Assembly (NCBI GenBank): GCA_052327205.1
Contig: CM126218.1
Coordinates: 54,126,001-54,190,000, forward strand
DNA length: 64,000 nucleotides
Reading direction: 5' to 3'
Source of the DNA: Somniosus microcephalus
Lineage: Eukaryota
In this document: piece by piece, positions 1-64,000 of the stretch
Numbering within the stretch: the stretch's first letter is position 1
Layout: each line of letters opens with the position of its first letter
The notes under the pieces: generated by a model
Databases searched by the model: none
What the model was told of the DNA's origin: nothing
The model's input: only the letters and a program-made list of their open reading frames with translations
Position numbers and translations under genes: made by a program

Positions 1-1
1 C

Positions 2-2008
2 CAGCTGGACGTTAGCCAGCTCTTGTTCCAAATCCAGACATCTTTCCTGAAGAGACTTCTTCATGTGTACCTCTGCATCCAGCTTTTTCTGGGCTTTCAG
101 CAAGTCGTTTACTAGTGACCTCATTTGTGATTTTAATACTTCAACTTCCTTTGGAGATTGATTGATCGGACTATGCAATCCCTCTACCGGAGCAGCTGTT
201 TCAGCGGTCTGTTGTTCTACATTGACGTGAGTCAGCGTACTTTTGGCATCCAATGGCTGCTCTGTTGCAGTCGTTTCAGTCTGTGTCGTCACATCAGCCA
301 TCTCAATGACTTTTGAGAGCTCCAAACCTTTTTCCTTTGAAGATCGCAGCTCGTGTTCAAGTTTTTCCCATTTCAGAGTCTTGTCCCTCAGCATATGAAG
401 GAGTTGGCTGACCGTTAACTCTTCTGACACCAGATTATGGCACGCACCTTCAGAACCTGAATCAGCTTTGATTCGTTCGGCCTCCTCGCGCAGATGGTTG
501 GTGTGCTCCTGCTCCATTTTCTCCATCAGTTGCTTCTGTTGCCTTTCCAGATTCTCCCACTCTGTAACAAAGAACTTTTTTATTTCATTCATCTCTTGCT
601 CAAAACGGCGAATCATTTGTTCTAATTGCTGTTGTAGTTTGAAATGGAGTTGAGTTCGAGCCCAGTGTCCCTCAAGAATGTGCATATCAGTAGACTTGAC
701 AGACTCAGAATTCTCTGTTAAACTATGTTGTTGTTGCTCAGTGGAATTCTGTGCTGAAACTTTGTCTTTTGCACATGGGTTGGTCTTACCATCATCAGTT
801 CTAGAGTCTGGGCTGATTATCTGCACCGAGTTCTCACTCTTTATGGCTTTTAGCGAATGCCAGTCCATATTTATGTTTCTAAACCACTCCCGGCCTAGTA
901 GTGGTGGACCTCCCTCCGGTAGCACATATAAGTCCATTATTTGACTTCCTTCACCCTTGTTGGCCACTGCAACCTTTATTGTCCCGATGGGGTACACTCT
1001 CTGCCCCGTGTAGGTTGTCAATATAATCTCCGTATCCTGTAGGGGAATATGTTGGAATAACCTTCTGTAATCTTTCTTATTCATGACTGACAATGCCGAT
1101 CCAGTGTCCAATTCCATTTTTACTTGGACTCCTTCTATCTGAAGAGTAACCCAAATTGTCTGGAGGTCTGCACCCTTACCAATGTTGAGTACCCTTAAGC
1201 TAGCCAGTTCAATACTGCTTAAGCCAGCCAGTTCATTACTGCTAGCGTCTGAATCGGACTCCTGTTCGGCCACCTTGTGTACCTTTGCGTATTTTCCTTG
1301 CGGTGACTTCTTGTTGCTGGTCTTCTTCCCTGACCTGCATACTCTAGCTATGTGTCCAAGCCTACCACAAGTTCTACATTCTTGGTTTTTAAACCAACAC
1401 TGGTTCTGATCATGCGTTGTCTTTCCACAACGATAACATTTGCCAGAACTCACACCCAATTTGTGTGCACTGAGCTCCGGTGACTGTAGCTGCATTACTG
1501 CCGTGCCTCTCGCTGCGGCTTCATGTGCTGCTGCCATAGTGACCGCCTTCTCAAGCGTCAGCTCATTCTCCTCGAGCAGTTGCTTTTGTGTATCCTGTTT
1601 AAATAAACCACACACAAATTTGTCTCGTAGTGCATCTGTCAGTCCCGTTCCAAACTGGCAATATTTCGCTAATTTACGCAATTCCAGCAAATATTCAGCA
1701 TTGCTTTCATGCTGTAGCTGCCTTCTGTCGTAAAATTTAAATCGTTCCGCTAGCATCAGCGGCGTGGGGTTTAGATGATCTTTCAGGACAGTAACAATCT
1801 CATCGAACGTCTTATCCGCCGGTTCATCTGGTGATAACAGGTGTTTCAATTGCCCGTATGTCTTCGCACCCATTAAATTTAATAATGTTAGTGCTTTATC
1901 AGCCTCACGAATTTTATTGGCCTTACAATAATTTTTAACTCGTTCAACATATATGGCCCAATCTTCAATGTCACTATCAAAGTTGCTAATATTCCCGTGT
2001 TTAGGCAT
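2..2008 (-). CDS. Gypsy (Mag-like) Gag-protease polyprotein fused in frame to STK10/SLK-like and optineurin-like coiled-coil segments; 3' end runs off the window
   Basis: Hand translation of the - strand from ATG at 2008 (in-frame TAA upstream at 2018-2020) gives 669 codons with no stop. Sequence: [33 protein letters not shown]...[14 protein letters not shown]...[11 protein letters not shown]...; zinc knuckles [14 protein letters not shown] (1438-1397) and [14 protein letters not shown] (1378-1337); protease [12 protein letters not shown] (DTG at 1108-1100) and PPLLGREWF; then coiled-coil segments. It is absent from the ORF track, probably because no stop lies inside the window. Confidence 0.92.
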
Positions 2009-2568
2009 TGTAGTACTTTATCAGATTTGCAATTTCTCAGATTTTTTTTTGTTTCACTGCTATCCAAGATGGCGGCTTCCCGCTCTTGCCGTCGTCCTCC
2101 GCCCACAAAATGGCGGTTTTCCCGTGCTTGGCGGTCTTCACCCGTCCCCCGACGCCATCTCCCTTCAGCCCCGAGTGCGGCCCTTATCTCCGCCGCGATC
2201 GATGGCCCGCGCTTTTCACCGCGGCTCTCGCGCCTTCAGTGTCTGCCGACGCTGCGCCTTTCAGCCCGAGTGCGGCCCTTATCAGGGATTGCGATCGATG
2301 GCCCTTATCTCCCGATCGCGATCGCCCTTGTACCTCCGACTTCCCCCAGCCCTGTCTTTGCAGCCAACGCTGCTCGGCTTACCCACCACCGAGGTTGAAA
2401 AAGAAGCTGCAGGATGTCTTCTGTCCTCCAGTTTTCAGTCGCTGATGGAGGCTTCAGGGTCCTAATGCCTGTCGCTTCCAGTGGGGTGGTGCGGTTTGAA
2501 ACCTCTCTTCAACGTCCTGTCTGTGGACGAAGCCGCCGTGGAATAACTGCCGCAGGGTAAGAACCTGA

Positions 2569-2578
2569 CTCATCGCCA
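2569..2578 (-). promoter_or_regulatory. Primer binding site, tRNA-Ser(GCT)-type
   Basis: TGGCGATGAG sits 1 nt after the LTR-terminal CA. It matches the TGGCGACGAG PBS typical of Mag-clade elements with one wobble position. Confidence 0.75.
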
Positions 2579-2579
2579 G

Positions 2580-2815
2580 TGTTAAGTCTGTGAATTATTT
2601 AGTTAATTAAGACACAGACTAATGAGTAACAATAAAAACAGGTCTTTACTGGTTGGAGGTAGGGACTATACTGAATACAAGATTACTGCACAGTGCTTAT
2701 ATACCGGTGTGTTCACCCCCGGTATTACGTCTACAGCAGCCTGAGAAAGTAGTACATCTCTTAAGGTGGAACAGGCTTAAGCTCTCTTAAGGTGGAACAG
2801 GTTACATACACAACA
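2580..2815 (-). repeat. 5' LTR (~236 bp)
   Basis: On the - strand it begins TGTTG and ends TTAACA, directly followed by the PBS. It contains TATATAAG and a duplicated ctcttaaggtggaacagg. The partner LTR is outside the window, so the outer boundary is inferred. Confidence 0.75.
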
Positions 2816-3689
2816 GTCATAACTATTTGTTGTGTAGAAAAGCCCACTCTGCTTTTGTGCGGGTGGTGATTGCCGGCACAAGTGTCGTTTTCTCATCCCT
2901 TCCTCACGCTACCTGGTATAAGGAAATAGAAGGACTTGAAAAATTGGGTATTTTTTTCGTTAGAAGGCGGCAGATTACGGGGCGATATGATAGTATTTAC
3001 ATTTAGGAAGAGCGGGTCTGGTGGCAAGAGGGTTGATTAAAAGCTGAATTCATGTTGTATGTTTGTAGTAATTCTGATGAGTTTTAAATTGACCTTCATG
3101 GATACAGTGTTTAGAATCCAGGCACGTATAGACTTTGTGTATTGATAGCCCGAGTTCACTGCTTGGGTGCTTTATCATAAAAGCGATGTCACACTTAAAG
3201 GTAGATTCTGTTTTTACTGATCTTATCACTCTTTTCATTAATATTTGAAATCTAGGACATCTTTGATATCTATGCAAAGTAAAATATTTCAGAGGATTGA
3301 CAATATCTCAAATCCTTAAATTATACTGCGGGAGTGAAAGACCTTGCTCATTCTACCATATTGGAGTGGGAATTAGGGGCGATTTTACTTTGCATAAATC
3401 ACTTACAAAAATTAAAATGAATCGTTTCAATTAGCATTTCAAAAATGCTGGTGAAAAATCTATCCCAACTGATTGCTTTTTTTATGCATATATCATCATA
3501 GCATTGGCGCTTTCTGTTTAATAGTGGTGTGTCTCTTTAATAGTGATGTCTGCACACACCTCAACTGAAATATCAGCAAACAAGCTGTTATCTGTTAATG
3601 ACTCTGGAAATCTGACTAAAACTTGCCCGCATAACTATGAAATCCTTGTTATATCCACTTATTAGCACTCAAGAATGTCAGTAAAAAGT

Positions 3690-3910
3690 GAATTGTTAAA
3701 GGTGAGGTGGGACCCCAGGGATTGTCAATTTATAGATGATCAAAAAATTGCAGAGGTATTTAATAAGTACTTCACGCTGGTCATTACTAAAGAGAAGAAT
3801 ATTGGAAAGGAGGTGTATTCTGTAGTGGTTGAGAGTGAGATGAACAATATTATGATGGATAAAAGGCTAAAGCAAGACAAAGCAACAAAGCCCAACAACA
3901 TACATCCAAG
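3690..3910 (+). mobile_element. Degenerate CR1 LINE ORF2 remnant
   Basis: Translation AEVFNKYFTLVITKE...LKQDKATKPNNIHPR resembles the CR1 AEVLNxYFxSVFTxE...LKxDKSPGPDGIHPR motifs. Confidence 0.6.
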
Positions 3911-3994
3911 GAGTACAGGTTCACAGGACATTAAAGGCACCACCTTGGGTTGATCAGGCTGTAATAACAAAAGCTAATGGAATTCTTACATTGA

Positions 3995-6330
3995 GTCTAC
4001 AGCACAGAAACAGACCATTCGGCCCAACTGGTCTGTGCCGGTGTTTGTGCTCCACTCGAGCCTCCTCTCACCCCTCTTCATCTAACCCCATCAACATAAC
4101 CTTCTATTCCTTTCTCCTCATGTGTTTAACTAGCTTCCCCTTAAATGCATCTATACTATTTGCCTCAACTACTCCTTGTGGTAGCAATTTCCACATTCTC
4201 ATCACTCTCTGGGTAAAGTAGCTTCACCTGAATTACCTTTTGGATTTATTAGTGACTATCTTATATTTATGACCTCTAGTTCTGGTCTTGCCTGCAAGTG
4301 GAAACACCTTCTCTATGTCTACCTGATCAACCCTTTTATAATCTTAAAGACCACTATCAGGTCACCCCTCAGCCTTCCCTTTTCTAGGGAAAAGATCCCC
4401 AGCCTGTTCAATCTTTCCTGATAGGTATAACCTCTCATTTCTGGTATCATTCTAGTAAATCTTTTGTGCACCATTTTCAGTGTCTCTATATCCTTTTTAT
4501 AATATGAAGACCAAGGGGGAAAAATTGGGTTGGTTTGTGCCTCGCGTTAGCTCCCTCGGGGGGCGCAAACGGGGCGCAAAGCCCCCAGCGCCTGGGCACG
4601 GCACCGCTAACGCCTCCCATGAAATTCAGCGGGAGGTTAGTGGCGGTGGTAGCGCCTCTGGTGATGATGTCATCGCCGTGTGCAGCGCCCTGCTCGTGTC
4701 CCGACCGCAAACTTCGGTCGCGCCCCCGGACTTATCGCCGGACAATATGTCCGACAGGGTCAGGGTGGTGTTTTTGTGGCTGCGGCAGCGCAAATTAAAG
4801 GGCAGGTGCCGGGCAGCCATTTTTTTTTGGCCGCCTGCCAGCACCTACCCCCTTCTGCTTCTTCATGCGGGGTGCCGGCCGCGATTGGTCAGCCCGGCAC
4901 TCCCCTTGAGTGTCGGGCTGTTTTCCCAACACCTCGCTCTCTGGTGGTCCAGCAGGGCCCTGGTGTGTGCTGCGCTAGGCCCCTTCCCTTTAATCAGGGG
5001 AGGGAGGCCTGTAATACCGCAGAGTTACGTGCTGACGTGCGTGGCGCTGTTGCGCGTAACGCCGTGATAATGAATGGTAGCGCCCCTGGAAGGAGGGGGA
5101 GCGCTTCCAGTAGCGCCCAGCCTCCTGCTTGAGGCGCTACCACTCAATTTACGGAGCAGAAGTGCTAACCTTTTCGGGGCACTAAAAGTAGCGCCCTGGT
5201 GAAGTTAGCGCCCCAAAGGGGGCGCGACCGAATTTTTCACCCCAAAACTGTTCACAGTACTCCCAAATGTGGTTTAACGAAGGTTCTATACAAGTTTAAC
5301 ATAACTTCTCTGCTTTTTAATTCTATCCCTCTAGAAATGCTTTGTTTGTTTTTTATGGCCTTAACCTGCATCGCTACTTTTAATGATTTGTATATCTGTA
5401 CCCCCAGATTCCTCTGCTCCTCTACCCCATTTAGACACTTATTTTTCCAAGGTGTCTGTGGCCTCTTCATTCTTCCTATTTAAATGCACCACTTCACACT
5501 TATCTATATTGAAATTAATTTGCCAATTACACGCACATTCTGCAACTTTATTAATGTCTTCCTGTATTTTTTGCATTCTTCCTTTGTATTAACTACACCT
5601 TCCAATTTGGCATCGTCGGCAAATTTAGAAATTGTACTTCAGATTCCCAAGTTCAAATCGTTAATGTAAATTGTGAACAACTGTGGTCCCAGCACCAATC
5701 CTTGTGGAAAACCACTTCCCACCTTTTGCTAGTCTGAGTAACTACCTTTTACCCCTGCTCTCTGTTTTCTATTTTGTAGCCAGCTTGCTATCCATTCTGC
5801 TACTTGTCCCCTGACTCCACATGCTCTGACCTTAGTCATGAGTCTACTATGTTATCCTCTCCTTTATTGTCCATCTACCTAGTGTATGCCTTTTTCTTTA
5901 GTTTCAATTTTACTTTTATCTCTTTATTCATCCATGGTGTTTCATTATTGGCTAGTTTGTTCTTGTTTTTTAGTGGAATATATTTCTCTTGAACTGTATT
6001 GATCACTGTTTTAAATATTTCCCACTGCTGTTCTGTCTCTTCGCCTGCCAATTTTTTTTCCAGTTTATCTTCCCTAGTTCCATTCTCATCCCCTCAAAAT
6101 TAGCTTTTTTTCAATCTATTACTTTGGACTTTGTCTTACTTATGTCTTTCTCAATCTTATTTTGAACCTTATTATGTTATGCTTGCTATTGCCTAGTTGT
6201 TCCCCTACTTCTCTTATCTACTCTGGTTCCTTTCCCATTACTAGATCCAGCAGTGATTCCTCTCTTGTTGGGTTATTATGTACCGGGTAAGAAAGTAGTC
6301 CTGAACATACTGCAAAAACTCCATTGCCTT
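3995..6330 (-). mobile_element. CR1 LINE, fragmented and interrupted by a MITE at 4515-5243
   Basis: CR1 3' tail at ~3995; RT C-terminal remnant RGIELKSREVMLNLYRTFVKPHL (5252-5470); endonuclease-side motif PTREESLLDLVMG near 6230-6280. Confidence 0.8.
4515..5243. mobile_element. GC-rich non-autonomous DNA transposon (PIF/Harbinger-like MITE)
   Basis: Terminal inverted repeats GGGGGAAAAATT...AATTTTTCACCCC. CR1 sequence resumes on both sides. A related copy lies in opposite orientation at 62002-62668. Confidence 0.8.
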
Positions 6331-7767
6331 TCCCCCTTTCCCAACCTCCTCTTGCCAGTTTATTTGGGGGTAGTTGAAATCGCCCATGATTATTATTAAA
6401 TTTTTTTAAACTCTGTCGGTGAATGTGATTAGGGACTATTTGCTTGTTTGGTGGGTAAATGTCAACGTGGACTGGTTGGGCCGAATGGCCTGTTTTCATG
6501 TTGTAGCTTCTATGTAGTTCTATGTACGTTACAAGCACTGTAGAATCACATTTTCTTTGTGCTAAGACCACAGTATTGCCCAGGGCTTTACGATCACGGT
6601 GCGGAGGAGATAGAACAATGATCTTAATGAGTGGTACTGACCTTCAGCTTTTTTACTTCTATTAAATGTGGTAAAGGATGGTAGGATGGCACAGCATAAT
6701 CGAGCTCCAGCATTGAGGTTTCTGCCCACGATCACCTCTAGGTTGAGTTCCTAATCTTAGCTGTGCTTCCTGGGGAGGTGTTGGGCAGAGATACTTCCTC
6801 ATTGTGAGTGGGAAAATTATAAACTGGAATTACAACAGGTCATGTACTTCCCTGCAGCTGATTTCAGAGCAGCAGTGGCAGAGGCCAAGCAGAAGATTAA
6901 CTGCCCAATCCCCGTTGGTGATACCTGGCACAGGTACACTCGAGAAAAAGGAAAGAGAGAAAACATCTCAAAAAAGAAGTTGCATTCTCAAAACACACAC
7001 ATACACAAAGAAAAAAAGAAATGGCATGTACTGATTGAAGTAGTTAACAATATCTCGTGTGGCGTCCATTGTCCATTTGAATAAAACTATCTGCGTACCA
7101 GGAAGTATAGCTCACATTTGATATTTATGTTGCTTTTTTGAATTTTCTTTCCCCTGTCCTGACTCATGGTGATATATGATGTATTGACATCAGAGTTCTC
7201 CAGCATCTCACGCAACTGAGCTTTCTTCATGTGGGAGCCTAGACAGTAAGTGCTGGCAGCCTATTCAATCGTGGCAGGCATCACAGGCAAACTCGATCAT
7301 TGTCCCACCTGCATGTCCCAGCAGGGATTACTGCATAACCCAGCATTGATTTTGTCACTCCGGCTGTCCTTGAAGGAATTTTGTTTAAATTAATTGTAGT
7401 GCCACATAGTATGGTGTGACAGTCCTAATTCTTCGGCTCTCTCGTATTAATATTCATGAAGTGCAGACTAGTTGGAACAGATTTACCCTTCATCAGTGTA
7501 ATTCAATGAACACAATGAAAATGAAAGGGATGTGATACAGTCCGTGATACTTTATAGTGCTTGAATACTTGAATGATGTATGTCTTCTTCCAGATGAGCA
7601 GCAATCTTTGGAATTTGAGTTGTTTTGTTCACTTGTGCCTGATTAATATGTTTTAATTGAATTATTTCTATAGATATTCTAACCTGTTGCTGTTTCTATG
7701 TGCATCTGTGTGTGTGTCTTGTATTCCTGTCTGTCTATATGTGCCTGTCACTTTACCGTTACAATAG

Positions 7768-7836
7768 GAACTCGGTCTTGTTATCACAGGAACACTGCCA
7801 GTCTTCAACCTGACTAAAGATGCTAGTGGAAACCAG
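7768..7836 (+). CDS. CACNA2D1: alpha2delta-1 exon: ELGLVITGTLPVFNLTKDASGNQ
   Basis: ag|GAA...CAG|gtatgt, 69 nt, phase 0/0; matches alpha2delta-1 ELGLVITGTLPVFNIT. Confidence 0.93.
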
Positions 7837-9407
7837 GTATGTTGTCTAGCAGGAGAGTTTAGTACAGGCTGTCATTATTCTATATACAGATATTGTACTT
7901 ACTGTGTATGAACTTTCAATTGAGTCTCCTTCTAAAATACTTGTAGGAACGACACCATATCAAAGCTATAGTACTCTGCTGCAAATAATATTTAGCACTG
8001 CACTGAGATAGCAATTCCATGAAAAAGAATAGGAATTCTCACAAACATTCAGAGCAGATTTCTTCTGTTTGCTATTTGTAGCAAAAATCTTAAACATGTG
8101 TGTTGATCAGTACTTCTTGAAGGACCAGCTTGGAACCAACACAGAGTCTTAATATTACAGATTTTATTATAGGAAATGATACTCACAGACAACATGCACG
8201 ATAATGCAAGGGCTGCGGGAGACCTTGTGTTACAGTTGCTGAGTTCGGTCGCAGGGTGATTTGCCCTCTGGGTCTTCCCTAACTTCCTTACAATGGTCTC
8301 GCTTTTTACCCTCAGCTAAAAAGCCATCACATCTTACCTATGGCCTTCAGAGACAAAATGTCATGTCCGTGCCGTTCCCTTTGTAAGGGGACTCTTTATA
8401 AATATATATTTTTTTCAATTCGCATCCTCCTCATGTTACATCATGACTTGACTGAGAGTCAGGACGCAGGAATGTTGTCCTTCTAAACGCCACACCCCAG
8501 CAACCCCCGCCCCGTGGCCCCACTCCCTGGCATTGATGGAGCATCCGTGTACTGGCAGAGTATGCGGCCATTCCAGCTGATTCCTACTGGAGTAACAGTG
8601 AGACGCTACCAGAATGGCTTCAGATTTTCAGGGCTTATGTATCCAATCTGTGCGGTATTTAATCAGGGTGGGGGCACTTCACTCTTGGAGCAATTATAAT
8701 GCCGCGCATCATCCAGATGCACGTCTAGGTCCCTGGGCCACCAATAAGATAATCGGTTCAACCAATGTTTATACATCGGTGCTCTGATTGGCTGAAAAAC
8801 TGTCTTATGAAGTTGTTTCATCAGCTAATTGATGGTGGAAGTTGGGAGGCAGGGCAAAAAAAAGGCCATGGAAGAGCTGTAAGTGAGATATTTAAGTGAA
8901 AAGAGCTTGGAAAAGGTTAGAGTAGGTTATATTAATTAGAAATTGAGCAAAAATAATGCTAACATAAAATAGAATGGAAAGAGAATGGGGAAGTAGAATG
9001 CAGAGAGTAACAACAACTTGCATTTATATAGCGCCTTTAACGTGGTAAAATGTCCCAAGGCACTTAAATAGGACAAGAAAAATTGAAGTATAAATGTTTT
9101 ATTTTTATTTTGGTTTTTATGGGATAATATGACAGTAATAAAGCTCCTCCTGATATCAGTATAACAGTGCGGCACCAGAAAGGTTTTAGTAAAAGTCAGT
9201 CTACAATTCCCAACACCTGCCACACTCTACTGGTTTAACGCTGACACCTGGTGAAAAAGCACTGCCCGGCTCCACCTCACTCAGTACAAAAGTTGCCCAA
9301 TAGTTTGATACAAAGATAAGTTTAAGATGGAAAGAAAATATAATGGGGGAATAAAACGTACATTTTTGAAAGATATTGATCATTATTTTGTTTATTTTAC
9401 TTCTCAG

Positions 9408-9482
9408 AACCAATTGATTCTTGGAGTGATGGGCATTGATGTGTCTCTTGCGGATGTAAAGAGACTCACACCTCGTTACACT
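9408..9482 (+). CDS. CACNA2D1: alpha2delta-1 exon: [25 protein letters not shown]
   Basis: ctcag|AAC...ACT|gtaagt, 75 nt, phase 0/0; matches [25 protein letters not shown]. Confidence 0.95.
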
Positions 9483-10181
9483 GTAAGTATAGCTCAGAAA
9501 TCCTATATGCTCATTTATTTTCACTTTGTGTACACCATTCAGCCCTACTTCTGAATTACAATATGCAGTTTTCCACGCGGCATATTGTAGAGTTTTCTCC
9601 CTATGTCCATTATCCTGCGCACTCTATCTTGTGTGTGTTATCTGTACTCTTCAGCTCTATATACAGGTTAATGTTGTCTGAAGTTTGCAATGTCCAACAG
9701 GTTATGTGGTTGATGCTCATGAAGAAAATATCACTGCTTTTTCTTCAACGTTGGTTTACATCATTAAATTGCTTAATTAACAAATGAAATTGTAAGTTAA
9801 CACAAAAATTAAAGTAGACTTAAGTTGAAAATTATACAAGGCGTTTAATGGATTTACTGCTGAGATTCAGTGTTGGCTCCCCTCAGATTTTGAATGTGTT
9901 CTGATTACTTTGCCTTTAATATGTAATTGTACATAGTTACAGTTATGAAATGATAGCATAAAAATGATCTAATCTCTAAGGAGTGCAGCTGTAACCTTTT
10001 GAAAATGTAAAATTGTTCAATGTTTATATTTTAGAAAATCATAAATTAATGTTACCACAGTCTGAATGAAATGGAGACCATACACGTTATATTGAATATT
10101 ATTGAAGTAATTTAAATGTTTTCTTTTATTTTGGATGTAAACTATATTGTTGCATTATTAAAGTCCTTTTTTGTATTATAA

Positions 10182-10325
<144 letters not shown>

Positions 10326-13196
10326 TAAAAAGAGAGTCAGTGACTTGTGTTGAAATGATTAAAACTGGGTATCCTAGGAATTGCCAAAATGTAGCATCCC
10401 AGTTATTTATTGATTTTGTTTCTTCGCCTCCTAGTAGAATGAGGCAGTTCACCACTCATCGTTTATAATAAATTAATAATGTAATGGTACTATTGTGTGA
10501 CTGTGATGGAGATGCTTTGCCTGAGTCACTAAATGCTATTGTTGTAACACTAGAGCTGTCCAAATTACAGTCATCAATTTTAACAGAACCGCAAAAACTG
10601 AAATCTTTGTTACACTTTATGTAAGTCCGTAACATGGAGATTTGATTCAGTTTTATACCATGTACTCTTAACTGCACAAAGATTAATGTGAGACTCTGGG
10701 ACGCTGTAGCGTATTTGGATTTAAATAGCTAGCATTTGGATCAATTTTTTGAACATGTATGTAAGTATCTGTTGGTAGGCTGGAAGAAAAGAGTCAGCAG
10801 ATCTGCACATTCACCTTGAATTGCTTTTTTTATAAGTTGAAACATGTTAATGCAGCATCTGTAAGATAGTACATTAAACTGGTTTGGTCCTGGGAGAAAT
10901 TTTGGAAGCATGGGCAATGATGCACTCATGCTCCATTAAGATGACTAGTAGAGCGAGCTAAATTAATTATGAATGCCTTATGTATATGCAGCCAATATTA
11001 ATATGGCACTTCTGTATTGGATATTTTCCATCCCATTTGATAAAGCCATGCAATACTTGTTTATAACTGAATCTTTTTTCCAATTAACCTGAACAAAATG
11101 GAGTGTTTTGCATATATACTGTAGATATTAAAGTAAACCTGTCCTGTGTACAATGCTATATAATAGCAATGTGAATACTGTAAATGATGTATGCAAAATA
11201 TAGCGGTGTGTGGAAGTTAAGTCAGTTCTGTAGGTTTCAGTTTGGTGTAAATTCACAATAATGGGAGCAAAGGTTATAGCCCTTTTTTTAAACACTTTAC
11301 AAATTAACCTGTATTGAACATCGGTAAGCCATTGTTTTCTTTCTCTGTTTGAGTCTAACTACAAAGCGTCCGGAAAATTGAGTTCAAACTTGACGGAAGT
11401 GGCATCACATGCCGAAATTTTAACCAAGCCAGTTTGCACATCTTTAATAAAATTCCCCAACAAGAATGCTGATGAGTTTCGACAATTTTGCCAGTTTGCT
11501 TGCGATGCTGCATGGCAGAGAGACTGCTAAAGGAATTCGCTTCTGAGTCTAAGGTACACAGCAAAGGCAGCTGATGCATTGGCTGTCTTTGATGAACTAG
11601 CACACTAACGTTAGTTAGCACTAACAGAAAATATATACTGACTTCAGAACTTCAATCTTTTTTTTTCGCTAGAAACTGCTTCTTAGACCTAAAATTAACG
11701 ATAAAATATCATACAAGGAGGTGAGCATGTGCGAGTGTGTTTAAAATATAGTAGAGCTATTCTTTTTCCTAATTGAGTTGTAGCAGTTAGGGATTGAAAT
11801 TTGCCAGGCCAGGAGGAGATAATTCACGTATCATTACATCAGTAACTAATAAAAAAAAAATCCCACTGCTTTGATTGAAATCAGACATTGGTACTTGGGT
11901 AATAGGAAAAAATCGATTCCACTTTCATTAATGATATGCATTTACTTGCACCAAGAGTTGGCCCTGTCTCTCAGTTGGTATATATAGCTCTACTGCCATT
12001 TTTCTATACAGTGAAAAGAACACTAACATTATAGTTACCAACAGTGTATTAGGACCCATCTGTGTCAAGAAAATACATAAGCTTTTTCAAGCTTCAGACA
12101 AATTTGCCCCTTCACTCACCTCCCCCGCAGAAGGAAGTTACTTTTTTTCCTACATGGATGTAGGCAAGTGCTTACTGATATTGCATGCCTCTAGCCATCT
12201 TATTCTTTAATTCTGTCTGTGCCTTTCTGTATATGATTAATAATTGATTTCCAAATTTCGTGCACCATTTGCATCCAGAATGAATCTTCATTAACTGATC
12301 TTAATATTTCACAAAAAACTGTCAGTCATCCTTATTTGTCAAAAACCTGTAAACTTTTTTTTTACTGGCAGTGAGACAGGCAGCCATGGGTTCTCCCCAC
12401 AACTGCCAGTGAGGACATATCTCCTCATGAATGCAATCGGCAATTATGATGCATCTTGTCAGGACCACAGTTTAATTAAAGGACTGTTGTGCCCTTGAGC
12501 GGCATCCATACAAAGAAAGAGGCAGCAGTGAAAAATACTAAATATTGCATTTCAAACTGGTTTTATTAGGGCCGATTAGCACCTCAGATATTGCATCTAA
12601 CAATACTTTCCCTAGCATTTCACTCTATTGTCCATGTATTTTTGTGATTTATTATTTGGCAGTAGCAATAGGTTAGAACTCATCTCTGAGGTCTGCATTC
12701 AAATCCACGCAGGCTGCAAAGGGTTCTTGCAGAAATGAGATTGAGCCACTGCAAAGCAATTCCACTGGGCTTGAGCATGCAGCTTGACACGACCCATAAT
12801 TCAACAGGAATTGGGATTCTCAGCACAGGCAGCAAGAGAGACGGGTGTCTGAAATGGGAAGACCATTAGAGGTGCTGTTCTGAGATAGTGGTCAAGGTAT
12901 ATTATTAAGAGTAGAGGGAGCTTTACTCTGCATCCAGAATTTGCAGCAAATTAAGCAGCACGTAGGAAAACTTTCACAGAGAAGCAAAGCTTCAAGCCCA
13001 CAGTCGCTCTTTACTCAGAGAGGAATTTTCTTTTCTCAAAGATATTGCAGCTAAGGTAAAAAGGAAGGAAACGCCTTCATAGATCCCACTGATCTGTTAC
13101 CGGTACAAGAGAAGGAGCTACTGCTGAGCGAAGGAGAATAAAAAAATATACAGCTTAGATTGAAAGGGAGCTAAGACATTTCTTTAAATTTAGGAC

Positions 13197-13545
13197 CAGC
13201 ACGGTGGCATAGTGGTTAGCACTGTTGCCTCACAGCGCCAGAGACCCGGGTTCGAATCCGGCCTCGGGCGACTGTCTGTGTGGAGTTTGCACATTCTCCC
13301 CGTGTTTGCGTGGGTTTTCTCCGGGTGCTCCGGTTTCCTCCCACAGTCCAAAGATGTGCGGGTTAGGTTGATTGGCTATGATAAATTGACCCTTAGTGTT
13401 AGGGGGATTAAATAGGTGGGGTTACAGGGATAGGGTGGGATATGTGTTGGGGTTACGGGGATCGGGTGGGATATGTGTCGGTGCAGGCTCGATGGGCCGA
13501 AATGGCCTCTATCTGCACTGTGGGGTTTTTGTGTGATTCTGTGTG
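13197..13545 (+). mobile_element. tRNA-derived V-SINE (HE1-like)
   Basis: tRNA head with A/B boxes (tggcatagtgg, ggttcgaatcc), V-domain (gtgtggagtttgcacattctccccgtg...tccggtttcctcccacagtccaaaga) and CR1-like tail (atgggccgaaatggcct). Confidence 0.88.
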
Positions 13546-13719
13546 ATTAGTCAAAATGTAAAGAATCACTACCTACAAAGAATTATAAGAAATTTCATAA
13601 TTAGCGGAAAGATCACATTGCGACAAAACTAAACACTGAGGGAAATGTCAGTGACCAAAAGAAAAGGGATGATTCAAAAAAGGAACCAGATTAAAAAAAA
13701 GTAAGACATAACAACAGCA

Positions 13720-14100
13720 GCAACAACTTGTATTTATATAGCGCCTTTAATGTAGTAAAACATCCCAAGCCGCTTCACAGGAGTATTATAAGACAAAAAA
13801 AATGGACACCGAGCCACATTAGAAGAAATTAGGGCAGGTGACCAAAAGCTTGGCCGAAGTGGTAGGTTTTAAGGAGCACCTTAAAGGAGGAAAGAGAGGT
13901 AGCGAGGCGGAGAGGTTTAGGCAGGGAGTTCCAGAGCTGAGGGCCCAGGCAGCTGAAGGCACGGCCACCGATGGTTGAGCGATTATAATCAGGGATGCTC
14001 AAGCGGCCAGCAGATATCTCTGGGTGGGGGGTGGGATTGTGGGCTGAAGGAGATTACAGAGATAGGGGCGAGGCCATGGAGGGATTTGAAAACAAGGAGA
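13720..14100 (-). mobile_element. L2-type LINE 3' end
   Basis: Tail tttatatagcgcctt...cccaagccgcttcaca and body gggagttccagagc...aaggcacgg; reverse translation includes VFKSLHGLAP. Confidence 0.7.
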
Positions 14101-14919
14101 AAAGATGAAAGAATAGGATACAAAATAGGAAAGAAAAGATGAGAAAGGAGATTCCATAAAAAAGGCAGGAGGAAAACACACCCCGAATTAGAAAATAAAC
14201 TTTGCATGTAATTTTTTTACTTTTAAAAGCTGTCTCATTCTGTGCTGTGTTTCCCATATTTTCGGATTCTCTGAATAATGGAAGCTTTCACAAAAGGTAA
14301 CATTGATTCAAATTGTTCGTGCTGCCAAAGTGATCTATACTTAACATGGTTGCACCCATTTTATGGGCCTAAAACAAGCGCAGCAATAACCACTTTAGGA
14401 GTGTGGAGGCCTGTGCCCAATGTGCACGAGTGTTCAGGCCACTGCTCAATTGGCTGGGGACTCTTTTTTAGCTGGACCGGTGGCCACCTAAAATGAGCGT
14501 AGGCCTTATTTCAATATTGAAATGAGGCTCCTGTGCTCTTTCCAGACCCGGACTCCTAAATTGATTTGCCCTAGTTGGAGTTGCTATATGCCAGCCCCCC
14601 TTTGCCCACCCACCCCCCAACCCACTCACCCTGCCCCCCTCCCCCCCCCAATGCCATGGACTTGCATCTGGGCCTCGGTGAAGGATAAAATTGGTAAGGC
14701 CCCAACAGGTGATGGAGGAAGGGAAGGACAAGTCCCCTCTATGCCACCGTGCCCCAGATTCATCACCAAGGGATTAATCTTGGGGAGCCCACCTCAAGAT
14801 CATTGAATGAATTTTAGCTGTGCGCTGAAGTGAATTCTGTCTTTAAATTCAGAGTTTTATTGACTGCCTGACGAGACAGTCCTCTTTGTGGCTTCTGCAG
14901 CCAACAATAATTTCACCTA

Positions 14920-15152
14920 ATACAAAAGCAAAATACTGCAGATGCTGGAAATCTGTAATAAAAACGGAAAATGCTGGAAATACTCAGCAGGTCAGGCAGC
15001 ATCTGTGGAGAGAGAAAAACAGAGTTAACGTTTCAGGTCAATGACCTTTTCCAATTCTGACGAAAGGTCATCGACCTGAAACATTAACTCTGTTTCTCGC
15101 ACCACGGATGCTGCCTGACCTGCTGAGCATTTCCAGCATTTTCTGTTTTTAT
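14920..15152. mobile_element. Penelope-type fold-back repeat with hammerhead-like core
   Basis: Long imperfect inverted repeat (aaaatgctggaaatactcagcaggtcaggcagcatc...gatgctgcctgacctgctgagcatttccagcatttt) containing CTGACGA-AAGGTCatcGACCT-GAAAC at 15057-15082. Confidence 0.7.
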
Positions 15153-17260
15153 TCTATTAATAATTTCACCTGGTTGTCTGGCTTTCTTTTGCTCACCTCA
15201 GCTAGCCAATAAATCTTACATAGTTGCAATTTATAATACTTGTGTGGCCTCTAAAGTGTGGAATTGTTTTTCATCAGTCCACACTTTAGTCATCACGGGC
15301 CAATCAGTATTGCATTCCCCGTGTAACTGTTACCAGAGCAACAGAACCCCTGTCAATCTCAACAAAAATTAAACTGTCAAAGCCACTTCTACTGCCACAT
15401 TTATCCCAAACAGTGCCAATTGTAATACAACTCTCTCCTCCAAACTTCCCCTCTCAAGGCTGCTGTAGATTTCTCATACATTTTAGTTTGTATGCTGTAT
15501 TAAAATGTACCAAGCTAAACCCTAGATCGGCTGACGATAACCTTTAATTTTTGACGAAGTGCTTCCGATTTCAGGCTGTGCCTCTTCTAATCACGTCTGT
15601 GGTTTTATTTTTGTATCTTCTCACATCCCCGTTTTCACCCTTCTATATCAAGAGCACAAATGAGATGTTACAGAAGAACTGTCTCAGGTGACCTTGTAAT
15701 AAAAACTTTCCACAATCAAAGTTCCTTCAAACAACCACTGCGAAATACATTCCATTGGAACATTATAAATGGAATACACTGAGGATCCATGATTTATGGT
15801 GATTCTATTGATGAGTAAACTGAGCACAGATTACCTTGGCAGTTGCACAAATATATACCGTAGGCCCCCATAACCTTTTCTCTATTTGTAATCTTTTGCC
15901 AAGATTCATAATAATTAGTTTGGTTTGCTGTAAATACATTTTTGTATATAAATGCTCATCATTGTTTTGCAATAAACCCATTACTCTTGCCACTTGTGTA
16001 GTCATTAAACAATTTGCACTATGTCAGTGGAGACTAATTAATTATTACATTAGATGTTCGTCAAATGTTTAGTAATTAGGCAATTGCCAAGTGTTTATTC
16101 ATGTCCTCTTAAAGTAAAAGAGATTTTTATTTATCTTTAATTTTTACTATTTAAGTTGAATCTGATTTGTAATGAGTTAATGAGCAGTTCAATTCGGGTT
16201 CAGTGAGTACTGTGTTTAGATATATTTAACATTCAATTTGAGCTGTCTGTGTCAGTATAAACAAGACCTATGGCATCTTGCCAGGACAGCACATCCTTTG
16301 AATATATTTATACTCAATTTTAAAAGTTTGTACAAGCAGCAAATCTCAATCAACTGCACCATGGCAGGGTTTAAGACGCAGCCTCATTGTTGATGATCAC
16401 AGTTAACAAACACCCCTATTTAAAATTATATTCAACCATTTCAGAAAATACAGCCTTCAGACAATCCCAGAAATGCATTTATACGCTACATTCAAATAAC
16501 TTACACGGCAGTTCTGGTCCTTGCAATTTTTAAAGATATTTGGAAATGTGAAAATGTGCTAATTAGCATTGGCAGTAAATGTTCAGTCAACATAAAGACC
16601 CAGCAATGCAGATTGAAATACCAGTGACCCCACAGGAAGGACAGTGCATCAAGCTGTTCTTAGACCTGCAGAGTATCAATGTGTGAGCATGGCAAAATGC
16701 ATAAAGTACAGACTAATTTGATTAATATGAACAGACTGTTGTTCAAAAAGCCAGCAATATCTTCTAAAGAAATGATTTGTTACAATTAAGTGCATTTTAT
16801 AGATGTCTGATTCTTAAAATCTACCAAGTTTCATTTTTCCAACAATGCGAAGCTACATTTTCCAGGCAAATTTCAAATCCTATTATTAGCTGATCGTTTC
16901 TACACTGCCTTCAAGCTGTAGATTCAAGTATATTTTAGATCTCTAAAGAGTTTATTTATACATTGGTAAACGAATTCTTGGCTTCTACAATCCCACCTCA
17001 TCAAATTGCATGAAGTGGCGAGAGTACTAACACAGCTCACCCAGGCTCAGGTTCCATTATTTCCAGCATTAAACCAATCACATTTGATACTGAGGATCAG
17101 GCCAAAGGGGGGCAGGAGAGAACATTATACAGTATGACTGGAGTAGTGTCACAGCAGAATTTATTTTTTCCTCTCCCCCAACATATTACTTTGCCATGCC
17201 AACCTTGACAAACAGAATTCGTTTTCCTGATTTTTGTATTTCTAAAAAGTCGTAAGTATT

Positions 17261-17283
17261 TTATATATATATATATATATATA
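17261..17283. repeat. (TA)n microsatellite followed by a TG-rich tract
   Basis: tatatatata run seen directly. Confidence 0.9.
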
Positions 17284-19304
17284 TTTTGTGTGTGTATGTG
17301 TATTTGTGTGTTTATATATGCATTTTACACACAGCTGATTGTTATAAAAGGGCAAATAAAATAGATGGCATTTAATATAGAGCATAACTTTGTTTTAAAA
17401 AGCCAATGCTCAATGTTAAACTAATTGACAACGAGAACAAATTAAAATTTTAATATGGCGATGCAGATCCTTTATAGTCATCACATCACTCTGTAGTCAG
17501 TTCCTTGTTTCATCATTTTAGATGTTTCAGTATAAAGATTGATATTGCCATAAAAATAGCACTAACTACATATCAAATACATAGTACAAATACAGAGCAA
17601 AACCAATATTTACTAGCCTTTCCCCCATCCAATCCCATTCAGCACCAGTTAGAGTTACTAACTCTGTCAAATAGCATGGTTGCGCAAAAGCTTGTGCTTT
17701 GACGCTCATATTTGAACTAGTGCTTGGGATGTGACTGCACAGAAAAAAGGTTAGTGCCTGGGTATCTTTCTGAAAGTGTCTGATAAAACAAAAGGTGCAC
17801 CTGAACTTGTGATGAGCTGGGGGGATGAGGATCTGCTTTTCTTTTGTAGCCATTGCTTTGCAAAGTTATTACTACTCATGTTTGAAGAGAATATTTGAAG
17901 GGAAACTCAAGAAAATGAAGGGGAATGAACTCCTCCTCCTTGCACAGTGCCGAGGAAGTGGAGACATGGTTACTAACAACACTGGGGAAGGCCTGTGGTG
18001 CAGATATGGCCTGAAAATAGATGTATGCTGGCTTGTCAATAATTCCATTTTAAGTCTCTGATGAATTGTGTTTTTTTAATGTATATTTTACTCTCAATCT
18101 AAACCTGAAAGAAGGACTTTCTTCAAACCTGTTGAGAATTTAATTCCAAAGTAGTCATATTTCTCTATAACATTGATGTTCATTGATAGAATTAGAAAAT
18201 AGGTATTTTGAAAAACTATTTCCAAGAATGTTATAGATATATAAATAACAAATTCAAGGTTGCGTGTGTGTGTTAGTTTATTAAAAATAATGGCAACTTG
18301 AGAATAAGGACAAATGACTAGCGTGGAGATTGCTGCAAAATGTGGATTATGGTCTAGAACTACAAGCAAACAGTTCAGTTACTCGGAGAATGTTGATTTC
18401 CAGATTTATCCTTTTTTTAGTTCACTTTTCTAACTCGAGCCTGCTAATTGTTATAATGCTGCTGAAACTGTTTTTCATTCTAATTTATTAACAGTCAACA
18501 CCTTCCTTCCCCATTTTTAGTTTTGAAAAGATGTAGAATTCACTGCATTGGTGTTAACAGAAGATCCCCTGACTGTTAAATATTCTTACAGCTACCACAG
18601 GACAGCCGTTCCCAGTTAATGTATTGACTAATAGCCTATTAGGATAATCAGCGATTTAATTGGTTCCTCCTGCATAGACCCCTGCATACAAACTGTCCTC
18701 ATTGAACAGGGTGGAATCCAATTCATGGGTGTATTTATGGAAAGTGTGTTTAAACAATATAGGAAAGGACGGATGCTTCTTTCTCTGAGTAATGATCAAG
18801 ACCTAAAGCTGGTAACCTTGCCAACTGGGATCAAATGCCAGTGCTTAAAATTCATTTGGGCCTTGAATAAGCGCAGCACTTGCCTCAACGAGGAGGCCCA
18901 AGGCCAGCCTGAAATTGGGCCTCAGGCCTCATTTCAATAATTTGGGGGAGTTGTTAATGCTTGTTGGGCCTCCACAGGCAGCCCACCTATCGCTAACAAT
19001 GAATTTCGGGCCGATTGCCTCACTGGTAACGGTTCTCAAGTAACTGCCAGGCCGGGGGGGGAGGGCACGCGGGGGTTAGTTGGGGTGGGGGGGGGCGGTG
19101 GGTTAGGCGGTGGAAACAGCCAACCCCTATCCCACTATCAAAAGTGCCGTTGAGCTGGGAGGAGCTCCTCCTGGCTCCTCATGATTTAAAAAAATATAAT
19201 TCATTTACTTAACTTTTTATTGTTGCCTGGAAAACATTAGGTCCCTTATTAGCATATGCTAGAGGCCTAAAGCCTGTTTTAGGTAGATGCCCATGGCACC
19301 TGAA

Positions 19305-20141
19305 AAATGGCCCAACCAGTGGCAGATGAAATTTAACGCAGAAAAGTGCAAAGTGATTCATTTTGGGAGGAAGAACGAGGAGAGGCAATATAAAGTAAAG
19401 GGTAAAATTCTAAATTGGGTGCATGAACAGAGAGACCTGGGGGTATGTGTGCACAAATCGTTGAAGGTGGCAGGGCAGGTTGAGAAAGCAGTTAAAAAAG
19501 CATACAGGATCCTGGGCTTTATAAATAGAGGCATAGAGTACAAAAGCAAGGAATTAATGATGAACCTTTATAAAACACTGGTTCGGCCTCAACTGGAGTA
19601 TTGTGTCCAAATCTGGGCACCGCACTTTAGGAAGGATGTGAAGGCCTTAGAGAGGGTGTAGAAAAGATTTACAAGAATCCATCCAGGGATGAGGGACTTC
19701 AGTTACGTCGATAGACTGGAGAAGCTGGGGTTGTTCTCCTTAGAGCTAAAAAGGTTGAGAGGAGATTTGATAGAGGTGTTCAAAATCATGCGGGATCTAG
19801 ACACAATAGATAGAGAGAAACTGTTCCCATTGGTGGAAGGGTCGAGAACCAGAGGACATAGATTTAAGGTGATTGGCAAAAGAACCAAAGGCGACATGAG
19901 GAAAAACCTTTTTACAAAGTGAGTGGTTAGGATCTGGAATGCACTGCCTGAAAGGGTGGTGGAGGCAGACTCAATCACGGCTTTCAAAAGGGAATTGAAT
20001 AAATACCTGAAGGAAAAAAATTTGCAGGGCTATGGGGAAAGGGCGGGGGAGTGGGACTAGCTGAAGTGCTCTTGCAGAGAGATGGCATGGACTTGACGGG
20101 CCAAATGGCCTCCTGTGCTCTAACCATTCTATGATTCTATG
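19305..20141 (+). mobile_element. CR1 LINE, 5'-truncated
   Basis: KWPNQWQMKFNAEKCKVIHFG...YKTLVRPQLEYCVQIWAP...LGLFSLELKRLRGDLIEVFKI, ending in an (attctatg)n tail. Confidence 0.93.
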
Positions 20142-20556
20142 ATCCAATTTTGGGTCAGATATTTTTCAGGCGGTCTTGGGGCGTAGCACGTTGGTCCCTG
20201 AAATTGAGCTTCATTACGCCCGTTTTTTGCCCACAAAATGCGTGCAATGAGGACCAATTTCTACCTCCTATGATTTTACAAGAAATAACAGATTTATTTT
20301 AAAATGCACTATGAGCCCTGGCGATGCAGGGGTAAAGATTTGTCTTCACAACTTACGACCTTCAAGAGTGTTGGATTCTGATGAATTTGCCACACATGTT
20401 ATTGATAACAAGACCATTGCCAAAAATATTGATTCATTTCATACCTAAAATACAAAATCTGATATCCATTCCATTAATGTAGCATTTTAGTCATAATACA
20501 TTTTATACTGATCATTGTCATGTTAACCTAAAAACCTTGCTTTCTTATTACCTCAG

Positions 20557-20613
20557 TTAATTGGTGTAGAGATCCCAAAGATTAATTTAAGACAGAGGCA
20601 CCCTAACACGCAG
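20557..20613 (+). CDS. CACNA2D1: alpha2delta-1 alternatively spliced region A (muscle-type) exon: LIGVEIPKINLRQRHPNTQ
   Basis: cctcag|TTA...CAG|gtaatg, 57 nt, phase 0/0; same length as and clearly similar to mammalian PIGVGIPTINLRKRRPNIQ. Confidence 0.9.
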
Positions 20614-22019
20614 GTAATGTAGTTGGAGGTGGCGTTGGCGCTACAAAGCTGCCAGTATTGAAGTTTTGGAAAGAGCTTTGGCAAGATTATATTTAATTGC
20701 CTACCTGTGGGCCTGGCTAACCAAACTATCCTGAAGCATGACTTTCAACTTGCTTAGACGATAACTAATCCACTGCCAAAGGAGCATTGGTGCATGACTA
20801 GTTTAGCGATAACTTTTTGGTGCTCTTGCCTTCCAATGCAGGCTGCTATGTTTGAAAATAATATCAGCTTAACGAGAAATGTAACATTTAGGATTACTGT
20901 GGCTGATATGAAGATCAATGTAGCAAAATGGTTAGTTTTGTATATATTACAGATACTGCATGCAGTCCATGCAATTCTTTGGTGACTAGGGTACACTACG
21001 GTGATGTAACTGTGGATAGTAAGTTTTCTGCTGTAGGCCGTTCCTTCAGAGATTTGACTGGCCAGTCCATCATAACCAATTTTTAGAACAAGAAGTTTTT
21101 AGTCATAAATATAATCACCATATCTCAAGTAGAAGTCAATATGAATGTACCTTCAAATTTAAGCTGTTTTCACTACAGTAGATGTGGATCAAACAGAGTA
21201 CAGTTGTTCAGGGAATTCACAACGCCGACTAATGGAAGTCCCCTTCTAAAAGCCAATACAATTAATCCATTTTAGTTCAGTGTTTGATACACAACTAATG
21301 ATTATATAAATGGGTTTATCACTTGGTGAAGTATATGGCCTTTAGGTTCACATCAGTATTTTTGTACTGAATCTAACTCTTGTTTGGTTAACACTGCAAA
21401 TAAAGTCTTAGTACCCAATAACCGATCACATCTGTTGATTTACAAATGGTAGCTATTCAGGGATGAGAAATTGCTGAAATCCAAAATAATCTAGATTCAG
21501 CTGATTCAGATTTTGTTTTGCAATTGGGTTTTAATTGGTATTTGATATGATAATAGATCTAAATTTGATTCCTGGTAAAACCTTGCTTTTGTGGGAGTCG
21601 CTGGAAATAAACAGACTGCGAGACTTTCATAGCAGCAAAGTAAAACACGTGTTAGCTTTATTAACTCTCCGCATGGACTGAGGGACTCGGCCTCGTCGCA
21701 GGGCTATGACGTCATCAACAATCAAGGACTCTTAAAGGGACCCTGCCCTGATAACCCAACCAAGTTCCGTACATAACGTGGAGCGATAACAACATTGGCT
21801 ATACATAGTGAATTGTGTTACTGTCCCTATGTGGTCTCCGCCACACTTTAATTAAAAAAATCACAGTTGCTTTTAACTTTTATATGGTTATATTCAGTAC
21901 TGAAATAGTTCATCACTGTTTTCAGAGGCTAATAATACTTTAACCCGACACTTAGATTAGAATTTTTCTCCACAAGTAATTGTGAAAGTAGCAAATATAA
22001 GGTGAGCTGTAGAAATATT

Positions 22020-22490
22020 GGCCTGTAATTTGCGGTGGGTAATAACAGCAAATGAACAGCATTTGCCACTATTACCCTTTTGAAACTGACCGCAACTTCA
22101 GGATTTAGCGCATGCGCATCCTAACGCGGTAATCCTTAAGTTGCGGTCAGTCATTCACAGCTCCGACACTGGCTGCGCTGTGGATCCCCACCACACAAAT
22201 AAAAGATTTTTTTTTAAAGTTTGTTCATATTTATTTCAGGTTTATCTTTTCCCCATGTGAGAGCCCCAATCTTTGTTTTGTTCACTGTACAAATAAAAGG
22301 AGCTTCTTCACTTCCTGGTTGTGAGAATTCAATATTGTGATTGGCTGCTCAGACAGCTTGTTGATGTCACAGCAGCTCGCGCGATGGAATTCCCACTAAA
22401 CTGCACTGATCTCAACTGCATGTCAAAAAAGCCAAACTTCTGGCCACAGAGATCATGAGATCTTTGTGGGCAGCTTTCTTCAGGGTCAAT
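22020..22490. mobile_element. Degenerate Harbinger-like MITE related to 38515-39269
   Basis: Starts ttggcctgtaatttgcgg and shares internal motifs (gcgcatgcgc, cttcctggtt, tgattggctg) with the 38.5 kb copy; the right end is not clear. Confidence 0.55.
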
Positions 22491-25400
22491 GCATTAAGCA
22501 GTTCTCATTTTTCATCTCTATCATTTTGAGTCATTTATTTCCCCACGTTAGATACCTCTGATCTGTGAACCCTCCCCCAACGAAAAGGCTTGTTAGAGAA
22601 CCTGTGCTACGTTTCTGCCAGTGCCACTTTTTAAGCTGCCTATAGACAGTGTGTAACCTACCTTCCCTCCCTGTGGACAAGCGCTTGAACAACATTTCCC
22701 AACTCCTCTAATGGCCTAGTTACAATAAGGTGCTCCTCGTGTAGGAACTGTGAGCAAGAACTTGTAACACAGCATGCTCCTTCATGACCACACAGGGCCA
22801 AAGAGATTGCCCTCAAGACGTAGATAATTTAAAGTAAACTGGTGACAGATGGTAAAATTAGAACAGCACAAATTATAACTTCCCAGAAGTTTTGCAGTGC
22901 ATATTGGTAAAATATCAACCAGATTTGGGCTCAGGAATCTGAATTGAACAGATTTGCTCATCCCTAATAGATATTAAGGATTCTTATCTGCAAACTGGTC
23001 TTACTTTCATTCTGAATATTATTTAATACATTCTCCGTAAAGTTCACATATATTACATGATGAAGATTGTTCATTAAAATGAATAGCCTCAGTATCAGTA
23101 TGACTTCACATTTCTTCTGTTCTGTGAATATGAAAGAAATGAATTCAGGATTCTGCACACTGCCTATTCAGGCCAAATTTAAAAACTTGTTTACAATTAT
23201 ATGTTCTTTGAAATATAAGAAATACAGCTGTGAAAATTTAGCCTTTTTTAAGTCCTGTATAAATGTCATTGTCAGATATTCATCACTATGTTGCTGCCAT
23301 TTTCCCTCAAAGTATTTGCATGAAACTAATGCAAACTACATTTGAAAGAACAAAATGTATGTGGAAAAAGTTACCCCTTTTCCCAGGCTTCATGCGTAAC
23401 TCTCTGAAATACTTTGAATTCTTTTGCTCCTTCCATTTAAAGAGACAGCCCTTTGGAGGCTATTGATTTTGTTTGTGTTTGATGTGCTGCTTTTATAGAC
23501 TTGTTGTAGGAGTTCCTTTGGCGTTCTTGCATGCGTGCATTGTGGGAAACAACCATTGTAAGCTTGCTGCCTGTAGTAACATTTTTGGTAAGTTGCCATT
23601 GATTAATTGAAGTACAGTGGAAGAGACTGAGGAATTTGTAATACATTGGTAATATTGCACCACAGAATACTGCCACTTAACTCATGGATTACACCACTCG
23701 GGAATCTTGAACAAGCACTTGCATTAACTAAAAGATATAGTTTTCCGCATTTGATTTTAATGCTATTTCCCTGCCATTTCTGCTCCAATATTCTCCAGTT
23801 TCCAGGGTTTTACTGGAACCAACTCTAGACTCCAGTTCCTAACAATTTATGACTGGGCTCAAAACAATCAAAAAAAGTAAATCATCTCAGCTACCAGAAG
23901 TCATTTAGGAAACATCATAGAAACATAGAATTCTACCATAGGTCCATCTCATCTGCTGTCCTACTGTCCTCGCAGTTGTATGTCATAATGTGTTTCTCTT
24001 CAAAATACTCATCCAAATTTTCCCTGAAGACGTCTAAGCTGCTTGCCGCTGCAATAAACAACCACCATCCCGGTAATGTTTCCTCACATGCTGCCCGAAT
24101 CTACTTCTCAACTTAAAGCTCACGAGCCCTCGTTCTGCCATCACGTACTAAAACAATTAGCCCCGACTGATCCGTCACATTTACAAAAGGTGCACCTATA
24201 TTTTTGGATAGGCAGATAATGTATGGTTCTTTTACTGGATTGTTGCTATGGATACATCCTGCACAAGACTGAGGTTTTGTTCTGTAAGATTGTTGATGAA
24301 TTTTGTGCCCGTCGAGGGATGTCAATAATAAAACCAGCGAGTGCTGGAAAGGCACAACAGATCAGGCAGGATCTGAGAAACGGGTTAATGTTTAAAGTGT
24401 AACCCTTCATCAGAATGCCTGTCATAAACTGTGGTAACCATGGTACCTTAATCCACAATGTTTGAAAATGCAGTCTGACAGAAAACTTTTGAAAGGGGGT
24501 TCTCTTGAATATATTAGTTTCAAAGATTAGCAGAGAATCCATCAAATCGTCACCAGACATGACATGCCATACAGTTCACTACAATAAGATGTAAAATAAC
24601 CAAGGGGTTAGCGTAGATCTAACATACTAAGGTGGCTCTGGTTGCTGTGGGGAAAAATAATTCAGCCTAGTATGTTTCATATCCTGGCAACAAGGATTTC
24701 TGTTACCATGGTTGCAGCTCTGGATCCATAAAATTCAAAGATGTGTGTTTTTTTTGTTGATTGGCGATAGAATCCATTTTATGCATAGGGACTGTAAGTC
24801 TATGGGTGTGCCACTGTTATAATCCAGAAAGCTGAGAGGGGAAGGGGTGGGGAGGGGGCTCTTGTCCCAGAAAATAGAGGGGAAATTGTCTGGAATCACT
24901 TTATGACACTCTCGCACCAGAGACCAGTAATAAATAGTGGTGGAAATAGAGTAGAAGCATTGTTAGAAGCTTAGGAGCTGGTTGTAGGCCTCTCTTAACA
25001 ATAGGCCTGTGGCACATAGCATGCGGGCCAGCAAAAAAGGGGGAACGTGACCAACAGAATGAGGTATTTTTTCTTTTTGAAATACATAGGAAAAAAAAAC
25101 TGAAATCCAAGACCGTAGGTTTATCAGGTTCCAACCAATGGAATGTTTAACAGTGATGTGAGCAGGCAGCCACAGTTGCACTGCCCACTCTCATTGCTGT
25201 TGGATGGGAGAATGCAAGAGCTCTACACGTTTGTACTCAAACACGTGCTTGGAGTACTGATCACTGGCCTCAAGCTGCTGCTGAGATTTCCCATCATAGA
25301 ATAGAGCTGACAGGACAGGACAGTGAGCTCTATTCCATCCTGTGGCACACTGAGCCTGCTGAATTATCTAGACTTAAAACGTGGCTATATGTTGTCGATG

Positions 25401-27800
25401 TGCAATACGGATGATGTGCAGTCTTGCAATCAGCCCCGAACTGCTTATTTCTGCAAAATTGGTAACATTATGTTGTGCATTTGGTGTCAGTGTGGTGCAA
25501 AAGATGGTGATGCACTGATTCCAAATGAGACCTAAGAATGTCATTCTGAACACAATGCAATCAGGTTTCTTTCTTGGGTTGACCCTACCTGTATCTGGAC
25601 CCAATCCAAATTAAAGGTGCAACAAGGCATGACCACCTATCATCTCTTACATAACATAATATTCACATTGCTGCTTAACATCTTTTACTAAAATAATTTG
25701 ACCAGATTTGTATTATCCTGCACACAGATGCTTTAATTTTATAAATGACTAGCCCAGTGGGTTTTTTTTTAAAGTCATCGTAAAGTGGCCAGTTTCTTCC
25801 TCTGTAATTCGTCATTTTTATTTTGTTGTTGTGTAAGCTGTTTTGTATAATTGCTTCTGACTCTTATTTTTCTTTCCATGGCCACATGTATCGGAATGCG
25901 ACGTGACCTGCTTACCTCATCATATCAATGTCTTGATGCATGCTGCATGGTTGGTAATGTCATGGGGTCTTCTGTGCATGTAAACTACTGCCGTTTAATT
26001 CCGTACGATGTGTTATTTAATGAGGGTGATCCCTGTGTCTGTATTGTACAATATAACAAAACCCATTATCTACTCTTGTTGTGTCAAGAGAAAGTATTCT
26101 GTTGACATGCAGCCGGTGCCTGCGGTCTGTCTGCAGGAACAGGATGTTGCTGCATTAGGCAGCTGCAGTAAGGCGCTCCTTGGTCCATCGATAAAAGCTG
26201 CACTGGTCACCAATCCACTTTTATAAGTGAATATAAGTTTTGCAGACGCTATATGAAGCCAATATATGATTGGCATGTTGTAATAGATATGTTTACTGAT
26301 ATTTGGTAAGTGTTAAAACAGTTCAGTTAGACGAAAAGAGACTGATTTGATACGATCTTGTGTTTCTTTCCTGACCTTGGATTAATAATGGGGCTGAAAT
26401 CTACTTTTTTTTTTAACATCCCGATTAAATGTGAGATGTACGCTGAGAAACTGGATCAGTTTGATTCCTGTGTCCATTGGTGAGCGGATCATCGTTGGAT
26501 CCCAATGCTTGGCAACTTTCTAAATTCCCTCACCTGATTTCAATATTGACACGTTGGAAAAAAATCCAATTTCTAACCGCTACAAAATAAGTGTTTTGAC
26601 CCCAATCAGAACAGCTGCAGTAGTAAGCCCATCAGACTACATAAAAGGGAGCTCACATTTTCATGACCAATTTGAATGATAGTTGCATTTGCAAAAAAAA
26701 ATCTGCCTGCTATTCAGAACATGGCTTGCAGTCAAATTGTAAGATTCCAATTGTAATTCATTCTCTCATTCTCCAACCAAAACCCTAGTGCTCAGGAAAG
26801 AGGATTTGAATCCTCAGTTCAATGGTAATTGAGAGTGGCATTCATTCACCATTGCCTGTGCCATGTGATGCTACAGCTCCACGTAGTTCCTGTGTAAAAC
26901 AATTCTACATGTAAAATCCACATCAAATTGTTAAATAGTGCATAGCATCAGCAGAATGTACAATCGGTATTAGGAGGAGATGCCACTTGTCTCAAACATT
27001 CCCTATGATCCCAGTAGGGTAATTAAAATGGATTATCTGACCTTACTATTCCTTGTAGTTAGTAGAGATTAATTTTGTGGAGCTTTGCTCTTAATGGGCC
27101 GTAAATTAAATAAAACATACCAAAAAATGTGTTGATGTATCTCTTGCAAATTGAAAAATTGATGCAGAGAAAAGCTGAACCTTGCTGAGGAGCGTGATCA
27201 CGTAAAGTATTGACTATTGCCAACAGGGCTGAATGACAGACTGTAACATTTACATTGGGCTCATTAAACCAGACAGTTGCTCTATTCTGTTCCCGAGAGT
27301 GCACAGTCCTTATTGTACTGGATAATATAACTAAATTCATCCAGTTTCACCTTTGGAGATGCAGGAGAAAGCCATTGCTGCTATAATTCAATAGCTCTAC
27401 GTGTTACATAAAGGTTAAACCACAGAACAGTTAATTGCGATGGTGTAATGCCGATGGGTGTTAATCCGGGCCAAATGTCAATAAGCATCCATACAATAAG
27501 AAGGTTAAAACAGTTGCCGTAGAAGAAATATTATACAGCAAATGCATTCAGTTCAATAATCTCCCACCAACACTTCTGAAATGTAACATTACGCCTGAAT
27601 ATTACATAGAATGAGATGTTGGAGAAATTGTTTCCTAAACAACCTTTTTGTTTTATCTACGGCTAACCTTTTGTTTAACCATCCTTACTGAGAAGGGCAC
27701 AAAAATAAATCTAGACTGTACTGGTTCGGGCTCAAATGTTGAACTTTATGTCGCATAGTATTTTCCATTTATTGTTTGATGATTATTCCTTTTGGTTTAG

Positions 27801-27872
27801 AATCCTAAATCTCAGGAGCCCGTCACTTTGGATTTTCTAGATGCTGAACTGGAGAATGAAATTAAAGTGGAG
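27801..27872 (+). CDS. CACNA2D1: alpha2delta-1 exon: NPKSQEPVTLDFLDAELENEIKVE (region B alternative acceptor at 27816)
   Basis: tttag|AAT...GAG|gtaaga, 72 nt; an internal tctcag|GAG gives the 15-nt-shorter form. Confidence 0.95.
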
Positions 27873-28479
27873 GTAAGATGATCTTAGTTGGCCAGCGACA
27901 ACCGACAGTGGAATGTCAAAGCCTTTTAACTCCATAATGTCTGGATTCACTTTAAAAATAATAATAATGTGAGCTGGTTCATATGTAAATTGCCTGTATT
28001 TTTTTCCGTGGCTTTTTGTGTCGTGCAGGTCATGTGCTTACTTGAAGAAACTTTGCCTTCTCCTAATTGGACATGACAGCCTGTCTGTGTAATCATGAAC
28101 AGACTCTGGCTGGCAAACTTTCAGTGCCAATTGGCCTGACCACGGGAGATTATTTCAGTTTAGCAGTTAGGTAGCTTGTATGTGCTGCGGTGTGTGCCTC
28201 ATTTTTAAATAAAAAACTTTTTTTATTTTAGTGAAATTGTACCTTTTTTGGCAACCATTCAGGTCTTCGAACTGCTGAACAGTGTTATCATTCCTGGAAA
28301 ATCTAAGCACTGATTGCTGGTTAATGGGATGCCACTGGAATATAATGACTGGATTGTCTGTCTATTCTTAAAAGTGCATGTATCCACGTCTAACACTATG
28401 CCAAAAACTCAAAACCAAATTGATGTGATGTGGATCACATGGGTTCGGGTGGATGCAGAGTGATAGAAGATTTGAGGTT

Positions 28480-28570
28480 AGGATCAGATCAGCCATGATC
28501 TTATTGAATGGTGGAGCAGGCTCGAGGGGCCGATTGGCCTACTCCTGCTCCTATTTCTTATGTTCTTATG
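28480..28570 (+). mobile_element. CR1 3' terminal fragment
   Basis: gatcagccatgatcttattgaatggtggagcaggctcgaggggccgattggcctactcctgctcctatttcttatgttcttatg. Confidence 0.85.
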
Positions 28571-28829
28571 TGCTTTCTACAAATAATCTAACTGCTGTGC
28601 TCTACACTATAAAGGAACAATTTTGGTTGCAACTCTGTAAAATACAGAAGAAAGGGAGTTTCAACACACTATTTCACCTATGACCAGCAAATTACCTATG
28701 GCATTGCCCATGGTCAGTTGATAAATATAAAGATGACAACCAATTTGGAAGAGAGACTTCAGAAACTCTCCAGAGAGCCATCCAGGGCTCAAGCCTACAA
28801 GAAGATTGTGACATTTGACCTAGGGTGTT

Positions 28830-29005
28830 TTTTTAATTCATTCATGGGATGTGGGCGTCGCTGGCAAGGCCAGCATTTATTGCCCATCCCTAATTGCCCT
28901 CGAGAAGGTGGTGGTGAGCCGCCTTCTTGAACCGCTGCAGTCCGTGTAGTGAAGGTACTCCTACAGTGCTGTTAGGGAAGGACTTTCAGGATTTTGACCC
29001 AGCGA
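28830..29005 (-). mobile_element. LINE 3' end (same family as 50520-51400)
   Basis: gggatgtgggcgtcgctggcaaggccagcatttattgcccatccc is the reverse complement of the tail at ~51330-51380. Confidence 0.8.
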
Positions 29006-29668
29006 ATTGAATTGGCAGAAAAGCATGCATTAAAATCATGACAGGAAGTAAGGTTTGTGAACAGGAAGTAGGTGCCCTGCACGAAATTTTTAATAATCTA
29101 TTGATTAGAATTGTGATGACGCTCCTCAAATGTTACTAATTCGAACTGCCATTACCTATATTTTTCTTGTGTGTATAGACATATATATGTAGAATTAAAT
29201 GTTTGTGGTAATTGAAGAGCTGGTGAATGAAACTGAAAAAAGTCCACAACATTTGGTAGCAGCTAATCTTGAGTTTTATGAACATGTGTACGTTTCCAGA
29301 ACATGGCAAAGTTCTTAATTCCCAAAGGCAATATTGATTTTAAACAGTGTCTTTGAGCCATTCATGTATCCATCATGATACACTTTGATTCCTGTAATTC
29401 ATGATGTTGCACTTACAAATTCATCTATACGTTTCTTCTAGAGGGTACATTCGTACTACTTCTTTGTACTTTGTCATGACTCTACTACTGTGCCCTTGGC
29501 CCCTTTCTTTATAGAGTTACATGTTAAACTAGCTTTGGAAATGGCTTCATTGAGCTCTGCTTGAGGTAGGGCTGCAGAGCAGTTTGGAGGCATTGTCCCA
29601 TATTAGTCACTGGATCAAACTATTGCACAAAACTGAATAGCTGCAAGTTATTAATTGATGTCTTCTAG

Positions 29669-29740
29669 ATTCGACACAGCATGATAGAAGGGCAAAATGG
29701 TGAGAGGACTCTCGACACACTAATCAAATCCTACGATGAG
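29669..29740 (+). CDS. CACNA2D1: alpha2delta-1 exon: IRHSMIEGQNGERTLDTLIKSYDE
   Basis: ttctag|ATT...GAG|gtacag, 72 nt; aligns with [24 protein letters not shown]. Confidence 0.92.
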
Positions 29741-30732
29741 GTACAGTCTATAACTAATTGCTTATCTAATTGGTCTCTGTGTTGAGAATTTTTTTAAAGA
29801 CAGAAATGAATTGCTTCAAGGAAGGCATAAGCAGTGTACTTTGTTTTTCAATATTTACTGAGTCTCAGATGTGACAATCAACAGGTATAAAGAGTCAGCC
29901 TTCACTACAATCACCCAGGACAAGGTTATATTACTAGAGTGTTGGTGTTAAATAGATGTTGTGCTAAGACATGTTTTGCTAATCCTCTCTAACAATGCAA
30001 ACATAGTTCATTTGATTGCCTCCCTGCAGTTAGCGTTGCTGGGATTTCTTTCGTCCCCTCTCTTCTGAAGGATTGATTCTTCCTGAGATGTGTTTCCACC
30101 TGTACCACTAACCCTTCAGTAGCTCACTGATTGCCCACTCTACATCACTGAGCCCAGATTGTAAGTGCTGAGGGAGGAGGCAAGGCATCATATGCAAGCC
30201 GTCACAGTGCAAGGAAAGGCAAATCAAATCAAATGTGCAACAAGCACTCTGATCATTTTGATATTTTTTATAACATTTAATAATTAATCGTTTTTCAAGT
30301 AATCAGAATAAAACTAGTAGTCTTCCTTGATGCAGGCACTTTGGAACAATTTTCCACGTTCAACTGTTTTCAATTTTAACACTTAAGGATCCCTGCCCCT
30401 GACAGGGTTGCAAATGTTGCATGTCGCTGGTGTCATGTGCTGCCATTCCTCCACAGCACAAGCACAAAAGCAGCAGCAACATTCTACATATGCAGCATTT
30501 TTAACACTTAGACTGCCGGTGGGTCCAGCGAATCCCCAGTCTCTTTCTGCTGGACCAACCAGTTTTCAGTTCTTGTAAAGTGATGATGAAAATATTAATA
30601 TTACAATAATTACAATAATAAAAGCTGTTGAAATGTCAGGAATAGCACTTTTACTACAAATTAAATGCTCAAAGTATAATTTTAACACTAAGTATTAGTT
30701 CTAGTTACAGTTATTGCCCTTATTCCCTCGGA

Positions 30733-31023
30733 GGTGCCGTCTTTCGGACAAGACGTTAAACCGAGGCCCCGCCTGCCCTCTCAGGTGGACATAAAGATCT
30801 GTCAAGTTATCCCCGGTGTCCTGTACAACATTTATCCCTCAACCAACATCACTGAAAACAGATTATCTGGTCATTATCACATTGCTGTTTGTGGGAGCTT
30901 GCTGTGTGCAAATTGGCTGCCACGTTTCCTACATTACAACAGTGACTACACTTCAAAAGTACTTCATTGGCTGTAAAGCGCTTTGGGACGTCCAGAGGTT
31001 ATGAAAGGCGCTATAGAAATGCA
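30733..31023 (+). mobile_element. Deu-domain SINE (SacSINE1/AmnSINE1-like)
   Basis: ggtgccgtctttcgga...gttaaaccgaggcccc...tcattatcacattgctgtttgtgggagcttgctgtg...aaagcgctttgggacgtcc. Confidence 0.85.
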
Positions 31024-31125
31024 ATATACTACTGCAAATCACAGTACACAGATATATAATGTTGTGAAGGATACTGAAAGTAATTTTGAATTGCGATATT
31101 AAACAACCTTCTCTTGTCTTCACAG

Positions 31126-31187
31126 AGGCATATTGACAAAGGGACTCGAACATACACATGGACTCAAGTAAATAGTACAGATTACAG
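31126..31187 (+). CDS. CACNA2D1: alpha2delta-1 exon: RHIDKGTRTYTWTQVNSTDY(S)
   Basis: cacag|AGG...AG|gtaatg, 62 nt, phase 0/2; aligns with [21 protein letters not shown]. Confidence 0.94.
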
Positions 31188-31200
31188 GTAATGAAATATT

Positions 31201-31640
31201 GGCCCAGAAATTCGTGAACGGGGCTTGCAGCGCGTGCAAGCCCCGTATTTGCACTTACCCCGCGCTCGTGCCGATCAGCTTCTGGGACGCCTGAACTTGC
31301 AGAAATAGAAAGCACATTCCCGGGCAGCGTATGATGTCACGCCGCCCAGGAGTGCAGCCAGCGCGAAGCCAGGAGCGTGCAGTGCAAGTGAGACACGCCC
31401 CTTGAGGTCTCAGTTTCACTGGACATGCCCCCAATGTTTCTGTCAAGCTCCTAAGCATCTTTACATGCAAAGCAGCAGTTTAAATAGGTTTTTGGAAGTT
31501 TTTTGAAGATTTTGGTAACTTTTATAAACTTTTTAAAATGTTTACATTATTTTGAGTAATCTGAAGTAGTTTTAAAGAGAATTAAAGCAATTTAAAGACT
31601 TTTAAAAGCCCTAAAAGAATTTTTTTAATTCCATTTATTT
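31201..31640. mobile_element. Left portion of a Harbinger-like MITE (family of 36515-37281)
   Basis: ggcccagaaatt terminus followed by the hairpin ggggcttgcagcgcgtgcaagcccc, as at 36515. Confidence 0.7.
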
Positions 31641-31650
31641 ATTTAGCAAT

Positions 31651-32427
31651 GTCGTCGTCATACGTGTCTTCACACTGTTCCCTTTGGGGAACTGTATGAA
31701 GTGGTGGAAGGATTTATGGCCGTGATTAACGCTCATTCCGTGACCGTAACCATCTTTGAACCAGCCATTAGGGCGGTTAGTGCTATGGCGGGAGGGTTTT
31801 ACGGGCTCCCACAAGCTATACAAGGAGGGGGGGCCACCCACACCCACGGACGCAAATATCCCACTGGATGTCAACCCCAGAATTTAGAGCCGGAGCTCCG
31901 ACTCCACTTGCCGGGACTGTCTGGAGCGGGGTTCAGAAACCCTACCCTGATCTGGCCCAGCGGCGGGGATCCTACCGCTATGACAAACGCCCAATCCGAT
32001 TAGCAACGTGAGATGGCAGCATAGGGCTCCAGTCACGGGGAGGGAAAAGGCGCAGGAAACGTATGGGTGTCACCTTTTGTGCGGAGTGGGCCTTTTGCGT
32101 AGCAGTAAGCATCCCCGCCGCTGGGCCAGAAGGAGTAGGGTTTTGAACCCCACTCCAGACAGTCCCGGCAAGTGGAGTCGGAGCTCCAACTTCAAATTCT
32201 GGGTGGACATCCAGCGGGATACTTGCGTCCGTGGGTGTTGGTGGCCCCCCCCCCTCAGATGGGTTGTGGGAGCCCGTAAAACCCTCCCGCCATAGGACTA
32301 ACCACCCTAATGGCTGGTTCAAAGATGGTTACGGTCACGGAATGAGCGTTAATCACGGCCATAAATCCTTCCACCACTTCATACAGTTCCCCAAAGGGAA
32401 CAGTGTGAGGATACGTACGATGATGAC
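31651..32427. repeat. Long inverted repeat (~330-bp arms, ~120-bp spacer), possibly a non-autonomous DIRS-like element
   Basis: 31651-31980 is a close reverse complement of 32099-32427, which also produces mirror ORFs in the ORF track. Confidence 0.88.
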
Positions 32428-32525
32428 CTCTTGCGCAATGCACCTCCTTGGGCCCTCAGTCGCAGATGCGAGGGGGCAAGTCGTGCAATTGTTAAATTTT
32501 TTATTTTATTGACATGTAAAATGTT

Positions 32526-33477
32526 GGCCCAGTAATTCCCTTCCAAATGCGCTAGTACGGTCGGGGTGCTTACGCATCTGGCCAGATGAAATGCCGGTTT
32601 TCAGCATTCACAGTGCATGTGGGGAAAACTGGCATTTCCTGTCCTCTGAACGAAGGGGTTCAGAGGCAGAACGCGTGCGACTGCACAGGCAGCGCGTGCG
32701 CAGTATAATTCGCCGCTTTCATTAATGCTTTCAGTGAGGTCCAGTCATTACAACTTACACATGAAAAAAGCATGGGTACAGTTGCTCCAGAGGCTGCGGA
32801 GGAAGATATTTCTTATCGTGGAGCTTCTGAAAGTATGTATGTCTGTATATATTCCTTTGCGTGTTATGTATATATTCCTTTACTTATGTGTATGAATGTA
32901 TTATTTAATTATGACTTTCAGAGAAAGTAACTTATTGGAAAATCATAATTAAAAACATACATTCATACACATTAGTAAAGGAATATAAAACATACATACA
33001 TATACGTAAAGGAATATATGTGGGCATACATACATAACTCATTCTCACATTCCATTCACACAGCCACAATTGCTCCTTCTACCTACCATTCTGAAAACCC
33101 TTTTTAAAAAAAAAAAAAAAAAATTTAAACTTTAAAACTTACTTAAAATTTCTTAAAATAACTTCCCTCCCTTTCCCAAACAAAAATATTGCATTTCAAA
33201 AGCTCCACGATAAAATATATCTTCCTCCGCAGCCAATGAACAACTTTACACTTGCTTTTTTCAAGTGTAACTTCTAAGGACTTACCCTCACGGATTTCAT
33301 GAATGAAATCTACGAAGTTCACTGCGCAAGCGCTGCCTGTGCAGTCGCACGCGCTCGAGGTCTGGAAATGCCGGCGTTCCCCGCATGCGCTGTTCATGCT
33401 GAACGCCGGCATTTCCAACGGCCAGAAGCGTGAGTAAGCCGACCGTACTCACGCTTCTGGCCGCGAATTTCTGGCCC
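32526..33477. mobile_element. Fold-back (largely palindromic) Harbinger-like MITE
   Basis: Termini ggcccagtaattc / gaatttctggccc; internal inverted blocks (e.g. gcggaggaagatat...atatcttcctccgc) and an AT-rich palindromic centre near 32930. Confidence 0.75.
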
Positions 33478-36400
33478 AATACATTGGAAGAGGTCCCATT
33501 TCCTTTCCAATCACCTTTTGAGGCTAAGTTTTAACCAAACTATTAATTTTTGGAAGGAGCATGGTTGGTTTAACTTTGAGTACTGCCCTGTCATCTCTGG
33601 GACCTGGTTTCAAATCTGTCTCAGTCAAGTTGCCATTATACTACCAATTTTGTATGATGCTAAGTGGCTTCAAATGTGCCTCACTGCAAAAGCAACGCAA
33701 TTGTGGAGTCAATCTGTGATCTGACTTCTGAGTGCACTGAAGTAGGTCATCTGAAACTGCTTGGACTTCAAGTCAAGTTCAAAAAGTGCTCATGCAGTCC
33801 ATTAATCCTCCTTGGACCTTTATAAACATAGCACGGGATCTTTTCAATGTTAGGAGAAAGCAGGTGTTCCTGCCTATATTCTTTAATTGAAAATTAGCCA
33901 CCCAGGGAAAGAGAACTCTCTGCAGAAGTGTACCTATTTCTCAGTGATTGAGCAGATGGCTGGTGGAGAAAAGAAAAATGCCTCACTTGTGCACCTTTCT
34001 GAGGTTGTGGTTAAAGTACATTGTTGAGACAATGTAGGGGGAGCTTTATTCTGCATCTTACCCATGCCTGACTTGGAATTGCTTGATGCTGACACTAAAG
34101 CCCTGATTTTGGAGACACTTTCTGCAACATGGAGGTTTGCTGATGGCAGGTAGGGCTCAGAAAATCTGTCCCTGAACCTCAAGCTTCCGATTTGTGTCTG
34201 ATGGGCAATTTGGGACCAAAGAATACTACTGGCCTCATTTAAATGATTTAAGACGGGTCCCGTGCTTTATCTTCTAACTCCGGGCAAGGCTCCATCTACT
34301 GCATACACCTCTCCCATCTAAACTGGGCATGCAGGATTCCTGGGACTTGGTGTTTTAAAGGGGGATAACAATTATCGTTCCTGGTAGATGACGTTGTGCT
34401 GCTTTGACTCCGTGTATTCTTTGTTTTTCCGGTGTAGAATCACCTCAGCCTGTTTGCCTCAGCATCTGTTTGCTGTTTCTCAGCTGCTGCATCCAGCTTC
34501 AAAAAAAATTACACTGTGCACTTTGGCACAATGGAAATATGTGTATAAAAGGACAATGGTTATGCACAGTGCTTCAAATGGTGCTTCCCGGAGGGTGTGG
34601 TAGTTATCAACTTAGGTTTGTGCTATGGATGATGGGCCCGGCAAGAAATATGAGGAGTATGGTTATCTTTGCCTTCTTCCTGATACTAGCAAACTTCTTG
34701 CTCACTTGGAGCCAGGCGTTAAGGATCTAGATGACTGTATTGACTCAGTCAGCAACCTCCCTGTACGTTTGCGCCCGAGTGGCCCTGGAGATGGAGCACG
34801 CAGTGTCCGCCGGCACACTCGAGGCCTTCCGCGACCGGTGGACACCGCAGGAACTGGAGTGCATCATCACCCCGGGGAATAGAATTTTAATTTGATTTGT
34901 TAAGGGTCCTTTTTATTTGTTTTAAGTTACAGTCCTTATTGTTTGTGTCCCTTTAAAAAGGGGGCGTATGGTTGACTTTTAATAGGCAATCGCCTATGAT
35001 CAAGAGTCGGCAACCTCCATGAATGCAGCTTACACCTGTTTGTTTAGCGAGGCCCCCCCCCCCAAAAGAATTGCCTTTCTTTAGGTCACTTCCTGCAAAA
35101 AGACCTCTTAGCATCAAAAGTAGGTGGCACTTCTGCTCATACTTCTCTCCGGTGTCTTTGTGAGCAAACAGTCAACTTTTCTATCACCCCTTCAACTTCC
35201 CCTTTAATGAGCTACTGCCCTTTAAGAGCTGCTGCATTGCCAGATTTTCTGCTCCCAACCATGTGTGCTGCAGGCCAAGCTCGCTAAGCATTCTGATCAT
35301 GTGCCAGTACCTTATTAGGTAAATTAGAGGGAGGAACTTCCATCAGAAGATTTGATGCAGCTCACCCTCTGAGCTACCGACAAAGGCAAGCTTGAGCACA
35401 AGCTAGCTCAGGCCATTATCAGATGGCCGAGGATCAAGTGAACATTGTCGAAAGTACTTCCACCCTGCAAAATCTTTCAAGTGGACAAACATGAAAGAAC
35501 CTCCACCCACAAAAGACATATCCTTACTGTTTACACAATACATGGATTAACCAAAAAGATCATTATTCATTACTAGTTCAACATAGCTTAATATAGTCCA
35601 TGCCAGGATGATGGAGATATGTTTTTCCCCCTCCCATTTTTCTTCCTTACCGTGCCTCTCCTAAAGGTGGTGTTCCCATGCTTTGGTATGGTTGCATGGA
35701 TGCTGGTCATGTTTTGGAACCTGGTTCCTTGACAGTCATTGTTCACAGGCCATTCAACCATATGAGTCATCACAACCATACATGATTCTCTCCTCACCTG
35801 ATGTTCACAAACACACACTTCCAGGATGGATTGCTGGATAACAATCACAAGTGGGAACCCAGGCCACTTTTCCTGTACCGTTGCCCTTGCTGGGATCAAC
35901 TACAGGTACTTAGGCACAGAATGAGGATCGAAACTGGAACTTTTCTGGTGCATATATGACTTAGCTATTCATGGAACAAGCTTTGTTGAACAAGCCAAGA
36001 ATCTTTTCATGCCTTAAAATAAATTTTCTTCACACTGTTGGGGAACTTGGACTGGAGAATTCCACAAACACTGCCGCCTTTCCCCCTTTCAAAACAAAAG
36101 TCTTGTGTGATTGTATTCAGAAGATAGCATTCCACCATTTATGTTTCTTCAGCTCTGTTCTGCTGGGTGAAAATTTGAGTATGTTGCTTTACCTCTGTGC
36201 AGTCTCACAACAAATGTTGTGACCTGAGGTAGAAGACAGTTCTGTGAGAAGACATCTTTTTTCTGCAGTCAAGTGTACAAATAGCTCTCCTGAGAAAGCA
36301 GAGGAACATTCTCATCAGATTCCCCCTTATAAAGCCAGCTATGTAGAAAGCATTATATTTAAACTTTGATTAAACAATTATGACATTTTTCTGATCCATT

Positions 36401-36514
36401 CTATGTTTAACTAAATAGGATTCTCTGTGACATGATTGATAAAGGGGAACAGCTGGAAAGATTAGCGTTGTAGCAATCCGTGAGCGCAGAATAGACACCC
36501 ATACCAAAGGTATT

Positions 36515-37281
36515 GGCCCAGAAATTAGGTTCGGGGGCTTGCCGCGCGTGCAAGCCCCCGATGTGCACTTACCTGGCGCGCTGACATTTCAATCCTGGCC
36601 CGCATTGCATTTCCTGTCATTGGCCCGCTTCAGGTCCTGCCGCGCTGTGCGTGCGTGACCCAGCGGCGTACTTAGTGCGATGAGCCGGCTGGGATCACGT
36701 GAGCACTGGGCAACCAATGGGAGGTTGCAAAAGTTCATTCATGAGTTTGATAGTAAGAACTGTCAAACTCATGAAAACTCCTGGCCCCAAAACACTACTT
36801 AAACTTCAAAGAAAATTAAAAAAAACATCACACTACTTAAATAAACTATAAATAACTGTAAAAAACTATTTTAAACAATAATTTTAAATTTTGAAAAAAA
36901 TTATAATATAAAAAATCGGGGCTAAAAATACACTTACCTTACTGTAAAGTCTTCAAAAATAATGAACCTGTGGAAAAAATTTCTAATTTTACTTAATAGA
37001 CCACTTACCTGTTAAAAGTAAGTACTTACGGCTGCTTTTTTCACACGTAAAAACCGGAGTCTTTTCCCCATGGGCAACTCTTCAAAAAAAAAAGGGAAGT
37101 TCAGCGCGCACGCGCTACCTGAAGCCTCGCACGCGTTCCGCCTCTTAACCCCTTGGGTCAGAGGAGAGGAAATGCCGGTTTTCCCCGCATGCGCTGTGCA
37201 TGCTGAAAACCGGCAATTCCTCCGGGCCCACGCGTGAGTACCCCGTCCGTACTCACGCGTTGGGACAGGAATTACTGACCC
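36515..37281. mobile_element. Harbinger-like MITE
   Basis: TIRs ggcccagaaatt / aattactgaccc, GC-rich subterminal hairpins and an AT-rich centre. Confidence 0.8.
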
Positions 37282-37996
37282 AATAGGTCAGAGTGATTTA
37301 CCAGTCTCATGGCTTCAGTTATTTCAGATTTTGTATGATTTTAGGCAGGGAATTTCAGGATATTGACTTGGCAATGAGAAAGGAATGGCCTTGTATGTCC
37401 ATTTATCTACTAGACTGTCTGACTCAGTATCTCCTCCAAGCCAGCTCACTAGAAGATGTCATCAGCACTGTTAATTGAAACAAAATATTTTTCTCTTCCA
37501 CCTGGCGCCAGCTAAATAAAAACACTTTCCGCTTGATGCCCACACTGGCCTGTTGGCCTCCTATGTAAGCAGAACACTGGAATCAAGGACAGATTAGGAT
37601 TTCCAGCATCTGCAGTATTTTGCTATCGTATTAGGAAATTTGATTTTGATTGCTGTATTTCAGAAAGCAGACAAGAGAGTTTAGTTGAGGGGGAAATCCA
37701 CTTATCACCATAACAAAAATGTGCTATCATTTTCTGCTAGATTGCATCATCCCTATTCCCTTTCCACCAGGGATTCCCCACTTTGCATGTTGAAACCATT
37801 TAGCAGCAAAGGAAAATTAACCTTTAAAATCACCGGCTGACTGCTGGCAGTGGGAAGGAACTGCAATGGGAGCATTAATGGCAGCGAGTTTACCATAGTA
37901 GCAATGACATCTTTTATTTATGCTGTTTCCTGTATGGTTGCTTCTTGCTCACCAGAATCAATAAGTTATGTGATAATATCTATCTATTTTCCCCAG

Positions 37997-38073
37997 TTTG
38001 GCATTGGTTCTGCCACCGTACGGTTCCTACTACATCAAAGCCAAACTAGACGAGGTTATCACCCAGGCGAAAC
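37997..38073 (+). CDS. CACNA2D1: alpha2delta-1 exon: (S)LALVLPPYGSYYIKAKLDEVITQAK
   Basis: ccccag|T...C|gtaagt, 77 nt, phase 2/1; aligns with [26 protein letters not shown]. Confidence 0.94.
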
Positions 38074-38514
38074 GTAAGTATTAGGAAGGGCGCAAGCTAA
38101 CCTGCTACTGCATGCCAAAGTATTGATTCTGTAAAGTAATAAAAGATCTTAAGCTAATATTTTGAAAGTTTCTGAAACAGTAAGAAGTAGGTTATCAGAT
38201 AGATGTCCTTCATAGTGTGAAGCAATGATTCTAAAGCATCGGAGAAACAAACATGCAAGGATGTAACCGATTGCATGGTTTGAATCTGTAAGAGTGCTCA
38301 TTTTCTTTCTGTGTCAAAGTTCCGTTACTGAATATGCACAATTTCCCTTGTCATGTAATTTTTAGAATCATTGTACAGCTGTACCTTCTGGTTCTATGCA
38401 TCCATTAAAAGGTCTGTTTATTCCTTCTGATTAATGGATTTTTTGCATGATTGTATAAATAATCTAATAGTATTGGATAGAAAGGAAACCCTGCCTTTGA
38501 TTCATTGAAGTATT

Positions 38515-39269
38515 GGCCCGGATTTTGCGGTAAGAATGATGGTGAGGCTATTGGCGCTCACTGTTATTAAGGAGTAAATTGGACAGCAACTTCCAGTGAC
38601 CGCACATGCGCAGTTAAACGTGAAAATCAGGAAGTTGCTGTCCAATTTGCCCTGCTCCTCCACAAGCTTCGCTACACCAGTACCTTGCTGAGAGAGTCGG
38701 CATTCAAACACATGAAGGGCATGAAGTTGCGATACTTACCCATTAAACACACCAGAACAAGTTAGGACTTGTCCATTCAAGTGTAAGTGAATTTTAATGG
38801 TGTGCTAAGTCTTAATTACTACCAAGCAACCTCTCTGGCACTGAAAATTTACTTTTACAAGTGCGGCATCTCATTTCTTCAGATTTTAATTAATGTTGGA
38901 GATTTTTTTTAATTAAAATACTTTTTTATACTTTTTCTTTCTGCCTCTTACCTCTCTTTCTTAAACCTATATTTCTTTCCCTCTCTTTATTTTGCTTTCT
39001 GTGCCTGAGTTGACATTGAATTCAACATTCTAACTTATACTTCCTGGTTTAGACTCTGCGTGCCTCAGTAAGGATTCTTTAATCTGATTGGCTGAAGAGA
39101 CACAGGTCAGGTGCGCACAGGTCCCAGATCCCCTGTAGAGGGCGCCACGCTGTTTTGACTGTTGATAACAGCCAATCGCGGTGTAAAAGCCACAGAAAAT
39201 CTGTGGGCAAGTGTAAGCATAATGAACAGCGAGTGACATTTGTTCACGGCTGACTGCAAAATCCGGGCC
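38515..39269. mobile_element. PIF/Harbinger-like MITE with 3-bp TSD
   Basis: Perfect TIRs ggcccggattttgc / gcaaaatccgggcc, flanked by ATT on both sides (38512-38514, 39270-39272). Confidence 0.85.
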
Positions 39270-40334
39270 ATTGTATTTAAAAAAAAATAAGTTTGTCCCT
39301 CAATTGACTTTCTTTGCAAGTTTAATTTGACTTGTATCTGAATGAATTTCACATAAGTAATACAAGTCTCACCCACCCACTTTTCCTTGTGCTAGTTTTT
39401 TCTTGTTGTTTTATCTTGCAACATAAATCTTTATTGCACTTTAACATTTTAAAAAGAGTTGCAAAGAAATAAAATAAAATGACAATTCCCCACTTGCATG
39501 TGTGATAGTTCAAGCCTGTTAGCAGCCTGGATGACACAGTTTTAAGCATGCGCTAATTGTCCAACCCTTTTATACCCAGCATATTCATTTGCCATTTAGC
39601 CTTGTGTTCCGAAGGCCCCTTTACATCATGCTTGGCTAAACAAAGACCCTGGCACCTACAGCACGTGAGCAGCAAAACATTATAATTATAGGGCATCCTA
39701 GGGTCGGCTTAGAAAGATTTGGGTAAAATAATTCACCTGTTAACCTTTGACCCATACATTTTCCAAGCCTGTGACTGTAAATATAAATTTAGTAATGGTT
39801 TGTCATGCAGGTAAGGCATGATGGAAAACTAAACCACCTATCCTTAATATACAGGAAGCTTAGAAAATGATAATCACAGATGTTTTAAATTTCCTGACCA
39901 CTCGGTTTTGTGCTAGGTGACTAATGCGACATCCCTCCTTTTAAATGTCTCTCCAGCATCCTTTCATACCAGACGTGCACAGGCAAAGATTGGCCATACA
40001 CAACCCAAGAAATTAATGCCATTTCATTGCTGACCACAAAAAAAATTTACTAAAAGGGAAAAAGAAAGCTGTTTTAAAATTGCACTGAAATCATTTGCGC
40101 CCTTATTCCTAGGACCTGCAAGTATATTTGTGGCATTATATTAAGTGATGGTGTAACTCCACAAAGATGTCTTCTCCAGAGTGATGCTTTAGTGGGGCTG
40201 GGCTGTTTGCCACAAAATTCTTGAAATTCCATCTGTTGTCCATGTTGTCATTAGTCGAGATTTCTGTGAGGCTGCTCGTCGTATAGCAACAGGATTCTCC
40301 CACTGTCATTGATGGGAAGGATTAAAATACATTT

Positions 40335-41214
40335 GGGGAGAAATTCAACTTATGGCTGCCCATTTGGTGCCCGTAACATTGGGCGTTCGGCCTCCTAATT
40401 TCGTGTTGCGATCTGGAAGTGCGTTGGATGACATGTTGGCTCAGGTGACTTAAATACGCCATTTTTAGGACTACAAATGGAAAATTCAGTTACAAGTGAA
40501 TGGAGCTTCTGCCGCGCTTGCTACACTTAGCTGTAATAGGCCTTGAGCGGCTAACCAGTGGTCCTTAAAGAAGGCCAGAGGCTGCTCAAAAAGGGGCACC
40601 AAACATTTTCAGTTTTTATTGATGTGGGCCCAAGAGAAGTCGGTGAGTTGCTCCTGGGCCTAAAAATAAAGTCCAGCCCACTGCCAATGTATTTGAGCCA
40701 TGCTTCACCACCCCCCACCCCAACACAGAATAGCCTATTCTCCCCCCTCTCCCCTCCCCCCCCCAACCCAACCCACCCCCCACCCCAACACAGAATAGCC
40801 TATTCTCCCCCCTCTCCCCTCCCCCCCCCAACCCAACCCACCCCCCACCCCAACACACCCCCCACCCCAACACAGAATAGCCTATTCTCCCCCCTCTCCC
40901 CTCCCCCCCCAACCCAACCCACCCCCCACCCCAACACACCCCCCACCCCATCACAGAATAGCCTATTCTCCCCCCTCTCCCCTCCCCCCCACCCCCAACC
41001 CAACCCGCTGGCCAGCTCCATGTAACAGCCAGCGGATTTTGCGCCCTCCCTGACTGGTAAGCTGCATCTTTGCCCCCATTTTGTGCTCATGGCTCATTGG
41101 CAGCATTTAACTGAGGCCTCAAAACCAAATTTGGCTCAGACCTTGAGCCGACACCTGCGGAACATTCACTCCGCCAATTTCGTGCCTGTTTTAGCCGCAA
41201 GTTGAACTTCTCCC
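40335..41214. mobile_element. Harbinger-like MITE containing a C-rich minisatellite
   Basis: TIRs gggagaaattcaactt / aagttgaacttctccc with T-rich flanks. Confidence 0.75.
40707..41005. repeat. C-rich minisatellite (~4 units)
   Basis: Repeated ccccaccccaacacagaatagcctattctcccccctctcccctccccccc. Confidence 0.9.
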
Positions 41215-41738
41215 TTTCTGTAATTTTAAGGTGCTACTTATTAGTTAATGCTATTTAATGGCAGTGTTGTAATAATGTTTAGCCCATGGCTAGATTTAAT
41301 TTGTATCAAGTTAACTAATTTTCTCTCCAACCGTTTTGGTCTCTCTGGGCTGTGAACTTTTTTGGTCAAAAAGACAGCCAATCTGCTCTAAGGCCTCGAC
41401 AATTGCTGCTATAACTAGGCCTGGGAACTACTCTGCTTTGCATTATTATTTTCTCGACTTGGTGCCTCCCTACAGCACTATGGATGAGATCAGGAGCTGA
41501 ATAGAGTAGCAGTGAAAGTCCAGTGTGTGACATGGCCCTGACTATTGGTGCTCCAACATACTGCCCCACAACAGCATGTCATTGTCATATGACTGTTTAT
41601 AAACTGATGAAGAATATCAATTTTTATTAGGAGATTTATCATAACTTCCTGCTATTATTGTGAAACTGACTCAGTCATAAGGAGCTTATTGGGCTAGATT
41701 TACAGACCTTTCCAGTCTAGAGGAACAACAGAGATGTT

Positions 41739-42220
41739 ATAGAAACATAGAAACATAGAAGATAGGAGCAGGAGTAGGCCATTCGGCCCTTCGAGCCTGC
41801 TCCGCCATTCAATGAGATCATGGCTGATCATCCAAATTCAGTACCCTGTCCCTGCCTTCTCCCCATATCCCTTGATCCCTTTAGCCTTAAGAAATATATC
41901 CAACTCTTTCTTGAATATATTTAATGAACTGGCCTCCACCGCCCTCTGTGGCAGAGAATTCCACAGGTTCACCACTCTCTGGGTGAAGAAATTCCTCCTC
42001 ATTTCAGCCCTAAATGTCCTACCCCTTATCCTTAGACTGTGACCCCTGGTTCTGGACTCCCCGACAATCGGGAACATCCTTCCAGCATCTAGTCTGTCTA
42101 GGCCTGACAGAATTTTATAGGTTTCGATGAGATCCCCTCTCAATCTTCTAAACACCAGTGAGTATAAGCCCAATCGACACAATCTCTCCTCATACGTCAT
42201 TCCTGCCATCCCAGGTATCA
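41739..42220 (-). mobile_element. CR1 LINE 3' fragment
   Basis: IPGMAGMTYEERLCRLGLYSLVFRRLRGDLIETYKIL...FFTQRVVNLWNSLP with an (atagaaac)n tail. Confidence 0.93.
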
Positions 42221-43162
42221 TATAAATTATGGGGGATACCAAAAAGCAATTGGATAGGGATAAGGTGAGAAGAAAATCACTAAACAATATGATACGTGGT
42301 GTACTTATGTTGTCTATTACATTTTACTGCTCTGGGTTGCATTCAAAAGATGATGTTGCTATTGGAAACAGCCTTGGGTTGTCCAGGCTGTTCAGTAGAA
42401 ATGTAAATACTACAGACACATGTAGGTCACCAACCGCTTTAGAATTTAAAAATACCATTTACAGAGCACGTTTAAGTTCAGAAGAATAATCAGATATAAT
42501 TCAAACTACAACTCCCTTGGAGACTTGTGTTTCTATGCATTCCTTTTTTTCTTGAGTAGGCCCGAATCCTTGATTGTGCATTTTTAAAGGACTGTTGGTT
42601 TTTAAGACCAGCAGGAAGATTATTGACCACTATCTAAGAAAACAAAGTTTTAAAAACAAGTTAGTACCTAAAAATAATAAAAAGTAATGATTTGTAATGA
42701 CAAGGAGAGACATGCACCATATGTTCTGCACCTCATCCATTTTGCAAACCATTATTTCTATATTTTACTGAAGAACATTATTTGAGGGAAGCTAAAGGCC
42801 CTTCACTTTTCAAAGGGTTGCAATGCATCTCGTTATATTTAATACTGTGCATGATATTGCCCTAGCCTAGGGCCTTGGGTATAACCAGACTTGTATTACC
42901 TTTGTGTTGAGATACATTTGTTGCTCAGTAAACAGACCTTTAAATGATACAGCTTCTCGAAGGTAACGTTAATGGTGATCACATACAGTTTTTCAGTCTG
43001 CAAGCGATTGTGTCTTTTTTCAGACTTCTACTGTGCATTAAGTCTCCCAGTATAGCACAATATTTTTATTCAAGCACTCGTTGAATAAAATATTGTTTAT
43101 AATCCCTTCTACTTGACCCTTTTTCCTGTTCCCTGCTTTCTCTTTCTGATGGATTCTGACAG

Positions 43163-43174
43163 CCAAAAGCAAGG
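43163..43174 (+). CDS. CACNA2D1: Candidate 12-nt microexon (region C equivalent) with GC donor
   Basis: Long polypyrimidine tract, then ctgacag|CCAAAAGCAAGG|gcaagt. Phase 1/1; inclusion reads ...QAK-PKSKD-LES..., paralleling mammalian ...QAR-SKKGKMKD-SET.... Confidence 0.55.
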
Positions 43175-43541
43175 GCAAGTATCTTTTTGTTGGTCAATTT
43201 CCTCATTGTATTGTCTTTATAGAGTATACTGTAATGCACTAGTGCTCCTATCCCTGTTGGATATTTTCCTGTGTTTATCGTATCTGATCTTTATCTATTA
43301 GCTCTTGGTGTCCATTATCATTACATTAATAGCTTTAGCTTACTTCTTTTATATGAATTACTGCTTGCTGTCTGTTTATTTTCTATAATGCTGCACTATG
43401 CAAAAAAAAATTGGTTGGTGAATAATTATTTTTGCTGTTTTGGTAAGGAATTCTGTTCAAACTGTTCCATGTCAAGGTCTGGCTACCTAAAGTGTACAAA
43501 CGGAAGCAATAATGAGCATCTTAACAATTGTTTCTTTTCAG

Positions 43542-43602
43542 ACTTAGAATCAATAATGCCCGATAACTTCGACACAACAGGATATGTGTATCTCGCACCA
43601 AG
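43542..43602 (+). CDS. CACNA2D1: alpha2delta-1 exon: (H/D)LESIMPDNFDTTGYVYLAP(R)
   Basis: ttttcag|AC...AG|gtagct, 61 nt, phase 1/2; aligns with [20 protein letters not shown]. Confidence 0.92.
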
Positions 43603-46103
43603 GTAGCTCAGTTTAATGCTTTGTTGTGAGAGCGCATGTAAAGCATGACTGTTTGGGGAAGAAGGGGCTTGATTTGCTGTGACTTGGGAGCTCCTGGCAC
43701 TGGAATAACTGCTTTTAAAGTTGTCCGGCCTGGTGCCAACTTCAGGAGATCTCTGGGTTTTGGCCAGGAGTTAAAAATGTTGGCCTTTGGCCCGTGGTGA
43801 AGAACTTCTGTTTTTGGCATGCTTCTCATCCGTCCTGTTTCAGCTACATTCAACAGGTTTAAATCCTAAAGAAAGGAAATGCATTTTTCACAAGCAAGGG
43901 ATATTTTTGAAGTAGTCATTCATTGAGTCCTCAATGTTCTTAGCATGTCCACACTTCCTAATTTTTGGTAAAAATGAGGTCTTGAGGACCTGGGGACTAA
44001 CCAAAACATGCAGTGTTTTTTAATATACCAAATTTGAATTAATCCATAAGTGTTGATTTAAATAATAATGGCCTCTGACAATCTATTCATACATTGAGAT
44101 CATTTGTTCACTCCAATCGTTCTTCTTTAGGCATTCATATACCAACACAAAAAAGCCTGTGGTCGTAAATTAAAGACCTGACATCATTATTAGTTTGCCC
44201 CGATAATTCTCTAACTAGGAGGGGAAAAAGTGCAGAAATAAAAAAGGCAAAAAAACCCAGGAAGATTCAGATGGAAAGAATTTAAAAAAATGAAAGGATA
44301 TAAAATAGAGGAAGAATCAAAACACAAAAGCAGCAAACAGGATCAAGAAGGAAAAGTAAAAATACTTCTGAACGACATTCATAGCATCATTTAAAAAAAA
44401 ACAGCCGTTTGGTTGTCTAGAGTGGTCGCTCACAGTCTGGATCTTGACAGCAATCAGTGAATCGTGTTCCTGGACCAATCACTTAAGAATGACACGAGGG
44501 TCACCTGAAAGCGAGAGAGGTTAACATTTTAGATGGAACCTTTGCCACAATCATATAGCATCAGCAGCGCACATATAGCATGTAAAAGTGGCAATTCAGC
44601 TTTTCTGAAGTAATCTAAACTGAAAGCACGACAACGCAATGGAGGTTCTTTCATAACAGAACGAGCACCAAATTATAAATATGAATAAAAAATTGATCTG
44701 TTGCAAGAGACATATTAACTAGTTTCCACAACTATTTACAGTTAAGCTGAAGAATTGTTGAAATGAAATATTTAAATTGACCACACATGTATCCCGGCAC
44801 AGGGAAGTCTGTGAATTATATTCACAAACATCCTTATTGAATAAGCAATAAGCTGCAACAGAAGCCTTTCATCATTTCATTTAAATGTTTTCCAGTTCTA
44901 GCTTTCAGAGCAGCAGAAACTAGGCACAAGAGCAAGACGAGCGTCACACTGCTCAGCAGAGCTATGCAGACTAAAGAGAGGAGCAGAAACATGAGAACTT
45001 TGTGAAAAAACCTGCTTTCAATAGCTATTGCCTCAGGCTCCTGCTTTGCAGCCCTCAAAAAATAATATTTAATTTCTCTATACTTTTGGACTACACAATA
45101 AATAGGATAGAATGTTTTCTGTTGGAACATACCCTAATACAGTAGCAGTAATGTTGGCAGATTTTAGATACTGGCTTCAGTACTGGAAAAATGCTTTGTC
45201 TGTTTTTCAGTGATTGCTGAGTGAGATGTTAAGGGGAAACCTCACTTAAGTTAACTTTTCACTCACAAAAACCACATGGATTTTTGGCAGAGAGAATTAG
45301 GGCTCCTCTGTTAGCCAAATGGGTGAATGTGCAGCTTGACCAAGAGGATCCCAGTTTTAATCCCTGCTCTGTGCCGAGTCAACTGATCTTAGCTGGGGCA
45401 GCCGTGAGAAGCTAGGACCTTACCCTAGACTAAGGATAGTGAAAATCAGCCAGGTTTCCAGCTCCTGCGCATTATCCAGTGCCCTCTGTTAGAAAGTGTG
45501 GCAAGTGAGGACAGAGGTTGACTTGGCTGTGCTACCCTCCACAAATAGCATGTTGACTGTCTAGGTTCAAACATGGAATAGCCACTTGGATAAGGTACTG
45601 GAGTGCTGTTGATGCCCATGGACCTGCACCTCAACATGAGCCATTACCTTCAGGAAAGGAAGGGAAATAAAGTAATTAGAGAATATGAATTTTGACAATA
45701 AAGAAACACCATCTTTGTTACAGTCAGTGAGTAGTGATGGCCCTTGCGACAGACCACACTTAATCAGATTGCAATTTGATGAACAAAACACCCTGATGCT
45801 ATATTGAAGATTGGGAGTAGATTTGGTTTTTAGATTGCATACCTACAGCTGGTTGGCAAGTGGAATTTTCTAACTATGGTTGGCACCTTTTGAACCCAGC
45901 ACTGACAGTGTTGTTCTGTAATCAATGTCTTTTGTGTGTTTTAGAGATTGCTGTGTTCTGTGTGCTGTGATGTGTACAGCCGAGTCCTCTTCATGTGCCT
46001 TGTTGCCACCGTCTGGTTGTATGTGTTTTCTTCTCATAGTGGCGATGTTTGTTTACATGTGGGAAGGCTGTTATAGTGTGTATGTGTTAACAATGCCTTT
46101 CAG

Positions 46104-46201
46104 GGAATACTGCAATGGACTGACTCCTTCAAACAACAATACAGCATTCCTGGAGAATTTTATTCATCTTATTGACCGCCAAACTCCAAATTCTCCAAAC
46201 T
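46104..46201 (+). CDS. CACNA2D1: alpha2delta-1 exon: (R)EYCNGLTPSNNNTAFLENFIHLIDRQTPNSPN(C)
   Basis: tttcag|G...T|gtaagt, 98 nt, phase 2/1; aligns with [33 protein letters not shown]. I could not find the next exon in the remaining ~18 kb. Confidence 0.94.
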
Positions 46202-47429
46202 GTAAGTACCATTCGTCATTGTCTGTGGTGTAGCACGCCAAATATTCAAAGTGCTTTTGCTGAGTTTGAGAAGAACATGCCAAAGGATCAGGGCCCACAT
46301 TGCAAGACCACAAAGAATAAAAACACTAGGGGAGAAGATGATTAATCAAGCAGTGGTTAGAAAAAAAAACGAGACTTGGTTTAAGAGCCTGTGGAGGAAA
46401 GGAAGAGAAAGAGGTGTGGAATCCCCTATACACAGTTTGCTGTAGTTAGCAGAATTCCAAACACTGCAGGATCATTTTATTGATGATTTTGTGCACAGCA
46501 GTATTGTAGTGGATTACTCTCACACGTTTCAGACCATCGGGGTAGGAATTGTAGCCTTCGCCTTTACGGAGCAGAGCTCAGGCATGTATGGATATTTGCA
46601 CCTTGCTGCAACAGCACAAACAGGTCCAAAAGAATGGACGAGCTGATGAAGAGCAATCAAGGTAACTACATGCTACATATGAACTGACAGGTACCTGAAT
46701 AACATTAGGCAATCTTGCCCGAAATTCAGGACAGGAGAGAACAAATTCTTGTGAATCACAATGCTCAGTTGCAATGGGAGCATCAGTTCTGAATCCCCAG
46801 AAAAAAATCACAGTAACTACCTGACAAGCAGGTTCGATTCTGCCTCCTGAATATGTGCTTGGCATTCTAAAGAAATCTTCCAAGCCTGCAGTCCTAACAT
46901 GGTGGAAAGAGGAGACAATGTTGCTAGTCATTTTTTTTTTAAATGCTCCTCTCAAAAATGGCATTCAGTAAAGCAATTTGCACAACTGATTGATAGAGAA
47001 CATGAGGTACCACTTCAGAAAATTATGCTGTATTTATCATTTAGCTTCCTGGAATGGTTGTATCTTTGCACAAAATATATTAGGCCTCTTTTTATTCAAG
47101 TGTGTGAACATTACTGATTGGTTGAATTTTGAATGAACTTTATCAGAGCAGACAGATATTCAGGATGGCACTCGCACAAGGGAACCTCAGATAAGTTAAT
47201 ATGATCATTGCAGACAGGTATGCAGACATGCACCTGTAGTTTAGTCCTCTGGCTATTTCCCTTTGCTAAGAAATAGATTTCTTTTCCCAAAAGTCTTGCA
47301 TTTAATTCTGGCCTGAAGCAGCCAAGATTGCAGGCTACGATGGAGGGGGTAATGAGGGGGTAATTGCCACTGGAAGAAGAAATTTAGAGTACAAAATGTT
47401 CCAGATTTTGTCTTCATTTTTTAAAATTA

Positions 47430-48130
47430 ATTCTCGGGATATGAGCGTTGCTAGCAAGGCCAACATTTATTGTCCACTACTAGTTGCTCTTGAGAAGGTA
47501 ATGGTGGGCCACCTTCTTGAACCACCGCAGTCCATGTGATGAAAGGACTCCCACAGTGCTGTTAGGACGGAGATGAGAAGAAATTTCTTCACTCAGAGGG
47601 TTGTGAATCTTTGGAATTCTCTACCCCAGATGGCTGTGGATGCTCAGCCGATAAGTATATTCAAGACTGAGATTGTAGATTTTTGGGCACTAAGAGAATC
47701 AAGGGATATGGGGATAGGGCAGGAAAGTGGAGATGATGTTGCAGTTCAGCCATGATCTTATTGAATGGCGGAGCAGGCTCAATGAGCCATATGGCCTACT
47801 CCTGCTCCTATTTCTTATGTTCTTATGTTAGGTAGGGAATTCCAGGATTTTGACCCAGCAACGATGAAGGAACGGCAATATATGTCCAGTTTGGGATGGT
47901 TTGCGACTTAGAGGTGAACTTGGAGGTGATGGTCTTCCCATGCACCTGGTGCCCTTGTCTTTCTAGGTGGTGGAGGTCACGGGTGTGGATTCTGCTGTTG
48001 AAGAAGACTTGCTGGGTTACTGCATCCTGTGAATAGTACACACACGGTAGTGGATATTTAAGATGGTGGATGGGCTGCCAATCAAGCAGACTATTTGTCC
48101 TGGGTAGTGTCGAGCTTCTTGAGTGTTGTT
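47430..48130 (-). mobile_element. LINE 3' fragment (family of 50520-51400) interrupted by a CR1 insertion
   Basis: Collinear with 59540-60025 on both sides of the 47567-47825 insert. Confidence 0.8.
47567..47825 (+). mobile_element. CR1 3' fragment with 7-bp target-site duplication
   Basis: MRRNFFTQRVVNLWNSLP and ttcttatg tail; tgttagg at 47560-47566 and 47826-47832. Confidence 0.88.
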
Positions 48131-49679
48131 GCTTGGGTTAGATGCTGACTAGATTATGAGATTATGGTTCATGATACCGAATATGTTACTGTGCCCGCGT
48201 CAATTTTAAACCCAGTCAAAGTGTCTAGCCAGTCTCTGGATCAACCCTTGAATCCACCTGGGAGTATTGTGCATTAGCCTGTCGGGATTGGTATTCTGGA
48301 AGGATGAGATCAAATATGTTGTAGGGCCTTCTTCATCCAAACTGATTTGTGATATTTATAAGCCTTATTAAAAATTGTTTGAAATTCTGTGCATGTTGGA
48401 CTGTTAACTGTTGTATAAGTTAAGTATCCTGTGTGGTCTGTGGTCACAGTCCCTACTTAGAAAACACAGCCTACGCCATGTTCCAAACTGTCAAGTCTCT
48501 TTCAGTAGTCAGTTGGATGGGGCCTAATGTTTACTCGTCCTATTTAGGGCTAACAGTAAAGGTCAGTTCCGTCCGTAATGCAGACAAATAAACGCTGCTA
48601 AAGGACAAGTGAAGAGTTTGTGATTATGATGGGACGGCAGATGAAACCACAAGTGAATTTTAATAAATATTCCATTTCGCAGATATCAGAAAGGACTCTA
48701 TAATTACTGGTCGTGTCTGTCTGCTGTAGTGTTAGTGTGTTTTTTTTAAAAAACTACTGGGATAGGATTTGAAATAATTTGTAAACTGGGGAATTCTATA
48801 AGGACAAATATAAAATAATTGGAAACACAGGCTTTGTCTTATTGGTTCTTTAGCTATGCCCACGATTAGGGATGCAGGAAAAGCCATCACTTTTATTGAG
48901 CCTTCACCGAGCTGGTTAATGTGTGACTCACTGGAGTGACTGGGCTGGAAAAGGAAGAGAGATAATTCAGGAGAGTGAAAGGAAGAGACTGGACTGGCCA
49001 AAGAAAATGACTGGACTGGGATAGAATAGGAAAAGGAACTCAGCTGGGAACAACAGTACTAAGCCAGGTAAAACAGAGGTGTCAGGACAATAACTTTTCC
49101 AATCAAAAAACTTGCTCATCATGCTTTCCTCGAGTGTGTAATTTACAACATCACTTGCCATCTGCTATGTGGCCATCCGTTGAGCTGTTAATCCTAATGT
49201 TAGTTCTCCTTCTGACCACTGCTTTCAGGCCTTTTCTCTGCACAAAGCCATTTCACACTTTTCCTCTTCATTGAGATCATGTGATGGTACTTTCACACTC
49301 GATAATAAGAAACATGTTTCTCTTTACTCAGTGTGCTAACAAATGGCTGGCTTCCAAAGAGAAAAACAAATTGGACACAATGAAGGAAATGCACTCAGCT
49401 ATGGATGACCCAGTTCACGTAACCCAGTGAGAATGTGGCCCTACTTGGGTGTGATTGCCTTGATCAGCGTAGGAACAATCTGGAATGACCTCACGCCTAC
49501 AAACACCTCACAATAGCATGTTGCATAAAGTTCAAAAAAATGTAGGATTTAAGTTTGCAGTGAGTGGCAGTGAGCTGGCAGAGGGAGACTTGGAAGATAT
49601 GCCAAAGCATTTCAAAATGCTAATAGAATGCCAAGAGATAGTGCCAGAATAATAGCATAACTTCTGTTGGCTTGTAATC

Positions 49680-50200
49680 TGAGGCTTCACACTGCACTGG
49701 TCAGACTACACTTCGAGCATGGTGTTCTCTTTTGGTGATTACAAAAGATATACTTGGATTAGAAAGTAGAAAAGAGCATCAAGATATATCTCGAATATAA
49801 AAGGGAATATTAGAACGAAAGCAATTAAGGGGTAGGGCTAATCAAACCGTATAAAATATGAGCCAATATAGATAAAGTAAACCTTGATTATTGCATCAAA
49901 ATATGCAAACAATGTAGGATCAGAGGACACAAATGGAAATTCGTGAAATGTAAATTTGAAACCGGTATCTGGGAAAGTTCTTTAGCCAAAGAGTGATTAG
50001 TGTTGGGAAATAATGTGCCAGGGATAGTTGTAGGGGTTGAGCACCTTTCACAATCTCAGGATGTCCTAAAGCACTTTACAGCCAATACTGATTAAGTGTA
50101 GTCACTGTTGAAATGTAAGGAAACTCTAAAGTAGAGTTGAATGCTGTGAGGGGAGAGTTAATGTATTGGAAGGATGGGTTCTGATGAGTCAAATGACCTT
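49680..50200 (+). mobile_element. Old degenerate CR1 fragment
   Basis: Remnants of LVRPHLEY, TRGH and FSQRV motifs (gcactggtcagactacacttcgag; atcagaggacac; tttagccaaagagtg). Confidence 0.55.
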
Positions 50201-50519
50201 TACATATTTCTACATATGCAGTAAGCTTTAAATCACTAGGATTCAAAATTTACCAGATAAGGATTTGTTATTTTAAAAACAAAGCAAAGCAATCTCACAT
50301 CAGTTTGAATTCAAAATGGATGCAATATCACTCCCGCCTGGTAGGAAGCCTCATTTTATAAGTGCCAGATGGTTTACTCAGCCTCCTGAGAATTTAAAAT
50401 AAACTTTGTGTGAGATCTTTCTTAATAATAGGAAGAAATGTTTTCTTAATGTGCAAACGTTCCCATTTGGGGAGAAGAACTCTTTTGTAGCTTAATTCAG
50501 TACAACCTACCGTGACTAC

Positions 50520-51402
50520 ACAGTGTTCAGTGCCATTCACAACTCCTCAGATAATGAAGCAGTCCATGCCCGCATGCAACAAGACCTGGACAACATTCAG
50601 GCTTGGGCTGTTAAGTGGCAGGTAATGTTTGCGCCACACAAGTGCCAGACAATGACTATTTCCAACAAGCGAGAGTCTAACCACCGCCCCTTGACATTCA
50701 ATGGTATTACCATTACCGAATCCCCCACCATCAACATCCTGGGGTCACCATTGACCAGAAGCTTAACTGGACCAGCCACATAAATACTCTGGCTACAAGA
50801 GCAGGTCAGAGGCTGGGTATTCTGCGGCGAGTGTCTCACCTCATGACTCCCCAAAGCCATTCCACCATCTACAAGGCACAAGTAAGGAGTGTGATGGAAT
50901 ACTCTACACTTGCTTGGATGAGTGCAGCTCCAACAACACTCAAGAAGCTCGACACCATCCAGGACAAAGCAGCCCGCTTGATTGGCACCCCATTCACCAC
51001 CTTAAACATTCACTCCCTCCACCACCGGCGTACCGTGGCTGCAGTGTGTACCATCTACAAGATGCACAGCAGCAACTCGCCAAGGCTTCTTTCCAAACCA
51101 GTGACCTCTTCCACCTAGAAGGACAATGGCAGCAGGTGCATGGGAACACCACCACCTCCAAGTCCCCCTCCAAGTCACACACCATCCTGACTTGAAAATA
51201 TATCGCCGATCCTTTGTCGTCGCTGGGTCAAAATCCTGAAACTTCCTCCTGAACAGTACTGTGGGAGTACCTTCACCACACAGATTGCAGCGGTTCAAGA
51301 AGTTGGCTCACCGCCACCTTCTCAAGGGCAACTAGGGATGGGCAATAAATGCTGGCATTGCCAGCGATGCCCATATCCCATGAACAAATAATTAAAAAAA
51401 AA
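50520..51402 (+). mobile_element. Non-LTR retrotransposon 3' part (CR1/Jockey-group LINE)
   Basis: QQDLDNIQAWAVKWQVMFAPHKCQ...YKAQVRSVMEYSTLAW...LDTIQDKAARLI with frameshifts and an A-rich tail. Confidence 0.88.
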
Positions 51403-52599
51403 GATGTGCAGTGAGCAGTACAGCAGCTTCAATCTACTGACTGTGTATCACTCGCCACACTCGGAGACTGGGCGCTGCAGTATAACTGTGGCTTTAAGCA
51501 AAGTTAAGGAAACAAATAGTTCTACCATTGGAGTTTGGAGCCACTTTAATCTTCATAAATGAAAATAAAATTCTGGAAAGAAAGCAAAACAGAATTAAAT
51601 AAATTTACTGCTAATTGGATTTCAAGGCTGTTTCCTTTCAGTCAAAAAACAAAATGCCCCTTTTTACAATTGATTAATAACAAATGGTATCTAGTCTGAC
51701 ATTGGCAGACTAAAAGCTAGAAAACGCAAGCAGACAACAATATGTTCCAGACAATTAATAGATTCTGTACAATTGTTTTAATTCTTCTGAGCCCAACAAA
51801 GCTATTTCAAACATCAAAGAAATTACAGTTTGCTTGTAAGACGAATACCATGGGTTATGGGAAGTACATAATCATGCATTGAAAAGATCACTGTTCAGAC
51901 AGTAATATTTAAAATATATTAACTTTATTCCAAGCATAATACAAAGCAATTGGCATGCCATATCTAACTTTAAATATTTGTGCCCCAATAACACTATAAT
52001 TAAGGGTGCAGTCACACTACAATGGCGGTGTTGGTGTGAATTGGTTTTGCTTTGCTCTGAGATAGCAGTTAAAGTGTAAATGTAGCCAGAATCCAGAGTC
52101 AGGCTTGATCTGACATCAGAGTGAGGAGAGTGAGACTGCCTGAATGGGATAGCCTCACTCCATTTTGTTTCAGAGCCATGTGGATTTTAGCACCCGATTT
52201 ACACAGCACAGTGTAGATTTTAACTATTGGACGGTGGCCAGTGGAGAAGCCGGTCACCCACCCGTTGTGGCCATGAAGAGGCCAGAGCCATTTTGATGCC
52301 CACCCAAAACGTGTGTCCTGAAGCAGCTCGCCAGATTTTGGCTGATGCAATATGGGGCAGTTTCTGGGCAGTAGGATAAGTCCTGGAGGGGAGGAGTCAT
52401 GATTGCGGAAGGGGTATGTGCCTGGGGTGACAACAGCCCAGATTATTTTTCTGGGACTCAGATGTGCACTAATAATTTAAAACTTAGCTTTCAAGAGCCT
52501 ACGTTACAACGGTGACTACACTTCAAAAGTACTTCATTGGCTGTAAAGCTCTTTGGAATGTCCTGAGATCGCGAAAGGTGCTATATAAATACAAGTTCT

Positions 52600-53020
52600 T
52601 TCTATCTATCTAGCTATCTAGCTACAGTATCTAGCTATCTATCTAGCCTATCTATCTATATCTAGCAATCTATCTAGCCTATCTATCTATATCTAGCTAT
52701 CTATCTATCTCTATCTATATCTATCTATCTATCTCTATCCCTATCTCTATCTAGCTCTCTATCTATATCTATCTATCTATCTATCTCTATCCCTATCTCT
52801 ATCTAGCTATCTATCTATACCTAGCTAACTATCTATCTATATATCTATATCTATCTATCTCTATATCTATCTCTATCCCTATCTTTATCTAGCTATCTAT
52901 CTATATCTAGCTATCTATCTCTATCTATATCTATATCTATCTATCTCTATCCCTATCTTTATCTAGCTATCTATCTATATCTAGCTATCTCTATCTAGCT
53001 ATCTATCTAATTATCTATCT
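52600..53020. repeat. Compound (CTAT/CTAG)n microsatellite
   Basis: ~420 bp of tctatctagctatcta variants directly after a SINE tail (~52500-52598). Confidence 0.93.
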
Positions 53021-53616
53021 TGTCGGAGAGTGCATGGCACATGCTCTGACCAGTTCTGTCCTAAAATGCCAATTGGCGTCCTATGGATGTCAAAGGAACC
53101 CTATTTGCATATTGCCTGGAACCTACTGCCTGGAACAGGCTTTCACTTTGGAAGCCCAGCCGGAGGCCCCTGTAAAAAAGGAGGCCAGAGCATCAGTGTT
53201 AATGGGGCAGTAAATCTACCGACCCCATTATAAGGCCCCCACATGCTTAGCTTTGGTGCAAGGCTGAAGCACACCCAACCGACAATGTGCGAATGAACTG
53301 CTAATCCTTAGTGTGCACATCAGTAAATTTAAATGTATCCTGTCCTGTGTAACCATATAAGCAGCAGCCCTTTGTCGAATGTTATTTTGATTACAGTATT
53401 TAGAGGAGCCAGGAGCAAACTATTAAGCTTCCTGTCGCTGAAAGAAGGGAACATTTTCAGCGGTGTTGTTCCAGGATAAATGTGTGTAACAGATTCCCTA
53501 CATCGAGTTAATAGTTATGATGAGGTTATTTACTGTTTCTGCTGGAAATGAAATACTCTTCTAACACTTTATCAAAAAGAAATCATCATTTTGGGAAGCT
53601 TGAAAGGACCGCTGGG

Positions 53617-54150
53617 AAATAGAAACATAGAAGATAGGGGCAGGAGTAGGCCATTCGGCCCCTCAAGCCTGTTCCACCATTTAATGAGATCATGGCTGAT
53701 CATCCAAATTCAGTACCCTGTCCCTGCCTTCTCCCCATATCCCTTGATCCCTTTAGCCTTAAGAAATATATCCAACTCCTTCTTGAATATATTTAATGAA
53801 TTGGCCTCCACTGCCTTCTGAGGTAGAGAATTCCACAGGTTCACCACTCTCTGGGTGAAGAAATTCCTCCTCATCTCTGTCCTAAATGGCTTACCCCTTA
53901 TCCTTAGACTGTGACCCCTGGTTCTGGACTCCCCCCGCCATCGGGAACATCCTTCCTGCATCTAGTCTGTCTAGTCCTGTTAGAATTTTATAAGTTTCAA
54001 TGAGATCCCCTCTCATTCTTCTAAACTCCAGCGAGTATAAGCCCAGTTGACCCAATCTCTCCTCATACGTCATTCCTGCCATCCCAGGTATCAGTCTGGT
54101 GAATCTTCGCTGCACTCCCTCCATGGCAAGAACATCCTTCCTCAGATAAA
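53617..54150 (-). mobile_element. CR1 LINE 3' fragment, very similar to 41739-42220
   Basis: YLRKDVLAMEGVQRRFTRLIPGMAGMTYEERLGQLGLYSLEFRRMRGDLIETYKIL. Confidence 0.93.
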
Positions 54151-55399
54151 GACTCCTGGACACCTGCCTGGGAGCTGACAATTTGTGTGCGCGTGTCAGG
54201 TGGGGACATTGAGCAGGAGAAGGGGGGATATCTAGGGAGGTCTGTATGTTTAGTTCCACCGTTTGGACATTAGGGTAATTTTGACAATCACTCAGCAAAA
54301 CAAATTGAAACTAGGGGCTCCTTTCGGAAAAGGAGACTACCAGTTAACTGTTGTAGATTCCACCATTTAAGTTGCTGCAATTTAACCTTGAAGTAGAAAT
54401 GAATAAGTCATTATGGTTTTCATTTTGCCAGTTATCTTTCTGCTTTTCCTTCATGAAATTCTGCTTCCATACTAAGATTGATGCACGGCAGCATCCATAG
54501 TGTTTCCATCTTTAGCTTGTTGCATTGTAAAGTTGTAGATTGCTGGTTGTGTCTCGGGGAGTATGGAAAGAAGTCAAAATAGCAAATCAGTCTTTTGGGT
54601 GAATGAGGTAATAGAAACAAGAGAAGCCCAATGTAAAAAATGTGCCCTAAGGAGCCACGATGCAATTTCAGGAACTGTGTGAAACCTGAGCCCGGTCAGA
54701 AACTGCCTGCAGTAATCTGGTTGTGTTCAGGTTTCTCGCTTCCCAAATAACATTGGGGAAACACTGTGGTCCTTCCATGCGCACAAATGCCTCATCTGTG
54801 TTTACAAGAGACCTGCATTTTCTCAGGAGTTTCATTCGAAGCAGATGAAAGGAGAATTTCTTCCGCTACTCGAACATAAATAGCTGCTGATTCATCTCCG
54901 TTGTCAGAAAATTAATCAAAGCGATCTCCACATGGCATTTACTTACTTAATTATAGTTTTATACCGTGTTTTGCACTATGCAGCTCACTTCACATTTCAG
55001 CCCTCGTGACGCATGAAGTTTCCATTCCTACATTTCACTGAGACTAGACTGAGCTCAGATTCAGTTGCCTTAGAAGATATTATTAAACATTTATTATTGG
55101 ACTTAATTTGCTCGTGAATTATTGTGACAGTCATAATAAGCATTAATTATCTATCCATAATAAATTAAAATTCTTCCTCTAACGCTTTTTCTGTCATGAT
55201 TTCCTGTCACGATTTCCACTATATTGTTGCTGTCGCACCTTTCTGTAATGCTGAAGTATTTCTATTGATTTTATTTACCTCTGGTTCAGCCCTCCATGTT
55301 TGGTCTTCAAGGGAGGTGGTGCTGCTCCTAAACTTTGAGACCCCTAGGTGGCAGTGTAGAGACCAACTTCAGGCATTTACAGTCTGTGACTCCAGAGAC

Positions 55400-55770
55400 T
55401 AGGCTGACACTCGAGTGCAGTGCTGAGGGAGTTCTGCACTGTTGGAGGTGCCGCCTTTCAGATGAAATGTTAAACCGAGGCCCCGTCTGCTCTCTCAGAT
55501 GGACGTAAAACATCCCACGGCATTATTTTGAAGAAGAGCAGGGGAGTTATCCCCGGTGTCCTGGCCAATATTTATCCCTCAATCAACATAATTAAAACAG
55601 ATGATCTGGTCATTATCACATTGCTGTTTGTGGGAGCTTGCTGTGCGCAAATTGGCTGCTGTGTTTCCTACATCACAACAGTGGCTACACTTCTAAAGTA
55701 TTTCATTGGCTGTAAAGCACTTTGGGACGTCCTGAGGTTGCAAAAGGCGCTATATAAATGCAAGTCTTTC
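55400..55770 (+). mobile_element. Deu-domain SINE
   Basis: Same Deu-domain and 3' tail as 30733-31023. Confidence 0.85.
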
Positions 55771-55774
55771 TATA

Positions 55775-56485
55775 CGAGGGGAGACAGGAGAGAGATAGCA
55801 AAGCAGAAATGAAGAGAACTGAAGCAAACTAGAAATGGACACAAAGCAAAGTAAATTAATAATCAAGAGAACTAGAGAAAGTGAAGCAAATAGAGAGAGA
55901 ACCAGATTAGAAGAAGATGAGCCAGAAAAAGACAGAAAGTGAAGCAGATAATAATGAGATATAAGTATGAAACTAGAAGAGGAGAGAGAACACAAACCAG
56001 AGGAGAGAGGGAGCATCAACCAGAAAAGGAAAAAGGGGGAGCATGAACCAGAAATGTGGGAGAGGAATAGAGAGCACGCAAACCTGAAAAGTAAAGAGAG
56101 ACATCACAAACCAGAAAAGGTGGGTGGGGAGTGATAGAGCACAAACAAAAAGGGAAGGCAAACTAGAGGGGGGAGGGGAAGAGATAGAACTATAAGGAGA
56201 GGCAGAGAGAAACAGACAAGGGTGAGAAAGAAAGGGGAAGATCTAGGCGGAAGAAGGAGAGAGGAACTCAGAATGCAAGCCGGGAAGAGAGATACACAGC
56301 AGGGAAGAGACAGAAGGAAGGAGCAGAGAAAGAAACAGAAATGGTAGAATTGAGAGAAACACAGGGGAAGAAGACAAGATTAAAAATGGATGGTGAGAGA
56401 TACCGAGAGTGAAAGAGGACAGAAACGCAAAAGGGAAGAAGACAGATGTACGCAGGGAAAGTAAGAGAAATACAGAAGGGAAGGA
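55775..56485. repeat. Purine-rich (GA) low-complexity tract
   Basis: Strong A/G bias on the + strand over ~700 bp. Confidence 0.75.
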
Positions 56486-57115
56486 CTCCCAATATGCCAC
56501 TCTCCGTACCTCCCAATATGCCACTCTCCGTACCTCCCAATATGCCACTCTCCGTACCTCCCAATATGCCACTCTCCGTACCTCCCAATATGCCACTCTC
56601 CGTACCTCCCAATATGCCACACTCAGTACCTCCCAATATGCCACTCTCCGTACCTCCCAATATGCCACTCTCCGTACCTCCCAATATGCCACTCTCCGTA
56701 CCTCCCAATATGCCACTCTCCGTACCTCCCAATATGCCACTCTCCGTACCTCCCAATATGCCACTCTCCGTACCTCCCAATATGCCACTCCCCGTACCTC
56801 CCAATATGCCACTCTCAGTACCTCCCAATATGCCACTCTCCGTACCTCCCAATATGCCACTCTCCGTACCTCCCAATATGCCACTCTCCGTACCTCCCAA
56901 TATGCCACTCTCAGTACCTCCCAATATGCCACTCTCCGTACCTCCCAATATGCCACTCTCAGTACCTCCCAATATGCCACTCTCCGTACCTCCCAATATG
57001 CCACTCTCCGTACCTCCCAATATGCCACTCTCAGTACCTCCCAATATGCCACTCTCAGTACCTCCCAATATGCCACTCTCTGTACCTCCCAATATGCCAC
57101 TCTCTGTACCTCCCA
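56486..57115. repeat. 24-bp minisatellite, ~26 copies
   Basis: Unit cctcccaatatgccactctc(c/a/t)gta repeated in tandem. Confidence 0.97.
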
Positions 57116-59539
57116 GACCCTGGGACTCAGCCACCACTACTTCGATGCCGAAAGACCCCGCACCCCCCCCCCACTTTTTCTTCAATACTCCCACATACCT
57201 CTTCTCCTCCTAAAGTCCACCTGCCCGTTCCACCGCTCCCACTCCCCTGGACCGCCATTTCAGCACTACTGAAATCATTTTCCTGCTCATCACCATGAGC
57301 AGTATCATGGCAGATCCGCTAATATGCTTAAATTTTTGAGGATTATTACCTAATTCAAAGAGAGACTGCATTGGAAAAGCATTAACTGTTCGAAGGTTAC
57401 AAACTGTTTCAAGAAGAAAATAAGCAAAAGCAATTTCCTGCACAAATCACAATAGGTTTGCGTCCATTTTGAATGAAATGGGTTGCTGTCCTATTATTCT
57501 CCAAATAAATTGAAGACTGAATTCCTTTTGAATGCTAAATGATGTAAAGTGAATAAAATTGAATTTGATTGCAGAATTTATTCATAAACCATTGCAGCAC
57601 AGAATCTACTTTACAGCTTTCAAAATACTGGTTCTTTTTAACCTAAGACTTGCTTAAATAAGGTGTAAATGTTCACTGCAAACAATGAATGAAACAGTAA
57701 GTGATCCAGAAGTCAGATTGACTCCTCTTCTTGCCATAAGGTCCCTGGCATGTAATTGCACAGTCCGTCCTCATTGCTTCCAAATTATGCACGCACATTC
57801 CACGGAGGTACTACTTAATTGGAATTGTAGATTCATGGAAATTGCATCTAATTGGAATAACAAATCATCCTGGACTATGGGGAAATAGAAGGGATTCTTA
57901 ATTTCAGTTGGTAGCCTTGAAAGTATTAATAGTTTAAAAGAAATCAAAATTAATTGAGTCAGTGCAGGTTGGGAATTTTTATAGTATTTACTCTAGAGGA
58001 TGAAGCTAATATTTCCAATCTGGTGACTGCTGCACAGATACATTCAAGTTTGCGGCGAAGACTTTGGAGCAGAAAGTCATTGGACATGAACTTTGTAGCA
58101 GAATACTCGCTAAATAGCCAGCATTCAGTTTTATGAATAAAGGGCCTTGAATGATGGTACTCAAGAAACGCATTTTTAAAGATGTTAATATTTTGTAAAG
58201 TAGATAACACCTCAGTCTAGTGGTTGTTTGTGTGTGGCGGGGGGTGCGGCGGGGGGGGAAACATATCTGTGTTCCAGTGTGATTCACTGGATGAACATGT
58301 TGCCTTTAAATCTTTGCGCAGACGTATCTAAATTTCCAAGTAATCCAGCCAGATAAGTATGTCTCTGCCCCCTTGCAGCATAGGATAGTCTGTGTATTGG
58401 GGAAACCTGCTTCTCAGTTTTACGTTTTTCAAATGATGCTCTTGAGTATAAAATTAATGAGCTTTAAGAAAGACTAGAACATAGAACAGCAAAATAATAG
58501 GAAGGAAAAATTAAGTATTATGCATGCAGGCAAACTTACAAGCAGAGAACTACTTGGCAATGCATTGTTTTCACCTCAGTGGAGACTTGCTCAGTGACAT
58601 AACCCATCAGGCCTGGGAATCACTCTTTTTGATGCTCATTGCATTACCTATATCTGTGAAGCTGCTGCAGCTTCCTCTGTTATCTAGCGTGTGATTATAT
58701 TGACATCTCCCTGTCTACTATGTGCACCTGTACATGTGAAGTCACGATGCACTAGTAATTGGGCACAACACAGTTATTTCAGGGCGACTTCTTATGTTGT
58801 TCTGAACATTTCTGTTCTGTGGTTTGAACCGTCTCCACTTGTCATCTTCCTGGTTGAGACCTCCGCTACTTAAACTAATCATTTAAAATATATTTCATTT
58901 GCTGGCTGAACTTCGGAACACTTGTTAATTTCCATAGAAAAAAGTTGGCAGTGTCAGATCAACGGTTAGTCTGTAATAACCAGTCAGCTACACTTGGCTG
59001 TGAAGCACTTGGGGATGTCCTGAAGTTATGAAGAGCGCATATTCAATCAGCTTTATTTATGACTGAAGCATTTTAGGTTATCCCGATAAGCATTCAATAT
59101 GCTGACACACTCTATTCAGTCCTCGGCCTCTATGTGTCACTGCCATGTGCCAAACGGCCTGAGGCACTGTGTTATCTATTCAGTTGATTTAGTGAATACA
59201 GGGTTCCTGTTTCTGAATGATCTGCTGTGCCCTTTCATAATGTGACAGAATGCAAAAAGACAAAGCAAAGAACCATAAAAAAGGAGAAAGGGCAGAGGCA
59301 GCTCCATTTATCTTGGCTTTATTCATATGTGTTAACCAGTTAAGAGAATGAAAAGCCAAGATAATAGGAAACAATAGATATGGCCAGCCTGAAAGGAAAA
59401 GAATTGCTGTGTCACACCAAACAAAATCAAAGTAGTCATTAGTCGTTCACTTTCTCCAATAAAAACGGAAGGTCAGGCAGCATCTATGGAGAGAGAAACA
59501 GAGTTCACGTTTCAGGTCTTTCATAATTTTTAATAACTT

Positions 59540-60025
59540 GTTTATGGGATGTGGGCGTCGCTGGCAAGGCCAGCATTTATTGCCCATCCCTTGAGTAGGA
59601 GTTTGTGAGCTGCCTTCTTGAACCGCTGCAGTCCGTGTGGTGATGGTACTCCCACAGTGCTGTTAGATAGGGAGTTCCAGGCTTTTGACCCAGCGACGAT
59701 GAAGGATCGGTGATATACTTCTAAGTCAGAATGATATGTGACTTGGAGAGGAACTTGGAGGTGGTGGTGTTCCCACGCACCTGCTGCCCTTGTCCTTCTA
59801 GGTGGAAGAGGTCGCGAGTTTGGGAGGTGCTGCCGAAGAAGCCTTGGCGAGTTGCTGCAGTGCATCTTGTAGATTGTACACACTGCAGCTACGGTATGCT
59901 GGTGGTGGAGGGAGTGAATGTTTAAGGTGGTGGATGGGGTGCCAATCAAGCGGGCTGCTTTGTCCTGGATGGTGTCGAGCTTCTTGAGTGTTGTTGGAGC
60001 TGCACTCATCCAGGCAAGTGGAGAG
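59540..60025 (-). mobile_element. LINE 3' fragment (family of 50520-51400)
   Basis: YSPLAWMSAAPTTLKKLDTIQDKAARLIG on the - strand. Confidence 0.88.
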
Positions 60026-60179
60026 TAAGTGCAGAACTGCAAGATGTTAGAGATGGTCTGGACCCATCTTTTGTTTCTTTACTTGTCCCATTACCACCCC
60101 CTTCTGCCTTGCACCATCATCACCTTCGTAATTTAATCATTCCTGCCCTCCACCCTATCACAGACCTTCTCCTTTGTAG

Positions 60180-60481
60180 AAAGAAAGAATGACTTGCATT
60201 TCTATAGCGCCTTTCACAACCACCGCATGACTCAAAGCGCTTTACAGCCAATGAAGTACTTTTGAAATGGAGTCACTGTTGTAATGTAGGAAACATGGAA
60301 TGCAATTTGTGCACAGCAAGCTCCCACAAACAGCAATGTGATAAGGACCAGATAATCTGTTTTTGTTATGTTGGTTGAGGGATAAATATTGGCCAGGACA
60401 CCAGGGAATAACTCCCCTGCTCTTCTTCGAAAATTGTGCCATGGGATCTTTTACATCCACCTGAGCGAGCAGACGGGGCCT
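60180..60481 (-). mobile_element. Deu-domain SINE inserted in a Penelope-like remnant
   Basis: Reverse complement of the Deu-domain and tail; the flanks carry Penelope-like sequence ending cagttctgatgaagg. Confidence 0.8.
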
Positions 60482-62001
60482 CTCCTTTCCTGTACTTTCC
60501 TGCCCTCCCCCCACTGACCCCCAGCTCTGTATTTGCTTAAATGCTATTCATCTCTAACACCTTCCAGTTCTGATGAAGGAGCATCAAGTTATATTAGCCA
60601 TGATAAGGGGTAAGAATTCCTCTCTTTGTTATTTCTAACAAAATCATATACATATTGTTTTGTAAATGTATTTATAATTTTGTTACATAATACACAGAGG
60701 AAATGTACCCTCCCACACAGGCATCCCTTCTGAATCTTAAAGTGTAGGTTATAAATGTATGTTTTCCTTCCAGTACAGGAAACTTTCGTTTAACCGAAAG
60801 CTCTATCCACCGGCAAAATTCAGGAGTCGGTTCAAATAAGTTTTTTTTACTTCTCGTTGCTTTTTTTCTCCAGTCGTGGCTCTGCAAGGTCTAGCTGCTG
60901 AAGCTGTTGCTTAGCTACAGAGACATTTGCAAGCTACGCCGACTGTTTTGAAGCTGTTGCTAAGCAACAGGGTTTGTTGCTTCACACGGAGCTCAGAAGC
61001 TCCGTATGTTTTAACATTAGCGCTGGTTTCTCCGGCAGTTTTGATGGAACAGCAACAGCTCGGTCCCATCAGTGCCGGATACCAGAAAGTTTCCTGTATT
61101 TTGAAAACTTTTTTGTTGCACAAGCCTACTGTATAATTAGATATTTTGTCTCTCTGGCATATTCACCATTGTGGAAGTCGATATCGAGCGGTGCCCAATA
61201 TCAGGTGATTAAGTTTAATTGTTTCCAGCAGTGGCGTGTTATCCTGAGACACCGCCAGCAACCAACAGTTCTATATCTCCCAATAGGATCCATGGCAAGG
61301 TGGTCACAATGGTTACTGAGGTAAAGTAATGTTTCCCCATAACTATCACACTCTCCATGAGGAGTATTTCAGTATGTCTAGGGCAATGCGTACATATATA
61401 GTGTTGAATAAATATCTTTTTTTCTAAGAGCATCTCCGCTTAAAAAAAAGTGTAATCAAATAATGATTTTTGATTTATTCAGAAAATACTGCAAACTGCA
61501 GTGTTGTTTACATCATCAAGTATTTGCTGCCTGTCAGTTGTATAGGTATTATATAACTTCAGTGATCCCATCCTCATTTTGTGTTTTTTATGGAACTCAA
61601 TGTGCAGGGCCTCAGAATATTTTACCCTTTCAGTCAGCCAGCTGGGATGATCTTTGAGAATACTTAACTGCCTTTCACTCATCTGACTACTGCTTTCATT
61701 CTTCTATCTGTCCCAGTGAATTAATGTTATTCTATTGGGCATGGAAGGTTACATACCTCACTATTCCTCGTTTGTCAGTTGTACGACTATATTTAGTACA
61801 ATCAGACCTGCCATTCTGCACTCTCTGGTAAAGAAAATCCTGACTATCATACCTGATGTCTTGATCAGTCTGAAGCACCTGAGTCAACTTTATCTCTGCT
61901 TGTAGCTTCTGTAACTCCATTACTAGAGCTGCTAATTGCAATTTTATTGAAAGAAGCATCGACTGCTGCTATCATCCTGCTTCTACCTCTTTTGAAACTA
62001 T

Positions 62002-62668
62002 GGGGGGGAAATTGGCTCGCGCCCCCTTTGGGGCGATAATTTTGCCGGGGCGCTACTTTTAGCGCCCTGGAAAAGTTAGTACCCCCCACGCCTGAAATTC
62101 AATGGTAGCACCCCAAGCAGGAAGTGGGGCACTACTGGAAGCGCTCCCTCTCCCTCTTGGGGCACTCCCATTGAATAGAGCGGTGTTACGTGCAGCAGCG
62201 CCGCGCGCGTCGGCACGTAGCAGCGCGGTACTATAGGCCTCCCTCCCCTCATTAAAGGGGAGGGGTCTAGCGCAGCACGAACCGGGGCCCTGCTGGACCA
62301 CCGGGGAGCAGGGTGTCGGCAAAAGAACCCGGCACTCGAGGGGTGCCAGGCTGAGCGATCGCGGCCGGCATCCCACAGGAGGAGGCCAGAGGGGGCAGGT
62401 GCTGGAAGGCGGCCAAAAAAAATTGGCCACCCAGCACCTGCCCTTTAATTATTGCCGCCCCGGCCACAAAAATGCCCCCCTTACCCTGTCGGACATAGCG
62501 TCCAGCAGTAGGTCAGGGGACGCGAGCCAAGTTTGCGGCTGGGGCGCGAGCGGGGTTCTGCGCATGATGATGAATTTCGCGGGAGGCGTTAGCGGCGCCG
62601 CACCCGGGCACTAGTTGCTTTGCACCCAGGGGCTAACGGCAGGCGCAAAGCAACCGAATTTTTCCCCC
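62002..62668. mobile_element. GC-rich Harbinger-like MITE, inverted relative to 4515-5243
   Basis: TIRs ggggggaaattgg / ccgaatttttccccc; the internal sequence is collinear with the reverse complement of 4515-5243. Confidence 0.82.
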
Positions 62669-63199
62669 TTATAATTTGGTGAGTCATCCTTTCCACCTCT
62701 CTCATAGCCTTAACGTACAGTGGCTAGCCCTCCTAAATAGAAAGGTGATCATTTGGTTCACTGTTTTGCTCCAACTCTAATTTTGATGATCTTGTTATAG
62801 ATTACCCTTCAGTTGTCCACACCATTTGACCATTGTGACCAAAGTTTATCCTTGTCCAGTCTGTTGGGGCCTCTGCTCTCTAAGCTCCGGTAAGATTTAT
62901 GATCCTGGTGCCATGCATTCCATCATCTTCAAGATTTGTGCATCCAAACATATCAGCATACTATGCCTTCTCTTTAATCTCTTTCATTGCCAGTCCACAT
63001 TTCTTTCTCCTTGGAAATGTTGTTCTGTTTATCTTGTCCCGAAGAGAGATGATCCCTTTTAACTACTGCTCTATTGCCCTTACATCAGTTTTTCTAAAGT
63101 TACAGAAGCTACTGTTCACTCTCGAATTAGTTCGACCTTGAACATTATGACCGAATCCTTGATCTTTAGAGTGTTCTTTGGCTTGGCCATGGCACTAAT

Positions 63200-63440
63200 G
63201 ATTTTCTCAGCTATGGAACTCTGTTCTTGAACATTTTGGTCCAAAGTTATTGCTTTGGGCATCTCCAAAGCCTTTGACAAAGTCTGGCCCATGCACCATG
63301 AAACAATTTAGCATCATATGCATTCCTAACAAAGCTATGTTCAAGGCTATCTAGTTTCTTTACTCACTTTATCTGTATTGTAATTGATGGCTCTTCCTCT
63401 ATCTCTTTTTCCTTTCAGTCAGGGGTTTTCCAGAGCTCTG
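63200..63440 (+). mobile_element. Degenerate LINE reverse-transcriptase remnant
   Basis: gctttgggcatctccaaagcctttgacaaagtctgg (ALGISKAFDKVW), plus a remnant of the SGVPQGS motif downstream. Confidence 0.6.
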
Positions 63441-64000
63441 ATCTCCCTCCAGTTAGAGCAGATTGTGTTAAACTGTACATTGAGATGATCAAAGATGTTT
63501 CTTCATTGTTATGTCAGCGTCTACAATGTCTGTAACCATTGGGATGTTCTCTAGGAGTGCAAGAAGAACAAAGAGAATGTGTCCTTGGTCCTTAAAATAA
63601 CCTAAATTAAAAGTAAAAATAATCATCATGGATAACAATTCAAGCGACTAAATAAGTTTCCAATGTTATCCAGAAAAATGTCATCATTTGGAGGTATCTG
63701 AACACAGCCACAAATCATGGTTTTCTTTTGAGATGATGGACACAGATGTAACTGGTATGCTTTGTGGAGATCTTGCCATTCTAGGTTTGTTTTGTGTGGG
63801 TTTTCTCTCCAGTTAAACTGATGGAGGAATACATGAGGTGGAAGTAATCTGTACATGATCCTCAAGAGAGCTGAATCCCTCTAATTCACATGTACACACA
63901 TGTGCACACATGGTCAGGATTCAAACAAGTAAGCATTATCTTACAGTAGGTTCTTATACAATACTGGATAAACATTCCTCAAGAATAATACAGTAGTTCT

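Follow-up and report, generated by a model that had tools for sequence, protein, structure and literature searches.

The question raised by this locus was how a Gypsy-type LTR retrotransposon comes to carry host coding sequence in place of reverse transcriptase (RT), and what keeps that sequence in frame. Within the window, by which is meant the whole 64-kb stretch of DNA analysed, ORF reading confirmed the single stop-free frame of 669 codons (2-2008, minus strand) described in an earlier note on the locus, in which Gag-protease runs directly into host-derived segments. Sequence inspection and Pfam together gave the order Gag, two CCHC knuckles, aspartic protease and PKK: the knuckles (residues 191-204 and 211-224 from sequence; Pfam zf-CCHC 210-225, below cut-off) and the protease (catalytic Asp at residue 301; Pfam match 287-377, E 5e-5, also below cut-off) are followed from residue 458 by an above cut-off match to PKK (E 5e-12). 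Extension of the contig to the left (L016), a check that the note had proposed, yielded a full ORF of 771 aa ending just beyond the window, and 3' of it a polypurine tract, a 3' LTR of 236 bp that differs from its 5' counterpart at 3 positions, and the twin of the target site duplication (TSD) that had been suggested at 2816-2820, so defining an element of 3.63 kb with two LTRs and a 5-bp TSD. No RT, RNase H or integrase was detected between the LTRs, all three being found in related Gypsy elements; because of this absence the source element is classed as a non-autonomous Gypsy derivative.

The Ty3/Gypsy assignment follows from LTRs with TG...CA ends, the TSD, the polypurine tract, a presumed primer binding site (PBS), and a Gag with CCHC knuckles plus aspartic protease homologous to Gypsy Gag-Pol, the Gag sharing 40-50% identity with Gag-Pol proteins that Gypsy elements encode in one ORF; these single-ORF homologues of ~1,320 aa, named K02A2.6-like, may belong to the Mag clade. 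The source genome, in which the window begins at C17:54126001, is 6.4 Gb in size and its encoded proteins are closest to shark proteins. Elsewhere in the window were recorded a long, MITE-like inverted repeat (31651-32427; 227-nt arms at 93%, 66-nt inner arms), a 24-bp unit repeated 26 times in tandem (56486-57115; 97% matches), and two inverted copies, ~80% alike, of a GC-rich dispersed repeat (4572-5242 and 62002-62627); tRNA genes were absent from the 64-kb window. An in-frame 24-bp duplication between knuckles and protease (1194-1243) is missing from some copies of the element.

Table 1. Features of the source element, in window coordinates unless prefixed L016 (contig extension).
Feature	Position	Strand	Basis
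5-bp TSD	2816..2820; twin after 3' LTR at L016:6181-6185	-	sequence
5' LTR, 236 bp, TG...CA	2580..2815; 3' LTR at L016:6186-6421	-	LTR comparison, 3 mismatches
PBS-like stretch (presumed), one base past LTR	2568..2578	-	read from sequence
5' leader, length varying among copies	2009..2567	-	copy comparison
Gag (capsid region)	1439..2008	-	sequence, homology
Two CCHC zinc knuckles	1337..1438	-	sequence; Pfam zf-CCHC
Aspartic protease; catalytic Asp codon 1106-1108	878..1150	-	Pfam, homology
STK10 acidic linker, two pieces	663..840	-	840-762 93.7%, 765-663 89.3% vs host exon
STK10 first PKK coiled coil	462..673	-	Pfam; 95.5% and 88.2% vs two host exons
OPTN pieces	1..461	-	host exon comparison, 77-95% identity
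DNAJC21-like zinc-finger piece, beyond window; stop codon L016:6693-6695	L016	-	homology

All 48 protein matches to residues 400-669 were host proteins. Of these, 23 were optineurins, the best at E 1e-43 with 69% identity, and 25 were kinases of STK10/SLK type, the best at E 5e-25 with 75% identity, in agreement with the identities given in the note. The expected layout held insofar as host segments follow the protease; the STK10 portion, however, begins directly after it, at window position 840, and is in three pieces, the two linker pieces (840-762 and 765-663) being parted by an in-frame deletion and a host intron being missing inside the PKK piece (462..673). The OPTN portion, equivalent to approximately residues 228-384 of P0003, consists of a short first piece (~461-435), an in-frame deletion, and then four exons joined without introns (434-1). 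Both STK10 and OPTN thus stood as captured genes, but the count of two did not, since a third host piece lies just outside the window: the last 100 ORF residues matched DNAJC21 in each of three database matches (best E 1e-3; 55% over 42 aa), a similarity weak in the window copy but clear in less diverged relatives, and the zinc ligands of the DNAJC21 finger are kept. Comparison with the host STK10 and OPTN loci, the latter located via two unique acceptor matches on C17, confirmed that both genes carry introns where the element reads straight through; the host sequence inside the element is intron-less and devoid of poly(A), as in an LTR-mediated retrocopy. At the host OPTN locus (L054, near 4635 and 5212) two A-runs each exceed those of the captured copies by one base and break the frame, reflecting either homopolymer errors or a real lesion. 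No chimeric protein was present among the 48 cargo matches or among the 120 listed of 355 further matches.

Optineurin functions as an adaptor by means of an N-terminal TBK1-binding coil, an LIR, a ubiquitin-binding UBAN and a zinc finger. The three Pfam domains seen in the optineurin matches (NEMO N-terminal, CC2-LZ and zinc finger) were all absent from the full 771-aa ORF, and the motif at P0003 185-188, which we take to be LIR-like, is present in earlier stages of the lineage and deleted in the window copy. With its TBK1-binding, LIR and ubiquitin-binding parts missing, the cargo does not qualify as an optineurin-type autophagy/TBK1 adaptor, and the proposal that it serves as a decoy for that pathway is not supported. 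A single-sequence structure model of the cargo gave four long helices joined by disordered linkers (pTM 0.26) and no folded domain, its net charge is -22, and sequence searches of the PDB with the cargos of both the window element and its neighbour returned nothing useful. Throughout the lineage the first PKK helix is retained in every stage that could be fully read. The fully read subfamilies also end in a basic cluster (L050-L053, L056, L058; L016:6696-6730), reached by three routes, namely an integrase tail, an arginine-rich variant of that tail, and a lysine-rich DNAJC21 stretch; it possibly reflects a need for nuclear localisation or RNA binding.

The origin of the STK10 portion became apparent in the parent subfamily. 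Against shark STK10 (P0023) 47 matches were scored; every one was a dispersed copy of residues 376-704, and 46 then showed a second match starting at residue 290. In the 20 loci fetched, the order was Gag-protease, STK10 386-704, STK10 292-388 and a short tail resembling the integrase end of autonomous relatives; the reversed junction was common to all 20, the ORF was unbroken in 10, and the junction occurs at 1,139 genomic places. Host splice sites were sought with genome-wide patterns comprising the left side of the junction plus a GT donor, or the right side preceded by an acceptor. A strict acceptor pattern gave 0 matches, the host acceptor being non-pyrimidine at the tested place, and a relaxed pattern located it; donor and acceptor patterns then had one match each, 6.5 kb apart on the same strand of C8, with the acceptor upstream. 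The host locus provides five exons of 135, 675, 131, 124 and 180 nt, all bounded by an AG acceptor and either a GT or a GC donor, the sum of 1,245 nt being free of stops and a multiple of three; the GC donor is that of the third captured exon (L049). The elements match these exons, spliced, at ~99%, start inside exon 2, and return to the same spot with an overlap of at most 11 nt. A junction at the exact host donor and acceptor combined with one full turn is, as judged from genomic DNA, a back-splice junction, and we infer from element DNA and host splice sites that RT switched onto a co-packaged circRNA. Transduction of host mRNA, as originally envisaged, is therefore upheld to the extent that spliced host RNA was captured; the STK10 piece would derive from a back-spliced, circular template rather than a collinear mRNA. 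The window copy has had its own back-splice junction replaced by OPTN, and only the reversed order survives as a 3' UTR remnant.

Loci that document the intervening stages were recovered with OPTN as query (L050-L053, four of 66). In L050, L051 and L053, STK10 479-615 has been lost in frame and OPTN 131 to ~425 inserted over the back-splice junction, L052 carrying a shorter OPTN than these three; in L056-L058, DNAJC21 has been added to the STK10/OPTN cargo; and in the window copy there are three further in-frame deletions, with the wrapped STK10 piece left out of frame in the 3' UTR. The intermediate stages are observed; their order would be that given here. Individual cases of microsimilarity were noted where STK10 was entered and at several of the later junctions. 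One locus (L057:11-697) has the Gag N-terminus fused in frame straight to the OPTN/DNAJC21 tail, giving a 228-aa frame. Between subfamilies the silent-site difference is 0.84 for Gag-protease as against ~0.3 for cargo, which suggests that cargo has moved between backbones. Related Gag-protease elements occur at L018, L019, L023, L026, L027, L040, L042 and L043, often a few kb from a copy, and some carry RT and integrase; these relatives have the same type of linker and the same integrase tail as the family in addition to RT/integrase. Two copies lie 7 kb apart in L027.

The element adjoining the window element downstream (L016:3-1646 plus L059:264-2201, minus strand) revealed a second case. 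Its single frame of ~1,120 codons has the order Gag-protease, STK10, P0170 1015-1047, EVI5, P0170 473-680, OPTN and DNAJC21, so that on its sequence the neighbour is a multi-host-gene element with five host genes as compared with three in the window element. P0170 is labelled ankycorbin, a name which is uncertain because the best other named match is ANKRD24, and its C-terminal exon (1015-1047) precedes residues 473-680, i.e. in reversed order. The host donor lies 11.5 kb downstream of the acceptor; the acceptor search gave 2 matches, the other of which looks like an element variant, and an alternative acceptor pattern found only a site on another contig, again apparently an element variant. 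The joined ankycorbin junction occurs at 3,173 genomic places, and at 1,292 places without the EVI5 insert. Copies of this family are likewise scattered and nearly the same in sequence, as all 40 scored matches showed, and of 150 EVI5 matches scored, many lie in frames of ~1,120 codons. Host and element DNA together indicate that the neighbour holds an independent second back-splice, from an ankycorbin/ANKRD24 family gene.

One cargo junction of the window subfamily, a search for whose other carriers the note had proposed, occurs at 1,742 genomic places (reversed-pattern control 0), controls for all four junction counts were 0, and several stages have each been amplified to more than one thousand copies. 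Positions 1-900 of the window were covered at ~100% by all 40 scored matches (1,028 candidates). Twelve copies of the window subfamily were fetched (its own and the 11 best matches): 11 show a 5-bp TSD, L022 not being readable, the ORF is unbroken in 8, and LTR pairs differ by 0-4 bases, in keeping with the recent mobility proposed in the note. At least half of the element words were held by 10 of the 23 public runs listed, under three organism labels and from four studies, one of these runs possibly being the source sample.

Expression was apparent in two RNA runs mapped to L016:5900-10000, which captured 9,775 of 16.7 million reads (X21) and 7,826 of 14.4 million (X22). Their combined depth extended over every ORF bin and was almost nil in the flanks, the profile being pooled from 101-nt reads of many copies. 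Under the usual library convention X21 favoured the sense strand by about ten to one; X22 had no consistent strand bias. Loose read ends (176 and 177 reads) matched the ankycorbin/OPTN junction of the neighbour family.

Taken together, the data make it probable that this is a non-autonomous Gypsy lineage with its own Gag-protease which took up circular RNAs and mRNAs through template switching, the captured sequence being kept chiefly for its open frame. RT and integrase would be supplied by autonomous relatives. In the initial capture RT would leave the integrase tail during minus-strand synthesis for a co-packaged STK10 circular RNA and copy one turn; the template would end as RNase H cut the entry point, and RT would return into the protease-RT linker, thereby replacing the rest of pol. 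Further switches would remove parts and add OPTN and then DNAJC21, and a sister branch would gain EVI5 together with a second circle from the ankycorbin/ANKRD24 family; several stages were amplified as recorded above. Nonsense-mediated decay acts against transcripts with early stops, and cis-packaging favours an RNA that encodes its own Gag: a single frame that stays open until shortly before the 3' LTR would shield the RNA from the former and tie the Gag-protease made in cis to the RNA that encodes it. The cargo would then be a long, acidic, helical filler replacing Pol, its individual residues weakly constrained, and the predominance of coiled-coil genes may be due in part to in-frame microhomologies among their codons.

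Estimates of dN/dS against the host genes, another check that had been called for, bear on whether the cargo instead has a specific protein function, its coiled coils dimerising Gag-protease, scaffolding the particle, or acting as decoys for host partners of STK10, OPTN or EVI5. A plain Nei-Gojobori omega of 0.27 for cargo versus host was judged too low, the value rising to 0.57 (P 0.008) for STK10 plus OPTN when conditioned on transitions/transversions, as compared with 0.32 for Gag-protease by the same measure. Polarisation, which removed codons that already differed between the host and early copies (7 of 415 in STK10), gave 0.64 for the window (236 codons, P 0.043) and 0.71 for the neighbour (189 codons, P 0.034); among single-gene polarised tests neighbour STK10 was significant (P 0.021) and three were not (P 0.13, 0.085, 0.38). 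The DNAJC21 piece, compared with less diverged copies, gave 1.0-1.8 and hence no constraint. Some selection on the frame was borne out, probably mainly as selection for openness; the amino acids of the cargo are under weak constraint (omega ~0.65, P ~0.04). A specific function would account for omega below 1, for the coiled-coil nature of all large cargo pieces and the four modelled helices, for the first PKK helix and zinc ligands being kept, and for the basic terminus attained by three routes; we nevertheless consider it doubtful, as constraint is far weaker than on Gag-protease, cargo has been repeatedly deleted and replaced, the OPTN interaction modules are missing or lost, and no folded domain was predicted.

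Neutral hitchhiking, with frames open merely through in-frame microhomology and youth, would fit the neutral DNAJC21 piece and the fact that 53-83% of the 6-8-mers shared among these coding sequences are in frame, which makes each in-frame junction weaker evidence than one-in-three; in the data of Tan et al., 14 of 17 young fly retrocopies are in frame, perhaps from youth alone (PMC5131818). Yet each of approximately seven junctions in the window element, and of a further five in its neighbour, preserves the frame, and around twelve such junctions remain unlikely even on the revised expectation. In addition, the cargo has diverged from the host by 5-12% (window) and >20% (neighbour) with no stop, the chance of which under neutrality is 0.05 for the window and 0.008 for the neighbour (host-side changes removed; both ORFs were noticed for their length), and all seven of the common indels listed from reads lie outside the ORF. 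Hitchhiking alone is accordingly an unlikely explanation.

A reversed junction by itself does not separate a circle from a linear exon repeat, and Dong et al. name other routes to it (PMC4897178). Linear RNAs with repeated exons, from trans-splicing or a lost tandem duplication, or duplication and deletion within the element are nonetheless improbable sources here: in this assembly each gene has a single donor and a single host acceptor, in both genes the two junction ends coincide with splice sites, and capture of one circumference to within 11 nt would be expected in ~2% of cases by chance on a 1,245-nt template (our own arithmetic). That the chimera is an assembly artefact or generic coiled-coil similarity has a negligible likelihood, given cargo with 77-99% DNA identity to host exons, more than 1,000 dispersed copies per junction, TSDs, recurrence in public runs under three labels and from four studies, and a public-run contig that spans the STK10/OPTN junction without a difference.

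Capture with template switching thus retained as the probable origin, the element DNA preserves both switch points and the one-turn length seen for STK10, and so offers a concrete and testable model of template switch, single turn and RNase H-limited exit, a circle having probably been taken up a second time in the ankycorbin capture. The stepwise multi-gene chimeras in a selfish ORF allow exon shuffling, and the selection of open frames in non-autonomous elements, to be studied as a natural experiment. Two practical consequences are that where large shark genomes show intron-less copies of OPTN, STK10, EVI5, DNAJC21 or ANKRD24-like genes, these may be cargo of elements and not adaptive duplicates, and that element transcripts would imitate circRNA back-splice reads in RNA-seq. 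A more far-reaching proposal, which we regard as speculative, is that the lineage prefers stable, frame-preserving circular RNAs and that multi-gene coiled-coil tails, built up by serial capture, are translated and aid particles or disturb host STK10/OPTN/EVI5 pathways; if true, it would be a high-copy exon-shuffling machine yielding new proteins in the vertebrate germline.

Among known systems, acutely transforming retroviruses with gag-onc fusions, such as avian E26 (gag-myb-ets), have helper-dependent genomes with one or two host genes fused in frame to gag at the expense of pol, but they are infectious, tumour-selected and short-lived; the shark element likewise fuses host genes to gag, and is an env-less germline element present in thousands of copies. 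The TR-GAG elements of plants are non-autonomous and gag-only, with no pol domain, from which the shark element is distinguished by its protease and cargo. Capture of genes by LTR elements has been described, as have circRNA pseudogenes; a captured circRNA lying in frame within an LTR element was not found in the literature searched, in which coverage of subscription journals was thin, circEVI5 being the only match, in a title listing, of six circRNA names. In a shark genome preprint, OPTN is among single-exon retrocopies flanked by LINEs or LTRs and treated as gene duplicates, its main text naming neither STK10 nor gypsy (10.1101/2024.09.09.611499). As described in the accessible parts of two papers, maize Bs1 is an LTR element with three host-gene pieces, shared switch points, one to five copies and one piece out of frame (PMC5131818, PMC7264820); it resembles the shark element in multi-gene capture, and those parts mention no circular template. 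The LTR-mediated retrocopies of Tan et al. (PMC5131818) comprise spliced host fragments within LTR elements, with microsimilarity, multi-parent loci (four parents at one mouse locus) and non-autonomous spread. The shark lineage is alike in its spliced fragments, multiple parent genes, secondary spread and frequent in-frame state, and differs in having >1,000 sites per junction rather than one or a few, successive stages, Gag-protease fusion and circular templates, the word start 'circ' being missing from that paper's main text. The circRNA pseudogenes of Dong et al. (PMC4897178), which include 33 mouse circRFWD2 copies with LTR-rich flanks, bear a reversed exon-exon junction as signature, their mechanism being left open. 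The reversed junction at host splice sites is shared by the shark parent subfamily and the neighbour, the window copy having lost its own; unlike those pseudogenes, the shark circle lies inside the pol of an LTR element, in frame, with both switch points visible, for two independent genes and in thousands of copies.

Follow-up and report, generated by a model that had tools for sequence, protein, structure and literature searches.

An LTR retrotransposon family of Somniosus microcephalus carries STK10 exons in a permuted order that points to a circular RNA template

The window analyzed here is a stretch of 64,000 nucleotides of Somniosus microcephalus (GCA_052327205.1, contig CM126218.1, positions 54,126,001 to 54,190,000), at the start of which lies a young, 3.6-kb, non-autonomous LTR retrotransposon of the Ty3/Gypsy type that lacks reverse transcriptase. 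The element extends beyond the window start and has a total of 3,630 bp, with its long terminal repeats (LTRs), target-site duplication, primer-site motif and purine tract as bounds. Comparison of the LTR pair placed the 5' LTR (236 bp, TGT...ACA) at 2580..2815 on the minus strand and the 3' LTR before the window start (L001:8186-8421), with one base different between them. The 5-bp target-site duplication, GTCAT, is found at 2816..2820 and again at L001:8181-8185; a primer-binding-site motif, TGGCGATGAG, adjoins the 5' LTR at 2569..2578 (minus strand), and a polypurine tract precedes the 3' LTR. This motif would fit tRNA-Ser; no tRNA genes were found in the window. A single open reading frame (ORF) of 771 amino acids starts at 2008, occupies 1..2008 on the minus strand and ends in a stop at L001:8693, beyond the window start; it encodes Gag, protease, and pieces of STK10, optineurin (OPTN) and a zinc-finger protein. 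The Gag with CCHC knuckles and the retroviral-type aspartic protease (protease at approximately 878-1150) were assigned to 841..2008 (minus strand) by Pfam and by comparison with relatives; both Pfam matches are under the curated cut-offs in the window copy, and the protease is over the cut-off in the copy L008. TG..CA LTRs, a target-site duplication, a polypurine tract, a CCHC Gag and an aspartic protease together characterize a Ty3/Gypsy LTR retrotransposon. Reverse transcriptase (RT), RNase H and integrase were absent from the 771-aa ORF in the Pfam search and are present, in that order, in the relative L142, so the window copy is non-autonomous.

The gag-protease region of the window copy is 77-85% identical, at the nucleotide level, to that of pol-bearing relatives. 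It is nearer to L142 (85%) than to L145 (77%), and some copies (L072, L081) have a different integrase tail, which suggests that recombination transferred the cargo cassette between helper subfamilies. Elsewhere in the window, the region 4646-5236 is GC-rich, with nested inverted repeats, and is possibly a MITE-like repeat, and at 56486-57115 a 24-bp tandem repeat in 26 copies opens ORFs in several frames, with no gene signal.

The original prediction had placed a fragment of the PKK coiled coil of STK10/SLK at 461-673 (minus strand) inside a retroelement ORF, and this was borne out: the ORF is the one of Gag and protease that starts at 2008, the fragment matched Pfam PF12474 with an E-value of 3.4e-14 and 53.6 bits against a cut-off of 25, and the 71-aa piece is gap-free and identical to the host STK10 exons at 191/213 nt. 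The match is partial, covering positions 1-59 of the 139 of the profile. A kinase domain had been said to be missing, and indeed no kinase family was matched by Pfam in the piece or in the 771-aa ORF. It had also been proposed that an exon-exon junction within the fragment would be evidence of RNA-mediated capture. Such a joint lies at 587/586, where the 3' part of STK10 exon d, with which the PKK piece starts (587..673), is spliced to the 5' part of exon e (462..586; both on the minus strand by alignment to the host exons); the 1,029-nt intron between them is missing, so the capture was from RNA.

The captured STK10 sequence is longer than had been predicted. It also includes window 663-840, with two pieces of exon b on the minus strand, one at 762..840 (positions 326-404 of the circle described below, 94% identical to the host) and another, after an in-frame deletion, at 663..765 (circle positions 470-571, 89% identical), in addition to a remnant that lies 3' of the stop codon and barely beyond the window. 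The exon e piece ends in a 9-nt microhomology with optineurin, and the next 150 residues after the PKK piece are a second capture, from that gene. Comparison with the host gene identified, on the minus strand, a piece of optineurin exon 3 (in our own exon numbering) at 428..470 and exons 5-8, spliced and colinear, at 1..434, with joints near 329, 160 and 43. The optineurin piece of the window has 69% protein identity to a shark optineurin, and the C-terminal cargo region has, as its relatives with a name, optineurins and proteins of the STK10/SLK type, the nearest being from sharks. A zinc-finger piece, which fell in Pfam zf-C2H2_jaz and in a chordate C2H2 cluster of the Atlas, ends the ORF; its donor may be DNAJC21.

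The donor STK10 exons were located on C8 of the genome (G000) by way of an intronless 3' STK10 copy (L003), together with two paralogs. The five exons, a to e, are 135, 675, 131, 124 and 180 nt long and correspond, in colinear order, to residues 291-704 of a shark STK10; STK10 proteins normally follow the order a-e, and each exon is single-copy in the host region searched. To judge from identity, the donor is the host lineage's own STK10, because the simplest copies of the family are 98-99% identical to these exons, whereas the host exons have 94, 88, 82 and 71% protein identity to those of four other cartilaginous fishes. The paralog on C30 was discarded as donor, as it is only approximately 71-80% identical at the nucleotide level; this DNA-level comparison refers to C30, the PKK-1 exons of the paralog at C8:2.2 Mb lying outside the 60 kb covered. 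Other observations were made around the host gene. The intron after exon c (G000:C8, L166 near 2182) seems to begin with GC, as in GC-AG introns. A pol-bearing Gypsy relative, approximately 70% identical, lies in an STK10 intron just upstream of the circularized exons and on the strand of the gene (L047-L048, G000:C8:167208300-167212500), and it is too diverged for a direct parent. The intronless copy used above (L003/L165, G000:C3:354658212-354658945) contains the five 3'-most STK10 coding exons with 98-100% identity and adjoins a LINE-like fragment; it is a linear retrocopy of the ordinary kind, made from a part of the gene that the circle does not include.

In the family, the exon that comes after e is a, which lies upstream in the host gene. 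This order was observed in 29/29 of the top PKK loci, and in all 18 loci tested the e|a joint coincides to the base with the GT donor of e and with the AG acceptor in front of a (20 loci were fetched, and the window copy and L076, which have no junction, were left out). Genome-wide, the e|a junction gave 1,139 matches and the reversed control none. The simplest copies (L066, L067, L078, L082 and L083) consist of gag-protease, circle positions 281-1245, circle positions 1-294 and an integrase tail. Thus the insert begins inside exon b, runs through b-c-d-e, goes back to a-b and ends at the motif where it started, with a net length of one turn, 1,245 nt, which is a multiple of three and stop-free. 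At both ends these copies adjoin element sequence, with nothing from outside exons a-e and no poly(A) tail. The pol-bearing relative L145 is 96-98% identical to them in the shared parts; in comparison with it, 14/15 nt are common at the 5' switch, and GATGAG, the same motif of the circle, is common at the 3' switch. The permuted exon order points to a circRNA template, and the arrangement is the signature that a captured circRNA would leave. The window copy has lost the e|a junction because of later captures; the last part of exon a and the first part of b are kept downstream of e, beyond the stop, and this copy retains the permuted exon order only, which counts against the circle reading.

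The family is large, with thousands of copies, and the window copy is one of its derived members. A 34-mer from exon d, which was derived from the window copy and biases the sample toward its type, had 7,458 matches in the genome with up to 2 mismatches. A Pfam search of the same genome gave 16,569 first-look candidates, 150 of which were scored, and the protease-to-RT junction pattern of the pol-bearing relatives had 10,243 matches with up to 1 mismatch. Of 25 chimeric copies, a selection from the loci retrieved, 24 have an LTR pair; the pairs are 97-100% identical, with one at 92%, and such near-identical LTRs imply recent activity. Of the first 30 exact matches of the exon-d pattern on C1, 7 have the e|a junction and 22 carry optineurin; the a|b tail is retained in 27, and in 24 the frame is open between Gag and PKK. 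Among the matches listed in length-limited searches there was no chimeric Gag-cargo protein of another species, which is weak evidence.

Other members carry other host genes. Approximately 3.3 kb before the window element there is a second family member (L001:263-4860) with a 1,128-aa ORF, whose cargo comprises STK10, ankycorbin-like (ankycorbin/ANKRD24-like), EVI5, optineurin and zinc-finger pieces. The ankycorbin-like cargo is also permuted: the penultimate exon of the host gene (TTCAG|gt) is fused, with both splice sites exact, to the beginning of the large upstream exon (tttcag|GAG). This back-splice junction had 4,009 matches genome-wide; all 20 loci sampled also carry STK10 pieces, and 15 of the 20 are open from the protease to the junction. 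By its exon order, the ankycorbin-like piece is a second back-spliced cargo, which entered the family after STK10; the optineurin, EVI5, KMT2A, Ig-repeat and zinc-finger pieces are later additions too. Family copies are also present within the host's ankycorbin-like gene and immediately after it (L161:3015-3200 and L163, about 5614-5811), and one of them carries that gene's own penultimate exon.

For the optineurin, EVI5 and KMT2A cargos the order is the normal one, which counts against circles: the fullest copies of the optineurin cargo, whose host gene is on C17, carry six spliced, colinear exons, and the EVI5 and KMT2A cargos are colinear at the protein level. A search for the optineurin C-terminal region gave 4 matches, all in the host gene, so that this region is uncaptured. 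The KMT2A cargo is 90% identical to a ray protein, and at L008:1993-2463 (minus strand) it contains the motif QVDGADD, a candidate Taspase-1 cleavage site. In addition, some copies have I-set Ig repeats, a cargo of the titin/obscurin class. In PDB searches the cargo region had no match, and the KMT2A and zinc-finger pieces were not named. At L081:3700-4158 (plus strand) there is a 153-codon in-frame insert with no Pfam match, which may resemble BAZ1/BAZ2 proteins, and the insert of L013/L071 is the 3' end of a LINE that breaks the frame and was taken as a later insertion. Across the family there are at least seven donors (STK10, ankycorbin-like, optineurin, EVI5, KMT2A, Ig-repeat and zinc-finger).

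Two RNA runs and two contig sets, which may come from related species in the case of the runs, were compared with the host STK10 locus. All four contain the e|a joint (76 and 60 reads in the runs) and also the b-to-d deletion, which exists only in the element (144 and 117 reads). The depth on exon c, which the host and the simplest copies alone retain, was approximately 0.1-2; on exon e it was 200-400. Strand bias is strong in run X6 and has the direction that sense RNA would give. Five runs that are non-RNA or of unrecorded type, under three organism labels, contained 66-77% of the words. The family is transcribed in the sense direction and swamps the host signal. The e|a reads are best read as transcripts of the element, because the b-to-d deletion occurs together with them and exon c is almost uncovered; since these transcripts swamp those of the host, a live STK10 circRNA is not readable from these runs. 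It should be noted that, in shark data, copies of the family can simulate circRNA calls, as well as expression levels and expansions of the STK10, OPTN, EVI5, ankycorbin-like and KMT2A gene families.

From the structure of the copies we consider it likely that this non-autonomous Ty3/Gypsy element arose by template switching in a virus-like particle, with the capture of one turn of an STK10 circRNA. The sequence shows that pol was replaced in frame by the five STK10 exons. The RT would leave the integrase tail at a microhomology of 6-9 nt, copy a co-packaged STK10 circRNA once round, and return to the element at the 14/15-nt microhomology after the protease; destruction of the template by RNase H behind the RT would limit copying to one lap. 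The resulting chimera, which retains the LTRs, the primer site and the polypurine tract and would make its own Gag-protease, would be mobilized in trans by the RT and integrase of pol-bearing relatives. Later switches would add other host RNAs, among them a second back-spliced one and several linear, spliced ones, and delete parts. Selection would act mainly for a long, open and translatable Gag fusion, with mild constraint on the cargo residues, and such a fusion probably favours RNA stability, by escape from nonsense-mediated decay, and cis-acting Gag.

The reading frame gives information on what is maintained. In our own tally, which left out the two junctions of the L081 insert and the LINE insertion of L013/L071, the host frame stays in register with that of Gag at 24 of 25 distinct types of junction, and the sole out-of-frame type is near the 3' end; the null in-frame rate of chance microhomologies among these sequences is 0.47-0.58 (P <= 2.5e-5). 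Many of the loci were obtained by protein searches, in which intact copies are favoured. In the window cargo approximately 4.7 stops were expected and none was seen. Over 278 codons, the dN/dS of this cargo against the host exons was 0.48 with kappa 2 (p 5e-4) and 0.58 with kappa 4 (p 0.011), these and the following estimates being pairwise, non-independent, as the lineages share history, and kappa-dependent, with significance fading at higher kappa. The gag-protease gave 0.26-0.32 against the nearest sampled relative. The translated STK10 part had a pN/pS of 0.38-0.47 in 4/5 copies (kappa near 2.3) and of 0.80 in L169, a lineage without sign of constraint (its estimates span 0.80-1.13), and the STK10 remnant 3' of the stop had 0.86-1.68, over only 22-39 codons. 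Taken together, the translated cargo shows moderate purifying selection (about 0.4-0.6). Selection on the element's own ORF implies cis action, according to PMC9073684.

The most likely role of the cargo, in our opinion by a modest preference, would be that of a tolerated stuffer that replaces Pol, and not that of a working STK10 domain. It is unlikely, but worth considering, that the cargo protein works for the element, with coiled coils of STK10 or optineurin that, once released, would serve as decoys or scaffolds and might, for example, counter autophagy or the innate sensing of particles, a role that would explain the expansion of these lineages. Optineurin acts in autophagy and TBK1 signalling. 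A dN/dS below 1, the 22 optineurin carriers among the 30 matches of that biased, window-derived sample, and a family RNA far above the host exon c coverage agree with such a role; against it, the cargos are interchangeable and repeatedly deleted, the optineurin C-terminal region is uncaptured, and the PKK piece is less than half of the domain. A broader proposal, to which we give the same low credence, is that of a vertebrate "pack" LTR element, whose particles would repeatedly sample circRNAs and whose coiled coils would be translated, released by the protease and selected, e.g. as decoys of optineurin or STK10 partners. If it were true, the family would supply far more exon RNA than the host genes and could modulate them.

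With regard to the template, a linear RNA with repeated exons, generated by trans-splicing or exon repetition, or an allele with tandemly duplicated exons, would give the same non-colinear junction as a circle. The RNA reads show no distinguishable live circle, and the host introns that were searched contained no inverted repeats of the kind that favours back-splicing, as this explanation would have it. Nevertheless, we regard it as quite improbable: the host region has a single copy of each exon, the simplest copies took nothing beyond exons a-e, and the same pattern is found in a second gene, the ankycorbin-like one.

Two further alternatives have lower standing. It is very improbable that the cargo is purely neutral filler, with the frame kept because microhomologies in coding sequences tend to be in frame; the raised null rate and the unconstrained L169 are in line with this idea, but the P value of the 24/25 in-frame junction types, the absence of the expected stops and the dN/dS of the translated part, below that of the untranslated remnant, oppose it. 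A jump of the RT from the start of one exon to the end of another between two linear mRNAs could mimic a back-splice, given that template switches are frequent in the family, that exon ends share AG-like letters and that the ankycorbin-like junction could share CAG/G (the end of the preceding exon being unread), but this is hardly credible when only 2 nt are shared at the STK10 e|a junction, against approximately 4-15 nt at the other junctions read, and both splice sites are exact to the base in two genes.

The capture of a circRNA by template switching, our preferred reading, can be compared with known systems. Pol loss, the need for a helper and gag-host fusion are known from non-autonomous Ty3/Gypsy elements (Metaviridae) and from retroviral oncogene transduction. 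The shark element differs from these in being non-enveloped and germline, in its serial, multi-gene cargo and in that there is no catalytic domain among the identified cargos. In comparison with STK10/LOK itself, of the STE20 family, the cargo has no kinase domain, only a partial first PKK repeat and a permuted order.

In animals, LTR-mediated retroposition, in which spliced host RNA replaces the internal ORF with microsimilarity at the switch points, has been described by Tan et al. (2016, PMC5131818), with more than one parent gene, and with secondary amplification and transcription in sense direction. The replacement of the ORF by spliced RNA, the switch-point microsimilarity, the amplification and the sense transcription are all observed here. 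However, the cases in that text have few copies and up to four parent genes, with 1-5 copies given for maize Bs1, whereas the shark family has thousands of copies and at least seven donors. Furthermore, "in frame" refers there to the parental protein and here to a cargo in frame with a selected Gag-protease, and "circ" is absent from that main text, whereas the templates of the shark family would be circular. The family represents serial in-frame exon shuffling at a scale of thousands of copies in a vertebrate.

The second known process is that of circRNA-derived pseudogenes, recognized in genomic DNA by a non-colinear back-splice junction and the lack of a poly(A) tail (Dong et al. 2016, PMC4897178); in the sections of that paper drawn on here, mouse circRFWD2 has 33 copies from one circle, with an LTR association. 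The shark family is alike in its non-colinear junction at splice sites, with no outside exons and no poly(A). In those sections the role of LTRs is limited to enrichment at the flanks, and "mysterious" is the word used for the mechanism, whereas the shark family keeps intact LTRs, the target-site duplication, helper relatives and both switch points, and its insert is exactly one turn, with 1,139 and 4,009 copies and the circle in a translated frame. In the literature searched by title and start of abstract, no description of this family, or of circRNA capture inside an intact LTR element, was found; the supplements of both papers, which contain further cases, repeat libraries and subscription journals are outside this scope, and a prior description is possible. 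The family joins LTR-mediated retroposition with the formation of circRNA-derived pseudogenes, both of them known processes. The route of circRNA retrotransposition was left open in the sections consulted of PMC4897178, and the shark family preserves the whole event twice; with the LTRs, the helper lineage, both switch points and a one-turn insert preserved, the mechanism becomes directly testable.

Follow-up and report, generated by a model that had tools for sequence, protein, structure and literature searches.

In retroviral oncogene transduction and in gag-only non-autonomous LTR elements, pol is replaced by host cDNA fused to gag, and propagation depends on a helper. For LTR-mediated retrocopies, the part of Tan et al. 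(2016, PMC5131818) used here gives 15 polymorphic loci in fly and 3-10 copies per species elsewhere, with decay frequent among the older ones. For circRNA-derived pseudogenes, the corresponding part of Dong et al. (2016, PMC4897178) names the reversed exon-exon junction as the mark of circRNA-derived sequence, reports 33 high-confidence copies of mouse circRFWD2 and leaves the mechanism open. Maize Bs1, according to the passages that we draw on (PMC5131818, PMC7264820), is an LTR element with exonic pieces of three host genes, present in 1-5 copies across Zea. The shark element analysed here joins LTR-mediated retroposition to circRNA-derived retrocopies at an unusual scale. Its main interest is the probably circRNA-founded, serially capturing family to which it belongs rather than the optineurin (OPTN) fragment that had been noticed in a sequence-only reading.

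The window, i. e. the whole stretch of 64,000 nt that was analysed (G000:C17:54126001-54190000), lies in the 6.4-Gb genome of a cartilaginous fish whose nearest named matches are from Pristiophorus japonicus. It contains most of one young copy of a non-autonomous Ty3/Gypsy LTR element of 3,630 nt, which became complete when the adjoining stretch was added (L021:6186-9815). The 5' LTR (236 nt, TG...CA; 2580..2815, minus strand) is 99% identical to the 3' LTR, which lies outside the window at L021:6186-6421 (G000:C17:54125186-54125421). The 5-bp target site duplication (ATGAC) is found at 2816..2820, with its twin 815-819 nt left of the window edge. A primer-binding site (TGGCGATGAG; 2569..2578, minus strand) stands just after the 5' LTR, and a purine tract precedes the 3' LTR outside the window. 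Thus the LTR pair with TG..CA ends, primer-binding site, purine tract and duplication of a Ty3/Gypsy element are present along with gag, CCHC knuckles and protease; a relative that does carry Pol has a similar LTR end and primer-binding site (73% over 86 nt). The single ORF and the pattern of gag would tentatively place the element, which has no reverse transcriptase (RT), in the Mag clade. No tRNA genes were found in the window, which at ~56400-57300 also holds a tandem array of a 24-nt unit with repetitive open frames on both strands.

The single ORF of 771 codons (P0002) runs on the minus strand from position 2008 to position 1 and on to L021:6693, 308 nt past the window edge. Its order is gag, two CCHC knuckles, protease, STK10, OPTN, a DNAJC21-like zinc finger and a basic tail. 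The gag capsid region (1484..2008, minus strand, as are all parts of the ORF) has 35-47% identity to many gag and gag-pol proteins and 57-58% to Pol-bearing relatives in the same genome. The two zinc knuckles of the nucleocapsid (1334..1438) are visible in the translation and were hit under the cut-off by Pfam zf-CCHC (E 0.003) and zf-CCHC_5 (E 0.035); the aspartyl protease (878..1150) has an intact DTG and an equally sub-threshold match to gag-asp_proteas (E 6e-5). The enzymes of an autonomous Ty3/Gypsy element, i. e. RT, RNase H and integrase, are absent. A relative, P0063, has the order PR-RT-RH-IN. In the window element the place of pol is taken by host RNA pieces that form a mosaic in the ORF's frame. 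The mosaic begins with a piece of the large STK10 exon B with an internal deletion (663..840; 89-94% DNA identity to the host exon, BLASTP match to P0035 400-479). It is followed by the STK10 PKK coiled coil from the spliced exons D and E (462..673; 88-95% DNA identity, Pfam PKK E 6.5e-12, over the cut-off), for which 18 of 21 protein matches were named STK10 and all 21 were kinase+PKK proteins. Two OPTN pieces come next: one of 43 nt from an exon upstream of the leucine zipper and LIR (428..470; 91% identity), which meets STK10 at a 9-nt microhomology, and the main piece (1..434; shark OPTN ~228-384), in which four host exons are joined near window 330, 159 and 43 with the introns gone and which ends 12 nt past the window edge.

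The OPTN fragment had been recognized as a central coiled-coil segment inside a retroelement ORF, in a minus-strand frame at 2-452. This reading was right: the frame reads as described, it is the 3' part of the ORF starting at 2008, and the fragment is fused to it in frame. All 23 matches obtained among 580 candidates with residues 520-680 of P0002 were named optineurin, so OPTN is the best significant match; 21 were from sharks and rays and two from paddlefish, the best being Pristiophorus japonicus (69% over 157 aa, E 2e-47). It had been proposed that the assignment should fall if the similarity vanished with composition-adjusted scoring. Against Pristiophorus japonicus OPTN at a database size of 1e12, E-values stayed between 1e-35 and 1e-47 in composition modes 1-3, with and without SEG, and hence the proposed test does not refute the assignment. 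The ESM Atlas returned OPTN as a lead at 0.89-0.90, no Pfam model covers the central OPTN segment, and a PDB sequence search with window 2-700 gave no match. The suggested comparison with the host gene, which lies on the same contig (G000:C17 ~85.872-85.906 Mb), showed four consecutive exons at 77-95% DNA identity with three introns removed at exact splice sites. Because the piece joins host exons exactly at the splice sites, it derives from spliced mRNA, a conclusion that we regard as virtually certain. In the host gene itself (L027, ~85.8848-85.8854 Mb) the end of an exon carries an additional A, and TPT stands in the place of TQT, when compared with the elements and other sharks; this may be a true allele or a mistake in the assembly. 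A loss of TQT in the host was considered and rejected as unreliable, since the same exon pair carries the extra A relative to the elements and this may be an assembly error.

The sequence-only reading placed the start of the fragment downstream of the LIR and TBK1-binding region. The capture, however, first included the leucine zipper and an FVEI motif, which were deleted later in the window's subfamily. The OPTN part begins at window 470 rather than 434, with 43 nt of an upstream exon (470-428) joined to the main piece where 258 nt of OPTN were lost at a 7-nt microhomology (junction 428-434). Copies of the parent type (L067-L085) contain OPTN ~131-384 in six exon pieces with five introns removed; five of the six are 95-97.5% identical to the host, and one with a deletion is at 87%. 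Their OPTN includes a segment with weak matches to the solved OPTN chains 9IKQ and 9M0O in a PDB sequence search, and their FVEI is presumably the OPTN LIR. The portion of PMC7072226 consulted places the OPTN LIR at Ser177. At the other end, the ubiquitin-binding UBAN domain that might have followed beyond the window edge is absent. The piece stops at shark OPTN residue ~384, and the DNAJC21-like zinc finger and basic tail stand there instead; neither UBAN nor the OPTN zinc finger was captured in any of the copies examined, and Pfam found none of the full-length OPTN domains PF11577, PF16516 and PF18414 in P0002. The OPTN part of the window element is no functional optineurin, as its match to this autophagy receptor comprises only residues 228-384 plus 14 codons, with FVEI deleted. 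An LC8-binding role had been suggested for the TQT motif (278..286, minus strand). TQT is present in 20 of 20 window-type copies and kept in 18 of the 24 OPTN-bearing loci surveyed; its loss in the other six and an omega of ~0.7 for the OPTN segment leave this role unsupported, and a literature search for optineurin, LC8 and TQT together found nothing. The sequence-only reading also missed the wider setting: the same ORF holds captures of STK10 and DNAJC21 on a permuted STK10 scaffold, pol is gone, and the copies are very many.

In a survey of the wider family with the PKK model, 150 of 16,569 first-look candidates were scored and 30 loci fetched. Of the 30, L037 is a 3' STK10 retrocopy without introns, and the other loci, among those listed, belong to related gag-protease elements whose cargos vary. 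In three sister elements (L089, L090, L137) STK10 is the sole cargo, with residues 385-704 followed by residues 290-388. Compared with the host STK10 gene on C8, the cargo of L089 enters in mid exon B, continues over C and D, leaves E at its exact donor, proceeds at the exact acceptor of the upstream exon A, and runs through A into B, back to its point of entry. It is 98-99% identical to the host, and entry and exit overlap by 11-14 nt. The five exons total 1,245 nt, in frame, which is one full turn. Within the 150 kb of the host locus that were covered, exons A and E are present as single copies, and of 11 introns examined the two that flank the circle are the longest (15.5 and 8.0 kb); no inverted repeat shared by the two was found. 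The E-to-A join motif is present in 28 of 29 element loci (L038-L066), and the exact 29-mer across the junction has 884 copies in the genome (reversed-pattern control 0). Homology at this join is the shared AG alone, whereas other switches in the family lie mid-exon with 4-9 nt or more. An exact donor joined to an upstream acceptor is seen in sister copies and not in the window copy, where OPTN replaced the back-splice junction; yet the permuted order survives there, as exons B, D and E lie ahead of OPTN, and what is left of A and B is found at the stop and beyond it. The permutation is very probably the signature of a back-spliced circular RNA, a circle that we infer from the DNA and did not observe in RNA; RNA reads across the junction would be ambiguous, as transcripts of the 884 genomic copies would mimic a circle junction. 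An LTR element that has kept both switch points, the back-splice junction and the length of one turn points to template switching in the particle.

Three further observations concern STK10 itself. Host exon C (G000:C8, L119) appears to end at a GC rather than a GT donor. The intronless 3' retrocopy (L037/L142, G000:C3:~354.658 Mb) comprises residues 753-977 at 97%, from exons downstream of the circle, with no LTR pair seen. At G000:C8:2305443-2305640 (L100) an STK10/SLK-like kinase match (85%) lies within an 823-codon open frame and is possibly another retrocopy.

The sister subfamilies allow the captures to be ordered: STK10 only (L089, L090, L137), STK10 plus DNAJC21 (L098, L131), and these plus OPTN with its LIR (L067-L085). 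In L098 and L131 the DNAJC21 piece was added inside STK10 exon A, and L098 has an early end in another frame. OPTN then replaced the back-splice region between two microhomologies. Microhomology at the switch points is 9 nt for STK10/OPTN, 7 nt for the OPTN deletion and 4 nt for the STK10 deletion. The C2H2 finger after OPTN gave nine matches, all of DNAJC21 architecture and weak (E 0.007-0.39); in less diverged parent copies it shares 71% identity over 52 aa with DNAJC21 of fish. Neither PF21884 (two hits, unmatched by the fish protein) nor a 76-aa query led to the host DNAJC21 gene, and so the DNAJC21 donor rests on protein similarity. Other subfamilies carry other cargo. In one (L086-L088, L091, L135, L136, L141), three to four I-set Ig repeats are inserted in STK10 exon A; they are titin/obscurin-like, and these genes are candidate donors. 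L091, L135 and L136 have an extra CxxC-containing insert after the protease, L094 has a further in-frame coiled-coil cargo, and L138 and L139 have a further in-frame insert of ~150 aa that had no Pfam match and is possibly BAZ1A-like. Only ~3 kb past the 3' LTR of the window element lies a diverged member of the family (L122:4266-7646, G000:C17:54117266-54120646) with LTRs 97% alike and an open frame of 1,127 codons. It encodes gag-protease, STK10, two extra coiled coils, OPTN from EELTV onward and the DNAJC21 finger. The extra coiled coils, presumably EVI5-like and ANKRD24/RAI14-like, obtained no name from Pfam or the ESM Atlas. No protein with gag plus cargo was seen among the best 150 of 21,613 representatives, whose best stretches end by residue 437, or among 21 matches for residues 385-525.

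The family is abundant and young. By exact counts, each with a reversed-pattern control of 0, the 29-mer across the STK10-to-OPTN junction has 2,619 copies and the OPTN deletion junction of the window type at least 1,627. Of 1,028 window-type candidates 40 were scored, all of them 99-100% identical over 699 nt. LTR pairs are mostly 97-100% alike, and 13 of 20 fetched window-type copies keep the full ORF of 752-771 codons with the basic tail. The family is also transcribed: in two runs, 11,280 of 16.7 million and 9,447 of 14.4 million reads aligned at >=94%, a figure that may include sister subfamilies and, in the OPTN bins, host mRNA. These reads cover the whole element and leave the flanks almost empty; in X19 they are ~10:1 in the sense direction, and in X20 both strands are alike. 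Both runs bear the label of a species with the element in its DNA, a label that may not be the host's. In two further runs (labels A and C), contigs are found over 30 and 27, respectively, of the 30 bins. Loose read ends at L021:7424 (187 and 201 reads) fit the junction of the neighbouring L122 element into OPTN. As for the source of Pol, a related family with open frames of 1,322 codons exists in the genome. Its LTR end and primer-binding site resemble those of the window element, but with 57% gag-protease identity in the copy compared it is only a candidate helper. An exact pol parent and helper was not found; the nearest Pol-bearing relative is at 57% in gag-pro.

Gag-protease and cargo differ in how they have changed. 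When the window copy was compared with five parent copies by NG86 without transition correction, gag-protease had a dS of 0.85-1.2 and an omega of 0.13-0.21. The cargo had a dS of 0.17-0.20, with omegas of 0.33-0.43 for OPTN, 0.33-0.39 for STK10 and 1.2-1.6 for DNAJC21. As the dS of gag-pro is far above that of the cargo, the cassette sits on a backbone much more distant than its own divergence. In codon models omega peaked at ~0.25 for gag-protease (11 copies), at 0.65-0.8 for OPTN (10 copies) and at 0.5-0.65 for the 43-codon PKK piece. For OPTN, omega=1 lies 1.5 log-units below the peak, and its test is model-dependent (p 0.009, 0.074, or not significant). Single-hit changes in STK10 and OPTN were 24 S/30 N between groups and 24 S/58 N private. 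Gag-protease is under purifying selection and presumably still does work; the cargo may be under mild purifying selection. With an omega of ~0.7 OPTN is nearly relaxed, and hence most likely a passenger in a frame kept open. Relative to parent L079, eight of nine alignment gaps inside the ORF are multiples of 3, and the ninth (16 nt, near the 3' end) shifts the ORF end into a frame resembling a DNAJC21 basic stretch. In parent types the end of the ORF is an arginine-rich variant of the tail that the integrase has in the Pol-bearing relatives. A basic tail is reached via different frames in different subfamilies.

Overall, we think it likely that the element is a host-RNA mosaic captured by template switching, in which OPTN is mainly a passenger in a selected open frame. 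RT in the particle would have switched templates onto co-packaged host RNAs, in the manner described by Tan et al. (PMC5131818). The first template was very probably the back-spliced STK10 circular RNA, copied for one turn and replacing pol; that only a single turn was made is plausibly due to RNase H destroying the template behind the enzyme. In later subfamilies the DNAJC21-like zinc finger and then spliced OPTN were inserted within the STK10 scaffold at short microhomologies. In the window subfamily, the OPTN leucine zipper and LIR were deleted, the cassette stands on a diverged gag-protease backbone, and amplification has reached >1,600 copies, with Pol probably supplied in trans by related autonomous elements. 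The selected trait would be an open frame that ends near the 3' LTR in a basic tail, not an OPTN function; such a frame could allow escape from nonsense-mediated decay and/or translation-coupled packaging, and the basic tail could be a stand-in for the integrase tail. We lean towards this passenger and open-frame reading.

A different interpretation is that the cargo acts as protein, with coiled coils and zinc finger, fused to gag or released by the protease, aiding the particle in trafficking, multimerisation or RNA binding or as decoys for OPTN and STK10 partners, and the LIR purged because it sent particles to autophagy. Nearly every cargo is indeed a coiled coil, Ig repeat or zinc finger, the NG86 omegas for OPTN and STK10 (0.33-0.43) are low, and the cassette outlived the change of the gag-pro backbone. 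The LIR is deleted in the window type and absent from the neighbouring L122 element, and of 231 OPTN columns only that of its phenylalanine shows three different replacements among four derived lineages; this comparison was made post hoc, and the codons ATT, AGT and CGT could stem from one loss and subsequent drift. According to the part of PMC4982230 consulted, L1/Alu RNA and the Ty1 particles of yeast are restricted by autophagy. However, OPTN omega is ~0.7-0.8 across lineages in the codon model, the DNAJC21 part exceeds 1, TQT is lost in six of 24 loci, and the identity of the cargo differs freely among subfamilies, which makes functional cargo rather doubtful. A more far-reaching version, which we consider unlikely, would have the family as a running exon-capture platform: one circSTK10 turn in the place of pol, a Gag-protease-cargo polyprotein that samples coiled-coil and zinc-finger exons (OPTN, DNAJC21, Ig repeats and others) and is tuned at the protein level, with the OPTN LIR repeatedly purged as an autophagy mark and the basic tail kept for nuclear entry. 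At the opposite extreme, captures might be accidental with no selection on frame or cargo, the open mosaics resulting from microhomology bias, youth and ascertainment. Microhomology switching between coding sequences favours in-frame joins, the copies are young, and most loci were found by protein searches, which are biased to long open frames; in the section of Tan et al. (PMC5131818) cited, 14 of 17 young fly retrocopies are in frame, possibly through youth. Yet the neighbouring L122 element, which was found by its position, keeps its 1,127-codon frame despite heavy divergence, even though a stop would result from ~4.7% of point changes in the OPTN part, and subfamilies arrive at the basic tail through different frames. 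We hold pure hitch-hiking to be quite unlikely.

A separate question is whether, instead of a circle, recombination inside the element or a linear RNA, made by trans-splicing or from tandemly duplicated exons, could have given rise to the STK10 permutation. Non-colinear junctions can arise otherwise, as stated in the part of Dong et al. (PMC4897178) at hand, the flanking introns share no inverted repeat, and we found no literature on circSTK10. Against such origins stand exons A and E, which are single in the 150 kb of the host locus covered, and a join that is exact at both splice sites and has only AG as homology, in a family that otherwise switches in mid-exon. In addition, entry and exit coincide within ~14 nt of 1,245. 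A non-circular origin is therefore quite unlikely, and the reading of the STK10 cargo as one turn of a circular RNA is retained below.

On this reading the STK10 capture would be a direct record of circRNA write-back into genomes. In this family, moreover, exon shuffling by an LTR element has reached thousands of copies in the germ line of a vertebrate, and the intermediates show in what order the captures took place. With purifying selection on gag-protease next to relaxed cargo, it offers a natural experiment on what makes non-autonomous elements retain long open frames. A practical risk is that copies are mistaken for STK10, OPTN or DNAJC21 paralogues, and their transcripts for circRNA reads, in shark data. 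No description of this shark family was found in the literature searched; Repbase and subscription journals lay outside the search, and closer cases may be found in the supplements of the two 2016 papers by Tan et al. and Dong et al. Retroviral oncogene transduction and gag-only elements resemble the shark family in that pol is replaced by host cDNA fused to gag and a helper is needed. Unlike transduced oncogenes, the shark family is germline-amplified, has no env and carries a multi-gene mosaic with relaxed cargo. With the LTR-mediated retrocopies, as far as the cited part of PMC5131818 describes them, it shares spliced host mRNA in place of part of the internal ORF between both LTRs, microhomology at the switches, several parental genes, sense orientation, transcription and further rounds as non-autonomous elements. 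It differs from them in being a mosaic in one frame with a gag-protease under purifying selection, in its thousands of copies, in continuing to add cargo and, probably, in having started from back-spliced RNA. Bs1 likewise is an LTR element carrying exonic pieces of several host genes, but the descriptions of it in the passages cited (PMC5131818, PMC7264820) contain no circular RNA origin or ongoing serial capture. The circRFWD2 pseudogenes, in the cited part of PMC4897178, share with the shark copies the reversed exon-exon junction, the lack of poly(A), the LTR association and the presence in multiple copies. In contrast to these pseudogenes, the 884 exact shark copies are set between the protease and the integrase tail of an LTR element that can be identified, and their STK10 cargo is one full turn, in frame, that founded a protein-coding TE family.
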